Below, one piece after another: positions 1 through 57,122 of a DNA stretch of 57,122 bases. The notes below the pieces were generated by a model that was not told where the DNA came from, did no database searches, and worked only from the letters and a program-made list of their open reading frames with translations. Source of the stretch: Candidatus Woesearchaeota archaeon. GTDB taxonomy: Archaea > Nanobdellota > Nanobdellia > SCGC-AAA011-G17 > JAFCDX01. The translations under genes were made by a program, and so were the position numbers. The stretch spans positions 1 through 57,122 of the forward strand of contig JAFCDX010000005.1 in the NCBI GenBank assembly GCA_017609465.1, written 5' to 3'. Positions within the stretch are counted from its first letter, which is position 1; each line of letters opens with the position of its first letter.

Positions 1-215
1 ATGTAAATCTTTTAATACTCAAAAGAAAGAGGTTATGTGTAAATTAGTTGCATATAATGTAGATAGATTATGTAAAATAATCTCTCAGATTATCTTAGGG
101 TTTCAGCACAGCCGGGTTTATTAAGAGCTATTAGTGCAAAAGCACAAAAGGGAGATCTTGTTGTTATGAATAAGAGAATAAAAAAACTTTCAGAATTAAT
201 TCAAAAGAGGTTGAA

Positions 216-701
216 ATGAAAATAAGAAAAGCAAGAAAAGAGGATTTTGAACAGTATTACAAGTTAGATAAGAAATTTGGAGAATTTGATAAAATATGTG
301 TTATAAAAAATTATAGAAAATATTTGGAATGGGATGATAAACTTGCCAAAAGAGAAAAGAAAAAAGATTTTGAAAAAATTATAAAAAAGAAAAACACTTT
401 GTTTTTAGTTGCCGAAGATAATAAAAATTTAATTGGATTTATTATAGGGGAAATTTATAATAGACCAAAATTTTATAAAATTAAAAAGAATGGTTTTATT
501 GGAGACATATTTGTTACAAAAAAACATAGGGGAAAAGGTATTGCCTTAAAATTAAAGAACAAATTATTTAAGTGGTTTAAAGATAATAAAATAAAATCAA
601 TAAGGTTGAATGTATTTTCTGAAAATAAATATGCTATTAAAATATATAAAAAATGGGGTTTTAAAATATTATCTTATGATATGTGGAAAGAGTTGAAATG
701 A
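216..701 (+). CDS. GNAT-family N-acetyltransferase
   Basis: 161-aa ORF with an acetyl-CoA binding core 'IGDIFVTKKHRGKGIALKL' and a C-terminal 'IKIYKKWGFK', typical of GNAT. Confidence 0.8.
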   Translation: MKIRKARKEDFEQYYKLDKKFGEFDKICVIKNYRKYLEWDDKLAKREKKKDFEKIIKKKNTLFLVAEDNKNLIGFIIGEIYNRPKFYKIKKNGFIGDIFVTKKHRGKGIALKLKNKLFKWFKDNKIKSIRLNVFSENKYAIKIYKKWGFKILSYDMWKELK

Positions 702-714
702 AAAAAATTAAAAA

Positions 715-1008
715 TTATTCTAATTCAGCAACAACCTCTTCTATACTTTTATCTAATAATTTAAACCCTTCTTTTTTAGCTATTTCTTCAATAGAAAAAT
801 CAGTGGAATTTATATAAACTCTATCCTTTCCTATTTTTTCTGCTATTTCAAAACATCTGCCTTTCAGACCATCACAAAAATAAACTAAAGCATCTTGGGG
901 GATATTTTCAGTACAAAAATAAATATTTTCAGGATTAAACCCATTATTATTTAATTCATAACGATTCATATCTTTAACTACATCTGGCACTCTTTTTTTA
1001 TCCAACAC
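715..1008 (-). CDS. hypothetical protein
   Basis: 97-aa ORF with no recognisable motif. Confidence 0.4.
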   Translation of the reverse strand: MLDKKRVPDVVKDMNRYELNNNGFNPENIYFCTENIPQDALVYFCDGLKGRCFEIAEKIGKDRVYINSTDFSIEEIAKKEGFKLLDKSIEEVVAELE

Positions 1009-1170
1009 GACATAAACATCATGCTGAGTTTTTGTTAATTTAGAATATAAACATACAGTTAAACAAACAAAAAGGACTTTATATAACTTTTGGAAATCTA
1101 CTTACCAACCGATAACTTTACAAAACCAAAAAAGGAAATATTTATTAATTTGTTTTGTGTTAAAAGTTAT

Positions 1171-1500
1171 ATGAATAAAGAAGTTAGTTTTAATAGATTT
1201 TTAGAGATGTTGGATAATTTAGTAGATGAAATGCTGGATTTTGTATCAAAAGAAAGATCAATAGGATTATATAAAAGAGGAAAACTTAGTGAAAAACTAT
1301 TATTAGAAATTATGGAAGATATTCGAGCACTTAGAGTTGATACAACTCCCTTTATTGGTCTAGGAAGAGATATTGAATTTGTTGATAGGGAAAGAAAAGG
1401 AAATCCTCTTTTTTTAACAAAAATAGATTTAAAACATCTTAGGATAAAAAAAATGAATGATAAAGAAGCATTAAAGATAGCCCAGAAAGGTAAACTTTAA
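1171..1500 (+). CDS. hypothetical protein
   Basis: The track ORF 1090..1500 begins at TTG. The first ATG (MNKEVSF...) is at 1171 and is preceded by an A/T-rich TATA-like stretch. Confidence 0.4.
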   Translation: MNKEVSFNRFLEMLDNLVDEMLDFVSKERSIGLYKRGKLSEKLLLEIMEDIRALRVDTTPFIGLGRDIEFVDRERKGNPLFLTKIDLKHLRIKKMNDKEALKIAQKGKL

Positions 1501-1512
1501 AGGATTAGATAT

Positions 1513-2220
1513 TTACCCCTCTAACAAACTCTTTACATATTCTTTAATTTCAACTCTATCTTTAAAAGGATCTAAATTCTTTTTATCATCATTTCCAAAA
1601 GCAAATCCTAATAGATAAGCAGCTACACTTTCAGCTAATTCTTCTTCAACACTACCCTTAACAGTATCCAAATCACATCCATAAAATTCATTACTCTTTT
1701 CTCTGTAAAAAGATGAATATGTAGATATAGGTTCATATTTTTCTGCTAATTCACCAAAGTTCAATATTTCATCTTCATTATAATTCATACTATGCAGATA
1801 TTCATGGGCAAAAGCCTGAGCTAATACAATATTCCTTAAATTTGGATCTAAATCCATTTCATATAAGTAAATATTTTCTCCAGAGCTTTTTCCTGGAACA
1901 ATAGCTGTTTTTGATATAGAATCTTCTATGTGGGGGGTGTCAGTCATATTAGAAGGACTTGTTGAATTCTTATGAAAATAGTGTTTTGATTTTCCAATTA
2001 TTCCATTAAAAATAGATTTATCTCTTACTTTTTCAGGCATTAAATTCAAAATTCCATTTATTATATTCCTATCTAATTGAACATGGTTCTCATTCTTTAT
2101 TTCATATGGAAATTGCTTATTAGATTTTGGTAATTTAGACAACAACTTATCTTTATGTTTCTCACAAAATATAATAGTTTCCTTCATATCCAATGCTGAC
2201 TGATAATCTTTCATTTTCAA
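1513..2220 (-). CDS. hypothetical protein with an HExxH zinc-metallopeptidase-like motif
   Basis: 235 aa. 'AQAFAHEYLHS' (HExxH) is followed about 50 residues later by 'EEELAESVAAY', a possible third ligand. Its start overlaps the upstream ORF by 4 nt. Confidence 0.45.
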   Translation of the reverse strand: MKMKDYQSALDMKETIIFCEKHKDKLLSKLPKSNKQFPYEIKNENHVQLDRNIINGILNLMPEKVRDKSIFNGIIGKSKHYFHKNSTSPSNMTDTPHIEDSISKTAIVPGKSSGENIYLYEMDLDPNLRNIVLAQAFAHEYLHSMNYNEDEILNFGELAEKYEPISTYSSFYREKSNEFYGCDLDTVKGSVEEELAESVAAYLLGFAFGNDDKKNLDPFKDRVEIKEYVKSLLEG

Positions 2221-2579
2221 TTATGCAAATCAACAAGAGTATGTGTTTTGAATTTTTGTCCAGGACCAACTATACTAAATTCTCCTTTTCCAGATCTTGC
2301 TTTTATTGCAAAATCATAAGGATTTTTTCCTTTTAATACAATATGCGGTGCTTTATTCTCATAAGCATGAATCATTTTATTGTATTGAGAATCTCCTTTC
2401 CAGTATTCAAAATCAACTATGAATTCTCCTGCTTGTTCAGCTAATTCTAATACTTCTGTTTCCAAAGCATCTATCTCTGATTTGAATATTCTTCTTTCAG
2501 GGTGTTTTAGAGCTCTAACTAAAGGATTATCGTATTCTATGTTTTCTATTGTTATCTTTTTATTAGTTATTGCTGTCAT
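2217..2579 (-). CDS. hypothetical protein, translationally coupled to the HExxH protein
   Basis: 120-aa ORF whose stop overlaps the start of 1513..2220. Confidence 0.5.
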   Translation of the reverse strand: MTAITNKKITIENIEYDNPLVRALKHPERRIFKSEIDALETEVLELAEQAGEFIVDFEYWKGDSQYNKMIHAYENKAPHIVLKGKNPYDFAIKARSGKGEFSIVGPGQKFKTHTLVDLHN

Positions 2580-2630
2580 TTTACGTCATCACTAAAACAC
2601 TGTAATTGCTTATTTTTAGGCTGATTTTAT

Positions 2631-2660
2631 TATTTATAAATTTTTCTATTTGTAACTACT
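2631..2660. promoter_or_regulatory. TATA box plus conserved 17-nt element, copy A of a repeated promoter-like motif
   Basis: 'tatttataaatttttctatttgtaactact' matches 9711..9740 at 27 of 30 positions. It lies in the divergent intergenic region between 2217..2579(-) and rpoE'(+). Confidence 0.4.
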
Positions 2661-2737
2661 TTTTAGTTACATTAGTATTATGACCGGAAAATTGGATAAA
2701 AACATTTATAAATAACATATCAGAAGGAATTAATAAA

Positions 2738-3322
2738 ATGTTTTATGAGCTTATTGTTAAAGGGCATATAAGGGTTGACCCTCGTATATTGAATGAAAAC
2801 ATAGAGGAGTCTGTAAAAAATAACATAATGGATATGTTTGAAAATTATATGATGCAAGATTTAATACCTGAAATAGGCATAGTTGTTGATATTCGTGAGA
2901 TTATGGAAATAGGGGAAGGAGTAATAATTCCAGGGGATGGAGCAGCATATTATGATACAAAATTCAAATTAATCACATTTAAGCCAGAATTGCATGAAAT
3001 TGTTTTAGGAAACGTTTCACAAATATCAGACTTTGGGGCTTTTATGACAATAGGTCCAATAGATGGGATGGTTCATATATCACAGGCAATGGACGATTTT
3101 GTTTCATTTTCAAAATCAGGAACACTACAAGGAAAACAATCAAAGAGAGCATTAAAAATAGATGATAAATGCAGGGCGAGAATAATCGCAGCATCCTACA
3201 AAGATCCTCTAAATCCAAGAATAGGTCTTACAATGAGACAGGCAACTCTAGGAAATTTAAACTGGATAGAGGAAGAAATTAAAAAATCTTCACAAAAACA
3301 AAAAAAGGAAACTAAAAAATGA
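2738..3322 (+). CDS. rpoE: DNA-directed RNA polymerase subunit E' (Rpo7)
   Basis: N-terminus 'MFYELIVKGHIRVDP' and an S1-like C-terminal domain. It is the first gene of the conserved archaeal rpoE'-spt4-S24e-S27ae cluster. Confidence 0.9.
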   Translation: MFYELIVKGHIRVDPRILNENIEESVKNNIMDMFENYMMQDLIPEIGIVVDIREIMEIGEGVIIPGDGAAYYDTKFKLITFKPELHEIVLGNVSQISDFGAFMTIGPIDGMVHISQAMDDFVSFSKSGTLQGKQSKRALKIDDKCRARIIAASYKDPLNPRIGLTMRQATLGNLNWIEEEIKKSSQKQKKETKK

Positions 3323-3501
3323 GAAAAGTATGCAAAACATGCAAAGTATTTGTAAAAGGCCCAGAATGCCATATATGTCATCAAAAGAATTTTGTTACAT
3401 CCTGGAAAGGAAGAATTGCCATAATAGACAAAGACAAGTCAGAAATAGCACAAAAATTAGAAATAAAAAATAACGGCGAATATGCTATAAAAGTATCATG
3501 A
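3319..3501 (+). CDS. spt4: transcription elongation factor Spt4 / RNAP subunit E''
   Basis: 60 aa with a zinc ribbon 'CKTCKVFVKGPECHIC'. It overlaps rpoE' by 4 nt and sits in the conserved position. Confidence 0.8.
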   Translation: MRKVCKTCKVFVKGPECHICHQKNFVTSWKGRIAIIDKDKSEIAQKLEIKNNGEYAIKVS

Positions 3502-3905
3502 AAATCTTATATGAAAAAGAAAATCCTTTATTGAATAGAAAAAGAGTAGCTTTGGAAATAGATCATCCCAATTCTTCAACGCCTTCAAGAACAAAATTAA
3601 AAAGCGATATTGCCAAACATCTCAAAACAGATGAAAAATTAATTTTAATAAGACATGTTTACAGCAAATTCGGAGAAAACAAGTCAAAGGTAATAGTTCA
3701 TGTTTACAATGATGAAAAAGAATTAAATAGATTGGAAAAAATAAAGAGAGAAAAAGCTCCAAAAGAAGAACCTAAATCAGAAGAAAAACCTACAGAACAA
3801 AAATCAAAGGAAAATCTTTCTGAAACAAAGCAGGAATCTAAAGGAGAAGATAAAGGAGAAGAAAATGGGGAAAAAACCGAAACCAAAGAACAAAGTTCCC
3901 AGTAA
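3498..3905 (+). CDS. rps24e: 30S ribosomal protein S24e with a K/E-rich C-terminal extension
   Basis: '[23 protein letters not shown]...[24 protein letters not shown]' matches S24e. The last ~50 aa are a low-complexity K/E/S tail. Confidence 0.9.
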
Positions 3906-4047
3906 GAGATGGGAAAAATACAAGATTGAAGATAATAGATTAATTAGGGAAAGAATGTGTCCTAAATGCAATGTTTTTTTGGCAAACCATAAAGATAGAT
4001 TAGTATGTGGAAAATGTGGTTATACAGAATTTAAGAAAAAAGAATAA
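3865..4047 (+). CDS. rps27ae: 30S ribosomal protein S27ae
   Basis: Zinc ribbon '[25 protein letters not shown]'. It follows S24e and overlaps its tail in another frame. Confidence 0.85.
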
Positions 4048-4223
4048 TTCTTTAATGATTATAAAACCCAAGCAGACTTCCGAAGAAGCCAGCTCGGGAA
4101 AAAGAGGTGATAATAAATATAGTATCTAACTTATATATAAATGTTTCGGTTGTTTACTCTCTAGAGTAGTAACTAATTTTTATAATATAGTAATTACTAA
4201 AATTTAAAGTTATAAGTCTTAAA

Positions 4224-4940
4224 ATGCAGGAAAAATTATATGATATGTTGATGGACAAGGATGAAATTACATGGCAATCCATTATATATGAACTTGTTAG
4301 AACAGGGCAGATGGACCCATGGGACATAGATATTTCTTTATTAACAAGAAGATATATGGAAACTTTAAAGGACTTAAAAGAGGCAAATTTCCTCATTTCA
4401 GGAAAGGTGGTTTTAGCAGCAGCTATAATGCTTAAGATAAAATCAGATAGATTATTGAATGAAAAAATAGCTTCCTTTGACCAGCAATTATTCTCAGAAG
4501 GAGAAACCGAGGAATTTGAAGGTTTTGAAGATGATTTAAACAAGGAAAGACTTATTGAAAATCCAAAATTAGTTGCAAAAACCCCATTAACAAGAAAAAA
4601 AAGAGTTACTTTAAATGATTTGGTGGGTGCTTTGCAAAAAGCCCTTGAAGTAGATCAAAGAAGGACATTGAGAAAATTAAGAGAAAAGGAGCATATTGAA
4701 AAAGTAAAAATTCCTGAGAAAAAAGTTGACATAACCACTTTAATAAAATCTGTTTATGAAAGAATAATTGACTTCTTCAAGAAAAAAGAGATAGTTACTT
4801 TCAATGAATTGATTCCGAGTGAGAGAAAAGAGGATAAGATAATGACTTTTATTCCTTTACTGCATTTGGTTAATCAGGGAAAAGTGGATATAGAGCAGGA
4901 AAATCATTTTGGTGACATTTTTATTAAGAAAATGAATTAA
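4224..4940 (+). CDS. scpA: segregation and condensation protein A-like (ScpA kleisin)
   Basis: N-terminus 'QMDPWDIDISLLTRRYMETLKDLKEANFLISGKVVLAAAIMLKIKSDRLL' resembles the ScpA N-terminal domain. Confidence 0.7.
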   Translation: MQEKLYDMLMDKDEITWQSIIYELVRTGQMDPWDIDISLLTRRYMETLKDLKEANFLISGKVVLAAAIMLKIKSDRLLNEKIASFDQQLFSEGETEEFEGFEDDLNKERLIENPKLVAKTPLTRKKRVTLNDLVGALQKALEVDQRRTLRKLREKEHIEKVKIPEKKVDITTLIKSVYERIIDFFKKKEIVTFNELIPSERKEDKIMTFIPLLHLVNQGKVDIEQENHFGDIFIKKMN

Positions 4941-4942
4941 TT

Positions 4943-6067
4943 TTATAATTTACTAACTAAAACTTTTTTCTCTTTTCCGGTGTTCATGTCACGAATTAAA
5001 ACTTTTTTATCCTTCATTTCCTTTTCACCAACGATAACAACATTATCAATCTTTTTTTTGTTTGCATAATCAAGAGCCTTTGTTATCTTTCCATACATTA
5101 TAATTGCAGGACCTTCTTTTCTTAACTTATTCACTATTTTTATTGCTTCTTCATCTTTATTTATTGAAACTACAAGATATTTTATTTTAGGAAGTTCTAT
5201 TTTTGCAAGTTTAGACAATCTTTCAATTCCAAAGCTTGTTCCAACAGATTGAATATTGTTTATCTTAAAAGCACCCCCTGCACATATTGTTTCTTTAAAT
5301 TTTTTTGTCTTTACTTCAAAGATTGTTCCATTATAATATGAAAGGCCTCTTGCTAAACCAGGAAGAAATTTAACATCTACATTATACAATTTGCAGTATT
5401 TTTCTAATTCCTTAATCTCTTTATAATTTTCAAATCTTTCAAAGTAATTTTCTGGTTTCTTGAAAATTTCCAGAACTTTTTCTGCCTTGTATTTTTTTAA
5501 ATTGTTTTTTACTTTTTTTTCAGGTAATTTATCCAATTTGTCAATTTCTCTTATGATATCATTTTTATTTTTGTAATCTTTCAGTATTTCATTTAATAAT
5601 TTCCTATTATTTACATAAATTGTATAATCTATATTTAATTCATTCAAGATATCAGAAGTTAATCTCAATATTTCTGCATCATCTTTTAATGAACTTCCTA
5701 CAATGTCTGCATCACATTGAACAAATTGCCTTGTCCTATTTTCTTTTACTGGCTCATCTCTGAATACAGGGCCCACTTGATATCTCTTGTAGGGCAGTTT
5801 CTTGTTTTTTGCTATTCTTTTCAACTGAAATGTTAATTCATACCTTAATGCAAGTTTTCTTTTTCCTTTGTCTTGTAATTTGTAAATGTCAGAGATAACT
5901 TCATCATTAGTATTATCGTTTTTTACGAACTTTTCATATTCAATTACAGGGGTTTCTGAAGGCTCAAAGCCATATGAAATAAAGTACTTTCTAATTAATT
6001 CTTTAATACTTTCTCTATTCACAGCTTCTTCTCCTGTGTAATCCTTGAATCCTTTTACTGCTTCCAT
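4943..6067 (-). CDS. hisS: histidine--tRNA ligase family protein (short, with an atypical motif 3)
   Basis: Class II motifs 'GFKDY', 'LRYELTFQLKR', 'FRDEPVKENRTRQFVQCDADIVG' and 'ARGLSYYNGTIFEV', plus a C-terminal anticodon-binding domain. 'AGGAFK' stands where HisRS normally has GGRYD. Confidence 0.75.
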   Translation of the reverse strand: MEAVKGFKDYTGEEAVNRESIKELIRKYFISYGFEPSETPVIEYEKFVKNDNTNDEVISDIYKLQDKGKRKLALRYELTFQLKRIAKNKKLPYKRYQVGPVFRDEPVKENRTRQFVQCDADIVGSSLKDDAEILRLTSDILNELNIDYTIYVNNRKLLNEILKDYKNKNDIIREIDKLDKLPEKKVKNNLKKYKAEKVLEIFKKPENYFERFENYKEIKELEKYCKLYNVDVKFLPGLARGLSYYNGTIFEVKTKKFKETICAGGAFKINNIQSVGTSFGIERLSKLAKIELPKIKYLVVSINKDEEAIKIVNKLRKEGPAIIMYGKITKALDYANKKKIDNVVIVGEKEMKDKKVLIRDMNTGKEKKVLVSKL

Positions 6068-6108
6068 ATATTAAAAATATATTTAGAAGTTTATAAAATT
6101 ATTGTGAG

Positions 6109-6200
6109 AGTGGTAGGTGGGATTTGAACCCACGATCTCAAGCTTTCTGCTTATGAGAAGCCACAGGCTTGCGTGATAACCAGGCTTCACTACTACCACC
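6109..6200 (-). tRNA. tRNA-His (GUG) with a 16-nt anticodon-loop intron and an encoded G-1
   Basis: Minus strand reads G-1, GTGGTAG, TA, GTGA-AGCCTGGTTA-TCAC, G, CAAGC, CTGTGG[CTTCTCATAAGCAGAA]A, GCTTG, AGATC, GTGGG-TTCAAAT-CCCAC, CTACCAC, T. No CCA is encoded. Confidence 0.85.
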
Positions 6201-6236
6201 ATAGAAATACTCTTTTATTTTGATTTATAAATTTAA

Positions 6237-7013
6237 TTATTTCTTAACACCAAGAAATCTAAGGAAATTAAAGAACCTGCTTTTTTTCTCTTCAAGCTCC
6301 TCATCAAACTTAACACCAAGAATTCTTGCAGCAAGTTTCTTATATTCTATAGAATGTTTTGATTTTGGAAAATTCTCAATAACAGAATTCCCATTCAACA
6401 ACGAATTTTTTATAATATTATCTTCTTCAACTATTGCTATTACTTCCTTTCCAAGGGTTTTTTCTATTTCTTCAAGGCTTAGTTCATTTTTATCATTATT
6501 AACTCTTGATAGTACAACCCCTCTTATTGGCTTCTTTAAATTTTCAGCAAATTTTATAACTCTCAATGCACCTGTCACTGAAGCAATATCCGGATTTGTA
6601 ACAACAAGAACCTCATTACAATTCCTTATCCCATGAATTGTGTCAGAACTCAACCCTCCGGAATTGTCTACAATAACAATATCTGCATTGTCCTTCAAAT
6701 CAAGAAAAGTTTCCCTTAAATTCTCAGGATTAACATTCAGATCCTTTAATGCTATGCTTGAAGGTATTACTTTAAGACCTGAATTATGAATATACATTGC
6801 CTCTGTTGCGTGATTTTTTCCCCTTAAGGAATCATTCAGAGTAACAGAAACATCCTCCAATCCAAGATAAACTCCCAAATTGGGTGTTGTTAAATTATTA
6901 TCAAGAAGAGTTACATCCTTGTCAAAGGTTTTCATCGCATAACCTAAATTAATTGCTGTTGTGGATTTTCCCGTTCCTCCTTTCCCAGAGCATATTGAAA
7001 TGAAATAAGCCAT
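6237..7013 (-). CDS. minD: MinD/ParA-family P-loop ATPase
   Basis: Deviant Walker A 'CSGKGGTGKSTTAINLG'; 258 aa. Confidence 0.85.
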   Translation of the reverse strand: MAYFISICSGKGGTGKSTTAINLGYAMKTFDKDVTLLDNNLTTPNLGVYLGLEDVSVTLNDSLRGKNHATEAMYIHNSGLKVIPSSIALKDLNVNPENLRETFLDLKDNADIVIVDNSGGLSSDTIHGIRNCNEVLVVTNPDIASVTGALRVIKFAENLKKPIRGVVLSRVNNDKNELSLEEIEKTLGKEVIAIVEEDNIIKNSLLNGNSVIENFPKSKHSIEYKKLAARILGVKFDEELEEKKSRFFNFLRFLGVKK

Positions 7014-7035
7014 AATAATGTAAAAAATCCTTTAT

Positions 7036-7488
7036 TTATATCTTTTTGTTTTTTCTAATATATTTTTCAACGAATATGATAAATTCCTTTGTAATGTCAA
7101 AATACTCCAAAAGTTTGTTATAAGTTACTTCTATGGGTTTTTTCCCTTTTGTTGTCAATGTTATGTATTTCCTGTATTCTTCCCTCATATCATACTTGCT
7201 TTTTATTATAACCTTGAAAGTTTTGTAATATTTTGAAAACTTTTTGAATTGAGGGATTTGTTTGGATAAAAGATCAACTTTTTCAACAGGGGAAGAAGGA
7301 ATTTCCTTTATTTTCTTTTTTTCCTTAAGACATCTTAACAGAGAAATAATTCCTGCATCAAAAGCCGTTATTAATCTTTTTAGAATATTAATTATTACAT
7401 CTCCGGTCCTTGTATATTTCAAGGTTATGAAAATCAAGTGGTCAGCTCTTTTTAATTCTTCTTTTGCATCTTCAAGGGATTGTATCAT
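7036..7488 (-). CDS. hypothetical protein, paralog of 7502..7969
   Basis: Start moved to 'MIQSLEDAKEELKRADHLIFITLKY'. It shares the 'ADHL-x-[FY]IT' N-terminal signature and its size with the upstream ORF. Confidence 0.5.
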   Translation of the reverse strand: MIQSLEDAKEELKRADHLIFITLKYTRTGDVIINILKRLITAFDAGIISLLRCLKEKKKIKEIPSSPVEKVDLLSKQIPQFKKFSKYYKTFKVIIKSKYDMREEYRKYITLTTKGKKPIEVTYNKLLEYFDITKEFIIFVEKYIRKNKKI

Positions 7489-7501
7489 TTTAAAATATAA
7501 A

Positions 7502-7969
7502 TTAAAGTTTATATATAACACCAAGCTTATTAATAAACTTTTTTGTTTTTACAAGAAAATTCTTTAGTTCTTCAACATCAAGACTTTTTGTTCTGAAGTC
7601 GGAAGAGTATATATAAAGTCTGTTTTCTTTCATTAAGGTTGTATAATTTCCTTTATTGCATGTTATTATATCTCTTAAGTTTTTTATTAAGTCAATGTAT
7701 TCCTTTTCAATCCCATATCTTTCCTTTAAATTACTTTTAAAAATTTCAAATCTTGAATCAAATCCAGAAGGTTGGGGGCCAATTCTCTTGTATAATATGT
7801 CATACTCTATCAAAGAATCCATGGCATTAACAACAGATAGATAAATGTTTTCTGTGATTGATATTATTACTTTGACATCCTTTATCAATGGATAAGTTAT
7901 GTAAGTAAGATGATCTGCTGTATTAAATGTCTTTTTTGATTTTAAAAAAAGTTCATGATATTTTTCCAT
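7502..7969 (-). CDS. hypothetical protein, paralog of 7036..7488
   Basis: 155 aa; contains 'KKTFNTADHLTYITYPL'. Confidence 0.5.
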   Translation of the reverse strand: MEKYHELFLKSKKTFNTADHLTYITYPLIKDVKVIISITENIYLSVVNAMDSLIEYDILYKRIGPQPSGFDSRFEIFKSNLKERYGIEKEYIDLIKNLRDIITCNKGNYTTLMKENRLYIYSSDFRTKSLDVEELKNFLVKTKKFINKLGVIYKL

Positions 7970-8043
7970 GTATTTTGAAAGTATGCAAAATTATTAAAGT
8001 TTTTGAAAGTTAAATATATAAATAAAGAGGTTAATTTCTTTGT

Positions 8044-8994
8044 ATGAGACACAGACCTGTAAGTTTGACCTTCTTGATTGAAAGTCTAGCAAAGAATCTT
8101 CAGTATGTATTTCTTGTAGTCCAGAGTCTTAGCTTGTTGGGGGTAATAAATTTTGACCTTAACCCAAATAATTTTCCAATATTATCCATAACATCAGAGA
8201 TAAATATTTTTTCTCAATACACTTATAATCCGGTTTTTATTTATGGACATTATTTATATATATTCTTGTTAATAGCAAAAGGATTTGCATTAAGCTTCAT
8301 AGATGCCCTGAGAAACAACCCTATAGCATCTATTATAATTGCACTATTAATAGTTAACATATGGTTATTATACAAGAGAAAGACAAGAACCAGTGATTCT
8401 GTATTGAAAAAAATAACAAAATCAATATGGAGGGAATCAAACATATTTGAAAGATCATTATGGATGATATTTTTCATAGATTTAATGGTCTTTATAACTT
8501 CCCCTAAGAAATTGGATATATTATTCCTGCTAATTTTATACCTATTATTTGCAAGCATAAGGTTTGTTCCTTTTATATCCGGAATCTTTATAGAACTCAC
8601 CGAAAAAATTGAAAAATCTGTATTTCATAACAAAAAAGTTTTGTATTTTGTAACTTTTATAGATATATTTCTGATATATTTTGATTCATCATCAATATTC
8701 ACATTATTCTTAATAACAATGGTTTACAATTCTGTTGCATATCTAGTAATGAAATTCCTGAAAGAGTTCAAGAAATTATGGGATTATGCCTTTTATGTTT
8801 TTAATTTTGGAATGTTAATATTTTTCTTTTCAATACTCTTAATATATTGGATATCCTTTTTTATTTCATTAATACTTCAAAGTCCATTGGTATTATACAA
8901 CTATTACAAGAGAAGAAAATTCATTCCAGAGAATTGGATGGAGATAGCTAACGCAATTTATTTAATAATATTTTTATTAATATTTTTTATTTAG
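8044..8994 (+). CDS. polytopic membrane protein, hypothetical
   Basis: 316 aa with many hydrophobic segments. Confidence 0.5.
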   Translation: MRHRPVSLTFLIESLAKNLQYVFLVVQSLSLLGVINFDLNPNNFPILSITSEINIFSQYTYNPVFIYGHYLYIFLLIAKGFALSFIDALRNNPIASIIIALLIVNIWLLYKRKTRTSDSVLKKITKSIWRESNIFERSLWMIFFIDLMVFITSPKKLDILFLLILYLLFASIRFVPFISGIFIELTEKIEKSVFHNKKVLYFVTFIDIFLIYFDSSSIFTLFLITMVYNSVAYLVMKFLKEFKKLWDYAFYVFNFGMLIFFFSILLIYWISFFISLILQSPLVLYNYYKRRKFIPENWMEIANAIYLIIFLLIFFI

Positions 8995-9319
8995 AAAGTT
9001 CCATTATGGATTCTGCTATATCTCCATTTTTTTCTTTAAGGGTTTCAATAACTTTTTCCTTTTCTGCATTTGTTTTTTCCATAACCAATTCTATATCTTC
9101 ATCTGAAGGAACATATTCTCTTGCTTCTTCAGTTACATCTCCCGATACTTGAAAGGAAATTTTTCCCTGCATGTCCACTTTTGAAACTTCAGGGTTGTTT
9201 ATTATTATGTTTTTATCAGAAGTTTCTATGATAACTCTTTCAGCTTCTACATCTTCCTGCTTTATCCCGAGCCGCTTCATTGCAGCTTTCACCATTTTTG
9301 GATCCATTTGAGGCATCAT
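8987..9319 (-). CDS. nac: nascent polypeptide-associated complex protein (NAC)
   Basis: NAC domain 'MVKAAMKRLGIKQEDVEAERVIIETSDKNIIINNPEVSKVDMQGKISFQVSG' and a C-terminal UBA-like 'DIELVMEKTNAEKEKVIETLKEKNGDIAESIMEL'. Start set at 'MMPQMDPK'. Confidence 0.85.
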   Translation of the reverse strand: MMPQMDPKMVKAAMKRLGIKQEDVEAERVIIETSDKNIIINNPEVSKVDMQGKISFQVSGDVTEEAREYVPSDEDIELVMEKTNAEKEKVIETLKEKNGDIAESIMELSK

Positions 9320-9320
9320 T

Positions 9321-9476
9321 TTAAAAAAACTTGTATAAGACAAATTCAAAAATTATTACTAATACTATAAAAATTATGAAATACATAGGTTTTATTGATA
9401 TTTTGCTCTTGTATTCATCAAAATACCTTATTAATCCCCCTCCTGAAGAAGGCATTTGTATTTTTTCATTTGCCAT
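9321..9476 (-). CDS. secG: preprotein translocase subunit Sec61beta (archaeal SecG)
   Basis: 51-aa ORF below the track cutoff: 'MANEKIQMPSSGGGLIRYFDEYKSKISIKPMYFIIFIVLVIIFEFVLYKFF'. It has the conserved GL-x-RYFDE motif plus a C-terminal TM tail anchor. Confidence 0.75.
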   Translation of the reverse strand: MANEKIQMPSSGGGLIRYFDEYKSKISIKPMYFIIFIVLVIIFEFVLYKFF

Positions 9477-9506
9477 GTAAAATATAGAAATAAGTTATTT
9501 ATAAAT

Positions 9507-9686
9507 TTATTTATATTCATAATCTGCAGGATGTCTTCCAAATCTGTCTCCTGATCTATCGTAATCTGATAAAGAAGGATAATTGCATCTATGGCCTTTA
9601 AATCCAATTTCATGATATTCTGAGAATAAGATTAGAATCTCCTTTTGTTCTTTCAATTTTTCTTTATTATATTTTTCTTCTGCCAT
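9507..9686 (-). CDS. small hypothetical protein (59 aa)
   Basis: 'MAEEKYNKEKLKEQKEILILFSEYHEIGFKGHRCNYPSLSDYDRSGDRFGRHPADYEYK'. The ATG lies ~30 nt downstream of the TATA box at 9711-9720, consistent with a leaderless mRNA. It replaces track ORF 9431..9613. Confidence 0.35.
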   Translation of the reverse strand: MAEEKYNKEKLKEQKEILILFSEYHEIGFKGHRCNYPSLSDYDRSGDRFGRHPADYEYK

Positions 9687-9710
9687 TTTATTATTTGATA
9701 AGTCGAGATT

Positions 9711-9740
9711 TGTTTATAAATCCTTCTATTTGTAACTACT
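9711..9740. promoter_or_regulatory. TATA box plus conserved 17-nt element, copy B
   Basis: 'tgtttataaatccttctatttgtaactact' lies between the RNase P RNA 3' end and the 59-aa ORF. Confidence 0.4.
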
Positions 9741-9750
9741 ATAGAATAAG

Positions 9751-10030
9751 TGTAGGTGAGAAATAAGCCGTCTTCTGTTAATCCCCTTTCAAGGAAGGAT
9801 TATCCTAACATTCAACTTAGCGTCTTGATGACTTGCACCCGCTGGGTCTGCCGTTTCAACGTTTTCTTTTACCTATTCAGCTTACAAAGCCACATATTTA
9901 ACAGTAAAAGATCGTTCCGTTTCTGATCAGTTGCCTCTCATTTCTGAGACTTTTTTCCATTGGAAATAAGCAGCTGTTAATGGTGGACGGACTTTCCTCA
10001 GTTACCCGTGAGTTAGGTATCTCACCTACA
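9751..10030 (-). ncRNA. rnpB: RNase P RNA
   Basis: GC-rich island. The minus strand carries universal CR-I 'GAGGAAAGTCCG' near the 5' end and CR-V 'ACAGAAGACGGCTTAT' near the 3' end. The termini TGTAGGTGAG and CTCACCTACA pair as P1. Confidence 0.85.
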
Positions 10031-10095
10031 ATAATTTCTAGAAATTCTGGTTTTATAAAGTTAACTATTTAATAAGTAGTTCCGAAAGTAGATAA

Positions 10096-10221
10096 TTAAT
10101 CTTCTCTTTTCTTATCTAAATTTATCTGAAAACCACATTTACTACAAATCAATCTTTTAACTCCACCAATAGCTATGACTTCATTTATCTCTTCATTACC
10201 ACATTTAGGGCATTTTTCCAT
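10096..10221 (-). CDS. small zinc-ribbon protein (41 aa)
   Basis: 'MEKCPKCGNEEINEVIAIGGVKRLICSKCGFQINLDKKRED' has two CxxC pairs. It is below the track cutoff. Confidence 0.35.
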   Translation of the reverse strand: MEKCPKCGNEEINEVIAIGGVKRLICSKCGFQINLDKKRED

Positions 10222-10272
10222 AATTTAATCTATAAGAACTACAATGTAAATCTTTTTAAAAATTATATAATT

Positions 10273-11841
10273 TTATCCACTAGGGTCTAAATATTCATAT
10301 TCCTCTTTAATCTTATAAAGAATGATAGCAAATAACTTAGCTGTTATAATCGGCTTTTCTGAGAGTTTTCCATAAATATTCAGGCTTACACAAATGTTAA
10401 TTAAAATCCAAAGATTATATAAACAAACACTAAACAGAAAGTAAAATAACCTTATATGAAAATTTCTGCTTGTAGTCCTTGCTAAGAAATCATGGTCTAA
10501 TTGCCTATAACTTGTTTCAATTCCCCATCTAAATTTATAAAACCTAAATAAATAATGAGTTAACTGCTCTGGGATATCCAAGTTGGTTGAGAAAGCTCTT
10601 TTAATTCCATTTTCATCATTAACTAAAACTAGGTTTGTTGTTGTATTTCCTATCTTAAAATTCTTTATTATTCTTGACTTGCAATCTTCTCCTTTATCAA
10701 GCCACTTCTTTACCGTTGGGCTTCTAACTTTGGGCATAATGAATTTTATGTTATTTCTATTCATAACATTAATAATTTCTGTTCTGTCAAATCCCCTGTC
10801 CATATAACAATGTCTTATCTTTATTTTAGATTTTGCTCTTTTTATCAATCTTTCAACTAATGTTTCAAGATTATCAAAAGGACTCATAGGAATTGCATCT
10901 ATTGTAAATCTTCCTCCTGGTGTTACTATTGCACATGTAATGAAATGGAAAAACTGTCTCGTCCCAATACCTTCAGCTACTCCACCTTTGATATAATTGG
11001 GATTTATATATTTTCCATAATAAGGAACCTTGTGAATATCTATTGCTATATCAAATTGCCTATTCTTTAACATATTATATTCTTTCTTTACAAAATTGAA
11101 TACAAAATCAAATATGTTTTTGAACATTAATTCAATCTTTTTTATGTCATCAAACTTTTTGAAGTGATACATTATAGTATCTGAATCTGGTATCTTGATG
11201 TTGGGGTTAAGTTCTTTATAAGTCATAGAACCATTATTACAAAAATCGTGAGAGTAAGCTACGTGAACGAGTATATCTAAGAAATCTTTAGTAGTGAACT
11301 TTGCATTATGGTTTATTTTTATGTTAATTTTAGGATAAATAAATTTTTTGACTAATTTTATTGTCTCTTTAATTGCCTTATTCTTTTTATTTATGCTTTC
11401 TCTATTTTTTCTTAGTTCTTTTTTCACTAATTCTACATCTAAAACAACGTTATTTTGAGTTGCTATTATAAGAATCTTTTCAGCAATATTATCAAGTTTT
11501 GTTTTTATATCCTCTTTGTTATGAAAGAAACGATTAAAAGTTCTTTTAGTTGGTAATAATGTGTTATTATTTTTATCTTTAGTAAATCCTAAATTATTAA
11601 TATCATCTTCTGTTAAAGATTCTATTAATCTTGGGTAATTTGTAATGCCTTTTATCCTTTTAAATAAATAAAGCCTTAAAATGGACTCTGTAGAATAGAT
11701 AGCATCCTTTCTATTCAAATTATTAAAAATAGAAATATCTAATTCAGATAAAAGAAAGGACACCTTAAGCCAGCTGGTTTCAGAGTTTCCCAAAACTTTT
11801 ATAAGCTGGCTCTCTATATCTTTACAGGAGATATTCTTCAT
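10273..11841 (-). CDS. DDE transposase, IS4/ISH3-like
   Basis: 522 aa. Candidate catalytic triad regions are 'FDIAIDIHKVPYYG', 'CYMDRGFD' and 'RWGIETSYRQLDHDF' (the Y-x2-R-x3-E type signature). Confidence 0.85.
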   Translation of the reverse strand: MKNISCKDIESQLIKVLGNSETSWLKVSFLLSELDISIFNNLNRKDAIYSTESILRLYLFKRIKGITNYPRLIESLTEDDINNLGFTKDKNNNTLLPTKRTFNRFFHNKEDIKTKLDNIAEKILIIATQNNVVLDVELVKKELRKNRESINKKNKAIKETIKLVKKFIYPKINIKINHNAKFTTKDFLDILVHVAYSHDFCNNGSMTYKELNPNIKIPDSDTIMYHFKKFDDIKKIELMFKNIFDFVFNFVKKEYNMLKNRQFDIAIDIHKVPYYGKYINPNYIKGGVAEGIGTRQFFHFITCAIVTPGGRFTIDAIPMSPFDNLETLVERLIKRAKSKIKIRHCYMDRGFDRTEIINVMNRNNIKFIMPKVRSPTVKKWLDKGEDCKSRIIKNFKIGNTTTNLVLVNDENGIKRAFSTNLDIPEQLTHYLFRFYKFRWGIETSYRQLDHDFLARTTSRNFHIRLFYFLFSVCLYNLWILINICVSLNIYGKLSEKPIITAKLFAIILYKIKEEYEYLDPSG

Positions 11842-11995
11842 GGGATACTCCTTCTGGGGTCAGGGGCTCGCAGTTCCTCCCCAGATATCTTTCTAGGCTT
11901 AATCGCCTATGTTCTTGACATAATACTCGCCTTGTTAAAGGTTCGAATTTGCCTTTATTTTTACAATATTTGCATTGTTTCATTTTAACCTCCAT
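11822..11995 (-). CDS. small zinc-finger ORF overlapping the transposase start
   Basis: 57 aa: 'MEVKMKQCKYCKNKGKFEPLTRRVLCQEHRRLSLERYLGRNCEPLTPEGVSHEEYLL'. It ends 20 nt inside the transposase ORF in another frame. Confidence 0.35.
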   Translation of the reverse strand: MEVKMKQCKYCKNKGKFEPLTRRVLCQEHRRLSLERYLGRNCEPLTPEGVSHEEYLL

Positions 11996-12061
11996 ATTAT
12001 ATCTTAATAGTATATATACTATGAATATATATACTAAAACTATATAAATCTTTCTATTTTA

Positions 12062-12126
12062 TGTAGTGACTAATTAATTACAACAAAAAACGATAATATT
12101 TATATATTTGTAGTGACTAATTAATT
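12062..12126 (+). repeat. two perfect 18-nt direct repeats 'tgtagtgactaattaatt'
   Basis: Copies at 12062-12079 and 12109-12126, each preceded by a TATA-like A/T stretch. Confidence 0.8.
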
Positions 12127-12127
12127 T

Positions 12128-12491
12128 ATGGTATTTTATAAATGGAGTATTGTAAAAAATAAAAAGTATCTACAAATCGCAGAGAGTGAACGAATAAGTG
12201 GAAAATCGAAGCATAAAATTTTGGAACATTTAGGGACTGCTGATAAACTTCTTTTAAGATTAAGGGGTATAAAAAATGAATAGCGAAGAACTTATCTTGT
12301 GGAAGAAAAATAATAATGAATTGTTAGAAAAAATAGATAATTGGAGAAATTCATATTCTTGCGAATATAATTGTAATGATTGGGAGAAATGGAAATTTTG
12401 TAAACACTTAAGAAAAAATATGGTTAAAAAATTCAATAAAGAAATAACTAAACAAATAAATAAATTAATAACTATTAATAATGTTTTTTAA
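12128..12491 (+). pseudogene. possible remnant of a second transposase (IS1634-like N-terminus)
   Basis: 51-aa ORF 'MVFYKWSIVKNKKYLQIAESERISGKSKHKILEHLGTADKLLLRLRG', followed in another frame by the 71-aa ORF 12276..12491. The 'YLQI-x-ES-x-R-x-GK-x-K-x-x-ILE-x-LG' pattern recalls IS1634-family N-termini, recalled from memory. Confidence 0.3.
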
Positions 12492-13608
12492 GTAGACTAT
12501 CTTTTAAATCAATTTTAAAGAATTTTTTTACTGGTTGATAGATATATTTTTTTCTTTTTAAATAAGTTCTATAATCATTTTCTAATATTTTGTCCCTCGA
12601 ATAAATAAACTCATTGAAGCTAGAACATGTATTATGACATGCAATAGCTTGTCTTAATAATTGTGCTCCATTAAATACTTTGAGGAAATTGTTCAAATTT
12701 CTTTTTTTCCCCATAAAATTATCAACAAAACAATCACAATTTAATTTGTTTTTATACATTTGTTTATGTTCATTTATATCAATTTCACCAAGTGTATTAG
12801 AATCAAATCTTTTTGGTATACTTTTAATTTTTTTAAATTTACCCAATGGTAGTGGTCTTGATTTTAAAGCAAAAGAATCAATAGAAAAAAGTGGCATAGT
12901 ATGAATTAAGGAACATTTATTAAAAATTTTATTTCCAACCTCAGATAAATGTAACCAAATATCCTCATCACACATATTATTTATAAGATGGGAATAATTT
13001 ACATAATTTTCTTTTATTGGAGCATAAACTAAATTGATTATATTAATATTGTTATTAACACAAATTTTTAATTTTCCTCCGAATTTTCTCCAATCAGTAT
13101 CTAATCTTATTACAGGCATTGGTTCTGCAATAGAATCTGATTCTTCTATTTGTTTGATAGAACGTTGTAATCTTTTTTCAAATTCTTTTTCTGAAGAATT
13201 ATATTTATCTAATATAGAAATAGCATCAATATCACTTTGGGTTTGTATATCAATCATTACTTCATTAATTCTATCATTTATTTCTAAATTTTTTTCTAAT
13301 GAAGGATGAAATATGGTTATTCTGTTATTAAATCTTTTTGATTTCTCAACAATTTGATTTTTTAATCCGATAGAAGCTTCGGCATTTTTAATCATATTAT
13401 ATATACTATCACTTTTTATATATTGGGTTACTTCTCCTATTTGGTGTGGAAAATTTAATTTAACTAATCCACTTTTCTCTAAGCTTAATCCATGTTCCAT
13501 TTCTCTAGAATTTAATACTCTTATAGGTGTTGTAATATCATCTCCAGCTTCTCTTATAATTCCTGCCCTTGCGGTCATACTTCTTCCACATAATTTGAAT
13601 TTAAACAT
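12475..13608 (-). CDS. divergent TGT/DpdA-like (queuine/archaeosine transglycosylase fold) protein
   Basis: 377 aa. 'MFKFKLCGRSMTARAGIIREAGDDITTPI' resembles the TGT N-terminus, 'KSDSIYN' resembles TDSGG[FY]Q, 'DIQTQSDIDAISILD' resembles IQ..LG.DI.M.LD, and 'LFSIDSF' resembles G.D.FD. 'CDCFVD...ACHN' resembles the Zn site CxCxxC...H with the third Cys missing. Confidence 0.5.
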   Translation of the reverse strand: MFKFKLCGRSMTARAGIIREAGDDITTPIRVLNSREMEHGLSLEKSGLVKLNFPHQIGEVTQYIKSDSIYNMIKNAEASIGLKNQIVEKSKRFNNRITIFHPSLEKNLEINDRINEVMIDIQTQSDIDAISILDKYNSSEKEFEKRLQRSIKQIEESDSIAEPMPVIRLDTDWRKFGGKLKICVNNNINIINLVYAPIKENYVNYSHLINNMCDEDIWLHLSEVGNKIFNKCSLIHTMPLFSIDSFALKSRPLPLGKFKKIKSIPKRFDSNTLGEIDINEHKQMYKNKLNCDCFVDNFMGKKRNLNNFLKVFNGAQLLRQAIACHNTCSSFNEFIYSRDKILENDYRTYLKRKKYIYQPVKKFFKIDLKDSLLKKHY

Positions 13609-13866
13609 CTATTTCACCTCTAATTCTATCTCCTCTGCAACCTTTTCTAGTTGCTTTAATTGATATAATTTCATTCTAGCATCATCAGGATGTTGTTCGC
13701 TTAATAACCACCCAGCTTTTTTTAATTGTGATAAAAATAAATTTACAATTCTTGAATCATCTTTTAATATTTCTTGTGCTTTTTTAAATGTAAACTTCCT
13801 ATTACCTAATTCTTTTCTTAATTTAAAATATCTTCTCAAAACCCATTTTGCTGGTAAATCTGTCAT
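13609..13866 (-). CDS. winged-helix DNA-binding protein
   Basis: 85 aa. 'FTFKKAQEILKDDSRIVNLFLSQLKKAGWLLSEQHPDDARMKLYQL' shows the helix-turn-helix plus wing pattern of MarR/ArsR-like wHTH proteins. It abuts the TGT-like gene start with no gap. Confidence 0.5.
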   Translation of the reverse strand: MTDLPAKWVLRRYFKLRKELGNRKFTFKKAQEILKDDSRIVNLFLSQLKKAGWLLSEQHPDDARMKLYQLKQLEKVAEEIELEVK

Positions 13867-13963
13867 ATATTTATATATATGTTAATAATATATAAACTTT
13901 TTGTATCTATAAAAAATAATGGTATTATTTAAAAAGTCCATTTACTTTTGAAAATTGGTCAAA

Positions 13964-15337
13964 ATGGACAATTTATGGATTTTAACAGAAGAGAGACCCA
14001 AAAAAGAAGTTCTAACAACAATAATAAAGAAAATATGTATTGATAAAGGTTTTATTTGTAAATTTAATGATTTGAAGATTAAACCAATTATTAAAGGTAC
14101 TAAATTTAAATTTACTTACGAATTGCTTGGTATTAAAATAAATACAATAAATAAGATTTTAATTAAAAATGTAAGTGGGAACAGCAGTTTTGTTGATTTT
14201 TTAATATTTTTACAAGAAAAAGAACCTTCTAAGGAAGATAGCCCATTATATGCTATTGAAGAAACTAAAACAGATGATAGTGAATCAAGAAATACTGGGG
14301 TATATCAAAGGTGTTCTAAATTTGTTTTTGTAGATTTATATTATCCTAATTGTAAGAAAGTTATGTTATATAACTTAAAAGTTAAATCTAAGAAACCAAC
14401 AGAAACAAATATCTTTGGAACAAGAATGTTACTAACATTAGATGTCGAAATTATTGGTAAGGATTTAGACCAAAATATCTTTAAGAGATTTGATAGTATT
14501 GAGGAATTAATTAGATTTAAAGACAATATGATGGGGGCACCAAAAGGCAATATTCCTATTTTAATTACTAAAAAGAATAATAAAATAAAAATATCTGGAA
14601 GATTATGGAAGGCTGGAGGACTTAGTCATGACCCAAATATTGGGGCTTTATCAATAATAGCAAAAACATTAAGGGAATTGGGATGGAAAAGGGATATTAT
14701 TATAACCCATCACGGATTATCTCAAAATCATTTGAATAAAAGAAATAAATTTATTAAAATAGCTAATGAAATTGGAATAAAAATAGATGGATTAAATATC
14801 CCTATTAGTGAACTCCATAAAGAATATTGGCATTATGAAAATAATTCAGAAAAACTTGGAACTATCTTCCTGCATTTAATTTTGGAAGAATTAAAGAATG
14901 TTCGTGGAATATATGAAAATCATGCTGGTTGTGAAAGGGGATATTTTTACACTAAAAATAATGAACCCATAACATTACATAAATATATTGAAAATACAAA
15001 AGAAAAAGGAAAAATACCAAAAATTCCAGATTTAATAGTAGCAGATGATAAAAATAAAATCATCTTAAATTTAGAAGGTAAAACTTATAATAAAAAAATA
15101 GATGGTATAAATGAGATTAAAGGATTTGATACAATAGAGAATGAATATATTAAAATTAAATATCCTAATTATAAGATAATTAGAGGAGTTGTTCTTTTTG
15201 GAAGTAATGAAAATAAAATAACAGATTCTGAAGTTATTTTCTTATTAAATAAAAATGGGGATATGGTAACTTCAAAAAATACACCAAAAGTAATTATAGA
15301 TGCAATAGAATTAGCTATTAACCTTAACAAAGAATAA
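13964..15337 (+). CDS. putative restriction endonuclease with two PD-(D/E)xK-like motifs
   Basis: 458 aa from the first ATG. N-terminal motif 'VDFLIF...PLYAIEETK' and C-terminal motif 'IPDLIVADDKNKIILNLEGK'. It is flanked by DNA methyltransferase genes. Confidence 0.5.
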   Translation: MDNLWILTEERPKKEVLTTIIKKICIDKGFICKFNDLKIKPIIKGTKFKFTYELLGIKINTINKILIKNVSGNSSFVDFLIFLQEKEPSKEDSPLYAIEETKTDDSESRNTGVYQRCSKFVFVDLYYPNCKKVMLYNLKVKSKKPTETNIFGTRMLLTLDVEIIGKDLDQNIFKRFDSIEELIRFKDNMMGAPKGNIPILITKKNNKIKISGRLWKAGGLSHDPNIGALSIIAKTLRELGWKRDIIITHHGLSQNHLNKRNKFIKIANEIGIKIDGLNIPISELHKEYWHYENNSEKLGTIFLHLILEELKNVRGIYENHAGCERGYFYTKNNEPITLHKYIENTKEKGKIPKIPDLIVADDKNKIILNLEGKTYNKKIDGINEIKGFDTIENEYIKIKYPNYKIIRGVVLFGSNENKITDSEVIFLLNKNGDMVTSKNTPKVIIDAIELAINLNKE

Positions 15338-16351
15338 TAATTCTTTTAATGGAGATTTTATGTTATTTCCATTGCAATTACTTTTATATCTTCTATATTC
15401 CTTTTCATATATTTTTACATCTCCTTTTTGAGATAAAATTCTCATAATCTCATTATATGGAATTATTCCCTCTGTATTATAACTAAACAATATATATTTA
15501 CATTCTGCATTATTTATTAAATCTTCAAATGCTTCAATACATCTACTTTTTTTACAATATTTAGATATCTGATTTTCGTAAGGTCTAAGTCCTGTTTTTG
15601 TATCCATAATTTTTTTATCCCATACGGATATTGATTCAAGTATGTGATAGTTTGTAGCATATTGCCTATTATTGTAAGGGGGGTCAATATATAATATATC
15701 ACAAAAGATATTATTAATTAATTTATTTGAATCTTCTTGGTAACAATCATTCTTTATATTACTTTTAATTAAATTAGGAACTTTTAACATAAGTGTTTTA
15801 AACATTCTTGGGTCGTTTATTTTCATAAATGCACCATAAGTTCCAGCAACATTTGAAACTGAAGGAACAACTTCTAATAAAGAGGTTAATAAAATATAAA
15901 ACTCATCTTTTGATATTAATTTACTATTCTTCCATTCTTCTATCTTATCCCGAATGGCATCTATTTTTTTAGCATTTTCAGTAGAAAAATAATTTCTTTT
16001 ATAATTAGAGTTTTTAGTTCCTTCAATACAATAATTATTGTAAATAAACCCTTCTTTTCCTTTTAGACTATTTAAATAGTTTATAACTTTGAATATATTT
16101 GGTTTATCTATTATCTTATTTAATCTCTGAAAGTTAGGTATCTTATTATTTTTAATATAAGCATTTTGAAAAACAAAAGAATAATTCATAAAGTCGTTTG
16201 AAATTATTTTAAATCCTTTATTCTTAAAAAATTTTGCTACATTTGTAGTCCCACTGAATATATCACATAAAGTTCCTTTTTGAATATTATTTTCTTCTAC
16301 AACAGAATTTATAAATTCTAATAAATTAATTTTATTTCCTATATATCTCAT
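15311..16351 (-). CDS. DNA adenine methyltransferase, Dam/D12 class
   Basis: 'MRYIGNKINLLEFI', 'DIFSGTTNVAKFF' and 'ILYIDPPYNNRQY'; 346 aa. Confidence 0.85.
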   Translation of the reverse strand: MRYIGNKINLLEFINSVVEENNIQKGTLCDIFSGTTNVAKFFKNKGFKIISNDFMNYSFVFQNAYIKNNKIPNFQRLNKIIDKPNIFKVINYLNSLKGKEGFIYNNYCIEGTKNSNYKRNYFSTENAKKIDAIRDKIEEWKNSKLISKDEFYILLTSLLEVVPSVSNVAGTYGAFMKINDPRMFKTLMLKVPNLIKSNIKNDCYQEDSNKLINNIFCDILYIDPPYNNRQYATNYHILESISVWDKKIMDTKTGLRPYENQISKYCKKSRCIEAFEDLINNAECKYILFSYNTEGIIPYNEIMRILSQKGDVKIYEKEYRRYKSNCNGNNIKSPLKELLFFVKVNS

Positions 16352-17319
16352 TTTTCCTCTTTTCTGAATATAAGGATATATTGATGAAGTTGATTTGCAA
16401 CAAAAGAGAATGGGTATCCATAAGGATAGAGATTTAATGTTTTATCATACCATATTTTATAACCTTTAAATTGTAAATTGGATATTTTATATAATTCTTG
16501 AATAATATCTGCATGAAGAAGATTATGATGTTCTTTTGTTGGTTGCATATCTTTACAAAATACAACAATATATCCTTTATTTTTTAAAAACATTAATGAT
16601 TTTTCTATAATTAATCTAAACTCATTAAGGAATTCTTTGTAATTTATATTCCCTAAGTCTTTTTGATTGCTAGTGAAGTTTCCTTTATCTTTTCTATCCC
16701 CTCCAGTTCTCTTTTTAGAGAGCATATTTGCATATGGTGGGTCTGTTAAAATTAAATCAAATGTTTTGGATTTAACTTCTTTAAAATTATCTAAATTTCT
16801 AGCATCACCTTTTTTTACAATTTGTTCTTTAAGACCTTCTTGTTTTGTAACTTTTTTATAAACATCTAAATATTTTTGTTCTAAATCTATCCCGACTGCA
16901 TTTCTAGGAGGTTCACATAAAGATGCCCCTAAAAGAGTTCCACCTACACCAACAAAAGGGTCTAATATCCAACCATCTGATTTGGTAAAGAAATTTATAA
17001 TCTCTTTCATTAATGCAGGTGGTTTTGGTGAAGGGTGTATCTTTCTTAATTTATGTCCTATGGTATTTTTTCCATTTGTGGTATAATAAGTAGGAATTAC
17101 GGAATCTTGTAGATATTTCCATAATCTTAATTCATCTTTGTTTGAAGAAAAATCTGTTTCTGAGATTGAATTTATAAAATGAGTCCATTCTTTACCTGTT
17201 AATTCATTGAGGGGATTTCTAATATCATATTTTCCCCTTTCTCCTAAATCAATCCCAAATTTACCGACTCTTTTTTCTTTATGAGATTTAATCAAATTAG
17301 TTTGTGTATCTTTTTTCAA
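16348..17319 (-). CDS. N6-adenine/N4-cytosine DNA methyltransferase (DPPY type)
   Basis: 'HPSPKPPALMKEIINFF...ILDPFVGVGGTLLGAS...GIDLEQKY' is the SAM-binding region. It is followed by 'LILTDPPYANM' and 'HQYILIFRK'. It overlaps both neighbours by 4 nt. Confidence 0.8.
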   Translation of the reverse strand: MKKDTQTNLIKSHKEKRVGKFGIDLGERGKYDIRNPLNELTGKEWTHFINSISETDFSSNKDELRLWKYLQDSVIPTYYTTNGKNTIGHKLRKIHPSPKPPALMKEIINFFTKSDGWILDPFVGVGGTLLGASLCEPPRNAVGIDLEQKYLDVYKKVTKQEGLKEQIVKKGDARNLDNFKEVKSKTFDLILTDPPYANMLSKKRTGGDRKDKGNFTSNQKDLGNINYKEFLNEFRLIIEKSLMFLKNKGYIVVFCKDMQPTKEHHNLLHADIIQELYKISNLQFKGYKIWYDKTLNLYPYGYPFSFVANQLHQYILIFRKEEK

Positions 17320-17981
17320 GTTTGTTTCACCTCCTTTATCAATTCACACCATTTACATTCTTTATTTGGACATTTATTATTTAATAATTTTATAGCTTCT
17401 TTAAATACTTTTTTACCATTCTCAGTATTTGTTTTCATCTTTATTAATTTTGTATCAAATATAACTTCTCCAGTTTCAGTAACTTCCTTTGGATAATAGA
17501 ATATTAGATAAGTATAATCCTCTGTTTCATAGCCATTCTTTCTTAAAAGGAAATTATAAATCTCCATTTGTAATTTATAATGCTCATGAGTATCATCTTT
17601 ACAGGGATAACCTCTTGTCTTATAATCAAGAACCACTAATTTCTTACCTTTTTTCAAGATATTATCAACTGCTCCGTGCAATATGTTTCCTTTTGAGTCT
17701 GTCCAAGAAATCCCTTTAAAATTGCTTCTCCATACCTTTAATAATTCTTTATCATCAAATAATCTATAATCTTTATCTAATCCATTCTCACATAATTCTG
17801 GTGGAAGTTCTCCTTTCTCCATGAATCTGTCAAAATGTTCTTTAAGGATTTTATCCATACCAGAAGGTAAACTTGGAAATATTGATGGGGGTCTCTTCCA
17901 GACTTTATGTTGTGTTAACCAGAAGCATCTAGGACAATCTATCATTAGATTAATTGAGCTTGGGGATAATTTAAATGTCAT
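17316..17981 (-). CDS. Cas4/RecB-like PD-(D/E)xK nuclease with a four-Cys cluster
   Basis: N-terminal 'CPRC', 'HGAVDNIL...LVVLDYKTR' (D...DxK), 'YKLQMEIY' (QxxxY) and C-terminal 'CPNKECKWC'. It is the first gene of the operon with the two methyltransferases. Confidence 0.75.
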   Translation of the reverse strand: MTFKLSPSSINLMIDCPRCFWLTQHKVWKRPPSIFPSLPSGMDKILKEHFDRFMEKGELPPELCENGLDKDYRLFDDKELLKVWRSNFKGISWTDSKGNILHGAVDNILKKGKKLVVLDYKTRGYPCKDDTHEHYKLQMEIYNFLLRKNGYETEDYTYLIFYYPKEVTETGEVIFDTKLIKMKTNTENGKKVFKEAIKLLNNKCPNKECKWCELIKEVKQT

Positions 17982-18057
17982 AGATTTTAGAATAATTGAA
18001 TTTATATAAATATTGTGGGCAAGAAAGATTTATATAATATCTCCCACTAAATATATT

Positions 18058-18426
18058 ATGGTTATTCAAAAAAATTCTGATATCATGCATAAAACCCTAA
18101 TTAGAAGTATGATTAGAAAACTTGAATCTGAAAATTATACTGTTCAAGCAGACCATATCGGATATAATAAAGAAGTAAAAGAAGAATGGGGTGGAGAAAA
18201 ACCAGATATATATGCTTATAAAGGAAATAATAGTAAAGTATTTATTGAAGCAATAACAAAAGATAATATAAATTCTAAAGACCTCAAAAAGAGATTGGAG
18301 ATATTATCTGGAAAATCAGAAATAGAATTTTGGATAATAACTACAAAAGATTTTTTAGATGAATTAAAAAATAAACTTAAAGAATGGAATATATTATATG
18401 ATAGATTATTCTTTTTTGAGGAATAA
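18058..18426 (+). CDS. hypothetical protein, possibly a restriction-endonuclease-like fold
   Basis: 'EKPDIYAYKGNNSKVFIEAITK' loosely fits D-x(n)-E-x-x-x-K. The start codon is uncertain because the track ORF starts at TTG 18013. Confidence 0.3.
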   Translation: MVIQKNSDIMHKTLIRSMIRKLESENYTVQADHIGYNKEVKEEWGGEKPDIYAYKGNNSKVFIEAITKDNINSKDLKKRLEILSGKSEIEFWIITTKDFLDELKNKLKEWNILYDRLFFFEE

Positions 18427-18509
18427 TTATCTATTCTTAATTAAATCATATAAAAAATATGCTAATATTCCTATTGCTATTATTATTAATATTGTAGTTA
18501 TTTTTTCCA

Positions 18510-18770
18510 TTATATCACCCCATAATCCTTAATTCCTTTTAATATTATATATAATATAGATATTGCTGAAGAGCCCAATCCCATCCCACCTAAAATACAA
18601 GGAGTTGAACAATCAGAATATATGGTATATTTAATAGAAACAGTGATAATAGTTGTAAAAACTAAAACTATTGCACCAGGTAACAATTTTTGACATAATG
18701 TTTTTTCTTCTTTTATTTTCTTTTGATTATTATAACTTTCTTTTACTTTTTCAGTTTTCTTTTTTATCAT
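18510..18770 (-). CDS. small membrane protein
   Basis: 86 aa with two hydrophobic segments. A further 27-aa TM mini-ORF follows, with a TAATG overlap at ~18509. Confidence 0.4.
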   Translation of the reverse strand: MIKKKTEKVKESYNNQKKIKEEKTLCQKLLPGAIVLVFTTIITVSIKYTIYSDCSTPCILGGMGLGSSAISILYIILKGIKDYGVI

Positions 18771-18981
18771 AATTTCAATCTCCTTTTCTTAAAAAGAATC
18801 CAAAAGACAATAAATAACCAATATAATAACAACAATACAAAAAATAGTAATAATTCTATCCTCTCATTAAAAAAATTAATCATTTTATTATCTATTTTTA
18901 ATCTCTTTTATTAATAATCTTTTCGGTTATCTTTAATCAATTTCCCACCTATTTTATATATTTTATAGTAATTATAATATT

Positions 18982-19518
18982 ATGCCAAGATGCCCAAATT
19001 GTAGTTATATGTTAGTTCTGCTAGAAAGAAGAAGAAAATACAAGTGTGCAAAGTGCGGGAATTTGTATCCCCAGAAAGATATTGAATTAAAGGATTTCAA
19101 AAAGTGGAATTTAAGGCAGAGAATATCAGACAAAGAAAATATCAAAAAAGAATCCAAACCCAAAGGGAAAAGACCTGTATTAACAGAAGAAGAAAGAATA
19201 GAGAGGGCAAAGGCATACATGAAAAAATATTATACTGAGAATAAAGAGAAATTTAGAGAAAGAGGATTGGAATATAGAAAGAAAAACAGAGCCAAAGAAA
19301 GAGAACGTGAAAGAATTTGGAGAGAAAATAATCAAGAGAGATACAATGCCAGAAAGAGGGAATATTACCGTAGAAATAAAGAGAGATTGAATAAAAAGTC
19401 TGTGGAACGAAGGAGAATGAATTTTGACAAATATAGTTGTTCTCATAAGCTGGGAAAACTAAAGAAGAAACAGAAACAGCTTGCAGTTAGGATGATAGAT
19501 AAATTTTTAAAAGTATGA
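18982..19518 (+). CDS. zinc-ribbon protein with a highly basic R/K/E/Y/N-rich repeat region
   Basis: 'CPNCSYML...YKCAKCGNLY' is followed by reiterated Y-x-x-x-N-K/Q-E-R/K-like units (YYTENKEKF, YRKKNRAKE, WRENNQERY, YYRRNKERL). Confidence 0.5.
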   Translation: MPRCPNCSYMLVLLERRRKYKCAKCGNLYPQKDIELKDFKKWNLRQRISDKENIKKESKPKGKRPVLTEEERIERAKAYMKKYYTENKEKFRERGLEYRKKNRAKERERERIWRENNQERYNARKREYYRRNKERLNKKSVERRRMNFDKYSCSHKLGKLKKKQKQLAVRMIDKFLKV

Positions 19519-19538
19519 AGTTTTAATTAAATTGGAAA

Positions 19539-19742
19539 ATGAAACAAATAGACAAACTTTTTAACAAAATAAAGAAAAGAGACCAAAAAGCTTTATTGCT
19601 TCTAGGATTAGCACTTATAGTTGTAGCCTTGTTTGGAAAATTGTTGTTAATAATGGGGATTTTAATATTAGTGTATGTTGCTTATAATATTTATACTAAA
19701 AATAATAAAAAGAAAGAAAAGAAAAAAGAAAGAAAAAAATGA
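19539..19742 (+). CDS. small membrane protein
   Basis: 67 aa with a central TM stretch and a poly-K/E tail. Confidence 0.4.
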   Translation: MKQIDKLFNKIKKRDQKALLLLGLALIVVALFGKLLLIMGILILVYVAYNIYTKNNKKKEKKKERKK

Positions 19743-19912
19743 ATATACCAACTGACAAATACTTTTATTTCAGGAATGCAGGAGCAGGGTTCGTCTTTGC
19801 TGGTGCTTTAGGACATATTTATTATGGATTTAACTATGGAAGCTTAGGTTTATATATTTTGGGTGGTTGTTTAATATTAAGCTGGTGGATTGGTAAGAAA
19901 TGGAAATCTTAA
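19739..19912 (+). CDS. small membrane protein (57 aa)
   Basis: 'MNIPTDKYFYFRNAGAGFVFAGALGHIYYGFNYGSLGLYILGGCLILSWWIGKKWKS'. It has an ATGA overlap with the previous ORF and is below the track cutoff. Confidence 0.35.
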   Translation: MNIPTDKYFYFRNAGAGFVFAGALGHIYYGFNYGSLGLYILGGCLILSWWIGKKWKS

Positions 19913-20375
19913 GAAAATTAGATAAATCTCAAAGAGGAACTGCAGGAGAATATTTAGTTGCTGGAGAATTAAATAAGAGAGGAATTATAGCTTCTTTAAC
20001 TTTAAAGAATACTAGGGGAACAGACATATTAGCTTCTAATTATGATGCTTCAAAATCAGTTAATATCCAAGTAAAATCTACAATTTGGGGGGAAAAGAAT
20101 ATCCTAATTGGACATTAAGTAATAAAGCTGATGATTTTTATAGTGATAATTTATTTTATGTTTTTGTATATCTAAAAGGAGTAAATCACAGACCTGATTT
20201 TTATATTGTACCTAGTAAGGTCGTTGCAGAACATACAAAAAATAAACATCAAGAATGGTTAAATAGATTAGGAAAAAAAGGACAAAAGCATAATGATTCT
20301 TCCATGAGAAAGTTTTATGATAAAGAAAAGAAATACTTAGAAAGATGGGATTTATTAGGGTTGTATGAAAAATGA
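19900..20375 (+). pseudogene. frameshifted PD-(D/E)xK-like nuclease-fold gene
   Basis: ORFs 19900..20118 ('GTAGEYLVAGELNKRGIIASLTLKNTRGTDILAS...VNIQVKST') and 20085..20375 join into one protein if one base is removed or added in the G6 run at 20087-20092. Confidence 0.5.
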
Positions 20376-20420
20376 AAGGTTACTTAATACCTAAAGACCA
20401 CTAAGCTTTTGGAGATTTAA

Positions 20421-20585
20421 ATGAGTATAAAAGATAAATGGATTTGTAAATGTGGATTTAAACATAGTATTAGTAATAAAAACATAAGAGATAAAAAATT
20501 TAGGAAATGTCCTTATTGTAATTCTTTTCCATCCAAAAAAGATATAGATAAGGCTACTAATGATAAAATCATTAGAAATATATAA
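20421..20585 (+). CDS. small zinc-ribbon protein (54 aa)
   Basis: 'MSIKDKWICKCGFKHSISNKNIRDKKFRKCPYCNSFPSKK...' with GGAG 6 nt upstream of the ATG. It replaces antisense track ORF 20391..20633. Confidence 0.35.
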   Translation: MSIKDKWICKCGFKHSISNKNIRDKKFRKCPYCNSFPSKKDIDKATNDKIIRNI

Positions 20586-21130
20586 ATTCTGTGTAAAAAC
20601 TCCACAATCCATATAAACAAGATAATGTCCCACTTATTGAATATTTATAGCTATTTTTCAAAATCTCTTACTTTTCTCAACTGAAAATTTAGCCATTACA
20701 GATGTTCTAAAGCCATTTTTTGCTTTTCGTGTCCCACTTACGTACATTCGGAACTACTTTTAATCAGTAGATCGGCAAGTAACATAATATTAAAATTAGA
20801 TTTATTATAAAAATAAGAAAACGTACATAGGGATTGTAAAATAGAGTCTTTTAGTAACTGCATGCTAAATACCTCGTTGCCTTGGTACGTACACACCAGT
20901 TCTATCAAACCTGTCTTTTGCAGGGGACTCAAGTGTCTCTTTTCGAGGTATCCTTCGAGCTTAGATGCTTTCAGCTCTTATGATTTGAAGCGTAGCTGCT
21001 CTGCCTACCTTGTCAGATAACAGATACACCAGTGGCTTCGAGCCATCGTTCCTCTCGTACTAAATGGTCCTTCCTCTCAGACACTCACACCTCCACCAGA
21101 TATTGAACAAACTGTTTCACAACGTTCTGA

Positions 21131-21784
21131 CTCTGGGAACAGGAGAGACTCACAGATTCAAAGAATCAAGTCTCCTCTGCTTTTCTGGATGAATAAAACC
21201 AATTTTCTTTTTGAATATGATTAAAGAATTTCTCTCACGAATTGTTAGTCTGTATTGGTCTTTTGATTCTGTAAAATTTAGCCCACATTTAATTCCTAAA
21301 TCTTCAAGGAAATTTTTTAAATTAATAACTAAATTATTACTCTTTGACCAAAATATTATTTGAGGATATTTTTTGTTATTTTTGGTGTCAAATGAAATTG
21401 AACCATCTCTTGAAAATAAACCTTTAATAAAATCCAATTTTTCATTGAATTTAATATTTGGAAGATCTATAGTTTCTGATTTCTTACCTCTTGGAATACA
21501 ATATATGTTTTTTAATTTGTTTTTTAGTTTCTTATTATAGATATATAAGACATATCTATTTTTTTCAAATCCACTTTTTGATTTCCATATCTTTGTTTTG
21601 TATTTTTTTGACATTATTGAAACTTTTTCAAGGAAATCCTTGTTGGATGTTATGAAACGTATTCCATGGTAATCTTTGTCGAGATGTCCATCACTTGCTA
21701 TTAATCCTGCAAATAATGCTAAATCTGTTTTATTCATCTTAGCAGAGAAGCCTTTCTTTTTAGTAAATCTTGCTCTCAAGTTCT
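21131..21784 (-). mobile_element. 23S rRNA intron carrying a homing endonuclease gene
   Basis: Removing 21131..21784 restores the conserved exon junction 'GAGCTGGGT|TCAGAACGTTGTGAAACAGTT'. The boundary can slide by a few nt. Confidence 0.8.
21150..21779 (-). CDS. LAGLIDADG homing endonuclease (double-motif)
   Basis: 209 aa with motifs '[14 protein letters not shown]' and '[12 protein letters not shown]'. It fills almost the whole intron. Confidence 0.9.
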
Positions 21785-23276
21785 ACCCAGCTCACGAGCC
21801 GTTTTGATGGGTGAACACCCCCACCCTTGGCTGCTTCTGCACAGCCAGGATACGGCGAGCCGACATCGTCGTAGCAAACCGCGCCGTCGATTTGAGCTCT
21901 TAGGCGCGACAACTCAGTTATCCCCGGAGTAGCTTTTCTGTCATCCCTAGCCCCCACCAATGAGGACATAGGGGTTCGCTAAACCCATGTTTCCATCCTG
22001 CATTCCTTATTGTTCGAAATACAGTCAGGCCAGCTTATGCTTTTGCACTCTACTCAGGATCTTTAGTACCTATAGGATTTTTCGTTAACATTTTCCTAAA
22101 AGGTTATTCTAAACCTGATGAGCTGACCTTTGGGCCCTGCTGATACCGTTTCAGCAGGGTGCCGCCCCAGCCAAACTGTCTACCTACTGATGTTCCCTCT
22201 TTCGAAGGTTAGCGATGCCGATTTTAAAGGGTGGTATCTCACTATTGTCTACACTCAAACTAGCGCCTGAGTTTTAACAACTCCCACCTATACTGCACAT
22301 CAAAACCAACACCACAACAATAGACTACAGTAAAGCTTCACGGGGTCTTTACTTCCCGCTGGAGGTCTCTGGCCTTTGCACCAGAATAGTGTGTTCAGGG
22401 GCTTCAAGCTAGGGACAGTAGGGATCTCGTTACGCCATTCATGCAAGTCGTCATTAAAACGACAAGGTATTACGCTACCTTAAGAGAATTACAGTTATTC
22501 CCGCCGTTTACCAGTCTTTACTTCCCTTGAATAGGAGATTCAGATACTGGCACTGGGCAGACTTCATCTCCTGTACAAACCTTTTCAGGCTAGCAGGAAA
22601 CTACGTTTTTGTTAAACAGTCGGACCCCTCTTGTTACTGAGCCCTAAATTCGCCCGAAGACAAATTTAGGGATCCTTTATCCCAAAGTTACAGGACTAAT
22701 TTGCCGAATTCCCTTAGCTCGATTAAACCCTCACACCTGAGGCTTCTCACCTAGGGTACCTGTGCTGGTTCTGGGTATGATCATTCAAGATTCATATTGT
22801 TTCCTTTTTCACGGGCTCATGGCATCAGCAAAACTACCTAAAAGATAGCTCATCTCAAATTTAATCAAGTTCTCATCATTACAATACTCCCTTGATTTAT
22901 TTTGATTAATATATCAGACAAGATATAATTGCCTAGCCTTAAGCGTCAGAAAACAATCTTTCGTTGCCGATTGTACTTGAATGGTAAAGGAATTTTAACC
23001 TTTTTCCCTTTCTCATCTTCCTATTTACGGAATAGATTAGGATCAACTTACTCTCAGCTGATTTGCATTGCTGAGAAACCCTTACCCTTTCGGTGTCAAA
23101 GATTCTAACTTTGTTCAGCTCTTACTACCACCAGGATTCTCATTTCTACCAGGTCCATATCTTTTTACAAAAATATTTCTTCCCCGATAGAACGCCTGCC
23201 TACCATTTCTTTAGAAATCTATGGTATCGGTAATCAACTTAGCCCCGTCCATTTTCAGGGCATACAATCTTGACAG

Positions 23277-23319
<43 letters not shown>

Positions 23320-24498
23320 TACCTCCCTGCTGTCTGTGAATGTACACACCTTTCACCCGTTAACACTTAGTTGATATTTTGGGACCTTAACCATAGGCTT
23401 GGGTTGTTCCCCTCTTGGGACACGAGCTTACCCCATGCCCCCGTTTCCTGAAATCTACGATGTTCAAGATTTTTGAGTTGGACAAAAAGCCGAGGGATTT
23501 CTCCCCCTAAACTTTAAATCCGTAGCTTTACACCTTAAACTATCTCATTCAAGACTGGACTACGGCCCATTTCGGCAGGAACCAGCTATCACCGGTCTCG
23601 ATTGGCATTTCACCCCTAAACCAAGATCAGAAGAACGCTTGCTCACAGAACCTCTTCAGGCCTCCATCTCCTTTTACAGAGATTTCACCTTGCCCTGGCT
23701 TAGTTCGACCGGTTTCGGGTCGTATCCAAATGACTTAAAGCATTTTCATACTTTTCCCCTCGTGAACTGCGGGATTTCGCTTTCGCTTTGATTTCTCTTT
23801 GTAAAGATTAATCTTGCCACTTAGATACACTCCCTGGTCCGTTATTCGAAACGTACGATGCAATTCCTAAAAACAGCATCATACTATGACCGTTAGGTTT
23901 CAGGCTCTTTTAACTCCCTGTTACGGGTTCTTTTCAACGTTCCATCACTGTACTATGCGCTATCGGACTTGAAATAATATTTAGAGTTAGAAGTTGATGT
24001 CTCCCATATTCTGACTTAATATCCAATAAGCCATACTCTAGATACCTCTACTCCTCTTAAATTTTTCTTACGGGACTATCACCCTCTTTGGTGCTTCTTT
24101 CCAGAAAACTTCAGATGGTTTAAGTAAGGATAAAAAGAGGTCTAAAACACCACATCTCCTATTCATTTCTGAAAGGATTCAGTTTGCCCTGTTCCGCTTT
24201 TTCTCGCTGATATTAACGGAATCTCATTGATTTCTTTTCCTGCAGGTACTAAGACGCTTCAATTCCCTGCGTGAGTCTTCCTTACGGAATTCAAAAGACT
24301 GAGGTCAGATTCAGGAATACTCGGTTCTAAGGCTGCTTGCACCTCGCCGAGTCTTATCGCAGCTTGCCACGCCCTTCATCACATTTCAAGCCAAGTCTTC
24401 CACCTAACGGCTTAAGAGCTTTACAATCCCTATGCACGATTAATATAAATATTAATCCTTGGACTTAAACTTTTGTTATAAATCCGCATTTAAAAAAA

Positions 24499-24598
24499 TG
24501 GACCTGTCGGGAAATTCACATTTCTTATTCTAAAAAATGTTTTGAACCCGAGACCCCCGCCTTGCAAGGGCGATGCTCTTCCGCTGAGCTACAGGCCC
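24499..24598 (-). tRNA. tRNA-Ala (UGC) in the 16S-23S spacer, with a ~28-nt intron in the T-loop
   Basis: GGGCCTG TA GCTC-AGCGGAA-GAGC A TCGCC-CTTGCAA-GGCGG GGGTC TCGGG TTCAAA[ACATTTTTTAGAATAAGAAATGTGAATT]T CCCGA CAGGTCC A. G3:U70 is present. The intron (about 24513-24540) contains the ACATTT/AAATGT helix. Confidence 0.8.
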
Positions 24599-25097
24599 AT
24601 TATAAGTATGGACATTTAAGCTTTGTGAGTTTAAAAAAAAGGAGGTGATCCATCCGCAGGTTCCCCTACGGGTACCTTGTGACGACTTAGCCCTCCTTGC
24701 TGAACCTAAATTCGTTTTAATCCGAAGATTAAACCTCATTCAGACCCTACTCGGATGGCTTGACGGGCGGTGTGTGCAAGGCTCAGGGACGTATTCACCG
24801 GACACTGATGATATCCGATTACTACGAATTCCATTGTCATGAGGATGAGTTGCAATCCTCAATCTAGACTAAGATAGGGTTTTGAGGATTAGCTTCCCTT
24901 TTCAGGGTTGCGACCCATTGTCCCTACCATTGTTGCGCGCGTGTAGCCCAGGAGATTCGGGGCATACTGACCTAACGTTGCCCACACCTTCCTCCTGCTT
25001 TCACAGGCAGTCCCATATATTGTGCTCATTCCTCAAAAGAGATGTTAGCAAATATAGGTATGGGTCTTGCTCGTTGCCAGACTTAACTGGACACCTT

Positions 25098-25131
25098 TAC
25101 CGAAACTTTTTATTTTTTTTCAAAAAGTTTA
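25098..25131 (-). other. ~34-nt AT-rich hairpin insertion in the 16S
   Basis: 'CCGTG[TAAACTTTTTGAAAAAAAATAAAAAGTTTCGGTA]AAGGTGTCC' stands where archaeal 16S normally reads CCGTGAGGTGTCC. It has an AAACTTTTT/AAAAAGTTT stem. Confidence 0.7.
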
Positions 25132-25401
25132 CACGGCACGAGCTGACGTCGGCCATGCACCACCTCTTGGCCTGTTAGGTAAAACCTTCAATCTGACCTT
25201 CATTCTGCCATCGCTCCTGGTGAGGTTTCCCGTGTGGAATCAAATTGAACCGCACGCCGCACTCGTTGTAGTGAGCCCCCGCCAATTCCTTTAAGTTTCA
25301 ACCTTGCGATCGTACTTCCCAGGTGGTGAGCTTATCGCCTTCACTTAGGCACTGCACATCCTCGAAGAATATGCAACACCCAGCTCACAGTGTTTACGGC
25401 T

Positions 25402-25432
<31 letters not shown>

Positions 25433-25900
25433 CCCCCAGCTTTCATCCCTCATCGTCGAACCCGTTCTAGACAAGTGCCTTCGCAGTTGGTAGTCCTCCA
25501 GGGATTATAACATTTTACCGCTCCCCCCAGAATACTCTTGTCTTCTCCCGGTTCCTAGTTTGATAGTATCTCTTGCTCGCTGTTATATTAAATACAACAA
25601 TTTCACAAAAGACTTAACAAACCGACTACGGATGCTTTAGACCCAATAAACACGAATGCCACTCGTGGCGCTGGTGTTACCGCGGCGGCTGGCACCAGTC
25701 TTACCCACCACTTATTCTTTATACTTTTTACATATAAAAAAAGCCCATACAAAGTATGAGCACTTGGAATCCCCTTATCACACTTTCGTGCATTGTAAAG
25801 GTTTCTCGCCTGCTGCACCCCTTAGGGCTAGGGCCAGTATCTCAGTGCCCTTCTCGGGGCTAGGACTCTCATCCCCCCTACTGATCTTCGGCTTGGTGAG

Positions 25901-26000
25901 CTTATAATTCAAAAACCAACCTTAATAAAGCGAATAAGATTATTAAGATTTGAATCTACAAACTAAAGTTGATATAAAAAAGATTTTGGTTGGTTTTGAT
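25901..26000 (-). other. ~100-nt AT-rich insertion in the 16S
   Basis: 'TGGGGTAAAG[ATCAAAACCAACC...GGTTGGTTTTTGAATTATAAG]CTCACCAAGCC'. A 10-bp closing stem AAAACCAACC/GGTTGGTTTT is present. Confidence 0.75.
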
Positions 26001-26419
26001 CTTTACCCCACCAACAACCTAATCAGCCGCCGACTCATCCTTAGGCATTACTTTTCAGGGAAAGCATGTTCCAATGTCTTTCCCTTATCCGGTTTTACCC
26101 TCAGTTTCCCAAGACTATCCCAGACCTAAGGTTAGATTATCGACGTGTTACTGAGCCTTTCGCCGGTGCTCCGAAGAGCCCCTTGACTTGCATGGCTTAG
26201 TAGTATTCCAATAGCAGCATTCTCCCGCAGGATCAACGGGAACTATTGCAAGGTTATTCATTTAATATGAACTCACAAATTTGCTCATGTCCATACTCAC
26301 ACTTAAATATTATATTTAAGCGCTCATTAGATATATCTCAATAGACGAGATAAGTATGATATAATATTAGAAGATACTAATTTATCTTCTGCACACACCT
26401 TATAGTAGAAAATAGCTTA

Positions 26420-26427
26420 TTTATAAA
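26420..26427 (-). promoter_or_regulatory. TATA box of the rRNA operon promoter
   Basis: The recurrent 'gcttatttataaatct' promoter consensus lies ~120-180 nt upstream of the 16S 5' processing stem and 5' end. Confidence 0.55.
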
Positions 26428-26442
26428 TCTATCGTTAAAAAA

Positions 26443-26859
26443 TTAAATTGTTTGATAAACAACCTTTCCTAATTGCGTTGAGGAAACTACATTTTTGGTG
26501 GCGCAACAAGGAAAAGTTAAAGGAGATCCACAACTTGTACTACAAACTTCTTCTCCAGAAGGACAATAATAATTGTCAGCTTTTGCTCCATTAGTATAAT
26601 ATTCACATTTTATATCTGTATCAGAGATAAAATAAGAACCATCACATGTTGATTTACAATCATAATAATCTCCAGTTTGTAATGCTCGTTTCCATACATA
26701 TAAATTATCTGTAGCACTTAAACCAACTTCACCAAGACTATGTCCAAATGTATCAGGAGCATTAGTTCCATAACCAGAAACAAATCCTATTATCAAGAAT
26801 ATAGCTAAACATAATAAAAATATATTCAATATAAAATGTCTCTCTTTTATTTTGTTCAC
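26443..26859 (-). CDS. Cys-rich secreted or membrane-anchored protein, hypothetical
   Basis: 138 aa with an N-terminal TM/signal segment and about 10 Cys in the C-terminal half. Confidence 0.5.
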   Translation of the reverse strand: MNKIKERHFILNIFLLCLAIFLIIGFVSGYGTNAPDTFGHSLGEVGLSATDNLYVWKRALQTGDYYDCKSTCDGSYFISDTDIKCEYYTNGAKADNYYCPSGEEVCSTSCGSPLTFPCCATKNVVSSTQLGKVVYQTI

Positions 26860-26897
26860 CTCTAAAATATTTAATATTTAATTATTTATAAATCTTA

Positions 26898-27002
26898 TTA
26901 TTTGGCATCTCTTAATTTTCTCTTTTTCTTTTTGATTTTTTTACGCTGCCATTTCCATCTCATCTGGCCTTTTCTCTTCCAACGTCTAGAACTTCTTTTC
27001 AT
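26898..27002 (-). CDS. rpl41e: 50S ribosomal protein L41e (eL41)
   Basis: 34-aa ORF below the track cutoff: 'MKRSSRRWKRKGQMRWKWQRKKIKKKKRKLRDAK'. It matches the archaeal L41e pattern KRSSRRWKKKGRMRWKW, recalled from memory. Confidence 0.8.
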   Translation of the reverse strand: MKRSSRRWKRKGQMRWKWQRKKIKKKKRKLRDAK

Positions 27003-27004
27003 TT

Positions 27005-27313
27005 TTATTCTAAAATTTCAATAGCTATTTGAACCCCTTCTGGTATGGGGACTCTCATGATTTGTCTTAATGCTCTTTCATCAACACCCAAGTCAACAAG
27101 TCTTTTATGAATTCTCATTTCAAATCTGTCAAAGGAAGCTTTTCCGTCACCGCAAGGACTTTTTCTTGTTGTTAATTTTAATTTTTTTGTAGGCAAGGGT
27201 ATTGGTCCTTTTATCTTTGTGTTTGTCTTTTCAGCAATGTCTCTAATAGAACCACATATTTCATTTATCTTTTCTATATTCGCACTTGATAAGTTTATTC
27301 TTGCCTTTTGCAT
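27005..27313 (-). CDS. rps10: 30S ribosomal protein S10
   Basis: '[55 protein letters not shown]...[12 protein letters not shown]'. It lies downstream of tuf, as is usual in archaea. Confidence 0.95.
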
Positions 27314-27376
27314 TTTAAAATTTAAGAATTTAGTTTATTTATAAAGTTATCGAATAAGAATAAAAAAAGAAAGAAA

Positions 27377-28660
27377 TTATTCCTTTTTCACGTAATCAAT
27401 GCACATTCCAGCTGCAACTGTAGTACCTGCATCTCTTATTGCAAATCTTGACATGTGTGGTATTTCTTTTTGCTTTTCTATTACTATTGGTTTTGTTGGA
27501 ACTATTTTAACAATAGCTGCATCACCATTTTTTAACATGTCCGGATTTTCCTGAACAGTTTCACCTGTTGCTGGATTGATTTTCTTCTGTAGTTCTGCAA
27601 ATCTGCATGCAATTTGCGAAGTGTGTATGTGGAATACAGGTGTGTACCCAACAGTCAATACACTTGGGTGATTTAATACAACAATCTGTGCTGTAAATTC
27701 TTTTACAACTGTTGGTGGATTATCAACATGACCCAATACATCTCCTCTTGCAATATCCTTTTTACCAATACCTCTAACATTAAATCCAACATTGTCTCCT
27801 GGTTCAGCTTGCTGCAATTGTTCATGATGCATTTCAATAGACTTTACTTCACCAGTTACTCCTTTACCTTCTCTTGCAGGAACAATAATAACTTTGTCCC
27901 CTATTTTCATAATTCCTGTTTCAACTCTTCCAACAGGAACTACTCCTATACCTTGTATGTTATATACATCCTGAATAGGCATTCTCAATGGTAAATCTGT
28001 TGGTTTTTCTGGCTCTTTGAAATTATCCAATTGTTCTATTAATGTTGGTCCATTATACCATGACATATTTTCTGATTTATTAACAACATTGTCTCCTTTA
28101 AGTGCACTTAAAGGAATGAATTCAATTTCTTCTGGCTTGTATTGAACGCTTTTTAACAATTCCTGAACTTGTTTTTTTACATCTTCATATTTGCTTTGGT
28201 CATAGTTAATAGCATCCATTTTGTTAACTACAACTGCCAATTGTGTAACCCCTAAAGTTTTACATAAGAATACATGTTCTTTAGTTTGTTCTTTAATACC
28301 TTCTGAAGCAGCAACAACCAAAATACCTATATCTGCTTGTGAAGCACCAGTAATCATGTTTTTAATAAAGTCTCTGTGTCCTGGGGCATCAATAATTGTG
28401 TACTCATATTTTTTTGTTGTGAATTTCTTGTGAGAAAGATCTATTGTAACTCCTCTTTCTCTTTCTTCTTTAAGATTATCCATTACAAAAGCAAATTCAA
28501 ATCCTGCTTTTCCTAATTCTTGAGCTTTATCTTTTAATTTTCTCAATGCTTGCTCATCCATATTTCCTGAGTCAAATAATAGTCTTCCGACTGTAGTAGA
28601 TTTACCATGATCCACATGGCCTACAAATACAATATTAAGGTGTGGTTTTTCTCTTGCCAT
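27377..28660 (-). CDS. tuf: translation elongation factor EF-1 alpha
   Basis: '[15 protein letters not shown]', 'DAPGHRDF' and 'NKMD'; 427 aa. Confidence 0.97.
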
Positions 28661-28706
28661 TTTTTATTTCTCCTTTATGATAATAAAAATTAGTGAATAA
28701 AGGTTA

Positions 28707-28714
28707 TTTATAAA
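28707..28714 (-). promoter_or_regulatory. TATA box upstream of tuf
   Basis: 'ggttatttataaatct' lies ~50 nt upstream of the ATG. GGAG lies 9 nt upstream of the ATG. Confidence 0.5.
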
Positions 28715-28784
28715 TCTTACTGTTTTGAATTTTTTGATTTGAAAACATTTATATAATAGAAAAAACTAGATAGTAAATAAGGTG

Positions 28785-29642
28785 ATGAAGATTATAATAG
28801 AGTGTTCTGGTGCAAAACATATAACAAGAAAAATAGCCAAAAAAGCAAAAAAGCCTTATTCTAAATTAGAGATTAAAAAATTTCCTGACAATGAGATAGA
28901 TATAAGATTCTCAAAAAATATTTACAAAAAAAATATAATATTTGTTCAGTCTTTTTACGACAACTTAAATGAAAAAATAATAGAAACTTTGTTTGCTGGA
29001 CATACTGCAAAAGATCTTCATGCAAGGAAAGTAAATTTAATAGCTTTGTATTTCCCGTATTTAAGGAAAGATAAGAGATTCAAATCGAACGAATGCATAA
29101 GCGCAGAGGTAATGGGAAAATTATTTTCTGTTTTTGACAGGATATATATTGTAGAACCTCATTTACATAGAATTAAAAACATAAATAAATTGTTTTCAAA
29201 AGGAAAAAGAGTAACTGTTGTATCTGATATTGTCGATTATGTTAAAAAAATAAGGAATCCTGTTCTGATAGGACCTGATATGGAAAGTATGCAATGGGCA
29301 GATTCTGTTGCAAAACTCTTAAACAAAAAGGCTCATGTTTTAAGAAAAAAAAGATTATCTTCAAGAAAAGTAAAGATAAAAGTCCCTAAAATAGATATCA
29401 AAAACAGGAATATTGTAGTAATAGATGATATAATAAGCACAGGACATACTATGCTTGAGACCGTTAAAGGATTAAAGAAATTAGAACCAAAGAGAATTTA
29501 TTGCATATGCTTTCATGGTATTTTTGTTGAAAATGCTTTGGAGAAATTAAAAAAACACGCCGAGGTAATTTCATGCAACACTATACCAAATAAAGTATCA
29601 AAGATAGATATTTCAAAAACAATTGCAGAGGAGATAAAATGA
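28785..29642 (+). CDS. prs: ribose-phosphate pyrophosphokinase (PRPP synthase)
   Basis: PRPP-binding loop 'VVIDDIISTGHTM'; about 285 aa. Confidence 0.85.
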   Translation: MKIIIECSGAKHITRKIAKKAKKPYSKLEIKKFPDNEIDIRFSKNIYKKNIIFVQSFYDNLNEKIIETLFAGHTAKDLHARKVNLIALYFPYLRKDKRFKSNECISAEVMGKLFSVFDRIYIVEPHLHRIKNINKLFSKGKRVTVVSDIVDYVKKIRNPVLIGPDMESMQWADSVAKLLNKKAHVLRKKRLSSRKVKIKVPKIDIKNRNIVVIDDIISTGHTMLETVKGLKKLEPKRIYCICFHGIFVENALEKLKKHAEVISCNTIPNKVSKIDISKTIAEEIK

Positions 29643-30061
29643 TATACATAGCAAGCGACCATGCTGGTTTTAAATTAAAGGAGAAAATAAAAAAATATTT
29701 AATAAGAAATAATTATGATTTCAAGAATCTCGGCGCTTATAAGTATGATAAAAAAGATGATTATCCGGATTATGCAAGAAAAGTTTGTGAATCTATTTTG
29801 AATAAAAAAGGAATTGGCATTTTGGTTTGTGGTACTGGGCAAGGGATGTGTATAACAGCCAACAAATTCAAAAAAATAATTGCTGCATTGGCTTGGGATG
29901 TAAAAACTGCAAGGCATGCAAAAGAGCATTTGAATGCTGACATTTTATGTCTCCCGGGATATTTGAAAGATTATGAAAAAGTCTTGGACGCTTTTCTAAA
30001 ATCAAAATTTAGGAAAGCAGAAAGACACAAAAGAAGATTAAAAAAAATAAAAAAAATATGA
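29639..30061 (+). CDS. rpiB: ribose-5-phosphate isomerase B
   Basis: 'IYIASDHAGFKLKEKI' and 'GILVCGTGQGMCITANK'. Confidence 0.85.
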   Translation: MIYIASDHAGFKLKEKIKKYLIRNNYDFKNLGAYKYDKKDDYPDYARKVCESILNKKGIGILVCGTGQGMCITANKFKKIIAALAWDVKTARHAKEHLNADILCLPGYLKDYEKVLDAFLKSKFRKAERHKRRLKKIKKI

Positions 30062-30675
30062 AACTGCAAGTAGCTCTGGATTTAGCAAACAAGAAAGATG
30101 CATTAAGCATGTGCAGGAAAATAAAAAATCATGTTGATATAATAGAACTAGGTACTCCTTTGATAAAACAGGAAGGTTTGAAAATAATCAAAAAGTTCAT
30201 GAAATTCAAAAAGCCAATAGTTGCAGACCTTAAGACAATGGATACTGGTTTTTTTGAAGCTGAAATGGCATTTAATAATGGGGCGGATATATCAAGCGTG
30301 TGTGGTGTTTCTGATTTAAGCACAATAAAAGGAGCCATAAAGTCTGCAAGAAAACATAGGAAAAAAATAATTGTTGATTTGATAAATTTAAGGGATATTA
30401 AAAAAATAAAGCAAATAATAAAACTAAATCCATCTTACATTGGAGTTCACACTGGAATAGATATGCAGAAAAAAGGACAAACGCCCATGAATTCACTAAA
30501 TTGGATTTCAAAATTAATTGATAATAAAAAAATAGCTGTTGCCGGAGGAATTAACTTAAAGAACATTGATAATATAGTAAAATACAATCCAGAAATTGTT
30601 ATTGTTGGTTCTGCAATAACAAAAAGCAAAGATCCTGGAAAAATTGCCGAAAGATTAAAGAAAAAGTTAAAATGA
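30058..30675 (+). CDS. hxlA: 3-hexulose-6-phosphate synthase
   Basis: 'MKLQVALDL' and 'VADLKTMDTG'. Confidence 0.85.
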   Translation: MKLQVALDLANKKDALSMCRKIKNHVDIIELGTPLIKQEGLKIIKKFMKFKKPIVADLKTMDTGFFEAEMAFNNGADISSVCGVSDLSTIKGAIKSARKHRKKIIVDLINLRDIKKIKQIIKLNPSYIGVHTGIDMQKKGQTPMNSLNWISKLIDNKKIAVAGGINLKNIDNIVKYNPEIVIVGSAITKSKDPGKIAERLKKKLK

Positions 30676-31250
30676 AAAAAATAAGAAAAAAATTAAAGTA
30701 TTTGAAGATTAAGATTTTATTAAAATTAGTAGAGAAAGAGATAAAGGATGTTCTTGATACAATAAATGAGAAAAATACAAACAAATTAATTTCTTTAATA
30801 GAAAGTAAGAAAAATATTTTCTTAACCGGACAAGGTAGATCAGGACTTGTTGCTGAAGCGTTCGGTATGAGATTAATGCAGCTTGGTTTTAATGTATATA
30901 TAGCTGGAGAAGCAACGACACCTTCAATAACAAAAAGTGATTTGTTAATCGCGATTTCAGGCTCTGGAAAAACAAAAATAACAGAAGATATAGTTAATGA
31001 AGCAAAAAACAAAAACACAAAAATAGTTTTAATAACAGCAAATAAAAATTCTCCAATAGCAAAAAAATCCGCTTTAACTATAGAAATAAATGCAAGAACA
31101 AAAACAAACAATAAAAAATCCATTGAGCCTCTTGGAAGCTTGTTTGAGCAGTCGGCATTTATTTATCTGGATTCTGTAATTATATTGCTGATGAAAAAAA
31201 CAAAAAAGAAAGAAAAATATCTCAGAAAAAAGCATGCAAATTTAGAATGA
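30672..31250 (+). CDS. hxlB: 6-phospho-3-hexuloisomerase (SIS domain)
   Basis: 'FLTGQGRSGLVAEAFGMRLMQLGF' and 'ISGSGKT'. Confidence 0.85.
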   Translation: MKKIRKKLKYLKIKILLKLVEKEIKDVLDTINEKNTNKLISLIESKKNIFLTGQGRSGLVAEAFGMRLMQLGFNVYIAGEATTPSITKSDLLIAISGSGKTKITEDIVNEAKNKNTKIVLITANKNSPIAKKSALTIEINARTKTNNKKSIEPLGSLFEQSAFIYLDSVIILLMKKTKKKEKYLRKKHANLE

Positions 31251-31723
31251 AAAATATAATAAAACATTGCAAGAATTTAGAGAAAAAATATGATGAAAAA
31301 GTAATAAGGACCTTAAAAGATATGAAAAAATATTATGATAAAAAAGAAGTCAAAAAAATACTTAAAAGAAAAAATCCGGTTATATACAAGGTTTATATCA
31401 AAAAGTTTGAAGATGTTTATTGCGGATTAACAGTCGTAAACAATGGTACAATAGGGAAAAAATATTATCACACAAAAGGGCACAAGCATAAAAAACCATC
31501 AAGAGAGATTTATATTTTACTTGAGGGAAAAGGTAAATTAATGTTACAAAATAAAAATTCAAGAATTATAACTCTTAAGAAAAATAAGAGAACAATGGTT
31601 CAAAAAAATTACGCACACAGATTGGTTAATATAGGAAGTAAAAAATTAAAGGTTCTTGCAATATATGATCCAAAAGCAGGGCATAATTATAAGGTAAAAT
31701 TCAAAAATGAAATACATAAATAA
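31247..31723 (+). CDS. pgiA: cupin-type glucose-6-phosphate isomerase
   Basis: 'TKGHKHKKPSREIYILLEGKGKLMLQ', 'YAHRLVNIG' and 'LAIYDPKAGHNY' match the Thermococcales-type cPGI signature. Confidence 0.8.
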   Translation: MKNIIKHCKNLEKKYDEKVIRTLKDMKKYYDKKEVKKILKRKNPVIYKVYIKKFEDVYCGLTVVNNGTIGKKYYHTKGHKHKKPSREIYILLEGKGKLMLQNKNSRIITLKKNKRTMVQKNYAHRLVNIGSKKLKVLAIYDPKAGHNYKVKFKNEIHK

Positions 31724-32834
31724 AAGCAAAAAAATATTAAATGATTTACAATTAAAAAACGGAGGTATTTTAGCAACCCCCATTAATGGTGCTTATCCTT
31801 ATGTTTATACAAGGGACGCGGTTATAATCACGAAGGCATTAAACAAATTAAAGATGCATAAAAAATCTAAAAAATTTTATAATTTTATAAATAAATTTTC
31901 AAATTTAGATCAATATGGAGAGATATTTCATAGATATAATAAGGATGGATTGCCATGTGTTACAAGAAAACATGAACATGATAACCCCGGATTAGTATTG
32001 CATGGGATTTATGATACATATTTATGCGATAGGGATGAGAATTTTTTGCAAAATATGTGGCCTTTGATCGAAAAGGCAGTTGAAGAAATATTTTCTTTTT
32101 CAAAAAATAATTTAATAAGGACGGAAAGAAGCATTCATGAATTTTACAGATTGGAAAATGGGTATGAAATATGGGCAAATTCTTCTTGTATAAGGGGTCT
32201 TTATGATGCTGCCGAAATGGCAAAAGTTCTTAATCACAAAAAAGGTTATGATAAATGGAGATCAAAAGCAAAGAAAATAGAGGATAATATGAAGAAAAAA
32301 CTATTTTATAAGAAATTGGGTATATTCATAAAAAATACAAAATATCCAAATACTCTGGATATTTCTCAATTGGCTCCTTTTTATTTTGATTTAGTTGATA
32401 ATAAGAAAGTTCTACAAAAAACTATGAAATATTTAAACAAGCATATATGGAATAAGGAAATAGGAGGTTTTAGGAGATTTAGAAAATTTGAAGTATGTAA
32501 AGATTGGCACTGGTACACAGGAGGTAGTGGTTCGTGGTGTGTTTTTACAGCGTGGGGTGCACGTTTTTATAGAAAATTAAATGATAAGAAAAATTACAAT
32601 GAATGCATGAGTTGGTTGGAAAAAACCGCTAAAAGAACCAATGGATTATTGCCTGAGCATGTTGCAACAAAAGATGAATATGATATGTGGAAAATGCATG
32701 AAACAGAATTTAACAGAAGAATAATAAGCGGAATTAAAGCGTCTGAAGAACTAGCTAAAAAATTAAAGGATGATGTTATTTATTGGGCAACTCCACTAGG
32801 CTGGAGCCATGCCGAGTATATTTTGTTAAAATGA
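31707..32834 (+). CDS. glycoside hydrolase family 15 (glucoamylase-like)
   Basis: 'YPYVYTRDAVII' and C-terminal 'GWSHAEYILL'. Confidence 0.75.
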   Translation: MKYINKSKKILNDLQLKNGGILATPINGAYPYVYTRDAVIITKALNKLKMHKKSKKFYNFINKFSNLDQYGEIFHRYNKDGLPCVTRKHEHDNPGLVLHGIYDTYLCDRDENFLQNMWPLIEKAVEEIFSFSKNNLIRTERSIHEFYRLENGYEIWANSSCIRGLYDAAEMAKVLNHKKGYDKWRSKAKKIEDNMKKKLFYKKLGIFIKNTKYPNTLDISQLAPFYFDLVDNKKVLQKTMKYLNKHIWNKEIGGFRRFRKFEVCKDWHWYTGGSGSWCVFTAWGARFYRKLNDKKNYNECMSWLEKTAKRTNGLLPEHVATKDEYDMWKMHETEFNRRIISGIKASEELAKKLKDDVIYWATPLGWSHAEYILLK

Positions 32835-33709
32835 AATACATGATAGGAGTGGATTTAGGAGGAACAAAGATAAATACTGTTCTGATAGATAAAAAAGGGA
32901 AAGTAATAAAAAAAATAAAATATCCCACTGGAAAAGGAAAAAATAATATATTAAAAAAAATCCTAGTAAGTATCGAATTTGTTTCTAATAATATGAATAA
33001 GAAAGATATTTTGGGAATCGGTATTGGAGTTCCAGGTGTTTTAAGAAATGAAAAAATAATAAAGCTTCCAAACATAAAAGGGTTTGAGAATTTTGATATT
33101 AAAAATTATTTAAGCAATAAATTAAAAATGAAGATTAAAGTAGAAAATGACAGCATTTGCATGGCTCTTGGAGAGTTTGTTTTTGGTAATGGAAAGAACT
33201 TTAATAATTTAGTATGCGTTACTTTGGGCACTGGCGTTGGAGGGGGAATAATAATAAATAAAAAAATATACAGAGGTCAGGGGAAAGCTTCTGAATTCGG
33301 GCATATAACAATTGAAAGAGAAGGATTAAAATGCAGATGCGAAAACAAAGGGTGTTTAGAAGAATATATATCTGTAAGAGCAATAAAAAGAATTGCAAAA
33401 AAATTGAAAATAAGAGAAGATAATATTATAAAAATTCAGGAGAATGCTAAAAAAGGAAATTCTTTATGCAAAAAAGTTTATGATATTGCAGGTACAAGTT
33501 TAGGAATAGGTCTTTCTGATATTGTAAAAATTTTAGATCCAGAATTGATATTGTTAGGAGGAGGGATTTCAAATTCAGGAAATCTTATTTTGAAGCCAGC
33601 AGTAAATGAAATGAAAAAAAGAATTTATTTTAAAATACCTAGAGTTAAAATCGTCAAGCTAAAAGACAATGCTGGGGCAATTGGTGCTGCTTGTTTATTT
33701 TTAAAATAA
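32831..33709 (+). CDS. glk: ROK-family glucokinase
   Basis: 'IGVDLGGTKI', 'GTGVGGGIIIN' and 'EFGHITIEREGLKCRCENKGCLEEY'. Start set at the ATG that overlaps the GH15 stop. Confidence 0.8.
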   Translation: MKYMIGVDLGGTKINTVLIDKKGKVIKKIKYPTGKGKNNILKKILVSIEFVSNNMNKKDILGIGIGVPGVLRNEKIIKLPNIKGFENFDIKNYLSNKLKMKIKVENDSICMALGEFVFGNGKNFNNLVCVTLGTGVGGGIIINKKIYRGQGKASEFGHITIEREGLKCRCENKGCLEEYISVRAIKRIAKKLKIREDNIIKIQENAKKGNSLCKKVYDIAGTSLGIGLSDIVKILDPELILLGGGISNSGNLILKPAVNEMKKRIYFKIPRVKIVKLKDNAGAIGAACLFLK

Positions 33710-33711
33710 AA

Positions 33712-35865
33712 TTAATTTAAACCTTTTCTTTGCTTAATTTTTGAAATAACTTTTTCCTGCAAGTCAGCTGGAAGTTTCTCAAATATCTGGTCAACAACAA
33801 AATAAACCCCTCTTCCGCCAGTTGCACTTCTCAAATCAGAGCTTAATCCAAACATTTCAGCAACAGGAAGTTTTGCCTTAACAGTTATTCTTGCCTCCTC
33901 CTGATTCATGTCAAGCAATTGACCTCTCTTGTTTTGTATTAATTTTGATATTTCTCCAAGATAATCTGCTGGAGCTTCTATTTGTAATACTTGCAATGGC
34001 TCATACATTGTTACTTTTGCATTCATCATTGCTTCCTTTAATGCATCTCTTACTGCAGGTAATACTTGTGCAGGACCTCTGTGAATAGCATCTTCGTGTA
34101 ATTTTGTATCCATCAAATCAACCCTCATTTTCATTCCTGGCTCTCTCGCCAATGGTCCATTTTTCATAACCTGTTCAAACGCTTCCATTACCATTTCAAT
34201 AACTTCGCCTATGTGAACAATACCTCTTGTGCTGTCAACCAGTATGTTTCCATTAAATACTTCTCTAACGCTTTTTGATTCCTTTGTATCATAACCAAGT
34301 TCTGCAAATTTCTTTATTGTATCTTCATCTTTTTTCTTAATCTTTCCTTCTGGAATTTCTCCTTTTTTAATAGCATCATATACATTATCTTCCAAAGGTC
34401 TTACCTTTAAGAAGAATTTATTGTGCTTGTTTGGAGATTTTCCTTCAATAACATCAGATTCTTTTTGCACTGTTTCACGATAGACAACTATTGGGTCGGA
34501 AGTTTTTATTTCAAGATTCTTTTCAGTTTTAATCCTGTTTTCAATAACTTCCAAATGCAGTTCCCCCATACCTGAAATTAAATTCTCTCCTGTCTCTTCA
34601 TTGATTTCAACAAATAAAGTAGGATCTTCTTTGTTGACTTGCTTAAGAATTTCAATTAATTTTGGCAAGTCAGATGCTTTTGTTGCTTCTATGGATTTTG
34701 TAACAACAGGTTCAAAAATATGTTTTATTGCTTCAAAAGGCTCCATCTCAACAGTGGAAATTGTTTCTCCTGCAAAAGTATCTTTAAGACCCACAATACC
34801 TATTATGTTTCCTGCTGGAGCTTCATCAACTTGTATTCTTTGTGCCCCTTTGTAAATATTAACCTGCTGAATTCTAACATTTTTCTTGGCCATGTTCATC
34901 CAGACTTCCTGTCCTTGCTTTATTGTTCCTGAGAATAATCTTCCTGCAGCAACTTCTCCTGCATGCTTGTCAACAACAATTTTCGTGCATACAAATGCCA
35001 AAGGTCCGTTGGGATTGCAACTTACCAATGATTTTCCTATTTCAGAATCTTTTTCACCGTGCCATATTCTTGGAATTCTATATTCTTGTGCATTGATTGG
35101 GTTTGGATGATGCTTAACAACCATATCAAGAACAACTTTATGCAATGGAGCTTTTTTTGCTAATTCCTTGTAATTGTTATTTTCATAAGCCTCAATTACA
35201 TCCTTGAATGTTATGTTGTTTTTTTTCATGTAATCAAAACTTAGAGCCCAATTGTGGAATGCAGAACCAAATGCAACGCTTCCTTCTTGAACAGAAACCT
35301 GCCATGATTCTTTGCAATCCTTTGGTGCCATTTGTTTTATGAATTTGTTTATGTTATCAATTATTTTTACAAAACGTTCCTGCATCTGCTCTGGAGTTAA
35401 TTTTACTTCTTTTATCAGTCTGTCAACCTTGTTTATGAATAATACTGGTTTTACCATTTCTTTTAATGCTTGTCTTAGAACTGTTTCTGTCTGTGGCATT
35501 ATTCCTTCAACGGCACAACACAAAACTATTGCACCATCAACAGCCCTCATTGCTCTTGTAACATCTCCTCCAAAATCAACATGCCCGGGAGTGTCAATTA
35601 AATTAATCAGAAAATTTTCATTATTAACATTGTGTATCATAGATACATTGGCAGAATCTATTGTAATTCCTCTTGCTTGCTCATCTTCGTGAAAATCCAA
35701 AGCCAATTGTTTTCCTGCCAATTCTTCTGAAATCATTCCAGCACCTGCTAGTAAATTATCAGAAAAAGTTGTTTTTCCGTGATCAATATGTGCGGCAACA
35801 CCTATATTTCTGATCTTCTCCGGATTCTTCATAGCATCTCTTACTTCTGTTCCTAAATCTGCCAT
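33712..35865 (-). CDS. fusA: translation elongation factor EF-2
   Basis: 'AHIDHGKTT', 'DTPGHVDF' and the diphthamide-site context 'HEDAIHRGPAQ'; 717 aa. Confidence 0.97.
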   Translation of the reverse strand: MADLGTEVRDAMKNPEKIRNIGVAAHIDHGKTTFSDNLLAGAGMISEELAGKQLALDFHEDEQARGITIDSANVSMIHNVNNENFLINLIDTPGHVDFGGDVTRAMRAVDGAIVLCCAVEGIMPQTETVLRQALKEMVKPVLFINKVDRLIKEVKLTPEQMQERFVKIIDNINKFIKQMAPKDCKESWQVSVQEGSVAFGSAFHNWALSFDYMKKNNITFKDVIEAYENNNYKELAKKAPLHKVVLDMVVKHHPNPINAQEYRIPRIWHGEKDSEIGKSLVSCNPNGPLAFVCTKIVVDKHAGEVAAGRLFSGTIKQGQEVWMNMAKKNVRIQQVNIYKGAQRIQVDEAPAGNIIGIVGLKDTFAGETISTVEMEPFEAIKHIFEPVVTKSIEATKASDLPKLIEILKQVNKEDPTLFVEINEETGENLISGMGELHLEVIENRIKTEKNLEIKTSDPIVVYRETVQKESDVIEGKSPNKHNKFFLKVRPLEDNVYDAIKKGEIPEGKIKKKDEDTIKKFAELGYDTKESKSVREVFNGNILVDSTRGIVHIGEVIEMVMEAFEQVMKNGPLAREPGMKMRVDLMDTKLHEDAIHRGPAQVLPAVRDALKEAMMNAKVTMYEPLQVLQIEAPADYLGEISKLIQNKRGQLLDMNQEEARITVKAKLPVAEMFGLSSDLRSATGGRGVYFVVDQIFEKLPADLQEKVISKIKQRKGLN

Positions 35866-35886
35866 AAAGAAAAAGTTTTTAGCTTA

Positions 35887-35894
35887 TTTATAAA
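35887..35894 (-). promoter_or_regulatory. TATA box upstream of EF-2 (near-leaderless spacing)
   Basis: 'agcttatttataaatct' is centred ~26 nt upstream of the ATG at 35865. Confidence 0.5.
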
Positions 35895-36232
35895 TCTATT
35901 GGATATAATTTATAATAAATATAACTAATGAAAAATCTCATAAATACTATATTTTCCTTTAAAAATGGACTTTAAAAAAGATTTTCCGGAATTAAGTAAT
36001 TTGGAAAAAATTATTCCAATTGAAATAGCAACAATTAATAAGAGTTGTTTATGTTTTTGGATTTAATAAAAAAAAGAATTCAATATATTATTCTCCTTTT
36101 TGGGATGGTATTAATAAGAAATCAGATTTGAAGTTAATCGAAATTAAAGATATTAAGGAATATATAACAAATCAAGTTGTAAACCAAAATTGTTTTAGTT
36201 AATTTTATATATTTATTATAATAACATAATAT

Positions 36233-37156
36233 ATGGAATTATTTTGGATAGGGATATTTATCATTTCGTTAGCAGTATTAATTAAAAGTGCTGATTATTT
36301 TACAACTTTATCAAGAAAATTTGCATTAGTTTTGGGAATTCCAAGTTTTATAATTGGTGTTACTGTTGTTGCTTTTGGAACATCTGTTCCTGAACTGTTT
36401 ACTTCTATAATTGCTGTTCTGAATAATGCTTCAGAAGTTGTTCCTGGTGTTGTTATTGGAAGCAACATAAGTAATATTTTATTAGTGTTGGGTGTATGTG
36501 CAATAATATCTAAAAATCTAAGAATTGATATTGATATTATAGCAGTTCATCTTCCTTTATTGGTGGGTTCTGCAATATTATTATTTTTTATGCTTTTTGA
36601 TGGAATATTTACATGGAAAGAAGGAATATTATTGATATTAGCATATGTTATATATGTAATGTTTAGTAAAGAAGAATTTAAAGATCACAGAGAAAGAAAA
36701 GAAAAAATAAAATCTCATGATATTTTAATGTATATATTAATGATTGTTCTTATTTATTTTGGTTCAAAGTATACTGTTGAATCTTTAATACAAATTTCAA
36801 ATTCAATAGGAATAGGAGCAGAAATAATTGCAGCAACTGCTGTTGCTTTGGGAACTTCTTTGCCAGAATTAATGGTATCAATGCAAGCTATTCTTAAAAA
36901 AGATTTAGAATTGAGCGTAGGAAACATTCTTGGAAGTAATATATTTAATACATCTATTGTAATGGGGGTTTCTTCATTATTTGGAACAATAATAATTCCT
37001 TCAACAATAATTAATTTTGTTCTTCCTTTCATGCTTGCAATTACAATATTGTATTTCTTTGTCTCAGAAGATAGAACAATTACTAAATGGGAAGGATGGA
37101 TGATGATAATACTTTATTTGTTTTTTATAGGAATGACTTTTGGTTTGTTTAGTTAG
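36233..37156 (+). CDS. Ca2+/Na+ antiporter (CaCA family)
   Basis: Two alpha-repeats, 'GTSVPELFTSI' and 'GTSLPELMVSM'; polytopic. Confidence 0.85.
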   Translation: MELFWIGIFIISLAVLIKSADYFTTLSRKFALVLGIPSFIIGVTVVAFGTSVPELFTSIIAVLNNASEVVPGVVIGSNISNILLVLGVCAIISKNLRIDIDIIAVHLPLLVGSAILLFFMLFDGIFTWKEGILLILAYVIYVMFSKEEFKDHRERKEKIKSHDILMYILMIVLIYFGSKYTVESLIQISNSIGIGAEIIAATAVALGTSLPELMVSMQAILKKDLELSVGNILGSNIFNTSIVMGVSSLFGTIIIPSTIINFVLPFMLAITILYFFVSEDRTITKWEGWMMIILYLFFIGMTFGLFS

Positions 37157-37157
37157 A

Positions 37158-37165
37158 TTTATAAA
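37158..37165 (+). promoter_or_regulatory. TATA box for tRNA-Ser
   Basis: 'gatttataaatc' ends ~24 nt before the tRNA 5' end. Confidence 0.55.
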
Positions 37166-37188
37166 TCATTAAAGGAGATTTCTTTTAT

Positions 37189-37283
37189 GCCGAGGTCGCA
37201 TAATCTGGTATTGCACCGGACTGCTATATTATGTGGTTATCCGGGCCCTTCGGGGCGTCTGGGTTCAAATCCCAGCCTCGGCG
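37189..37283 (+). tRNA. tRNA-Ser (GCU) with a ~12-nt anticodon-loop intron
   Basis: GCCGAGG...CCGGA CTGCTA[TATTATGTGGTT]A TCCGG, a long variable arm GCCCTTCGGGGCGT, then CTGGG-TTCAAAT-CCCAG CCTCGGC G. Confidence 0.8.
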
Positions 37284-37327
37284 AACTTCTTCAAAACTTT
37301 TTTAAATAAAATCATATTAACATAATC

Positions 37328-37780
37328 ATGAATTTACTTGCATTGCTAGCTTTTTTGGGATTTCCTTTAGGATTTTTACTAAAAAGGATAACAAAAGACG
37401 AAATAAAACAAGGGAAGAAATACTTTGTTTTTATGATAAGGGCGTTGTTAATAATAATCGCATTGATTTTAATGTATAATTTTAAACCACATTGGATTCT
37501 TGTCATTGGGATAATAATAGCATATTTCTTAAGCTTTAATTATTTATATTTTGGGTTAACTTATATAATACTTGATAATTTTATTTTATATGTAATGTTA
37601 TTCATATTCGGGCTTCCTTATAGTACATTAAAAGATAATAAAAAAACAATTTTAAAGGAATTAATATTTTTCATAATTCCTTTATTATTGTTGGTAAGTA
37701 ATTTCAATGAAATATATGGAAAAGAAATTGCTTCATTTGCAGTCGGTTTCCTTTTCACAAAAGCAGTAAAATGGAAATAA
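37328..37780 (+). CDS. membrane protein, hypothetical
   Basis: 150 aa with about 4 TM segments. Confidence 0.45.
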   Translation: MNLLALLAFLGFPLGFLLKRITKDEIKQGKKYFVFMIRALLIIIALILMYNFKPHWILVIGIIIAYFLSFNYLYFGLTYIILDNFILYVMLFIFGLPYSTLKDNKKTILKELIFFIIPLLLLVSNFNEIYGKEIASFAVGFLFTKAVKWK

Positions 37781-38520
37781 AAGAATTTACAAAAAAACTA
37801 AAACAAAAAAGAGAATTAAATGACATGGATGATTCTTTCATAGAAAATAGAATAAAAGATTACATAAAAAAAAACAAACTTGAAAAAAAATTCAAGATAC
37901 CAGGGTTCTCAAAAACTTCTGCTTACAAAAAAATGTTTAAGGCATTGAGAAAAGACTTAAGGGAGATTTATGGTGTATTCAGGTCAAAAACATTCATGGA
38001 AAATCCTTCAATAAAAGAAAGGCTGGTTTATTACAAGGAAATATATCACAAAATATTTTCAATAACAGGAAAACCAAAAAAAATTCTTGATTTGGGTTGT
38101 GGATTAAATCCATTATCATATAAGTATATGGATCATAAACCATATTATTATGCTTGCGACATATCTGAAAATGATTTAAAGAAAGTCAGGGAATATTTCG
38201 GGAGAAACAAGGTAAAAGGAAAGGTTTTTACATTTGATTTGGTTTATGGAGATTATAATGATTTGCCAAAGGCAAATGTTTGTTTCTTATTCAAGACTCT
38301 TGAAGCATTAGAACAAATAAAAAACAATATTTCAAAAGACATAATAAAAAATCTTGATTGTGACTGGATTGTCGCAAGTTTTTCAAAAAAATCTTTAAGT
38401 GGAAAAAGGATAAAAAAAGCAGGAAGGGCATGGCTTAGAAGGTTATTAAAAAAATTAGATTTACATTATAAGATCTTTGACATAGGAAATGAAATATTTT
38501 TTGTAATAAAAAAGGAATGA
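37771..38520 (+). CDS. FmrO/Rmt/ArmA-like 16S rRNA (guanine-N7) methyltransferase homolog
   Basis: 'SIKERL...IYHKIF', 'KILDLGCGLNPLSY', 'ACDI', 'FTFDL', 'FLFKTLEALE', 'IVASFSKKSLSGK' and 'IFFVIKK' are collinear with RmtB/ArmA as I recall them. Confidence 0.65.
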   Translation: MEIKEFTKKLKQKRELNDMDDSFIENRIKDYIKKNKLEKKFKIPGFSKTSAYKKMFKALRKDLREIYGVFRSKTFMENPSIKERLVYYKEIYHKIFSITGKPKKILDLGCGLNPLSYKYMDHKPYYYACDISENDLKKVREYFGRNKVKGKVFTFDLVYGDYNDLPKANVCFLFKTLEALEQIKNNISKDIIKNLDCDWIVASFSKKSLSGKRIKKAGRAWLRRLLKKLDLHYKIFDIGNEIFFVIKKE

Positions 38521-39236
38521 TGCTAAATATAATAGGAATTGGATTATCTTACAAGAATATAACAGAAGAAATAATAGATATTGTTAAAGAGTCAAATATG
38601 ATTTATCTTGAGAATTATACTTCTAAGTATGATATGGAAAAAGAAGGACTTGAAAATCTGTTTGGTAAAAAAATAATATTGGCGAACAGGAATCTTGTCG
38701 AAAACTCTGAAGAAATAATAAATAATGCTCAGGACAAGATAGTTAGCTTTTTAGTTATAGGCGATGTTTTTTCTGCGACAACTCATATTGACTTATTGAT
38801 TGAGGCAAAAAAGAGGGACATAAAAACAAAAATAATCCATAATGTATCCATATTAACTGCTGTGGGAGAAACAGGGTTGTTTCTTTACAATTTTGGGAAA
38901 ATAACAAGCATACCGTTTGAAAATAAAAATGTCCATGAACCATTGGATGTGTTAGAGATGAACAAGAGAAATAACCTCCATACGTTGTTCTTGTTGGATT
39001 TGAATCCTTCAGAAAACAAATACATGACAATTAAGGAAGCATTGGAATTTTTAAAATTGGATGATGACGAATTTGTTGTCGGATGCTGTGCAATGGGAAC
39101 AAGAAATTCTGAAATAAAATATGGAACTGTTAAAGGAATTAAAGAATGTGATTTTGATTCCTTCCCCCAATGCTTTATAATCCCAGGTAAATTGCATTTT
39201 GTTGAAGAAGAAGCTTTGGAATTATACAGATTATAA
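38517..39236 (+). CDS. dphB: diphthine synthase (Dph5)
   Basis: Tetrapyrrole-methylase fold: 'MLNIIGIGL', 'VSFLVIGDVFSATTH' and 'HTLFLLDL'. It overlaps the upstream gene by 4 nt. Confidence 0.85.
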   Translation: MMLNIIGIGLSYKNITEEIIDIVKESNMIYLENYTSKYDMEKEGLENLFGKKIILANRNLVENSEEIINNAQDKIVSFLVIGDVFSATTHIDLLIEAKKRDIKTKIIHNVSILTAVGETGLFLYNFGKITSIPFENKNVHEPLDVLEMNKRNNLHTLFLLDLNPSENKYMTIKEALEFLKLDDDEFVVGCCAMGTRNSEIKYGTVKGIKECDFDSFPQCFIIPGKLHFVEEEALELYRL

Positions 39237-39277
39237 ATTCATAATCCTTTTAAATAATATCTTAATTAAGAGTTTTT

Positions 39278-39583
39278 ATGGAAGCAAAATTAAAAGATAA
39301 GATTTGTGATATTTTTTTGACTAGAGATGATATAAAGGAATTTATATCTAAACAATCACTAACTGAAAGAGTAAGTATGAATGGCGATGGAAAAAAATCT
39401 AATCTTACATTAAAGTTGGGAAATTATTGGTTTGTTAATGAGAGAAAAGAAGATTCAGAAGATATTTCTTATGACATTATTGTTCCAAATTGTGTAATTA
39501 AAGGTCTTTTTGAAGGTAGATGTGTTGGAACTAATTATGCAATTTCTAAATCTCTTAATGAGATATATATTTCTTTAAGTTAA
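39278..39583 (+). CDS. hypothetical protein
   Basis: 101-aa ORF. Confidence 0.4.
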   Translation: MEAKLKDKICDIFLTRDDIKEFISKQSLTERVSMNGDGKKSNLTLKLGNYWFVNERKEDSEDISYDIIVPNCVIKGLFEGRCVGTNYAISKSLNEIYISLS

Positions 39584-39781
39584 TTCTAAGATCTTTTCCT
39601 TGCTTTTAAAACCAGAAACAATTCTTACATTTTTCTTGAATTTTCTCTTGAACAATTTTATTATTTCAGAATTGGCCTTCCCTTTTTCAGGCTTTTCCTT
39701 TACATTAACTTCATAATATCCTTCTTTTTCTATTACTTCATTATTTGGAGAATTTGCCTTTACTTTAATTTTTATTCTCAT
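39575..39781 (-). CDS. DUF167/YggU-family protein
   Basis: 'KIKVKANSPNNEV...YEVNVKEKPEKGKANSEIIKLFKRKFKKNVRIVSGFKSKEKILEL'. The start codon is uncertain. Confidence 0.6.
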   Translation of the reverse strand: MRIKIKVKANSPNNEVIEKEGYYEVNVKEKPEKGKANSEIIKLFKRKFKKNVRIVSGFKSKEKILELT

Positions 39782-39831
39782 AATAATATGCATTTCACAA
39801 GATTTAAATATCTTTTCAGAAAACACTCATC

Positions 39832-40581
39832 ATGAAAAGAATATTTATCCTGGTATTGTTAATTTTAATAATTGGAACAGTGTCTGGAGAGAAATTAATT
39901 ACTACCCAGAATTCTCCTACAAGCGAAGACATAAAAGAGATTGTTAATGCAGATTTGATCAGGCCGTTTCAGGAAGATTATTTCATTGTAAATTCAAGCG
40001 AGCTACCAAAGTTCAGTAATCCTAAAAAAGGGATACCAGAAACCCCTTTTCTTTCTTTTGAAGTTAGTGATAAAAAAATAAACATAAAACCAGACTCCTT
40101 GACAGTTGATGGCATGTTAATAAAGCCTACAGAATACACTATGTATATGCCTTATACAAATTATTTTTTATCCCAGAACCTGAGAATATGGCAGATGGAA
40201 GATTATCTTATATTGCAGGATGATACTTTTAATATAGCAACAGAGGAAATTAATGTTGAAAAGGGCATTGTTTATCTACATAAAAACAAACTACCTATAA
40301 AAATAATGCCTTACATGATAACATATGAAATAAGAAAATTAACCAGAGATGAAGTTACTGACATGACTATTTTCGTTGAAGAAGATGAATTGAAATATAG
40401 CCTTAAAGCACCAGCAACAGGAAAGTTATTTTATTTATTTGATAAAAATATGAAAATAAAAATAATAATAGATGGGTTTAAGGGAACAATGAGATATGAC
40501 AAGCCATGGTATGCATTATTTACTGTGGGAGAAACAGATAAGTTTGATAATATTGATTTAGAAGAATTTAAGGCGTTTTAG
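39832..40581 (+). CDS. secreted hypothetical protein
   Basis: 249 aa with an N-terminal signal/TM segment. Confidence 0.5.
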   Translation: MKRIFILVLLILIIGTVSGEKLITTQNSPTSEDIKEIVNADLIRPFQEDYFIVNSSELPKFSNPKKGIPETPFLSFEVSDKKINIKPDSLTVDGMLIKPTEYTMYMPYTNYFLSQNLRIWQMEDYLILQDDTFNIATEEINVEKGIVYLHKNKLPIKIMPYMITYEIRKLTRDEVTDMTIFVEEDELKYSLKAPATGKLFYLFDKNMKIKIIIDGFKGTMRYDKPWYALFTVGETDKFDNIDLEEFKAF

Positions 40582-42287
40582 TTTCTCTTTTTAATCTTAT
40601 TCAAAATTTCTTTTACAAAAGCATCAACTTTAACATCAAATTTGACTTTTCCGTCAAGAGTTCTTATTGCAAGAGATTTTTTCTTTACTTCCTTGTCCCC
40701 TATTGTTATTGCCAGGGGGATTTTTTCCTTTTGAGCATCTCTAACTTTTTTTGGAATGCTTTCTCTTCTATCATCCAATTCAACTCTTATGTTATTCTCT
40801 CTTAATTTATCATAAACTTCTTTTGCAAATTTTAGATTGGAATCATTTATTGTTAATATTTTTACTTGAACAGGAGCAAGCCACAAAGGAAATTTACCTG
40901 CATAATGTTCTATCAGTATTCCTATGAATCTTTCAAGAGATCCCAATATTGCCCTATGTATCATTACAGGGGTTTTCTTCCTTCCATCTTTTGATTCATA
41001 TGTTGCCTTAAATCTCTCAGGCATTGAAAAGTCAACTTGTATTGTTCCGCATTGCCAGTTTCTTCCCAATGCATCTTTTATATTAAATTCAATCTTTGGA
41101 CCGTAAAATGCACCCTCTCCTTTTTTAATTCCATATTCCATGTTTTTTTTCTTAAGAGCGTTTTTCAATGCATCTGTTGCAATCTTCCATACTCTGTCAC
41201 TTCCTATTGACTTGTCTGGTTTTGTTGCAATATATGTTCCTATGTCTTTAAATCCAAATAAACCATATAAATTAACAGCATATTCAACCATGTCAATTAT
41301 TTCAGATTCTACTTGCTCTTCTGTACAAAAAGAATGAGCATCATCTTGTGTGAATGCCCTTACTCTAAAAAGACCGTTTAATACTCCTGAAAGTTCGTGC
41401 CTATGTACATATCCAAATTCAGCTCTTCTTAATGGAAGTTCTTTGTAAGAATGAAGATTTGTTTTGTATATCAGTAAACCCCCTGGACAGTTCATGGGTT
41501 TTACAGCAAATTCCTTCTTGTCTATCTTTGTGAAATACATATCATCCTTAAAATTATCCCAATGCCCGGACAATTTCCACAATGAAGAATTTAATATCGT
41601 TGGAGTCATTATTTCTTCATAATTTCTTTTTTTATTTTCATTTCTTGCAAGTTTTAATAATTTATTGTAAATTACCATTCCTTTTGGATGCCAGAAAGGC
41701 ATTCCAGGAGCCTCGGCATGGAAAGAAAACAAGTCTAATTCTTTTCCAATTTTAATATGATTTCTTTTTTCAGCTTCTTCAAGGAATTTCAAATAATTTT
41801 TGAGTTCTTTCGCATTCTCAAAAGCAACACCATATATTCTTGTAAGCATCTTATTTTTGGAATTTCCCTTCCAATAAGCCCCTGCTATTTTTGTTAGCTT
41901 GAATGCTTTTATGTTTAATTTTCCTGTTGAACTTACATGAGGTCCTTTACACAAGTCAATGAAATTTCCCTGCTCATAAAAAGAAATATTTTTGTCCTTT
42001 AATTCCTTTAACAGTTCCAATTTGTATTTTTCTCCTTTTAGTTTTTTTTCTGCATCTTTTCTTTTTAACAATATTTTTTTTATCTTTAAGTCTTCTTTTA
42101 CAATATCTTTCATCTTTTTTTCTATCTTGGAAATGTCATCTTCAGAAATGTTTAGATTATCAAAATCATAATAAAATCCATTTTCAATTGCAGGGCCCAT
42201 TCCTAATTTTGATTTTGGATATAATTCCTTTACAGCATGTGCTAGGACATGGGCAAAAGAATGTCTTATTTTTTCAATATCTGACAT
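40578..42287 (-). CDS. thrS: threonine--tRNA ligase (short form lacking the N-terminal TGS region)
   Basis: It starts directly at 'IRHSFAHVLAHAV' (the second additional domain). Class II core includes 'FRVRAFTQDDAH' and 'RAILGSLERF', followed by the anticodon-binding domain. Confidence 0.95.
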   Translation of the reverse strand: MSDIEKIRHSFAHVLAHAVKELYPKSKLGMGPAIENGFYYDFDNLNISEDDISKIEKKMKDIVKEDLKIKKILLKRKDAEKKLKGEKYKLELLKELKDKNISFYEQGNFIDLCKGPHVSSTGKLNIKAFKLTKIAGAYWKGNSKNKMLTRIYGVAFENAKELKNYLKFLEEAEKRNHIKIGKELDLFSFHAEAPGMPFWHPKGMVIYNKLLKLARNENKKRNYEEIMTPTILNSSLWKLSGHWDNFKDDMYFTKIDKKEFAVKPMNCPGGLLIYKTNLHSYKELPLRRAEFGYVHRHELSGVLNGLFRVRAFTQDDAHSFCTEEQVESEIIDMVEYAVNLYGLFGFKDIGTYIATKPDKSIGSDRVWKIATDALKNALKKKNMEYGIKKGEGAFYGPKIEFNIKDALGRNWQCGTIQVDFSMPERFKATYESKDGRKKTPVMIHRAILGSLERFIGILIEHYAGKFPLWLAPVQVKILTINDSNLKFAKEVYDKLRENNIRVELDDRRESIPKKVRDAQKEKIPLAITIGDKEVKKKSLAIRTLDGKVKFDVKVDAFVKEILNKIKKRN

Positions 42288-42402
42288 ATATAATAAAATA
42301 ATTGTTTTATATTTAAATTTAATGTTAATGAAATTTTGGGGATTATAAGTTTTAAAATTATCACCGAAAGTTTTATAAGTTATATTTTCATAAATTTAAC
42401 AA

Positions 42403-42639
42403 ATGAAAGCAAAAATATTTATGTTTGGAATTTTAATTGCATTAATTATGGTTTTTGTTAGTGGACAAACTGAAAATAATGATATAAATAATGAAACTGA
42501 TGATATTCAAGATCATCCAGAGGTAACAGGAAATTATGTTTCTGTTTTTGATGAAGGAAACAGTCTATATTGGTTAATTGCCTTGGGGATAATTATTCTT
42601 GTAACAGGTGGAATACTGTATACACAGGAAAGAAAATAA
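42403..42639 (+). CDS. small secreted/membrane protein
   Basis: 78 aa with a signal peptide plus a C-terminal TM. Confidence 0.4.
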   Translation: MKAKIFMFGILIALIMVFVSGQTENNDINNETDDIQDHPEVTGNYVSVFDEGNSLYWLIALGIIILVTGGILYTQERK

Positions 42640-42701
42640 ATTTTTGACTTATTCTCTGAAGAATAGTAAACTATTTAAATAAAAAATCACTTTTTTTTGT
42701 A

Positions 42702-44636
42702 ATGAAAAAAGCATTTTTGATGGTGATATTGTTTTTGATTCCTTTTGTGTCGGCTAGCATTTATATTGACACTCCTTTAAATGAGCAATATAATCTTGGA
42801 GACAGCGTTGATTTAAGCGGTTATTTATTGGAAGATGAGGATATTTTTGGAAACTTGTTCTTAAATATTGAATGTAGCAATAATTCAAGACAGATAGCGG
42901 CAAAATCAATTAGGATAGAAAAAGATATACCAAAAGATTTTAATTTTGATTTGTCAATTAATTCAGAAGATACTGGAAATTGCAATTTTAATCTACAATT
43001 AAATGATTTCAATAATACTGTAATAGATGAGATTAATTCAGACACTTTTGAAATAACAGAAGAATTAAGTCCAAGCTTCTATATTAATGAAAACCAATAC
43101 AAAAACAATTTTCAATTGGGGGACACTATATCAATCTCAGGAACAGTGTTAAATGTCAATGATAAAAAGGTTGATGGTCTTGCAACAATAACAATAAAAA
43201 AGGATGATATTAACTATGTAATAGCTTCATCTGAAATAGAAGAAGGGGATTTTGAATATTCTAATCAATTACTATATATGCCTTCAGGAGAATATTCTGT
43301 AAGCTTTAATATAAAAGATGTCAATGGGAATGAAGGAACTTATGAAAATGAATTGAGATTTAATTTAGAAAGCGAATTGGTAATAACAGCAGATACAAAT
43401 AAAGATTCTTACAAACCCGGGGATATTATAACATTAACAGGAAAAGTTTCTGAAAAAGTCGGAGATTCCTTCACAGGGAACAAGATAAATGTTTTATTTA
43501 ATGATGAAAAGTATACTGCAGATATAATGAGTGGAGAATTTTCACTAAGCATACCTTCTGCAAGTAATATAAAATCCAATGAGCATAATATAACACTTAA
43601 AGTAAGCGATGAATTCGGAAATTATGGTGAAAAATCAATAGGAATTTTAATAATTCCAATTCCAACCTCTCTTGAATTAAGTCTTGACAAGGAATCCTAT
43701 GTTCCCGAGGATGTTGTTATTATATCTTCAAGTTTGTTGGACCAGGCAGGGGATGAATTATCAAAAACAGTTAATATTAAAATAAAAGACGTTGAAAATA
43801 ATGTGGTGTTTGAAGAGACTGCTTTAACAACAGACCAAATAAATTATAAATTGCCTCAATTCTCTGTTCCAGGAGAATGGAATGTAGAAGCAGAAGCCTC
43901 TGATTTAGAAGATGTGATTAACCTGATTGTAGAACCAATAGAAATAATGGAAGTAGATCTTGATGGAGAAACACTGATTATAAAAAATATGGGTAATGAA
44001 ATTTTTGATGATGATATAGCAATAGACGGCAATGGTGTTGTAAAATACGAAAGAGTAAAATTAGAGCCTAATGAAACAAAGATGATTCCTTTATTCACAT
44101 TATTTGATGGGGGGACTTACACAATTTCAACATTAGGAAAAGAATTCTCAGAAGTTACAGTTACTGATAAGGGAATATTAAGCAGGATAGGTGCCGGGTT
44201 TAATTCAATAACAGGAGGAATTACAGGATCAAGTAATGAAATTAATCTTACAGGAATATTATCGTTATTAGCTATAATTCTTGCAATAGGGGCTGTATTT
44301 TACTTTGTTTACAAAGGGGGATACAAATATTATATTAATCAAAAGCCAGACCATGAAAGAAGAAGATATGAAATGATGGAAGGCGCAAAAAGAAAAGACG
44401 AATTAAAAAGCAAAAAGAAAAAATACAACTTTGATTTTGGAAAAACTACTGAAAAGGATGTTGAGGATTTCAGAAAAAGGATGGTTGAATCTGTTAAAGA
44501 GCAACCTAAAAAACAGGAGCAAAAATACAACTTCATGAGTAATTTCAAAAAAGAAGAACCAAAACCAGAACCTAAAAAAGAAGAGCCTAAGAAAGATGAC
44601 AGTTCCCAAGGCGGAACTTTCTCAATGTTTGATTAA
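42702..44636 (+). CDS. large cell-surface protein (Ig-like repeats, C-terminal TM anchor, K/E-rich tail)
   Basis: 644 aa. Signal peptide, reiterated ~100-aa beta-rich segments, TM 'GILSLLAIILAIGAVFYFVY', then a charged tail. Confidence 0.6.
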   Translation: MKKAFLMVILFLIPFVSASIYIDTPLNEQYNLGDSVDLSGYLLEDEDIFGNLFLNIECSNNSRQIAAKSIRIEKDIPKDFNFDLSINSEDTGNCNFNLQLNDFNNTVIDEINSDTFEITEELSPSFYINENQYKNNFQLGDTISISGTVLNVNDKKVDGLATITIKKDDINYVIASSEIEEGDFEYSNQLLYMPSGEYSVSFNIKDVNGNEGTYENELRFNLESELVITADTNKDSYKPGDIITLTGKVSEKVGDSFTGNKINVLFNDEKYTADIMSGEFSLSIPSASNIKSNEHNITLKVSDEFGNYGEKSIGILIIPIPTSLELSLDKESYVPEDVVIISSSLLDQAGDELSKTVNIKIKDVENNVVFEETALTTDQINYKLPQFSVPGEWNVEAEASDLEDVINLIVEPIEIMEVDLDGETLIIKNMGNEIFDDDIAIDGNGVVKYERVKLEPNETKMIPLFTLFDGGTYTISTLGKEFSEVTVTDKGILSRIGAGFNSITGGITGSSNEINLTGILSLLAIILAIGAVFYFVYKGGYKYYINQKPDHERRRYEMMEGAKRKDELKSKKKKYNFDFGKTTEKDVEDFRKRMVESVKEQPKKQEQKYNFMSNFKKEEPKPEPKKEEPKKDDSSQGGTFSMFD

Positions 44637-45367
44637 ATTTCCCAAACACCACTTTGTTTTTCTCTTGATAGAATATAACAATTTGTTTTTTTAACTATTG
44701 ACTCAAACGTATTTTTTGCTATTGAAGGTTTGTTATTATTTGCAGATAAATGTCCAAGCAATACAAAATCAAGATGCTTGCCTTTTTCTTTTATGAAAGT
44801 GCTTGCATGAACATTACTTAAATGCCCTATGTCCGAGAATATTCTTTGTTTTAGATAGTAAGGATAGTTCCCTTTTATCAGCATATCTATATCATGGTTA
44901 GATTCTAATAATATTCCCTTAAGGTTTTTTACTATATATTTCATATTTCTTGTTATTATTCCAGTATCTGTGAATATTCCAAATTTGTTAATTACAAAAC
45001 CGCAGGACGGAACATCATGCGAGGTTTCTATTGCCTTTATGTTTAGGTTTTTTATTTTAAAAGTCGAATTTATTGAATAAAACTTTACGTTTTCATTAAA
45101 TAATAATTGTGTATTTGTTTTTCTTGTCATATAAAGAGGAACATTATATCTTCTTGATATTAAATCTACGCTCATTGAATGATCTGTATGCGCATGAGTA
45201 AGTAAAACAGCATCGAGATTTTCAAGGGATTTTCCTAATTTTTTTAACCTGTAATTTATTTCCTTAAGGCTTTTTCCAGCATCCACGAGAATAGAAGTAT
45301 CTTTTTCTTCTATCAAACAAGAGTTTCCATTACTTCCAGAAGCTATAACAGAAATATTCATCACCAT
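44633..45367 (-). CDS. MBL-fold metallo-hydrolase
   Basis: 'LLTHAHTDHS'; 244 aa. Confidence 0.8.
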   Translation of the reverse strand: MVMNISVIASGSNGNSCLIEEKDTSILVDAGKSLKEINYRLKKLGKSLENLDAVLLTHAHTDHSMSVDLISRRYNVPLYMTRKTNTQLLFNENVKFYSINSTFKIKNLNIKAIETSHDVPSCGFVINKFGIFTDTGIITRNMKYIVKNLKGILLESNHDIDMLIKGNYPYYLKQRIFSDIGHLSNVHASTFIKEKGKHLDFVLLGHLSANNNKPSIAKNTFESIVKKTNCYILSREKQSGVWEI

Positions 45368-45442
45368 CTTATTAGAATGAAAATCCTACTTATTTAAATA
45401 TTTTCTCGTAATATTTATATTATATTGAATTTATCTAATAAT

Positions 45443-46231
45443 ATGATAAGATTAGGTCCTGCTGGGTTTGGTGGAGTGAAAGAAGCAAAAGGAAATCTTG
45501 AAGATTATCATAAAAACAAGATAACTGCTTGTGAAATAGCATTTACATACCAGATATATTTGAATAATACCCAGGCAAAGGAAATAGGGAAAATAGCAGA
45601 TAAAAATAATATTTCTTTAAGCATACATGCTCCTTATTGGATAAATCTTAATTCTAAAGAAAAGAGAAAAATAGAGCAGAGCAAGCAAAGAATATTGAAA
45701 TGTTGTGAAATAGCCCACCATCTGAATGCAAAGTATGTTGTTTTCCATCCTGGTTTTTATTCTGGAATGGAAAAAGAAGAATCCTTCAATAACATAAAAG
45801 AGGCAATTAATGATATGCAATCTCAAATTAAAGGATATAAATGGAAAGTCAAGCTTGCTCCAGAAACTATGGGGAAAATAAATGTGTTTGGTTCTATAGA
45901 TGAAATAATGGATTTGGTAAAAGAAACTAAATCAGCCTTTTGCTTTGACTTTGCTCATTCAAAAGCACATTCTCAAGGAAAAGAATCTTATGGCGAAATG
46001 TTAAAAAAAATTAAGAAATTCAAGCACATTCATTCTCATTTTTCTGGGATAGAATGGACGAAAAAAGGAGAGAAAAGACACATAATAACCCCTGAAAAAG
46101 AAATAAAAAGTTTAGGCAAAGCGCTAAAAGACAATCATATTAAAAACATTACAATAATAAACGAGTCTCCAAGCCCTGTAAGTGATTCAATAAAAACAAT
46201 TAATATTTTCAAGAAATTAAAATTATTATAA
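45443..46231 (+). CDS. nfo: endonuclease IV-like AP endonuclease (xylose-isomerase TIM barrel)
   Basis: 'HAPYWINL', 'VVFHPG', 'APETMG', 'FDFAH' and 'HSHFS'. Confidence 0.7.
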   Translation: MIRLGPAGFGGVKEAKGNLEDYHKNKITACEIAFTYQIYLNNTQAKEIGKIADKNNISLSIHAPYWINLNSKEKRKIEQSKQRILKCCEIAHHLNAKYVVFHPGFYSGMEKEESFNNIKEAINDMQSQIKGYKWKVKLAPETMGKINVFGSIDEIMDLVKETKSAFCFDFAHSKAHSQGKESYGEMLKKIKKFKHIHSHFSGIEWTKKGEKRHIITPEKEIKSLGKALKDNHIKNITIINESPSPVSDSIKTINIFKKLKLL

Positions 46232-47149
46232 TTTTTTTATCTTAGCAACAAAAAACCCTTCAGTGTCATTATCTTGAGGCCATATTCTCAAGCATTTTTT
46301 TATTTTCTTGTCATATGTTTTATTTTCAAATTCCAATATAGGATTGCTTCTTTTAATATTTAATTTAATATTCTCAAGTTTTGCATTATCAAATTTTTTC
46401 AATAAAAAATCAATTACCTCCTCATTTTCTTCTGGCTCATTTGAGCATGTTGAGTAAGTCATTATTCCTTTTTCATTCAAGTTATTAAACATTGTAGCTA
46501 TCATTTTTTTCTGCAATCCAGACAAGGATTTTATCATGTTTGGATTCCATGTTTTTACTGTCTTTAGTGATTTTCTTATAACTCCTGTACCTGAGCAAGG
46601 AGCGTCCAATAATATGTAATCAAACTTTTCTTTTATATGTTCGGCTTTTCCCAATGTTACAATTGTATTTAAAACCCCTGACCTTTGAAGATTTATATTT
46701 AAAGCACTCAATCTTCTGTAATCATCATCATTTGCAATAATTATTCCGGTATTTTTCATTATCGATGCTAATTGTGTTGTTTTTGACCCTGGACAAGCGC
46801 ATGCATCCAATACTTTTGAATTCTTTTTTGGATTGAGAACTATGGGGGGAACCATTGAAGCTGCTTCCTGAACATAAAAATATCCAAGAGAATGTTCTCT
46901 CAAATTTCCTATATCTCTTCTCTCTTTTTTCTTATGCTCTATCCAGAAACCTTCTTCATACCAAGGTATTTGCTTCAGGTTCCATTCACTTAATCTTTTT
47001 TTCAATTCAGGAACTGAAATCTTTAATGTGTTAACTCTTATACTTCTTCTCAGAAATTTTGAGGAATATTCCTTGAACTTATCAAAATCAGTTAGCTTTG
47101 AATATCTCTTTATGAATTTATCCTTGAATTTTAAATCAATATCTCCCAT
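46226..47149 (-). CDS. NOL1/NOP2/Sun-family RNA cytosine-C5 methyltransferase
   Basis: 'VLDACACPGSKTTQL' and 'ILLDAPCSGTGVIRK'. Confidence 0.85.
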   Translation of the reverse strand: MGDIDLKFKDKFIKRYSKLTDFDKFKEYSSKFLRRSIRVNTLKISVPELKKRLSEWNLKQIPWYEEGFWIEHKKKERRDIGNLREHSLGYFYVQEAASMVPPIVLNPKKNSKVLDACACPGSKTTQLASIMKNTGIIIANDDDYRRLSALNINLQRSGVLNTIVTLGKAEHIKEKFDYILLDAPCSGTGVIRKSLKTVKTWNPNMIKSLSGLQKKMIATMFNNLNEKGIMTYSTCSNEPEENEEVIDFLLKKFDNAKLENIKLNIKRSNPILEFENKTYDKKIKKCLRIWPQDNDTEGFFVAKIKKL

Positions 47150-47865
47150 ATTATCAACAAGACTCCCACAATTAAGCTATAATAACTAAAAATATAGAAT
47201 TTGTTTTCTTTTATTAACTTTATCAAAAGCATTAATGATAAATAACCAACAATGAACGATGCTGCAAAACCTGCAAGGTTTGTATAATTAAAGCTGAAAT
47301 TGCTTATCTCTACTAATATTGCTCCAAAAAAAGCAGGTATTCCCAATAAAAACGAGAAATTTATTGCATCTCTTTTGTTAATATTTTGCAATAAAGAAGC
47401 ACTTATTGTTGTTCCAGATCTTGATATTCCAGGCAATAATGAAAACATCTGCGCAATACCTACAATAAATGTGTTTTTGTAATTTAACTTATTACCATCT
47501 TTTCTGTTTTTTGTTAAATATAATACCATTGAATTAATTATTAAAAACAACCCAACTAATAATAAGCTTGAAAAAAAGGACTCTACGAAATCATGAAAAA
47601 AATACCCTACAAATCCTATGGGTATGCTTGCCAATAGAATAAAATATAATTTTTTGTTTTTTAGATTTGCTAGATTAAGTATCTCTTTTCTGAAATATAT
47701 TAAAAGAACCAACAAGGTTGCAAAGTGAAGCATGACATAAAAGCTCAGATTACCCTCTAAATTAAATAATTCATTGAATATAACCAAATGTCCTGAAGAA
47801 GATACAGGAAGCCATTCTGTTATACCTTGTACTATGCCCAAGATTATTGATTCAAATAAATTCAT
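47131..47865 (-). CDS. uppP: undecaprenyl-diphosphatase
   Basis: 'GIVQGITEWLPVSSSGHL' and 'PGISRSGTTI'. Start set at MNLFES. Confidence 0.9.
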   Translation of the reverse strand: MNLFESIILGIVQGITEWLPVSSSGHLVIFNELFNLEGNLSFYVMLHFATLLVLLIYFRKEILNLANLKNKKLYFILLASIPIGFVGYFFHDFVESFFSSLLLVGLFLIINSMVLYLTKNRKDGNKLNYKNTFIVGIAQMFSLLPGISRSGTTISASLLQNINKRDAINFSFLLGIPAFFGAILVEISNFSFNYTNLAGFAASFIVGYLSLMLLIKLIKENKFYIFSYYSLIVGVLLIIWEILI

Positions 47866-47913
47866 TATATATAAAAGAAAAGGTTTATATAAAAACTTTA
47901 TCATACATTAAAA

Positions 47914-48498
47914 ATGCTCAAATATTTTATATTGGGATTATTCACCAAGATAATCACAGGTCTTGATGATACTATAACCCACATACCAATTCTTGCAAGT
48001 CTTACCAAAAAAAGATTTGGAAGAATATTATTTTCAATAGGAACTCTTTTTGCCATAATTTTTGCAATTCTAGTTTCATTGTTTTTCTCGATATTAATAA
48101 AACAAATTCCTTTTTACAGATATATAAGTATAGTATTGTTATTGGTACTGGCGGGATTAATTTATTTTGGAGTATTTATTGAAAAACCAAGAAAAAAAGC
48201 AGAATATAAATTAAGACAAAAGAAAATCTCGAGAGAAAAAGGCATTAAATTGTTTGTTATAGGCTTTTTTGCTTCTGTAGCAACTGTTTTGGATGATATT
48301 GTTGTTTATTCCTCGTTGTTTGTAAAGGATTTTTCTGTTGATGTTTATATTATAATTGGGATATTGGTTGCTACAATTCTTGAGATAATAATTGTAATAT
48401 ATTTTTCTAAGAAAATAAGCAAATTAAAATATAAGAAAGAAATTGCGAGTCTTGGTTTAATAGTTCTTGCCTTCTTGATTTTATTTGGAATTATTTAA
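47914..48498 (+). CDS. membrane protein, hypothetical
   Basis: 194 aa with about 5 TM segments. Confidence 0.45.
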   Translation: MLKYFILGLFTKIITGLDDTITHIPILASLTKKRFGRILFSIGTLFAIIFAILVSLFFSILIKQIPFYRYISIVLLLVLAGLIYFGVFIEKPRKKAEYKLRQKKISREKGIKLFVIGFFASVATVLDDIVVYSSLFVKDFSVDVYIIIGILVATILEIIIVIYFSKKISKLKYKKEIASLGLIVLAFLILFGII

Positions 48499-48974
48499 TG
48501 TACCATAAATTTTACTATTTCTCTTTCTCTTTCATCTAATGTAACATATTCAGAAATATGCTCTATTGCCTCATTTATATTGTTGTAATTAATCCATATG
48601 TTTAAGTTTTTTATATGTGGTGCAGGATCTATAGCCCCCTCAGTATAAGGAATAACACTTTTATCCACAATTAAATTTAATCTACCATCAAGAATTAATG
48701 AATCCAATGGCACTTTATATATAAAAGTGTCAAAATGTTTGAAGAATTTAAAAGCAGGAGCTTCATATGATTCTTTCATTGCTCTAATAATCTCATAAGG
48801 GTCCCAATCTTTATTAACTAAAGGAAATATTATATATCTTGTATTTTGTTCTAGGAAATATTTTTCTCTACCTCTTTCAATAATTTTTCTAAAAGTATGA
48901 TCTTCTGAAATTTCTTTATATAATGCCCATCCTTTTGATTCCATTCCTGCAATTATTTCTTGGTCTATATCCAT
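48495..48974 (-). CDS. hypothetical protein
   Basis: 159-aa ORF. Confidence 0.4.
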   Translation of the reverse strand: MDIDQEIIAGMESKGWALYKEISEDHTFRKIIERGREKYFLEQNTRYIIFPLVNKDWDPYEIIRAMKESYEAPAFKFFKHFDTFIYKVPLDSLILDGRLNLIVDKSVIPYTEGAIDPAPHIKNLNIWINYNNINEAIEHISEYVTLDEREREIVKFMVH

Positions 48975-48996
48975 TTTTCATAAATTATTAGTGATT

Positions 48997-49068
48997 TGCG
49001 GTAGCTGGGAATCGAACCCAGATCAAGGCGTTGGCAACGCCCCATAATAACCGTTATACTACTACCGC
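48997..49068 (-). tRNA. tRNA-Gly (GCC), intron-less
   Basis: GCGGTAG...GGGCG-TTGCCAA-CGCCT...CTGGG-TTCGATT-CCCAG CTACCGC A. Confidence 0.85.
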
Positions 49069-49151
49069 ATATTTTTGGAATTTTGTGTTTTTTGTATATA
49101 AACCTTGCGATATATTTAAAAGCTTTTTCCAGTCTAAAATATTATATTAAA

Positions 49152-49733
49152 ATGACGGCACATACTCAAAAATATAAATATAGAAATAGGAGATTAATAT
49201 CCAAAATTAAAGAGAATAATATACCCCTAAGTATGGATGAAAAAAACAAAATTATTACCATAAATTGTCCAATAATATTTCGTAATAATGAAGAACCTTA
49301 TATATTAACTATGAGATCCCTAAAAGATGATAATTATCATATTCCCGGAGGAAAAAAGGAGATTTATGATATAAATGATATTCAGACTGCATCTAGGGAA
49401 ATGTCTGAGGAAACCGGGATTAATATACAAGTTTTAAGAAAGTTTAAGGATTATATAATTGAAATTGAGAGAAAAATCCCAATCTTATATCCTTTATCCG
49501 ATGAAAAATATATTACTAAAAAAGAGAAAAGACTTTTCAAGACGTGGATTGCGGAATATTTAAATGAACTTCCAGATAAACCTACTGATGTAAATTATGA
49601 TGAATTTTATTGGTTAAGTATATTAGAATGTCATGTGCAACCAAGAATAAGTAAATTAGTAATAAAGATATGTGATGATTTATGTAACTATGTTGAAGGC
49701 GATTATGTTAATATTGAGAGATTGTTTAGATAA
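49152..49733 (+). CDS. Nudix hydrolase
   Basis: Nudix box 'PGGKKEIYDINDIQTASREMSEETGI'. Confidence 0.7.
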   Translation: MTAHTQKYKYRNRRLISKIKENNIPLSMDEKNKIITINCPIIFRNNEEPYILTMRSLKDDNYHIPGGKKEIYDINDIQTASREMSEETGINIQVLRKFKDYIIEIERKIPILYPLSDEKYITKKEKRLFKTWIAEYLNELPDKPTDVNYDEFYWLSILECHVQPRISKLVIKICDDLCNYVEGDYVNIERLFR

Positions 49734-49976
49734 TCATAAAAAATTAGAATGACCAAATTGTATTAACAAATCAACATCTTTTAATTCTGGGATATCGCAT
49801 GCTCCAAAGCATGAACTCATCCATATAAAGCATTTTGCTTTTGTGTTTTTTTCTATATAATCATGAATTTCCAGTGCTTTATTCTTTAAACCATCCGGCA
49901 ATTGAATGCAAACTGTTTTTGCCTTTTGTTTTTTTATTTCATCAACAACTTTATTTAATTCCAAATCATATTCCAT
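49734..49976 (-). pseudogene. dph2: N-terminal 80-aa fragment of diphthamide synthase Dph2
   Basis: 'KTVCIQLPDGLKNKALEIHDYIEKN...CFGACDIPELKDVDLLIQFGHS' aligns with the first ~80 residues of archaeal Dph2 (~330 aa). The ORF stops right after GHS and abuts the convergent Nudix gene. Confidence 0.6.
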
Positions 49977-50231
49977 ATATTATAAATTATAATGATATTT
50001 ATAAATTTATAGTTATTTAATAATACCAAACCAAACTAGATAAAGATAATCTAAAAAATATAAGAGAATTATCAGAAAAAGTTGAAAAAAAATGTTAGTA
50101 GAAATGGAAAAATTAGGTTATAAAAGAAAGGAAAAATTAATCATAACATGTCCTTATTCAGATGGTATAATAAGATATGGAATAAGAGAAACTTATAGAA
50201 TTTAAAATATATTTGTTAATTGTAAAAGTTT

Positions 50232-51866
50232 TTAATTTTTAGAGAAGAATGTAAATAATTCACTCAGATTCAATTCAAGACAAGAGACAGGCATTTCCAA
50301 TCCAAAATTGCTAAGAACTTTAGGATGAATTTCTCCTATGTAAGCAACATCCTTTCCTTTAACAGAAACTCTTCCTACTCTCCCTTTTATGAAACTATCA
50401 TGCTCAACATCCTTTATTTCATATTTTAAATTTAATTTATTTAGTAAATAATCAAGAATTTGTTTTATTTTTGTGAAGTTTGTGTCTTTATCACATAATA
50501 GAATTGCCAATCTGTCATTTTCTTCCAAATCTTTCTTAAAAATTGTTCCTATCTCAAATATATTCTGGGGATATTCATTGCTCCTGTTTTTTTCAAGAAC
50601 ATCCATCAAAGAAGGTATCATCCAGCTTCTCAAGGAGTCATATTCATCAGATATTGAATTTTCGAGCATAACATTTTTCATATCAACATTCATTCTTTTA
50701 TTAATATTTGAAGAAACCAAATGATATGTGTTAACTTCCAATAATCTCAAACCTATGAGAATTTCTGATATCTTGTTCTTGAATATTTCAAATCTATCCT
50801 CCTTTGCTATTGTCGCTACTTCAGGAATTTCTTCTTTGAAGTTTTCATAGCCATAAGCTATTGCAATATCTTCTATTAAATCAATTTCAGATATTATGTC
50901 AGCACGATAAGCCGGGATTTTTACAGTATTATTAGAATAATCGTAGCCCATTCTTTCAAGATATTTTTTTATGTCATTTTCCTTTAAATTTAATCCAAGT
51001 ATTTTATTCACATAATCTCTCTTTATTTTCATTTTTTTTGGTGTTAAATCAGGTGTTGTTGTTTTCTTGCTTCCATAATCTAATTCCATAGAATATATTT
51101 TCCCCCCCATGTCTGCCAAAGCACAAACTATTATGTTAAGACATTTTTTAAGAACATCAAAATCAAATCCTGAGCATTCTATGAAAACATCATTTGTCTT
51201 ATGATTTATTTTCCCAGTTTCATGTGAATTTATTATTGGTGGCATGCTTAATATTTTGTTTTCAGAATCCTTGAAAAATGGGAATTTTTTCATTCCTTCC
51301 AATAAATATCCGTATTCTCTTCCTGCACTGTGCATGCTTAATATTTGCAGTCCTGTTATTTCCTTATTATATTCCAAAGGTCTAAATTTAATTTTCTTTG
51401 GATCTTCTGCAAAGAATTTTATAGGGGGTTTTATTTTTTCATAAGGATAAATCCCGATTGCAACTTTTTTCCTGTTTCTTCCGTAAGTTATATGCAGTTT
51501 TTCCTGAATTTGAACCAATTCCTTTATTCTTTCATTATCAAATTTTAAATTTTTTACAATTGCGCATACAGTATAGGGCCTTATATTTTTTAAAGAAGAA
51601 TCAATTGTTACCTTTTCTCCTGATTTTTTAACATCATATCTTCTTAGTCCTTTTTTGTGTCCAATGAAAGAGGAGAAAGCACGAGCAAATCCCTGAACAG
51701 AAAGCATGTCCGGCCTGTTTGGAAAGATTTCAACATTGATTTCATCCTTTTCAATGCCTTCTAAATCTGTTCCCAAATAGGAAATTCTGTCCTTTAATTT
51801 TTCAATAGGCAATTTCTTTCCCACATATTTTTCAAATTCCTTTTTTGAAACTTTTATTGTTGGCAT
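50232..51866 (-). CDS. pheT: phenylalanine--tRNA ligase beta subunit (archaeal type)
   Basis: 544 aa. 'MPTIKVSKKEFEKYVGKK' has an archaeal PheT-like N-terminus. It follows pheS with a 1-nt gap. Confidence 0.93.
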   Translation of the reverse strand: MPTIKVSKKEFEKYVGKKLPIEKLKDRISYLGTDLEGIEKDEINVEIFPNRPDMLSVQGFARAFSSFIGHKKGLRRYDVKKSGEKVTIDSSLKNIRPYTVCAIVKNLKFDNERIKELVQIQEKLHITYGRNRKKVAIGIYPYEKIKPPIKFFAEDPKKIKFRPLEYNKEITGLQILSMHSAGREYGYLLEGMKKFPFFKDSENKILSMPPIINSHETGKINHKTNDVFIECSGFDFDVLKKCLNIIVCALADMGGKIYSMELDYGSKKTTTPDLTPKKMKIKRDYVNKILGLNLKENDIKKYLERMGYDYSNNTVKIPAYRADIISEIDLIEDIAIAYGYENFKEEIPEVATIAKEDRFEIFKNKISEILIGLRLLEVNTYHLVSSNINKRMNVDMKNVMLENSISDEYDSLRSWMIPSLMDVLEKNRSNEYPQNIFEIGTIFKKDLEENDRLAILLCDKDTNFTKIKQILDYLLNKLNLKYEIKDVEHDSFIKGRVGRVSVKGKDVAYIGEIHPKVLSNFGLEMPVSCLELNLSELFTFFSKN

Positions 51867-51867
51867 T

Positions 51868-53355
51868 TTATATCCAGGATTTAATCTCCTTTAATTGTTT
51901 TAAATCATTCTTGTATAAATCTCTAATGTCTTTTATATCGTAATAATCCAAAATGCTTCTCTCCAATCCAAGACCCCAAGCCAATACTACAACCTCTTTA
52001 CCCAATAAAGGTCTTGTAACTTCTGGTCTGAATATTCCACTTCCCCCTAATTCAATCCATTTTTTCTTTATGGGATGATAAACATCAACCTCGGCCGAAG
52101 GTTCTGTGTATGGGAAAAATGCAGGTCTTACTCTTACTTTAGAGAAACCCATCTTTCCGAAAAATTCTTTTAAATACCCAACCAAATTCCTGAAATTTGC
52201 TTTTTCATCCACTACAATACCTTCAACTTGAATTAATTCAAACAAATGTGACCAGTCAACAGCTTCATTCCTGAAATTCTTTCCAACAGCAAAGAATTTA
52301 GCTGGCAAATCCTCTTTTTTTAATTTAGCTAATGTTTTTGCACTTAATACGGTTGTATGTGTTCTTAACACTAATTTCTCTGCTTCTTTAATATCCCATT
52401 TGTATTTCCATGAATTTTCATGAACTTTTTTTACTTTAGGAACAAATTTATCCATATCAATTTTTTTATTTCCTTTTACGAAGAAAGTGTCTTGTAATTC
52501 CCTTGCAGGATGATCTTGTGGAACAAACAAGGCATCAAAATTCCAGAATGAACTTTGAATCAAATTTCCTTTCATTTCCTTGAAACCCATGTCAAGCCAT
52601 ATTTTTTTAATATGTGACTTTGCTTCATTTACAAAATGCCTTCTCCCACCATATATTTTAGGAACTTTTGTCTCAATGTCATATCTCCTGAATTTGTTAT
52701 TTTTCCAGTTTCCAGTTTTTAGCATATTTGGAGTAAGAATTTCAGTAAGATTAAGGTCAAGTTTTTTTCCAACAAGTTTCTTTCCTTTTTTTGTAAGTTC
52801 AAAATTAAAATCCTTTTCCTTTTCTATTTTTATTATATTTTTTCTCTTTTTTAATTGTTGAAATGAGAATTTATCCTCTTTTTTTAATTCATCAACAGGA
52901 ATCCCCATTTTTATCTTTTTTAAGAACAATTCCTCAAGCATATCTTTATTCAATAATTTCTCCCCTTCTTTTGTCAATGTTATGTTGTTTTTATCCATTT
53001 CAATAGCCATCTTTGATTTTAATATTCCCAAAGAAATCTTGAATTCATCATCATCAAGTCCAGATTCCTTTCTTGCTTTGTTGAAATCAGGTTCTTTTTT
53101 TAGGGTTTCTAACAATCTTCTCTCAGGCAATTTATCTTTTATATATCTAAGGCCGTTTTTGTCAAGCTTAACTATTTCCTTTTCTTTTTTGTTTAATTCT
53201 ATTATGTTTTTATTCTCAAGAAATTTCAATGCTCTTAGTAATTCAACATTGTTCATGCTGGTTTTTTTGATTAAATCCTTTAAATTAGAATTATTTTTAA
53301 GTAAAGGCAATATCTTGCGTTCTAGGGGACTAAGACTTTCTATTAACTTATCCAT
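51868..53355 (-). CDS. pheS: phenylalanine--tRNA ligase alpha subunit
   Basis: Class II core 'HPARELQDTFF', 'LRTHTT', 'FRNEAVDWSHLFELIQVEG' and 'GSGIFRPEV'. Confidence 0.93.
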   Translation of the reverse strand: MDKLIESLSPLERKILPLLKNNSNLKDLIKKTSMNNVELLRALKFLENKNIIELNKKEKEIVKLDKNGLRYIKDKLPERRLLETLKKEPDFNKARKESGLDDDEFKISLGILKSKMAIEMDKNNITLTKEGEKLLNKDMLEELFLKKIKMGIPVDELKKEDKFSFQQLKKRKNIIKIEKEKDFNFELTKKGKKLVGKKLDLNLTEILTPNMLKTGNWKNNKFRRYDIETKVPKIYGGRRHFVNEAKSHIKKIWLDMGFKEMKGNLIQSSFWNFDALFVPQDHPARELQDTFFVKGNKKIDMDKFVPKVKKVHENSWKYKWDIKEAEKLVLRTHTTVLSAKTLAKLKKEDLPAKFFAVGKNFRNEAVDWSHLFELIQVEGIVVDEKANFRNLVGYLKEFFGKMGFSKVRVRPAFFPYTEPSAEVDVYHPIKKKWIELGGSGIFRPEVTRPLLGKEVVVLAWGLGLERSILDYYDIKDIRDLYKNDLKQLKEIKSWI

Positions 53356-53439
53356 AGGATTATTGAAGTTTTTTAATATAAAAACCTTTTTATATAATAA
53401 TTGTTTTTAATTTATATAAAAAAACAGTCAAATATCATA

Positions 53440-53904
53440 TTGGGATTATCTTTGATAGTTATATTTGTAATTTTTGTATTGTTTTTTTTGTAACAAATGA
53501 TACTGAAATAAACAATGATAAAAATCTTGAAAAAGAAACTTCTGGCTCTGTTGAAGTTGATGAAGGTTATTATCCAAACATAGTTTCAGGATGGGATAAT
53601 TATGTTTATGTTGTTTATATAAAAAGAGGAGATATTTTTTCAAAGAAATTTTATAATGATTTAAGGCCATTTGGGACAGCCTATTAAATTAACAAACAAT
53701 GGAAACATTAATGAAGTTCAAGTTCAATTCATAGATGAATACATACACATTACTTATTCAGATGATTCTAAAACTTACAAAGCTATTTATTCTCTTGAGT
53801 GGGGAGAAACACAAAAAGAGGAAACCTTAGAGAAATTATCAAGAAGCACTTCTTCTAAAGGATATAATATATATTCAAGTGATGGCTATGTTTATGTAAA
53901 ATAA
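53440..53904 (+). pseudogene. possible frameshifted secreted-protein gene
   Basis: Three consecutive frame segments: the TM-like 'LGLSLIVIFVIFVLFFL', then 'VTNDTEINND...YVVYIKRGDIFSKKFYNDLRPFGTAY', then track ORF 53671..53904. They are joined at a T8 run and near 53668. There is no ATG start. Confidence 0.25.
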
Positions 53905-53905
53905 A

Positions 53906-54150
53906 TTAATATTTTTTGTAAAATTTTTTTCTATGGTTTATTTCAATAACAAATATCTTTAATTTATCTTCTTTAATATCCATTACAATCTTATAATTTC
54001 CAACTCTCAATGCAAAAATAAGGGTTTCCCACAAGTTTTTTTGACATGAGAATGTGGTTTAATTCTACATCTTTTTAATGTTTGAATTATTTTGTTCCTT
54101 AAATTTTTATAATTGTCTTGATGATAGGTTAGATAATATTATAGAATACA
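53906..54150 (-). pseudogene. RelE/ParE-like toxin gene, frameshifted
   Basis: N-terminal frame 'MYSIILSNLSQDNYKNLRNKIIQTLKRCRIKPHSHVKK' and C-terminal frame 'LRVGNYKIVMDIKEDKLKIFVIEINHRKKFYKKY' fit the RelE pattern. They are out of frame (245 nt) around an A7 run. Confidence 0.45.
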
Positions 54151-54308
54151 TTATTTATTTAGTCTCTTTTCTACTTCTTCCAAAGTATAAAACTTTCCTT
54201 ATTTAAATTCTTTTTCAGATTGTTTTATTTTTTTAGTTTCCTCAGATAATTCCATTGTATCTTCTATTAAAGAATTTTCTATTTGATAATTCTTTTTGTA
54301 AAAATTCA
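54150..54308 (-). pseudogene. antitoxin-like ORF with an in-frame TAA
   Basis: '...MELSEETKKIKQSEKEFK*GKFYTLEEVEKRLNK'. Its stop overlaps the toxin ATG (TAATG). The internal TAA is at 54198-54200. Confidence 0.3.
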
Positions 54309-54362
54309 CTAATTTGAATTGTTGTTGCTATAGTAAACTATAGTTTGTTATAATAAACCTTT

Positions 54363-54548
54363 TTATTTCTCTGGCATTATTAACCAAGCAATTATGTAAG
54401 CTATAACAGCTGGGAAGAACCCTGTAAATATGAGTAAAAGAACAAATATTATTCTAACCAATACAGGGTCCACATTCAAATATTCTCCAAAACCACTTAA
54501 AACACCTGCCACAATTCTGTTTTTTCTTGGTCTGTAAAGTCTTCTCAT
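54363..54548 (-). CDS. PspC-domain membrane protein
   Basis: 'RLYRPRKNRIVAGVLSGFGEYLNVDPVLVRIIFVLL'. Start moved to MRRLYRP because the track start lies inside the SRP RNA. Confidence 0.7.
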   Translation of the reverse strand: MRRLYRPRKNRIVAGVLSGFGEYLNVDPVLVRIIFVLLLIFTGFFPAVIAYIIAWLIMPEK

Positions 54549-54561
54549 TTTGAATATTAAT

Positions 54562-54826
54562 GGGCACATCCAGGAATGGAATCAAACCTTAAACATCAGC
54601 AACCCTAATCTTTCCTTGTCTCTGCTACCCTATAAACGTCAAAGATCATGAGTATGGCTGCTGCATTCCTGCCCTGACCAGGTTGGCATAAAGATTGACC
54701 TTATAGGACAGAGAGTCATTGTAGAGATCAGGACTGATATTTAAGATCTAACCCTCTTCCCGGATTTCAACTCTGCCTAAAGCGCATTGACAGTTACAGG
54801 AGCGCGCTAAACTCCCAGTCTAGCCC
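54562..54826 (-). ncRNA. ffs: signal recognition particle RNA (7S/SRP RNA)
   Basis: The minus strand has 5' 'GGGCTAGACTGGGAG...CTCCTGTAAC' (Alu domain) and the helix-8 motif 'GGTCAGGGCAGGAATGCAGCAGCC'. The 3' 'CCTGGATGTGCCC' pairs with the 5' end. Confidence 0.8.
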
Positions 54827-54860
54827 AATTAATTATAGAAATTTTGGTTTATAAAAGTTA

Positions 54861-55256
54861 CTATTGATGTTTCTCACTTAATTCTTTTTTTAATATATTA
54901 TATAATTCTCCATTAATTGTCATATTAATATTGCCTTTATTGATATATCCGGTTGCACCTGCTTTTATAGCGCTTTTTTCTATCTTGTCATAAGAGACAA
55001 TGTAAATTGGGATTTCTTTATATTTTTTAATTGCCCTAACTCTTCTTACAGCTTCAATACCATTTGTATATCCCATAACCTCATCAGTAAATATAATATC
55101 ATAATTATTTTTTATTTTTTTGGATAAATCAGATCCGTCAAAACCTTCATCTATATCCGCTTTTAAATCTAACATTTTCAAATTCCATTTTATATGTCTT
55201 TCAAGAAATTTTAAGTAATTTATATCATCATCCACAATTAATATTTTCTTTTTCAT
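54861..55256 (-). CDS. stand-alone response-regulator receiver (CheY-like) protein
   Basis: 'KILIVDDD', 'DIIFTDEVMGYTNG', 'PIYIVS' and 'GATGYINKG'. Its start overlaps the thermosome stop by 4 nt. Confidence 0.85.
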   Translation of the reverse strand: MKKKILIVDDDINYLKFLERHIKWNLKMLDLKADIDEGFDGSDLSKKIKNNYDIIFTDEVMGYTNGIEAVRRVRAIKKYKEIPIYIVSYDKIEKSAIKAGATGYINKGNINMTINGELYNILKKELSEKHQ

Positions 55257-56872
55257 TGGTAAGGCATTCCACCCTGTGGCATTTGTTGCTGCTGGTCTTC
55301 TTTCCCTGAAGCTATTATGTCATCAATTCTTAATATCATGTTTGCAACTTCAACTGCAGATTGTATTGCCTGTAGTTTTATTTTTAAAGGTTCTATTATT
55401 CCTAATCTCCATGAGTCAGATATTTTTCCAGTAAATACATCAACTCCAGCCCATTTCTTTCCTTCATCATGCTTTGATTTCAATGACGTTAATATATCTA
55501 TTGGATCAAGGCCTGAATTTTCTGCAAGTGTTCTTGGTATTATCTCCATTGATTCTGCAAAAGCAGTAACTGCCAATTGCTCTCTTCCAGAAAGTTTTTC
55601 AGAATATTTTCTCAAATTTCTTGCAATCTCTATCTCTGTTGCCCCTGCACCACCTACAACTCTTTCATTTTTTAATGCACTTATTATGTCACCAAGAGAA
55701 TCTTTTATTGATCTTTCAACTTCGTCAACAACATGCTGCGTACCTCCATGAATCAAAAATGTTACAGCTTTTGGGTCTTTGCAGTTTCTTACATAAGTCA
55801 TCTCTTCATCACCAACTTTCAATTCTTCAACAACACCTGCATACCCCAAGTCACCTTTACTTATATCTTTTAAATTAGAGATTATTTTTCCTTTTGTTGC
55901 TCTTGACAATTTTTCCATGTCAGAAGCTTTTATTCTTCTCACTGCATAAATATTATTTTTTGACAAATAATGTTGTGCCATATCGTCAATGCCTTTTTGA
56001 CAAAATACAACATTTGCTCCTGTTTGAGCTATTTTATCAACCATGTCTTTTATTATTTGCTCTTCCTTGTCAATAAATGATTGTAATTGTTCAGGATCTG
56101 TTATTGATAATTTTGAATCTATTTCAGTTGATTTTATTTCAAGTGCAGAATCTAATAGTAATATTTTTGCATTTTTAATTTTATTGGGCATTCCGTAATG
56201 AACTTTTTCCTTATCTATAATAATGCCTTCTATTAATTCAGAGTTTTCTATTGAATCTCCCACTTTCTTTTCTATTTTCACGTTTTCTATGTCTATGTTT
56301 TTATGATTGTCAGTAATTCTTCTTATTGCTTTTACACACAAACTTGCTAATTTTTCCTTGTAAGCTTCTGCTTCTCTCCCATTCATTGCTGTCATTGCTA
56401 TTTTTTTTAGAATTTCATCATCTTCAACCTTTAATTTCTCGGACATGTTGTTAAGGACTTTTTGTGCTATCTCTCCAGCAATTCTGTATCCTTTAATTAT
56501 GACTGTTGGATGTATGTCTTTGTCTATTAAGTTTTCAGCACTTTTTAACAATTCTCCTGATAATACCACTGCTGTTGTAGTTCCGTCACCAACTTCTTTT
56601 TCCTGTGTTTTTGCAACTTCAACAAGCATTTTTGCTGTAGGATGTTCTATTTGCATTTCATCAAGAATTGTAACTCCATCATTTGTTATTATTATATCTC
56701 CCATAGAATCAACAAGCATCTTGTCCATTCCTTTCGGTCCTAAAGTAGTTCTAACTGTCTCAGAAAGGGCTTTTGCTGCTGCTATATTATTTCTATGCGC
56801 TTCTCTTCCTTTTGTTCTTATAGCGCTTTCAGGTAGAACATATATTGGTTGATTTTGGTTTTGGTCCGCCAT
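55253..56872 (-). CDS. ths: thermosome subunit (group II chaperonin)
   Basis: '[12 protein letters not shown]', 'ITNDGVTIL', '[11 protein letters not shown]' and '[10 protein letters not shown]'. Confidence 0.97.
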
Positions 56873-56976
56873 TTTTCTCATTTATAAGTAAAAAATATAT
56901 TAAGAAGTAATATATAAATTTTGCGTTGGATGTTATCAAAACCTTTTTAAATAGACCATTTCTAATTTAACTATAT

Positions 56977-57122
56977 AGCGGGATAGAACAGCTAGGAGAT
57001 CTTTGGGATGGTCTTATTATCCTATAGGACCTAAATGTTCGCCGAAATAATATCACAAAGATTTTATTGCGAAAGGCCCATAACTGTTGTGGGGAACCCG
57101 GAGGTCGGTGGTTCAAATCCAC
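56977..57122 (+). tRNA. initiator-type tRNA-Met (CAU), 3' end cut by the window, apparently with three introns
   Basis: AGCGGGA TA GAAC AGCTAGGAGA [37 nt] GTTC G CCG [30 nt] GG CCCATA [13 nt] A CCCGG AGGTC GGTGG TTCAAAT CCAC... It has A1, a perfect D-stem only after removal of 57000-57036, and three G:C pairs closing the anticodon stem. Confidence 0.55.

Follow-up and report, generated by a model that had tools for sequence, protein, structure and literature searches.

The window, that is, the whole stretch of 57,122 nucleotides that was analyzed, carries a gene pair whose larger product (377 aa) is an intact protein of the tRNA/DNA-guanine transglycosylase (TGT) superfamily, from whose known members it has diverged strongly. 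The gene founds an unannotated archaeal family that is absent by name from any source sampled. It is coupled to a small gene for a winged-helix (wHTH) protein, and the two belong to an autonomous cassette, often located beside restriction–modification (R-M) systems of any type but tied to none. Because two of the three catalytic Asp residues of TGTs are seemingly lost, the protein probably does something new. The initial annotation of this DNA had noted a TGT-like gene and a wHTH gene in an island of R-M and insertion sequence (IS) genes; this observation was confirmed, whereas its interpretation as a whole is partly supported.

The features of the locus are listed in Table 1. The ORFs were the same as those annotated before, including the abutting 85-aa gene: the start codon of the TGT-like gene immediately follows the stop codon of the wHTH gene, with a spacer of 0 nt. 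Profile matches (DDE_Tnp_1, REase_II, D12, and N6_N4) bore out the IS beside the pair, the divergent nuclease-like gene, which is a Type II restriction endonuclease (REase), and the two DNA methyltransferases (MTases). In addition to the IS, a transposase fragment also adjoins the cassette.

Table 1. Features of the cassette and its neighborhood in the window.
Feature	Position	Strand	Remarks
IS transposase	10273-11841	(-)	DDE_Tnp_1, E=7e-8
Cys/Trp-rich ORF	12276..12491	(+)	71 aa, convergent with the TGT-like gene
TGT-fold protein gene	12475..13608	(-)	377 aa, frame intact
Winged-helix (wHTH, MarR-like) gene	13609..13866	(-)	85 aa
Putative cassette promoter	13867..13896	(-)	TATA box and A/T palindrome
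Type II REase, divergent	13955-15337	(+)	PADLOC REase_II, E=1.5e-66
D12-class MTase	15311-16351	(-)
N6_N4 MTase	16348-17319	(-)
Cas4-like PD-(D/E)XK nuclease	17316-17981	(-)
ORF	18013-18426		Part of the island scanned against PADLOC

The similarity to TGTs rises above chance only at the level of profiles and structures. As a single sequence, the 377-aa protein scored 12.7 bits (E=0.065) against the Pfam TGT family (PF01702), whose cut-off of 26.3 bits was not reached, and the match was collinear (residues 274-354 on profile positions 272-352). A phmmer search of the PDB with the single sequence returned ribosomal protein L1 noise alone, and a five-sequence profile found no match there. A profile of 124 family sequences matched the archaeosine TGT (ArcTGT) of Pyrococcus horikoshii (1iq8) with an E value of 2.8e-8 in three collinear pieces. 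PF01702 was matched individually by 34 of these 124 members (E<=1; best E=4.3e-6), and every other Pfam family by two members at most. The hhalign comparison with Escherichia coli Tgt gave 90.7% (E=1.2e-6) over 321 columns. The AlphaFold2 model was very confident (pLDDT 96.3, pTM 0.94), and its best 50 Foldseek matches in the PDB were all TGTs (E 2.1e-12 to 3e-11; TM 0.55-0.64; ~400 aligned columns). An earlier model from 5 sequences (pLDDT 48.9), for which Foldseek returned a mixture of TGTs and other TIM barrels at E~1e-2, was not relied on. The initial annotation, which had seen very divergent echoes of the TGT fold, was right in that the protein genuinely belongs to the superfamily.

Compared with known TGTs (ArcTGT 1iq8, Zymomonas mobilis TGT, and QTRT1; PF01702), the protein shares the (beta/alpha)8 barrel, the N-terminal three-stranded sheet with its 'GxR...TP' motif, the 'LQ...D.I.IPD' strand bearing the guanine-recognition Asp, the 'GxD' at strand 8, and the C-terminal Zn subdomain (CxCxxC...H), and the structural match spans the full length. 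The differences are also clear. The protein is only 13-14% identical to TGTs and falls below the Pfam gathering score, the family lacks TDSGG and has Ser, Ala, or Thr at the nucleophile position, and the third Zn ligand is Asp in the subgroup of the window. Unlike TGTs, the family is paired with a wHTH gene and is patchily distributed in variable islands. The model consists of the barrel and the Zn subdomain and nothing else. Unlike ArcTGT and ArcS, the protein has no C-terminal C1, C2, and PUA domains; no PUA or TGT_C match was found in it with Pfam, in line with the earlier remark on the missing C-terminal domains.

In the alignments, the Zn ligands C291, C293, D296, and H325 correspond to C279, C281, C284, and H307 of the P. 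horikoshii enzyme and to C302, C304, C307, and H333 of the E. coli enzyme; at the third position, 88 of the 124 members have Cys and 22 have Asp. The 'CDC...CHN' stretch had therefore been read correctly as Zn-binding, the third ligand being D296. The N-terminal 'ARAG..TTP' motif was a correct match as well, as was 'IQ..SDIDAISILD'. In the latter, HMMER, hhalign, and MAFFT all align D134 with the guanine-recognition Asp (D156 in Z. mobilis, D143 in E. coli, and D130 in both P. horikoshii and DpdA), and the column holds Asp in 88 and Glu in 18 of 124 members.

The other two catalytic positions differ. The three Asp residues are invariant in TGT and DpdA, and the D95A and D256A mutations abolish DpdA activity (PMC10164549). 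The general acid/base Asp of the TDSGG motif (Z. mobilis D102, E. coli D89, and DpdA D95) aligns with N75, where the family varies (K 25, D 19, S 18, and N 15 among 124 members), and no conserved Asp or Glu was found in residues 60-111 of the family alignment. The 'SDSIYN' segment is unconserved even among the five closest homologs, and its equation with TDSGG was rejected. The nucleophile (Z. mobilis D280, E. coli D264, and DpdA D256), which is the second Asp of GxDxFD, aligns with A247, and this column has Ser in 77, Ala in 19, and Thr in 10 of 124 members. The first Asp of the same motif (E. coli D261) corresponds to D244, and Asp is kept there in 109 of 124. The proposed equivalence of 'FSIDSF' and GxDxFD was thus right in position, but the nucleophilic Asp that it implied is Ala in the protein of the window. 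The 'RFD' motif was also considered as the nucleophile and was ruled out; its Asp (D269) falls in the beta-hairpin that follows strand 8. Three sequence methods were concordant in the mapping of E. coli D143, D261, D264, and D89; when E. coli Tgt was placed on the family HMM with hmmalign, the Zn region alone was aligned. At the ~14% identity of these alignments, the acid/base and nucleophile Asp seem to be lost. Since this pair is invariant in TGT and DpdA, essential in DpdA, and replaced here by non-acidic or variable residues, the label 'transglycosylase' is doubtful. Residues conserved within the family are E59, P102, Q122, K179, N204, H220, S222, H236, D244, and D269. Of these, D244 and E59 are the sole conserved carboxylates near the canonical catalytic positions, and D244, three residues from the nucleophile position, could substitute for the nucleophile.

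The 85-aa partner is probably a MarR-like winged-helix protein that is translationally coupled to the TGT-like gene, as suggested by weak but consistent matches (Pfam MarR, E=0.042; PDB MarR 9qdr, E=0.026, spanning the recognition helix and the wing). It is kept upstream of the four closest homologs at 48-72% identity and at 40-43% in locus L018; the initial annotation was right about the pairing. Other members have a long partner instead. Of 13 long partners tested, 12 matched the DUF4364 wHTH family and five matched SocA_Panacea (best E=8e-4, below the cut-off); long partners also matched PDC-M19A, a model for a defence candidate in PADLOC (E 3e-13 to 6e-11). No Panacea (DUF4065) match was found with Pfam in the 85-aa partner, and homology between the short and long partners was not demonstrable (hhalign 2.4%).

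The 71-aa ORF is probably a third component of the cassette in this subgroup. It overlaps the 3' end of the TGT-like gene by 17 nt and has the motif W..Y.C...C..W.KW.FC.HL. L001 (54% identity, E=4e-26), L010 (47%, E=6e-22), and L018 (E=1.7e-4 to the window and 1.4e-8 to L001) each carry a homolog at the corresponding place. It had no credible Pfam match; Ty3_capsid (E=0.014) is noise far below the cut-off. On the 5' side, a TATA box (TTTATATA) occupies -30..-23 relative to the start codon of the wHTH gene; the mRNA would therefore be nearly leaderless. An A/T palindrome (CATATATA) follows at -15..-8, and the same arrangement precedes the wHTH gene in L001, L009, and L011. The combined TATA and ATATAT pattern is expected 0.03 times in shuffled sequence. 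Because it recurs at two further promoter-like sites in the window, the palindrome was downgraded as a specific operator; it may be a generic promoter feature, and an operator role would be conjectural.

Loci of the family were collected with a degenerate DNA pattern (FD-x3-LG-x11-G-x4-CxCxxC), and this sample is biased because the pattern recovers only ~1/6 of the family sequences. A wHTH gene was located directly upstream of the TGT-like gene or one gene further in 25 of 27 independent testable loci, with overlaps or gaps of 2-30 nt outside the window. This arrangement, which fits the usual definition of a toxin–antitoxin operon (two or three genes at most 100 nt apart, conserved across species), was found at no fewer than 24 independent loci spread over several archaeal phyla. 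There are three recurrent architectures, in which the third gene is swappable. This gene is often present, and its product is either a membrane protein or DUF4258-like; in the subgroup of the window, the third gene is the convergent Cys/Trp-rich ORF. No obvious separate effector was seen in this subgroup. The word 'orphan' in the initial annotation is thus misleading, as three cassette architectures recur in this archaeal family and the pair represents one of them.

R-M genes adjoin the cassette in five of ~24 independent loci, several of which are short contigs, and they belong to Types I, II, IIS, and III. Besides the Type II system of the window, they comprise a Type I system in L083, an AlwI-type system in L018, an EcoRV-like REase and its D12 MTase in L015, between which the cassette is inserted, and a Type III Res gene in L001. 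L001, the closest relative, lacks the Type II system, and its pair lies downstream of the Res gene; between L001 and the window, the R-M genes have been swapped, whereas the PD-(D/E)XK, wHTH, TGT-like, small ORF, and IS genes are kept. In L014, the TGT-like gene is followed by a gene for an HKD and Snf2 protein with DpdE/DrmD-like matches. Other loci lie beside housekeeping genes (a ribosomal operon, Mre11/Rad50/NurA, and SecD). No tRNA-modification gene was linked to the cassette in any locus, and no canonical TGT was nearby.

The family was defined by an exhaustive HMMER search; a word-indexed homolog search had yielded 4 relatives. It comprises ~230 clusters at 50% identity (E<=1e-3) among 1.84 billion representatives, and members were found in archaea only, in several phyla. 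The sources that name them give 'hypothetical protein' only. The motif scan of 185,579 species genomes found five with a family member, and one of these copies is frameshifted. No close relatives were found in GTDB genomes, no virus-borne members in two close-relative scans and one motif scan of viral collections, and no tblastn match among plasmids.

Here, we propose, as the tentative but leading explanation, that the protein is the non-canonical TGT-fold core of a self-regulated, autonomous cassette resembling a defence or toxin–antitoxin (TA) system. Because the Zn subdomain and the guanine-reading Asp are kept and the catalytic Asp pair is absent, base binding without canonical exchange is likely. 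In this view, a guanine-type base flipped out of tRNA or DNA would most likely still be bound, but its canonical exchange by double displacement would not take place, and the protein may serve as a nucleic-acid-recognizing core, either sensor or effector. It might cut the glycosidic bond by a relocated mechanism using D244 and E59, or merely bind. Its winged-helix partner would be a repressor of the operon, a restraint on the TGT-fold protein, or both, and the variable small proteins may act as effectors. A more specific version is possible, although on the unlikely side: a new archaeal immune or TA-like system in which the exchange-less TGT core, by means of its guanine/7-deazaguanine pocket and Zn subdomain, senses or attacks a particular base in tRNA or in the DNA of invaders under control of the wHTH protein, with a membrane protein, a DUF4258-type RNase, and the small Cys/Trp protein as interchangeable effectors.

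In gene order, the cassette resembles type II TA/PanAT-like systems and PDC-M19, in which a small DNA-binding or Panacea-like protein comes first and is coupled to a larger one (PMC8832971). The arrangement across species, the optional third genes, and the location in defence islands are also similar. Unlike in PanAT-like systems, the Panacea similarity is below threshold and is absent from the 85-aa partner, and toxicity is hypothetical here; in the part of the Panacea paper covered by a term search (PMC8832971), no toxin of TGT fold was mentioned. Archaeal immunity beyond CRISPR and R-M is poorly charted (PMC12988326). The family represents a further deep branch of TGTs, archaeal and wHTH-linked in defence-island cassettes, with base-recognition and Zn elements but without the catalytic pair. 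It may extend the chemistry of the fold to base excision, a different nucleophile, or pure base sensing; alternatively, it may constitute a class of defence or TA module that is new for archaea. The ~230 clusters, three architectures, and defined candidate residues supply a concrete test set.

To our knowledge, the TGT superfamily is the only route by which 7-deazaguanines are placed in tRNA and DNA, and DpdA-type enzymes are now taken as a signature of 7-deazaguanine DNA modification. The protein could itself be a DpdA-like DNA-guanine transglycosylase that inserts a 7-deazaguanine into DNA, with the wHTH protein replacing DpdB as the partner for DNA targeting or loading. The substrate would be preQ0 or a relative from the archaeosine pathway of the cell or from a host, and the mark would protect self DNA or aid the restriction neighbors. 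We regard this as unlikely, although several features are consistent with it. Like DpdA of the Dpd system and phage DpdA1-4, this is a TGT-superfamily protein among defence and R-M genes, with a partner protein and no tRNA-specific extra domains; the Zn site and the guanine-recognition Asp are intact, D244 and E59 could make a relocated catalytic pair, and the HKD and Snf2 protein of L014 recalls DpdE and DrmD. Moreover, DpdA families are very divergent, and DpdA4 was recognized by HHpred only (PMC10516641). However, DpdA keeps all three catalytic Asp, and the two that are unconserved here are essential in it (PMC10164549). The partners of bacterial DpdA are DpdB, a ParB-like ATPase, DpdC, and the restriction genes dpdD-K, none of which is present here, and phage DpdAs travel with preQ0 synthesis genes (PMC6884629, PMC10516641), of which QueC, QueD, and QueE were looked for here and not found.

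Direct searches gave the same result. With PADLOC, neither the protein of the window nor that of L015 had a match, and six scanned neighbors matched no Dpd component. The seven island genes scanned (the pair, the REase, both MTases, the PD-(D/E)XK nuclease, and the ORF at 18013-18426) left the DpdB and DpdC models unmatched. Among the PHROGs, only families without an assigned function were matched; the best E value was 9.4e-4, obtained with a single one of five members, and no matched family was annotated as TGT or DpdA. DUF6610, the Pfam family of DpdA4, was absent among the 25 of 69 families listed for the 124 members, so that at most one member could match it. Viral structures in BFVD, phage DpdAs included, matched at E=1.5e-3 at best, and the scans of viral collections turned up no virus-borne member. 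DpdB, DpdC, QueC, QueD, and QueE were found in no locus, and the window has no QueC, QueD, or QueE homolog. The initial annotation had seen no preQ0 synthesis genes, no DpdB-like partner, and no described Dpd or phage DpdA cassette here; these searches agree with it, for preQ0 synthesis as far as QueC, QueD, and QueE are concerned. A TGT homolog in a defence locus without DpdB and DpdC is also known from BREX-related capture (BRC), which has GNAT/TGT modules (PMC12839542), but the core of BRC loci consists of HerA/FtsK, PglZ, a STAND NTPase, and DUF4007, all of them absent from the loci examined.

A role in housekeeping tRNA modification is more doubtful still. The protein would then be a divergent tRNA TGT or a non-catalytic tRNA-binding subunit of the QTRT2 or ArcS kind, and the wHTH protein an ordinary transcription factor. 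The best sequence and structure matches are indeed tRNA enzymes (ArcTGT, bacterial TGT, and QTRT1) and not DpdA, and at some loci the neighbors are translation or housekeeping genes. QTRT2 offers a parallel: this non-catalytic subunit of the eukaryotic enzyme keeps the TGT barrel and Zn domain with the catalytic pair replaced (Asp279 to Glu and Asp105 to Cys) (PMC6165067). Unlike the present family, QTRT2 is a paralog that dimerizes with a catalytic TGT for tRNA modification; the family keeps the base-recognition Asp and sits in a wHTH cassette with no canonical TGT nearby. Neither a PUA nor another tRNA-binding C-terminal domain is present, and tRNA-modification genes are linked in no locus. 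The family is also rare and patchy (~230 clusters, and five of 185,579 species genomes in a motif scan that recovers ~1/6 of its sequences). The wHTH coupling, the swappable membrane or DUF4258-like genes, and the IS and R-M islands are atypical of housekeeping tRNA enzymes.

It is very improbable that the pair is an accessory of the Type II R-M system, with the wHTH protein as a controller (C) protein that sets the timing of REase expression at the divergent promoter, and with the TGT-like protein as an additional R-M subunit. The geometry of the window would fit, as the wHTH gene diverges from the REase gene across an 88 bp gap that contains the A/T palindrome, and so would the position of the cassette between REase and MTase genes in L015. 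However, L001 keeps the pair beside a Type III gene, and other members lie beside Type I or IIS systems or have no R-M genes. The small gene precedes the TGT-like gene, not the REase gene, whatever adjoins. Known C proteins have an Xre-type HTH, whereas this protein is MarR-like. The suggestion that it is an R-M controller is therefore unlikely, because the wHTH gene tracks the TGT-like gene and the pair is retained when the R-M genes are exchanged.

Finally, a decaying gene or functionless IS passenger, compatible with the adjoining IS and transposase fragment and with an in-frame stop or frameshift in two family members, is hardly credible, and the 'decayed TGT' of the initial annotation was rejected because ~230 clusters, over several archaeal phyla, hold the sharp motif set and the AlphaFold model is highly confident; moreover, the reading frame is intact, homologs are 41-70% identical, with ~90 invariant positions among the five closest, and the partner genes are conserved.

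The 377-aa protein alone was only weakly related to the Pfam TGT profile (E = 0.065, far under the cut-off), with residues 274–354 collinear with profile positions 272–352. PADLOC gave no match to it, and NCBIfam and PDB sequence searches with this single sequence returned noise only. A word-indexed homolog search yielded four relatives, all metagenomic, and an exhaustive HMMER search with a profile of the close relatives yielded 230 representatives at 50% identity, mostly of 370–390 aa. The family profile, built on 124 full-length members, aligned with the archaeosine TGT of P. horikoshii (1iq8; E = 2.8e-8) in three collinear pieces: one spans the N-terminal sheet, one the "lQ..g.di.t.pD" strand, and one the "CxCPxC...HE" zinc site. 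PF01702 was matched individually by 34 of the 124 members and every other Pfam family by two at most, and hhalign of the family with E. coli Tgt gave a probability of 90.7% over 321 columns. The AlphaFold2 model from the 124-member alignment had a pLDDT of 96.3 and a pTM of 0.94, and the best 50 PDB structure matches to it were all tRNA-guanine transglycosylases (E 2e-12 to 3e-11, TM 0.55–0.64, ~400 columns). The agreement of these four profile and structure lines excludes a chance resemblance and bears out the central claim of the initial annotation; at the level of fold, the protein belongs to the TGT superfamily. None of 20 sampled clusters had a name beyond "hypothetical protein," and full-text searches of a literature collection and term searches within selected papers found no description of the family.

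The residues of the active site were mapped by a profile–profile alignment and two MAFFT modes, all in agreement. The zinc ligands C302, C304, C307, and H333 of the E. coli enzyme correspond to C291, C293, D296, and H325, the third ligand being Cys in 88 and Asp in 22 of the 124 members. D143, which reads the base, corresponds to D134 (Asp in 88, Glu in 18), and D261, the first Asp of GxDxFD, to D244 (kept in 109). Among the transglycosylase motifs noted initially, the zinc site and the base-reading Asp are thus retained, whereas the nucleophile of GxDxFD (D264) is replaced by A247 (Ser in 77, Ala in 19, Thr in 10). The acid/base D89 of TDSGG falls at N75, in a variable column without conservation. 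An alignment-independent check of the 124 members found no conserved acidic residue at positions 60–111, the nearest being E59, just upstream (108/124); likewise, D244 is the sole conserved acidic position at 236–268, independent of the alignment to TGTs. The alignments thus indicate that scaffold, zinc subdomain, and base-reading Asp are preserved in the family, whereas the canonical catalytic pair, with its acid/base and nucleophile positions non-conserved, is lacking.

A winged-helix (wHTH) gene lies upstream of the TGT-like gene in 25 of 27 testable independent loci. In the window, its stop codon directly precedes the start codon of the TGT-like gene (spacer 0). The small gene is directly upstream in all four close homologs (48–72% identity), and its match to MarR-type winged-helix proteins is weak but consistent. 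More distant members carry a 155–225-aa partner in its place; 12 of 13 such partners match the wHTH family DUF4364, five weakly match SocA_Panacea, and all three tested against the PADLOC defence-candidate model PDC-M19A match it (E 3e-13 to 6e-11). Three recurrent architectures were found: wHTH, a membrane protein (175–207 aa), and the TGT-like gene (A); a DUF4258-like protein (~95 aa), a Zn-ribbon-wHTH, and the TGT-like gene, fused in locus L014 (B); and a short wHTH followed by the TGT-like gene (C), the type of the window. Type C has an extra small ORF convergent with the TGT-like gene and overlapping its 3′ end. The wHTH gene of the window, like that of three relatives, is preceded by a TATA box at −30 and an A/T palindrome at about −15 to −8. 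The palindrome is tentatively a putative operator, since two further promoter-like sites of the window show the same pattern.

Features of the window in and around the TGT-like cassette
Feature	Position	Strand	Remark
NAC gene	8987-9349		near the island
IS transposase	10273-11841		DDE_Tnp_1; downstream of TGT-like gene
Short ORF	11822-11995	-	between cassette and IS; 73% identity in L001
Short ORF	12128-12283	+	between cassette and IS; 71% identity in L001
Small ORF, 71 aa	12276-12491	+	Cys/Trp-rich; conserved in four loci
TGT-like ORF, 377 aa	12475-13608	-	
wHTH ORF, 85 aa	13609-13866	-	
Type II restriction endonuclease	13955-15337		divergent, upstream of pair; PADLOC REase_II, E=1.5e-66
D12-class adenine methyltransferase	15311-16351		upstream of pair
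N6/N4 methyltransferase	16348-17319		upstream of pair
Cas4-like PD-(D/E)XK nuclease	17316-17981	-	upstream of pair
23S rRNA gene, interrupted	20932-24427	-	Rfam matches 21710-24427 and 20932-21085
ORF, 209 aa	21150-21779		between the 23S pieces; LAGLIDADG-type motif
tRNA call, 56 nt	24543-24598		16S-23S spacer
tRNA calls, 91-95 nt	6109-6199, 37189-37283		

The window is archaeal chromosomal DNA. The 16S and 23S rRNAs that it encodes are of archaeal type, and so are its RNase P and SRP RNAs. Its G+C content is ~0.28, and that of the island at 12–19 kb is lower (0.22–0.25). ORF and domain searches agree with the island as initially described, with a wHTH gene without spacer, an adjacent IS, a divergent nuclease-like gene, and two methyltransferases. 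Restriction-modification (R-M) genes adjoin the cassette in five independent loci (a raw count), and no two of these systems are of the same type. The window has Type II and L001 (the closest relative of the window) Type III; in L015, the cassette is inserted between an EcoRV-like endonuclease and a D12 methyltransferase; L018 has an AlwI-type system and L083 HsdM-HsdS-HsdR. Other neighbors are an HKD+Snf2 protein (L014) and a DinG-like helicase (L135), and two loci (L101 and L136) are placed among toxin–antitoxin-type genes. In the most informative comparison, the window and L001 share the PD-(D/E)XK gene (67% identity), the wHTH gene (72%), the TGT-like gene (69.5%), the small ORF (54%), and the IS (54%). 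When 13955–17981 of the window is compared with 3877–9643 of L001, the Type II system of the window (one endonuclease and two methyltransferases), lying between the PD-(D/E)XK gene and the pair, is exchanged in L001 for a Type III-like system of a 603-aa Mod, a 264-aa unknown protein, and a 785-aa Res. The two loci illustrate cleanly how R-M cassettes are exchanged at a single chromosomal site, and the conservation of the flanking genes means that the cassette is tied to no particular R-M system and occupies a variable hot spot.

Here, we propose, with somewhat less than even confidence, a self-regulated cassette of defence or toxin–antitoxin-like type, in which the TGT-fold protein would serve as sensor or effector. 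The protein probably still recognizes a flipped-out guanine-type base, via D134 and the zinc subdomain, but would not be a canonical transglycosylase. This reading is favored by the constant core, the swappable membrane and RNase-like partners, the small DNA-binding first gene, the tight coupling, and the cassette's own putative promoter. A DpdA-like DNA modifier is unlikely. D244 and E59 may form a relocated catalytic pair, but the canonical acid/base and nucleophile are not conserved in the alignments. The three catalytic Asp are reportedly invariant across TGT and DpdA, and DpdA loses its activity on D95A or D256A substitution (PMC10164549). Phage DpdA models are also much poorer structural matches (best E = 1.5e-3). 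As the initial annotation had stated for preQ0 genes and a DpdB-like partner in the window, no QueC, QueD, or QueE homolog was found in the window or any locus, and no DpdB or DpdC model matched the scanned island genes. A housekeeping or accessory tRNA factor is quite improbable, although some loci have housekeeping neighbors only. For a TGT scaffold that keeps the zinc site and has lost the catalytic pair, QTRT2 is the known precedent (PMC6165067); the protein behaves like such a derivative, but its setting is quite different. There is very little to be said for an accessory role in the neighboring R-M system, because the pair stays when that system is exchanged, and a decayed gene is hardly credible. 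The protein falls outside catalytically active TGT/DpdA, the Dpd system, phage DpdA1-4, and ArcTGT/ArcS. With PanAT-type modules, the cassette shares only operon logic; BRC systems, too, contain a recruited TGT (PMC12839542) but otherwise have no component in common with it.

A degenerate DNA pattern for the family motif was scanned over the JGI metagenome collection and the GTDB species genomes; it recovers ~1/6 of the family sequences, so that the loci are a biased sample, many on short contigs. In the JGI collection, 71 stretches matched, of which the family HMM confirmed 17 (~14 further independent loci). Among 41 matching GTDB stretches, the true members were five archaeal MAGs only (Methanomassiliicoccales, Methanobacteriota, Methanotrichaceae, Thorarchaeota, and an unclassified archaeon), and none of the 36 bacterial matches was a member. 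Searches of viral contigs and plasmids found no relative. Genes next to the metagenomic members are archaeal as well (NAC, RNA polymerase subunits Rpb6 and N, NurA with Mre11 and Rad50, and Fae-Hps). A frameshift interrupts the Thorarchaeota copy (L130). On three related contigs of methanogen type with a Fae-Hps fusion nearby (L043 5965–7161, L030 6715–7911, and L035, all on the minus strand), a lone in-frame TAG occupies codon 312 of the family gene; it is kept in alleles differing elsewhere and could reflect pyrrolysine read-through or a tolerated split.

In L015 (3957–8021) and also L016, L017, and L047, the wHTH, membrane protein, and TGT-like genes lie exactly between EcoRV-family endonuclease and D12 methyltransferase genes. 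All these genes share a strand, have minimal spacers, and directly follow a NAC gene. In the window, the ORF at 12128–12283 resembles the N-terminus of IS1634/IS4-type transposases ("KYLQI..S.R..GK..H..LEHLG") and is probably an IS remnant. The Cas4-like protein has a C-terminal Cys cluster (CPNKECKWCE) and starts with "CPRCFW," like Fe-S Cas4/AddB-type nucleases; the surroundings of its gene showed no CRISPR or cas genes. The interrupted 23S rRNA gene looks like one with an rRNA intron encoding a homing endonuclease. Rfam called four tRNAs in the window and ARAGORN two, and the three calls of odd length suggest intron-containing or otherwise atypical tRNA genes.

Follow-up and report, generated by a model that had tools for sequence, protein, structure and literature searches.

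Does the end of this DNA encode an initiator tRNA-Met interrupted by three introns, and is such a gene likely to work? The window, by which we mean the whole stretch of 57,122 nt analysed, is one entire contig (C33 in the assembly numbering, not to be confused with nucleotide C33 below), and the candidate gene at 56977-57122 runs to its last base. The assembly comprises 36 contigs, 0.80 Mb, with 30% GC, and is 89% complete. Because the Rfam matches within the window include archaeal 16S and 23S rRNA, RNase P RNA and SRP RNA, the host is archaeal; it is a DPANN archaeon of the Woese-/Pacearchaeota type (GTDB Nanoarchaeota) with a small genome. The locus is very probably a functional initiator tRNA-Met gene with three introns and a BRE/TATA promoter, processed by EndA and RtcB, whose end has been lost to a contig break.

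A naive bulge-helix-bulge (BHB) scan with G-U pairs allowed returned ~35 candidates in 160 nt, many of them weak and false. Since the BHB motif alone is not diagnostic in DNA of 30% GC, the intron boundaries were anchored on orthologues. When positions 56960-57122 were searched by BLAST against 60 relatives, the outer exon blocks proved 90-100% identical in many of them. These blocks lie just 16 nt apart in G059, G033 and G009, which are intronless genes, and are separated by inserts in others; 57095-57122 is identical (100%) to the corresponding stretch of the intronless genes of G025, G035 and G059. The intronless G059 gene (75 nt) was aligned with the window gene and with the genes of 20 relatives by a dynamic programme in which long insertions were free and BHB motifs were not considered. 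As a result, three insertions of 37, 30 and 13 nt were returned in the window gene, the exon bases of which agree with G059 at 62 of 66 positions, with G003 likewise at 62 of 66 and with G041 (sole intron in the T-arm) at 64 of 66. Cuts were placed by the BHB rule, under which exon bases p-5 to p-2 pair with intron bases n-5 to n-2 and 3-nt bulges are cut after the second base. The resulting features are as follows.

56940-56957, plus strand: promoter-like BRE/TATA element, T/A-rich core at 56944-56953, centre ~28 nt 5' of tRNA position 1
56977-56998, plus strand: exon 1, positions 1-20a (acceptor 5' strand, D-stem 5' strand, most of the D-loop), from the spliced alignment to G059 and BLAST
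56999-57035, plus strand: intron 1, 37 nt, at 20a/21; strict hBHBh' motif, TAGG (56993-56996) with CCTA (57030-57033), bulges AG/A and AA/U (slash marks the cut), outer helix 3 bp, inner helix 4 bp
57036-57044, plus strand: exon 2, positions 21-29 (D-stem 3' strand, G26, anticodon stem nucleotides 1-3), from the spliced alignment
57045-57074, plus strand: intron 2, 30 nt, at 29/30; strict hBHBh' motif, TCGC (57039-57042) with GCGA (57069-57072), bulges CG/A and AA/G, outer helix 2 bp, inner helix 5 bp
57075-57082, plus strand: exon 3, positions 30-37 with C33 and anticodon CAU, from sequence and the spliced alignment
57083-57095, plus strand: intron 3, 13 nt, at 37/38 (the canonical site); relaxed hBH motif with a small loop, CCCA (positions 32-35) with TGGG, bulges UA/A and GA/A, outer helix 2 bp, inner helix 1 bp
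57096-57122, plus strand: exon 4, truncated, positions 38-64 (anticodon stem 3' strand, variable loop, T-stem 5' strand, T-loop, four of the five T-stem 3' nucleotides)

At each of the three introns the central helix is complete, with 4 of 4 pairs, and the bulges are 3 nt long. Flanking helices of at least 2 bp, as in the strict form, are found at introns 1 and 2, and at intron 3 h is 2 bp and h' is 1 bp. Across the 21 initiator genes of the window genome (G000) and the 20 relatives, a perfect 4-bp central helix with 3-nt bulges was found in 24 of 28 introns. Applied to these genes, the cut rule is validated by its products, which match intronless orthologues in mature sequence. Compensatory changes are seen in G019, where the intron 1 site pairs CAGG with CCTG (TAGG/CCTA in the window) and the intron 3 site combines U33 with CTCA/TGAG (C33 with CCCA/TGGG in the window), the latter compensated at position 33. 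The original prediction, that the DNA folds as a tRNA only after three segments are removed, thus finds agreement in both the motif-free alignment and the BHB geometry. Its boundaries for introns 2 (57045-57074) and 3 (57083-57095) were exact, but intron 1 had been set one base too far right, at 57000-57036. This placement was rejected because it gives A21 where intronless relatives all have U21, and the bulge rule leads to 56999-57035, with which the D-loop ends in GGAGU as in the relatives instead of GGAGA. In addition, TTCGC...GCGAA, previously taken for an intron-internal hairpin, is an exon-intron pairing that forms a central BHB helix. At intron 3, a flanking A leaves placements from 36/37 to 38/39 equivalent in the alignment. 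An intron within intron 1 (candidates 57016-57033 and 57010-57026) was rejected, since loss of the former candidate would remove CCTA, one side of the outer motif, and neither has a counterpart among the orthologues.

In-silico splicing restores the D stem and the anticodon arm (CCGGG / CCCAUAA / CCCGG) with the anticodon CAU and the pairs G29-C41, G30-C40 and G31-C39; the T-stem 5' strand and the T-loop are intact. The initiator hallmarks claimed for the locus, A1 and three G:C pairs at the base of the anticodon stem, are thus borne out in the spliced sequence. The partner of A1 at position 72 lies beyond the contig end, and A1-U72 and A73 occur in 20 of 20 orthologues. ARAGORN called tRNA-Met(CAT) for all 20 relatives after in-silico splicing and called the spliced window product tRNA-Met only when the nine bases of G059 were added hypothetically. 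The unspliced gene was called neither by ARAGORN, with or without intron mode, nor by Rfam cmscan at E up to 10. A gene with three insertions that is cut short at its 3' side is expected to escape such programs, whose silence is therefore no evidence against it. The second CAU tRNA of the genome (C26:117913-118031, with a 42-nt intron) is of the elongator type, as indicated by its G1-C72 pair, and no other initiator-type gene was found in a search across the assembly (89% complete). An A-rich/TTTAAA motif stands at an equal upstream distance in orthologues (G007, G002, G025, G035, G056, L022, L026 and L031), and the BRE/TATA element presumably acts as the promoter of the gene.

The retained part corresponds to the 5' 66 nt of the mature tRNA, up to position 64. 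The gene looks incomplete because the contig ends there, so that ~9 bases are absent: C65, the acceptor 3' strand, which should be complementary to AGCGGGA, and A73. The tail of the window showed no overlap with other contigs of the assembly, and the expected TCCCGCT strand was not found within 80 nt of any contig end, an absence that is no proof in an incomplete assembly. The listing of public runs gave no RNA run with the organism; the best DNA run, a hydrothermal-vent metagenome that may be the source sample, contains 100%-identical 151-nt pieces over 56700-56850 and 56882-57032 only, leaving the last 90 nt uncovered; the depth of the organism in it is only ~2x. A 26-nt stretch spanning intron 3 and exon 4, searched as an exact pattern, was not found in metagenome contigs.

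Could the gene be truly broken at this point, either as a split or permuted tRNA or by a mobile element or rearrangement between the T-arm and the 3' end? The contig ends within the T-arm, which is a classic region for integration, many contigs of the assembly end in shared repeats, and free-standing LAGLIDADG genes adjoin the orthologous initiator gene in G005 and G019. Split and permuted initiator tRNAs also exist: that of Nanoarchaeum equitans is reportedly split. That of Thermofilum pendens is permuted, with its termini in the T arm (PMC4090602). As proposed for the window gene, the pieces of these tRNAs are joined at BHB motifs by EndA; they are, however, trans-spliced or permuted, whereas the gene here is collinear in one transcript unit and contiguous in relatives. 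A true break is very unlikely, as 20 of 20 relatives' genes, including those of three genera of the same family, run without interruption through A73, the expected TCCCGCT is missing from all contig ends of the assembly, a 3' piece of nine bases would be shorter than any precedent for a split fragment, and the ~2x metagenome depth alone explains contig breaks.

It is extremely unlikely that the locus is a decaying pseudogene or relic, with the working initiator in the unassembled 11% of the genome. The incomplete assembly and the failure of standard tRNA finders raise this question, but no exon base departs from the cloverleaf or from the consensus of the orthologues, the three BHB helices are perfect and the promoter motif is conserved. 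Moreover, homologous introns 1 and 2 are kept in another genus (G003) with structure-preserving changes, and small genomes of this kind normally have one initiator gene, as most relatives do. Chance resemblance, that is, AT-rich intergenic DNA with tRNA-like pieces, might be suspected from the silence of Rfam and ARAGORN at the locus and from the noise of loose BHB scans. It is effectively refuted: initiator genes of many relatives match the 22-nt and 28-nt exon blocks at 90-100% identity, and excision of the introns leaves the blocks in the proper order and at the proper distance. A 4-bp central helix with an outer helix of at least 2 bp arose in 5%, 0.2% and 3% of trials when introns 1, 2 and 3 were shuffled and in 0.5% of random placements in the window, giving a joint shuffle probability of ~3e-6 for the three motifs. 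For the reading as a functional three-intron gene, the sequence, the exon orthology, the polymorphism of intron positions, the BHB geometry, the compensatory changes and the EndA and RtcB genes are directly observed.

Orthologues of the same family and order, with near-identical exons, have introns present or absent at precisely these positions. A 15-nt intron occupies the 20a/21 site in G003 and G019, and the 29/30 intron is homologous in G003 (83% identity across the region) and G002, with introns at this site in seven more Woese-/Pacearchaeota MAGs. The 13-nt 37/38 intron of the window type is also found in G005 and G007. Two other genera of the same family carry more introns: the G003 gene (L003:1456-1620) has four, at 15/16, 20a/21, 29/30 and 43/44, and the G002 gene (L019:1415-1645, minus strand) has five, at 15/16, 29/30, 37/38, 44/45 and 59/60. 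A perfect 4-bp central helix is present in seven of these nine introns, and both genes, which are also on L029 and L030, are called tRNA-Met by ARAGORN after in-silico splicing. The series of 0, 1, 3, 4 and 5 introns in near-identical exons gives a clear natural record of how introns are gained and lost, and supports the rule that an intron is kept only at a site able to form a BHB motif. An archaeal initiator gene with a 29/30 intron was also seen in the L028:1611-1648 region, on a MAG titled 'Patescibacteria group bacterium'; this contig or bin is probably mislabelled or contaminated.

The claim that the initiator carries C33 holds, both in the DNA of the window gene, where no boundary shift removes it, and family-wide. 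C33 is present in every family member examined (G002, G003, G004, G005 and G007), in the intronless gene of G059 and in the G041 gene with its sole T-arm intron, so that orthologues lacking an anticodon-arm intron have it too. Among 240 genomes of the order, the uninterrupted C33 arm GGGCCCATAACCC was found in 15 and the U33 arm GGGCTCATAACCC in 79, with reversed-pattern controls giving 0 and 1, respectively. To judge from these genes, C33 is a recurrent lineage state and not peculiar to the window gene. Eukaryotic initiator tRNAs have a T-loop form that differs from the archaeal UUCAAAU. Initiator tRNAs of multicellular eukaryotes have C33, while the bacterial and unicellular-eukaryote initiators compared with them have U33 (PMC8887486); in the literature found, C33 initiators are those of multicellular eukaryotes only. 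The tRNA described here resembles them in having C33 in the initiator only and a CCCAUAA loop above three G-C pairs, but it is archaeal, polymorphic for C33 and U33 within the order, and has the T-loop UUCAAAU. An archaeal C33 initiator would therefore be a small, real addition to the known C33 cases. It may also bear on the formation of t6A37, which C33 blocks for the bacterial and yeast enzymes (PMC8887486). As to the genes concerned, Kae1/TsaD is clearly present in the genome (C30:5387-6163), and Sua5/YrdC has a sub-threshold match only (18.8 bits, C25:39248-39430 of G000, inside a 581-aa frame).

The splicing machinery is encoded in the genome by an EndA gene (C26:121327-121908 of G000; L032:1474-2058, minus strand; 194 aa, PF02778 and PF01974) and a single RtcB gene (8.6e-171). 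The alignment of EndA with the homotetrameric enzyme of M. jannaschii (PDB 1a79, 3.7e-35) is full-length and has one gap, of one residue. Residues aligned to the Tyr/His/Lys triad of the M. jannaschii enzyme are conserved, the six extra residues seen before the catalytic His in the N. equitans alpha subunit are absent, and the N-terminal tail is Lys-rich. By this comparison, EndA is a plain alpha4-type enzyme with a Lys-rich N-terminal tail. A tblastn search of the genome found no EndA paralogue. The heterotetrameric EndA that had been suggested as a check was thus not found, the genome having a single alpha4-type gene with no insert relative to M. jannaschii EndA and none of those tied to broad specificity in published work. 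In DPANN archaea, tRNA disruption has been linked to alpha4 EndAs with an L3 insert, and inserted loops have been tied to cleavage of relaxed motifs (PMC5829648). No L2- or L3-type insert was seen in the window genome's EndA, which, with the relaxed motif of intron 3, counts against the three-intron reading. Introns 1 and 2, with strict motifs, should be acceptable to any archaeal EndA. The insert-free alpha4 EndA would also have to cut the relaxed 13-nt intron and the non-canonical sites; the same enzyme coexists with many non-canonical and multiple tRNA introns in the genome.

RNAfold predictions, in which the helix probabilities reach 0.95-0.99, bear on the order in which the introns could be removed. 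With 56977-57122 unconstrained, the central helices of introns 2 and 3 form with a probability of >0.95 (intron 3 >0.94 across runs). With the acceptor 5' strand and the variable/T region kept free for their tRNA partners, the intron 1 and intron 3 helices are predicted to form (at least 0.95, with intron 1 at 0.97 or higher), while the intron 2 helix falls to 0.02 and rises to 0.6-0.8 once intron 1 is excised in silico. The intron 2 motif needs T24-C27, bases taken up by the D-stem and the intron 1 outer helix, with which it shares G22-C25, and would be favoured only after removal of intron 1. A point against the reading is that introns 1 and 2 have mutually exclusive BHB motifs, so that processing would need refolding; the modelling suggests that intron 1 is excised before intron 2. 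In the proposed pathway, the promoter ~28 nt upstream would drive transcription of the precursor, in which each intron and its flanking exon bases may fold into a BHB motif. The unspliced precursor would fold the motifs of introns 1 and 3, and the intron 2 motif would follow once intron 1 has been excised. The single alpha4-type EndA would cut after the second base of every 3-nt bulge and RtcB would join the exons, producing a mature tRNA predicted to have A1, three G-C pairs at the anticodon stem base and C33. Transcription, actual splicing, the splicing order and the missing 3' end are what we infer for this gene. If so, the sole detectable initiator tRNA of a minimal-genome archaeon depends wholly on three predicted splicing events. 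The gene was overlooked by automatic annotation, and such genomes therefore appear to lack an initiator tRNA that is present.

The three-intron initiator gene adds to an already known class of multi-intron tRNA genes, and the class itself is not new. In the Thermoproteales, three introns per tRNA gene is the published maximum (PMC4033280). Like the gene here, those of Pyrobaculum, Thermofilum and Caldivirga (Sugahara et al. 2007/2008, reviewed in PMC4033280 and PMC4090602) have up to three BHB introns each, often at non-canonical positions (D arm, anticodon stem), missed by standard finders and removed, as predicted here too, by EndA and a ligase. The Thermoproteales, however, belong to TACK and have a heterotetrameric (alpha-beta)2 EndA with a Crenarchaea-specific loop, whereas the present gene lies in a 0.8-Mb DPANN genome with an alpha4-type EndA. 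Related cases are the disrupted tRNA genes of DPANN archaea (ARMAN with an epsilon2 EndA, PMC3239211; a survey with Pace-/Woesearchaeota, PMC5829648), which share the superphylum and have non-canonical and multiple introns. In that survey, incomplete tRNA sets pointed to undetected disrupted genes (PMC5829648). The published disruption is tied to EndAs with an L2 or L3 insert, in contrast to the EndA here, which has no insert relative to M. jannaschii. The window gene and its orthologue series were not found described in the DPANN disrupted-tRNA literature, as far as it was searchable. In Asgard archaea, up to five introns occur in one tRNA gene (2026 preprint), with an average of ~2.2 intervening sequences per gene, D-arm introns missed by tRNAscan-SE, BHB sites and repeated gains. 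These belong to another superphylum; the window gene has three introns and its same-family orthologues four and five.

Taken jointly, these features allow a wider and more doubtful proposal: that the family has fixed a C33 initiator with three to five introns, removed in a fixed order (intron 1 ahead of intron 2) by a minimal alpha4 EndA that has none of the loops considered essential for non-canonical or relaxed substrates. We consider this possible, though rather unlikely. If it were true, neither broad EndA specificity nor hierarchical tRNA splicing would require the known structural inserts in order to arise, and C33 in initiators would have had an independent origin in archaea.

Introns are not confined to the initiator gene. 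The count of six introns in five tRNA genes of the window given in the original prediction stands (His 1, Ala 1, Ser 1, Gly 0, iMet 3), and non-canonical or multiple introns are also present in other tRNA genes of the genome. Two of the window genes are as follows.

6108-6199, minus strand: tRNA-His(GUG), 16-nt intron placed by the BHB rule (CTGT/GCAG), encoded G-1 opposite U73
24500-24600, minus strand: tRNA-Ala(UGC), in the 16S-23S spacer, G3-U70, T-loop interrupted by ~27 nt, 56 nt only aligned by Rfam

ARAGORN miscalls 6108-6199 (minus strand) as Thr or Tyr. In the surroundings of the initiator gene, the upstream neighbour in the window is a thermosome gene (55253-56881, minus strand). In G005 and G019, a free-standing LAGLIDADG_3 ORF of ~190 aa lies directly 5' of the gene (L013:902-1471 and L007:849-1436, respectively), and G003 has a 180-aa ORF in its place. 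The downstream neighbours vary between relatives. At the other end of the contig, nt 1-113 (to 144) are repeated at the ends of C14, C26 and C32 (99% identity) and C31 (94%), and a second end sequence is common to contigs C5, C12, C18, C23 and C24; the assembly seems to be fragmented by an unassembled multi-copy element. Finally, the 23S rRNA match of the window is split into 20932-21085 and 21710-24427 (minus strand) with ~620 nt between them, and an intron in the LSU rRNA gene would be consistent with this two-piece match at 20932-24427.
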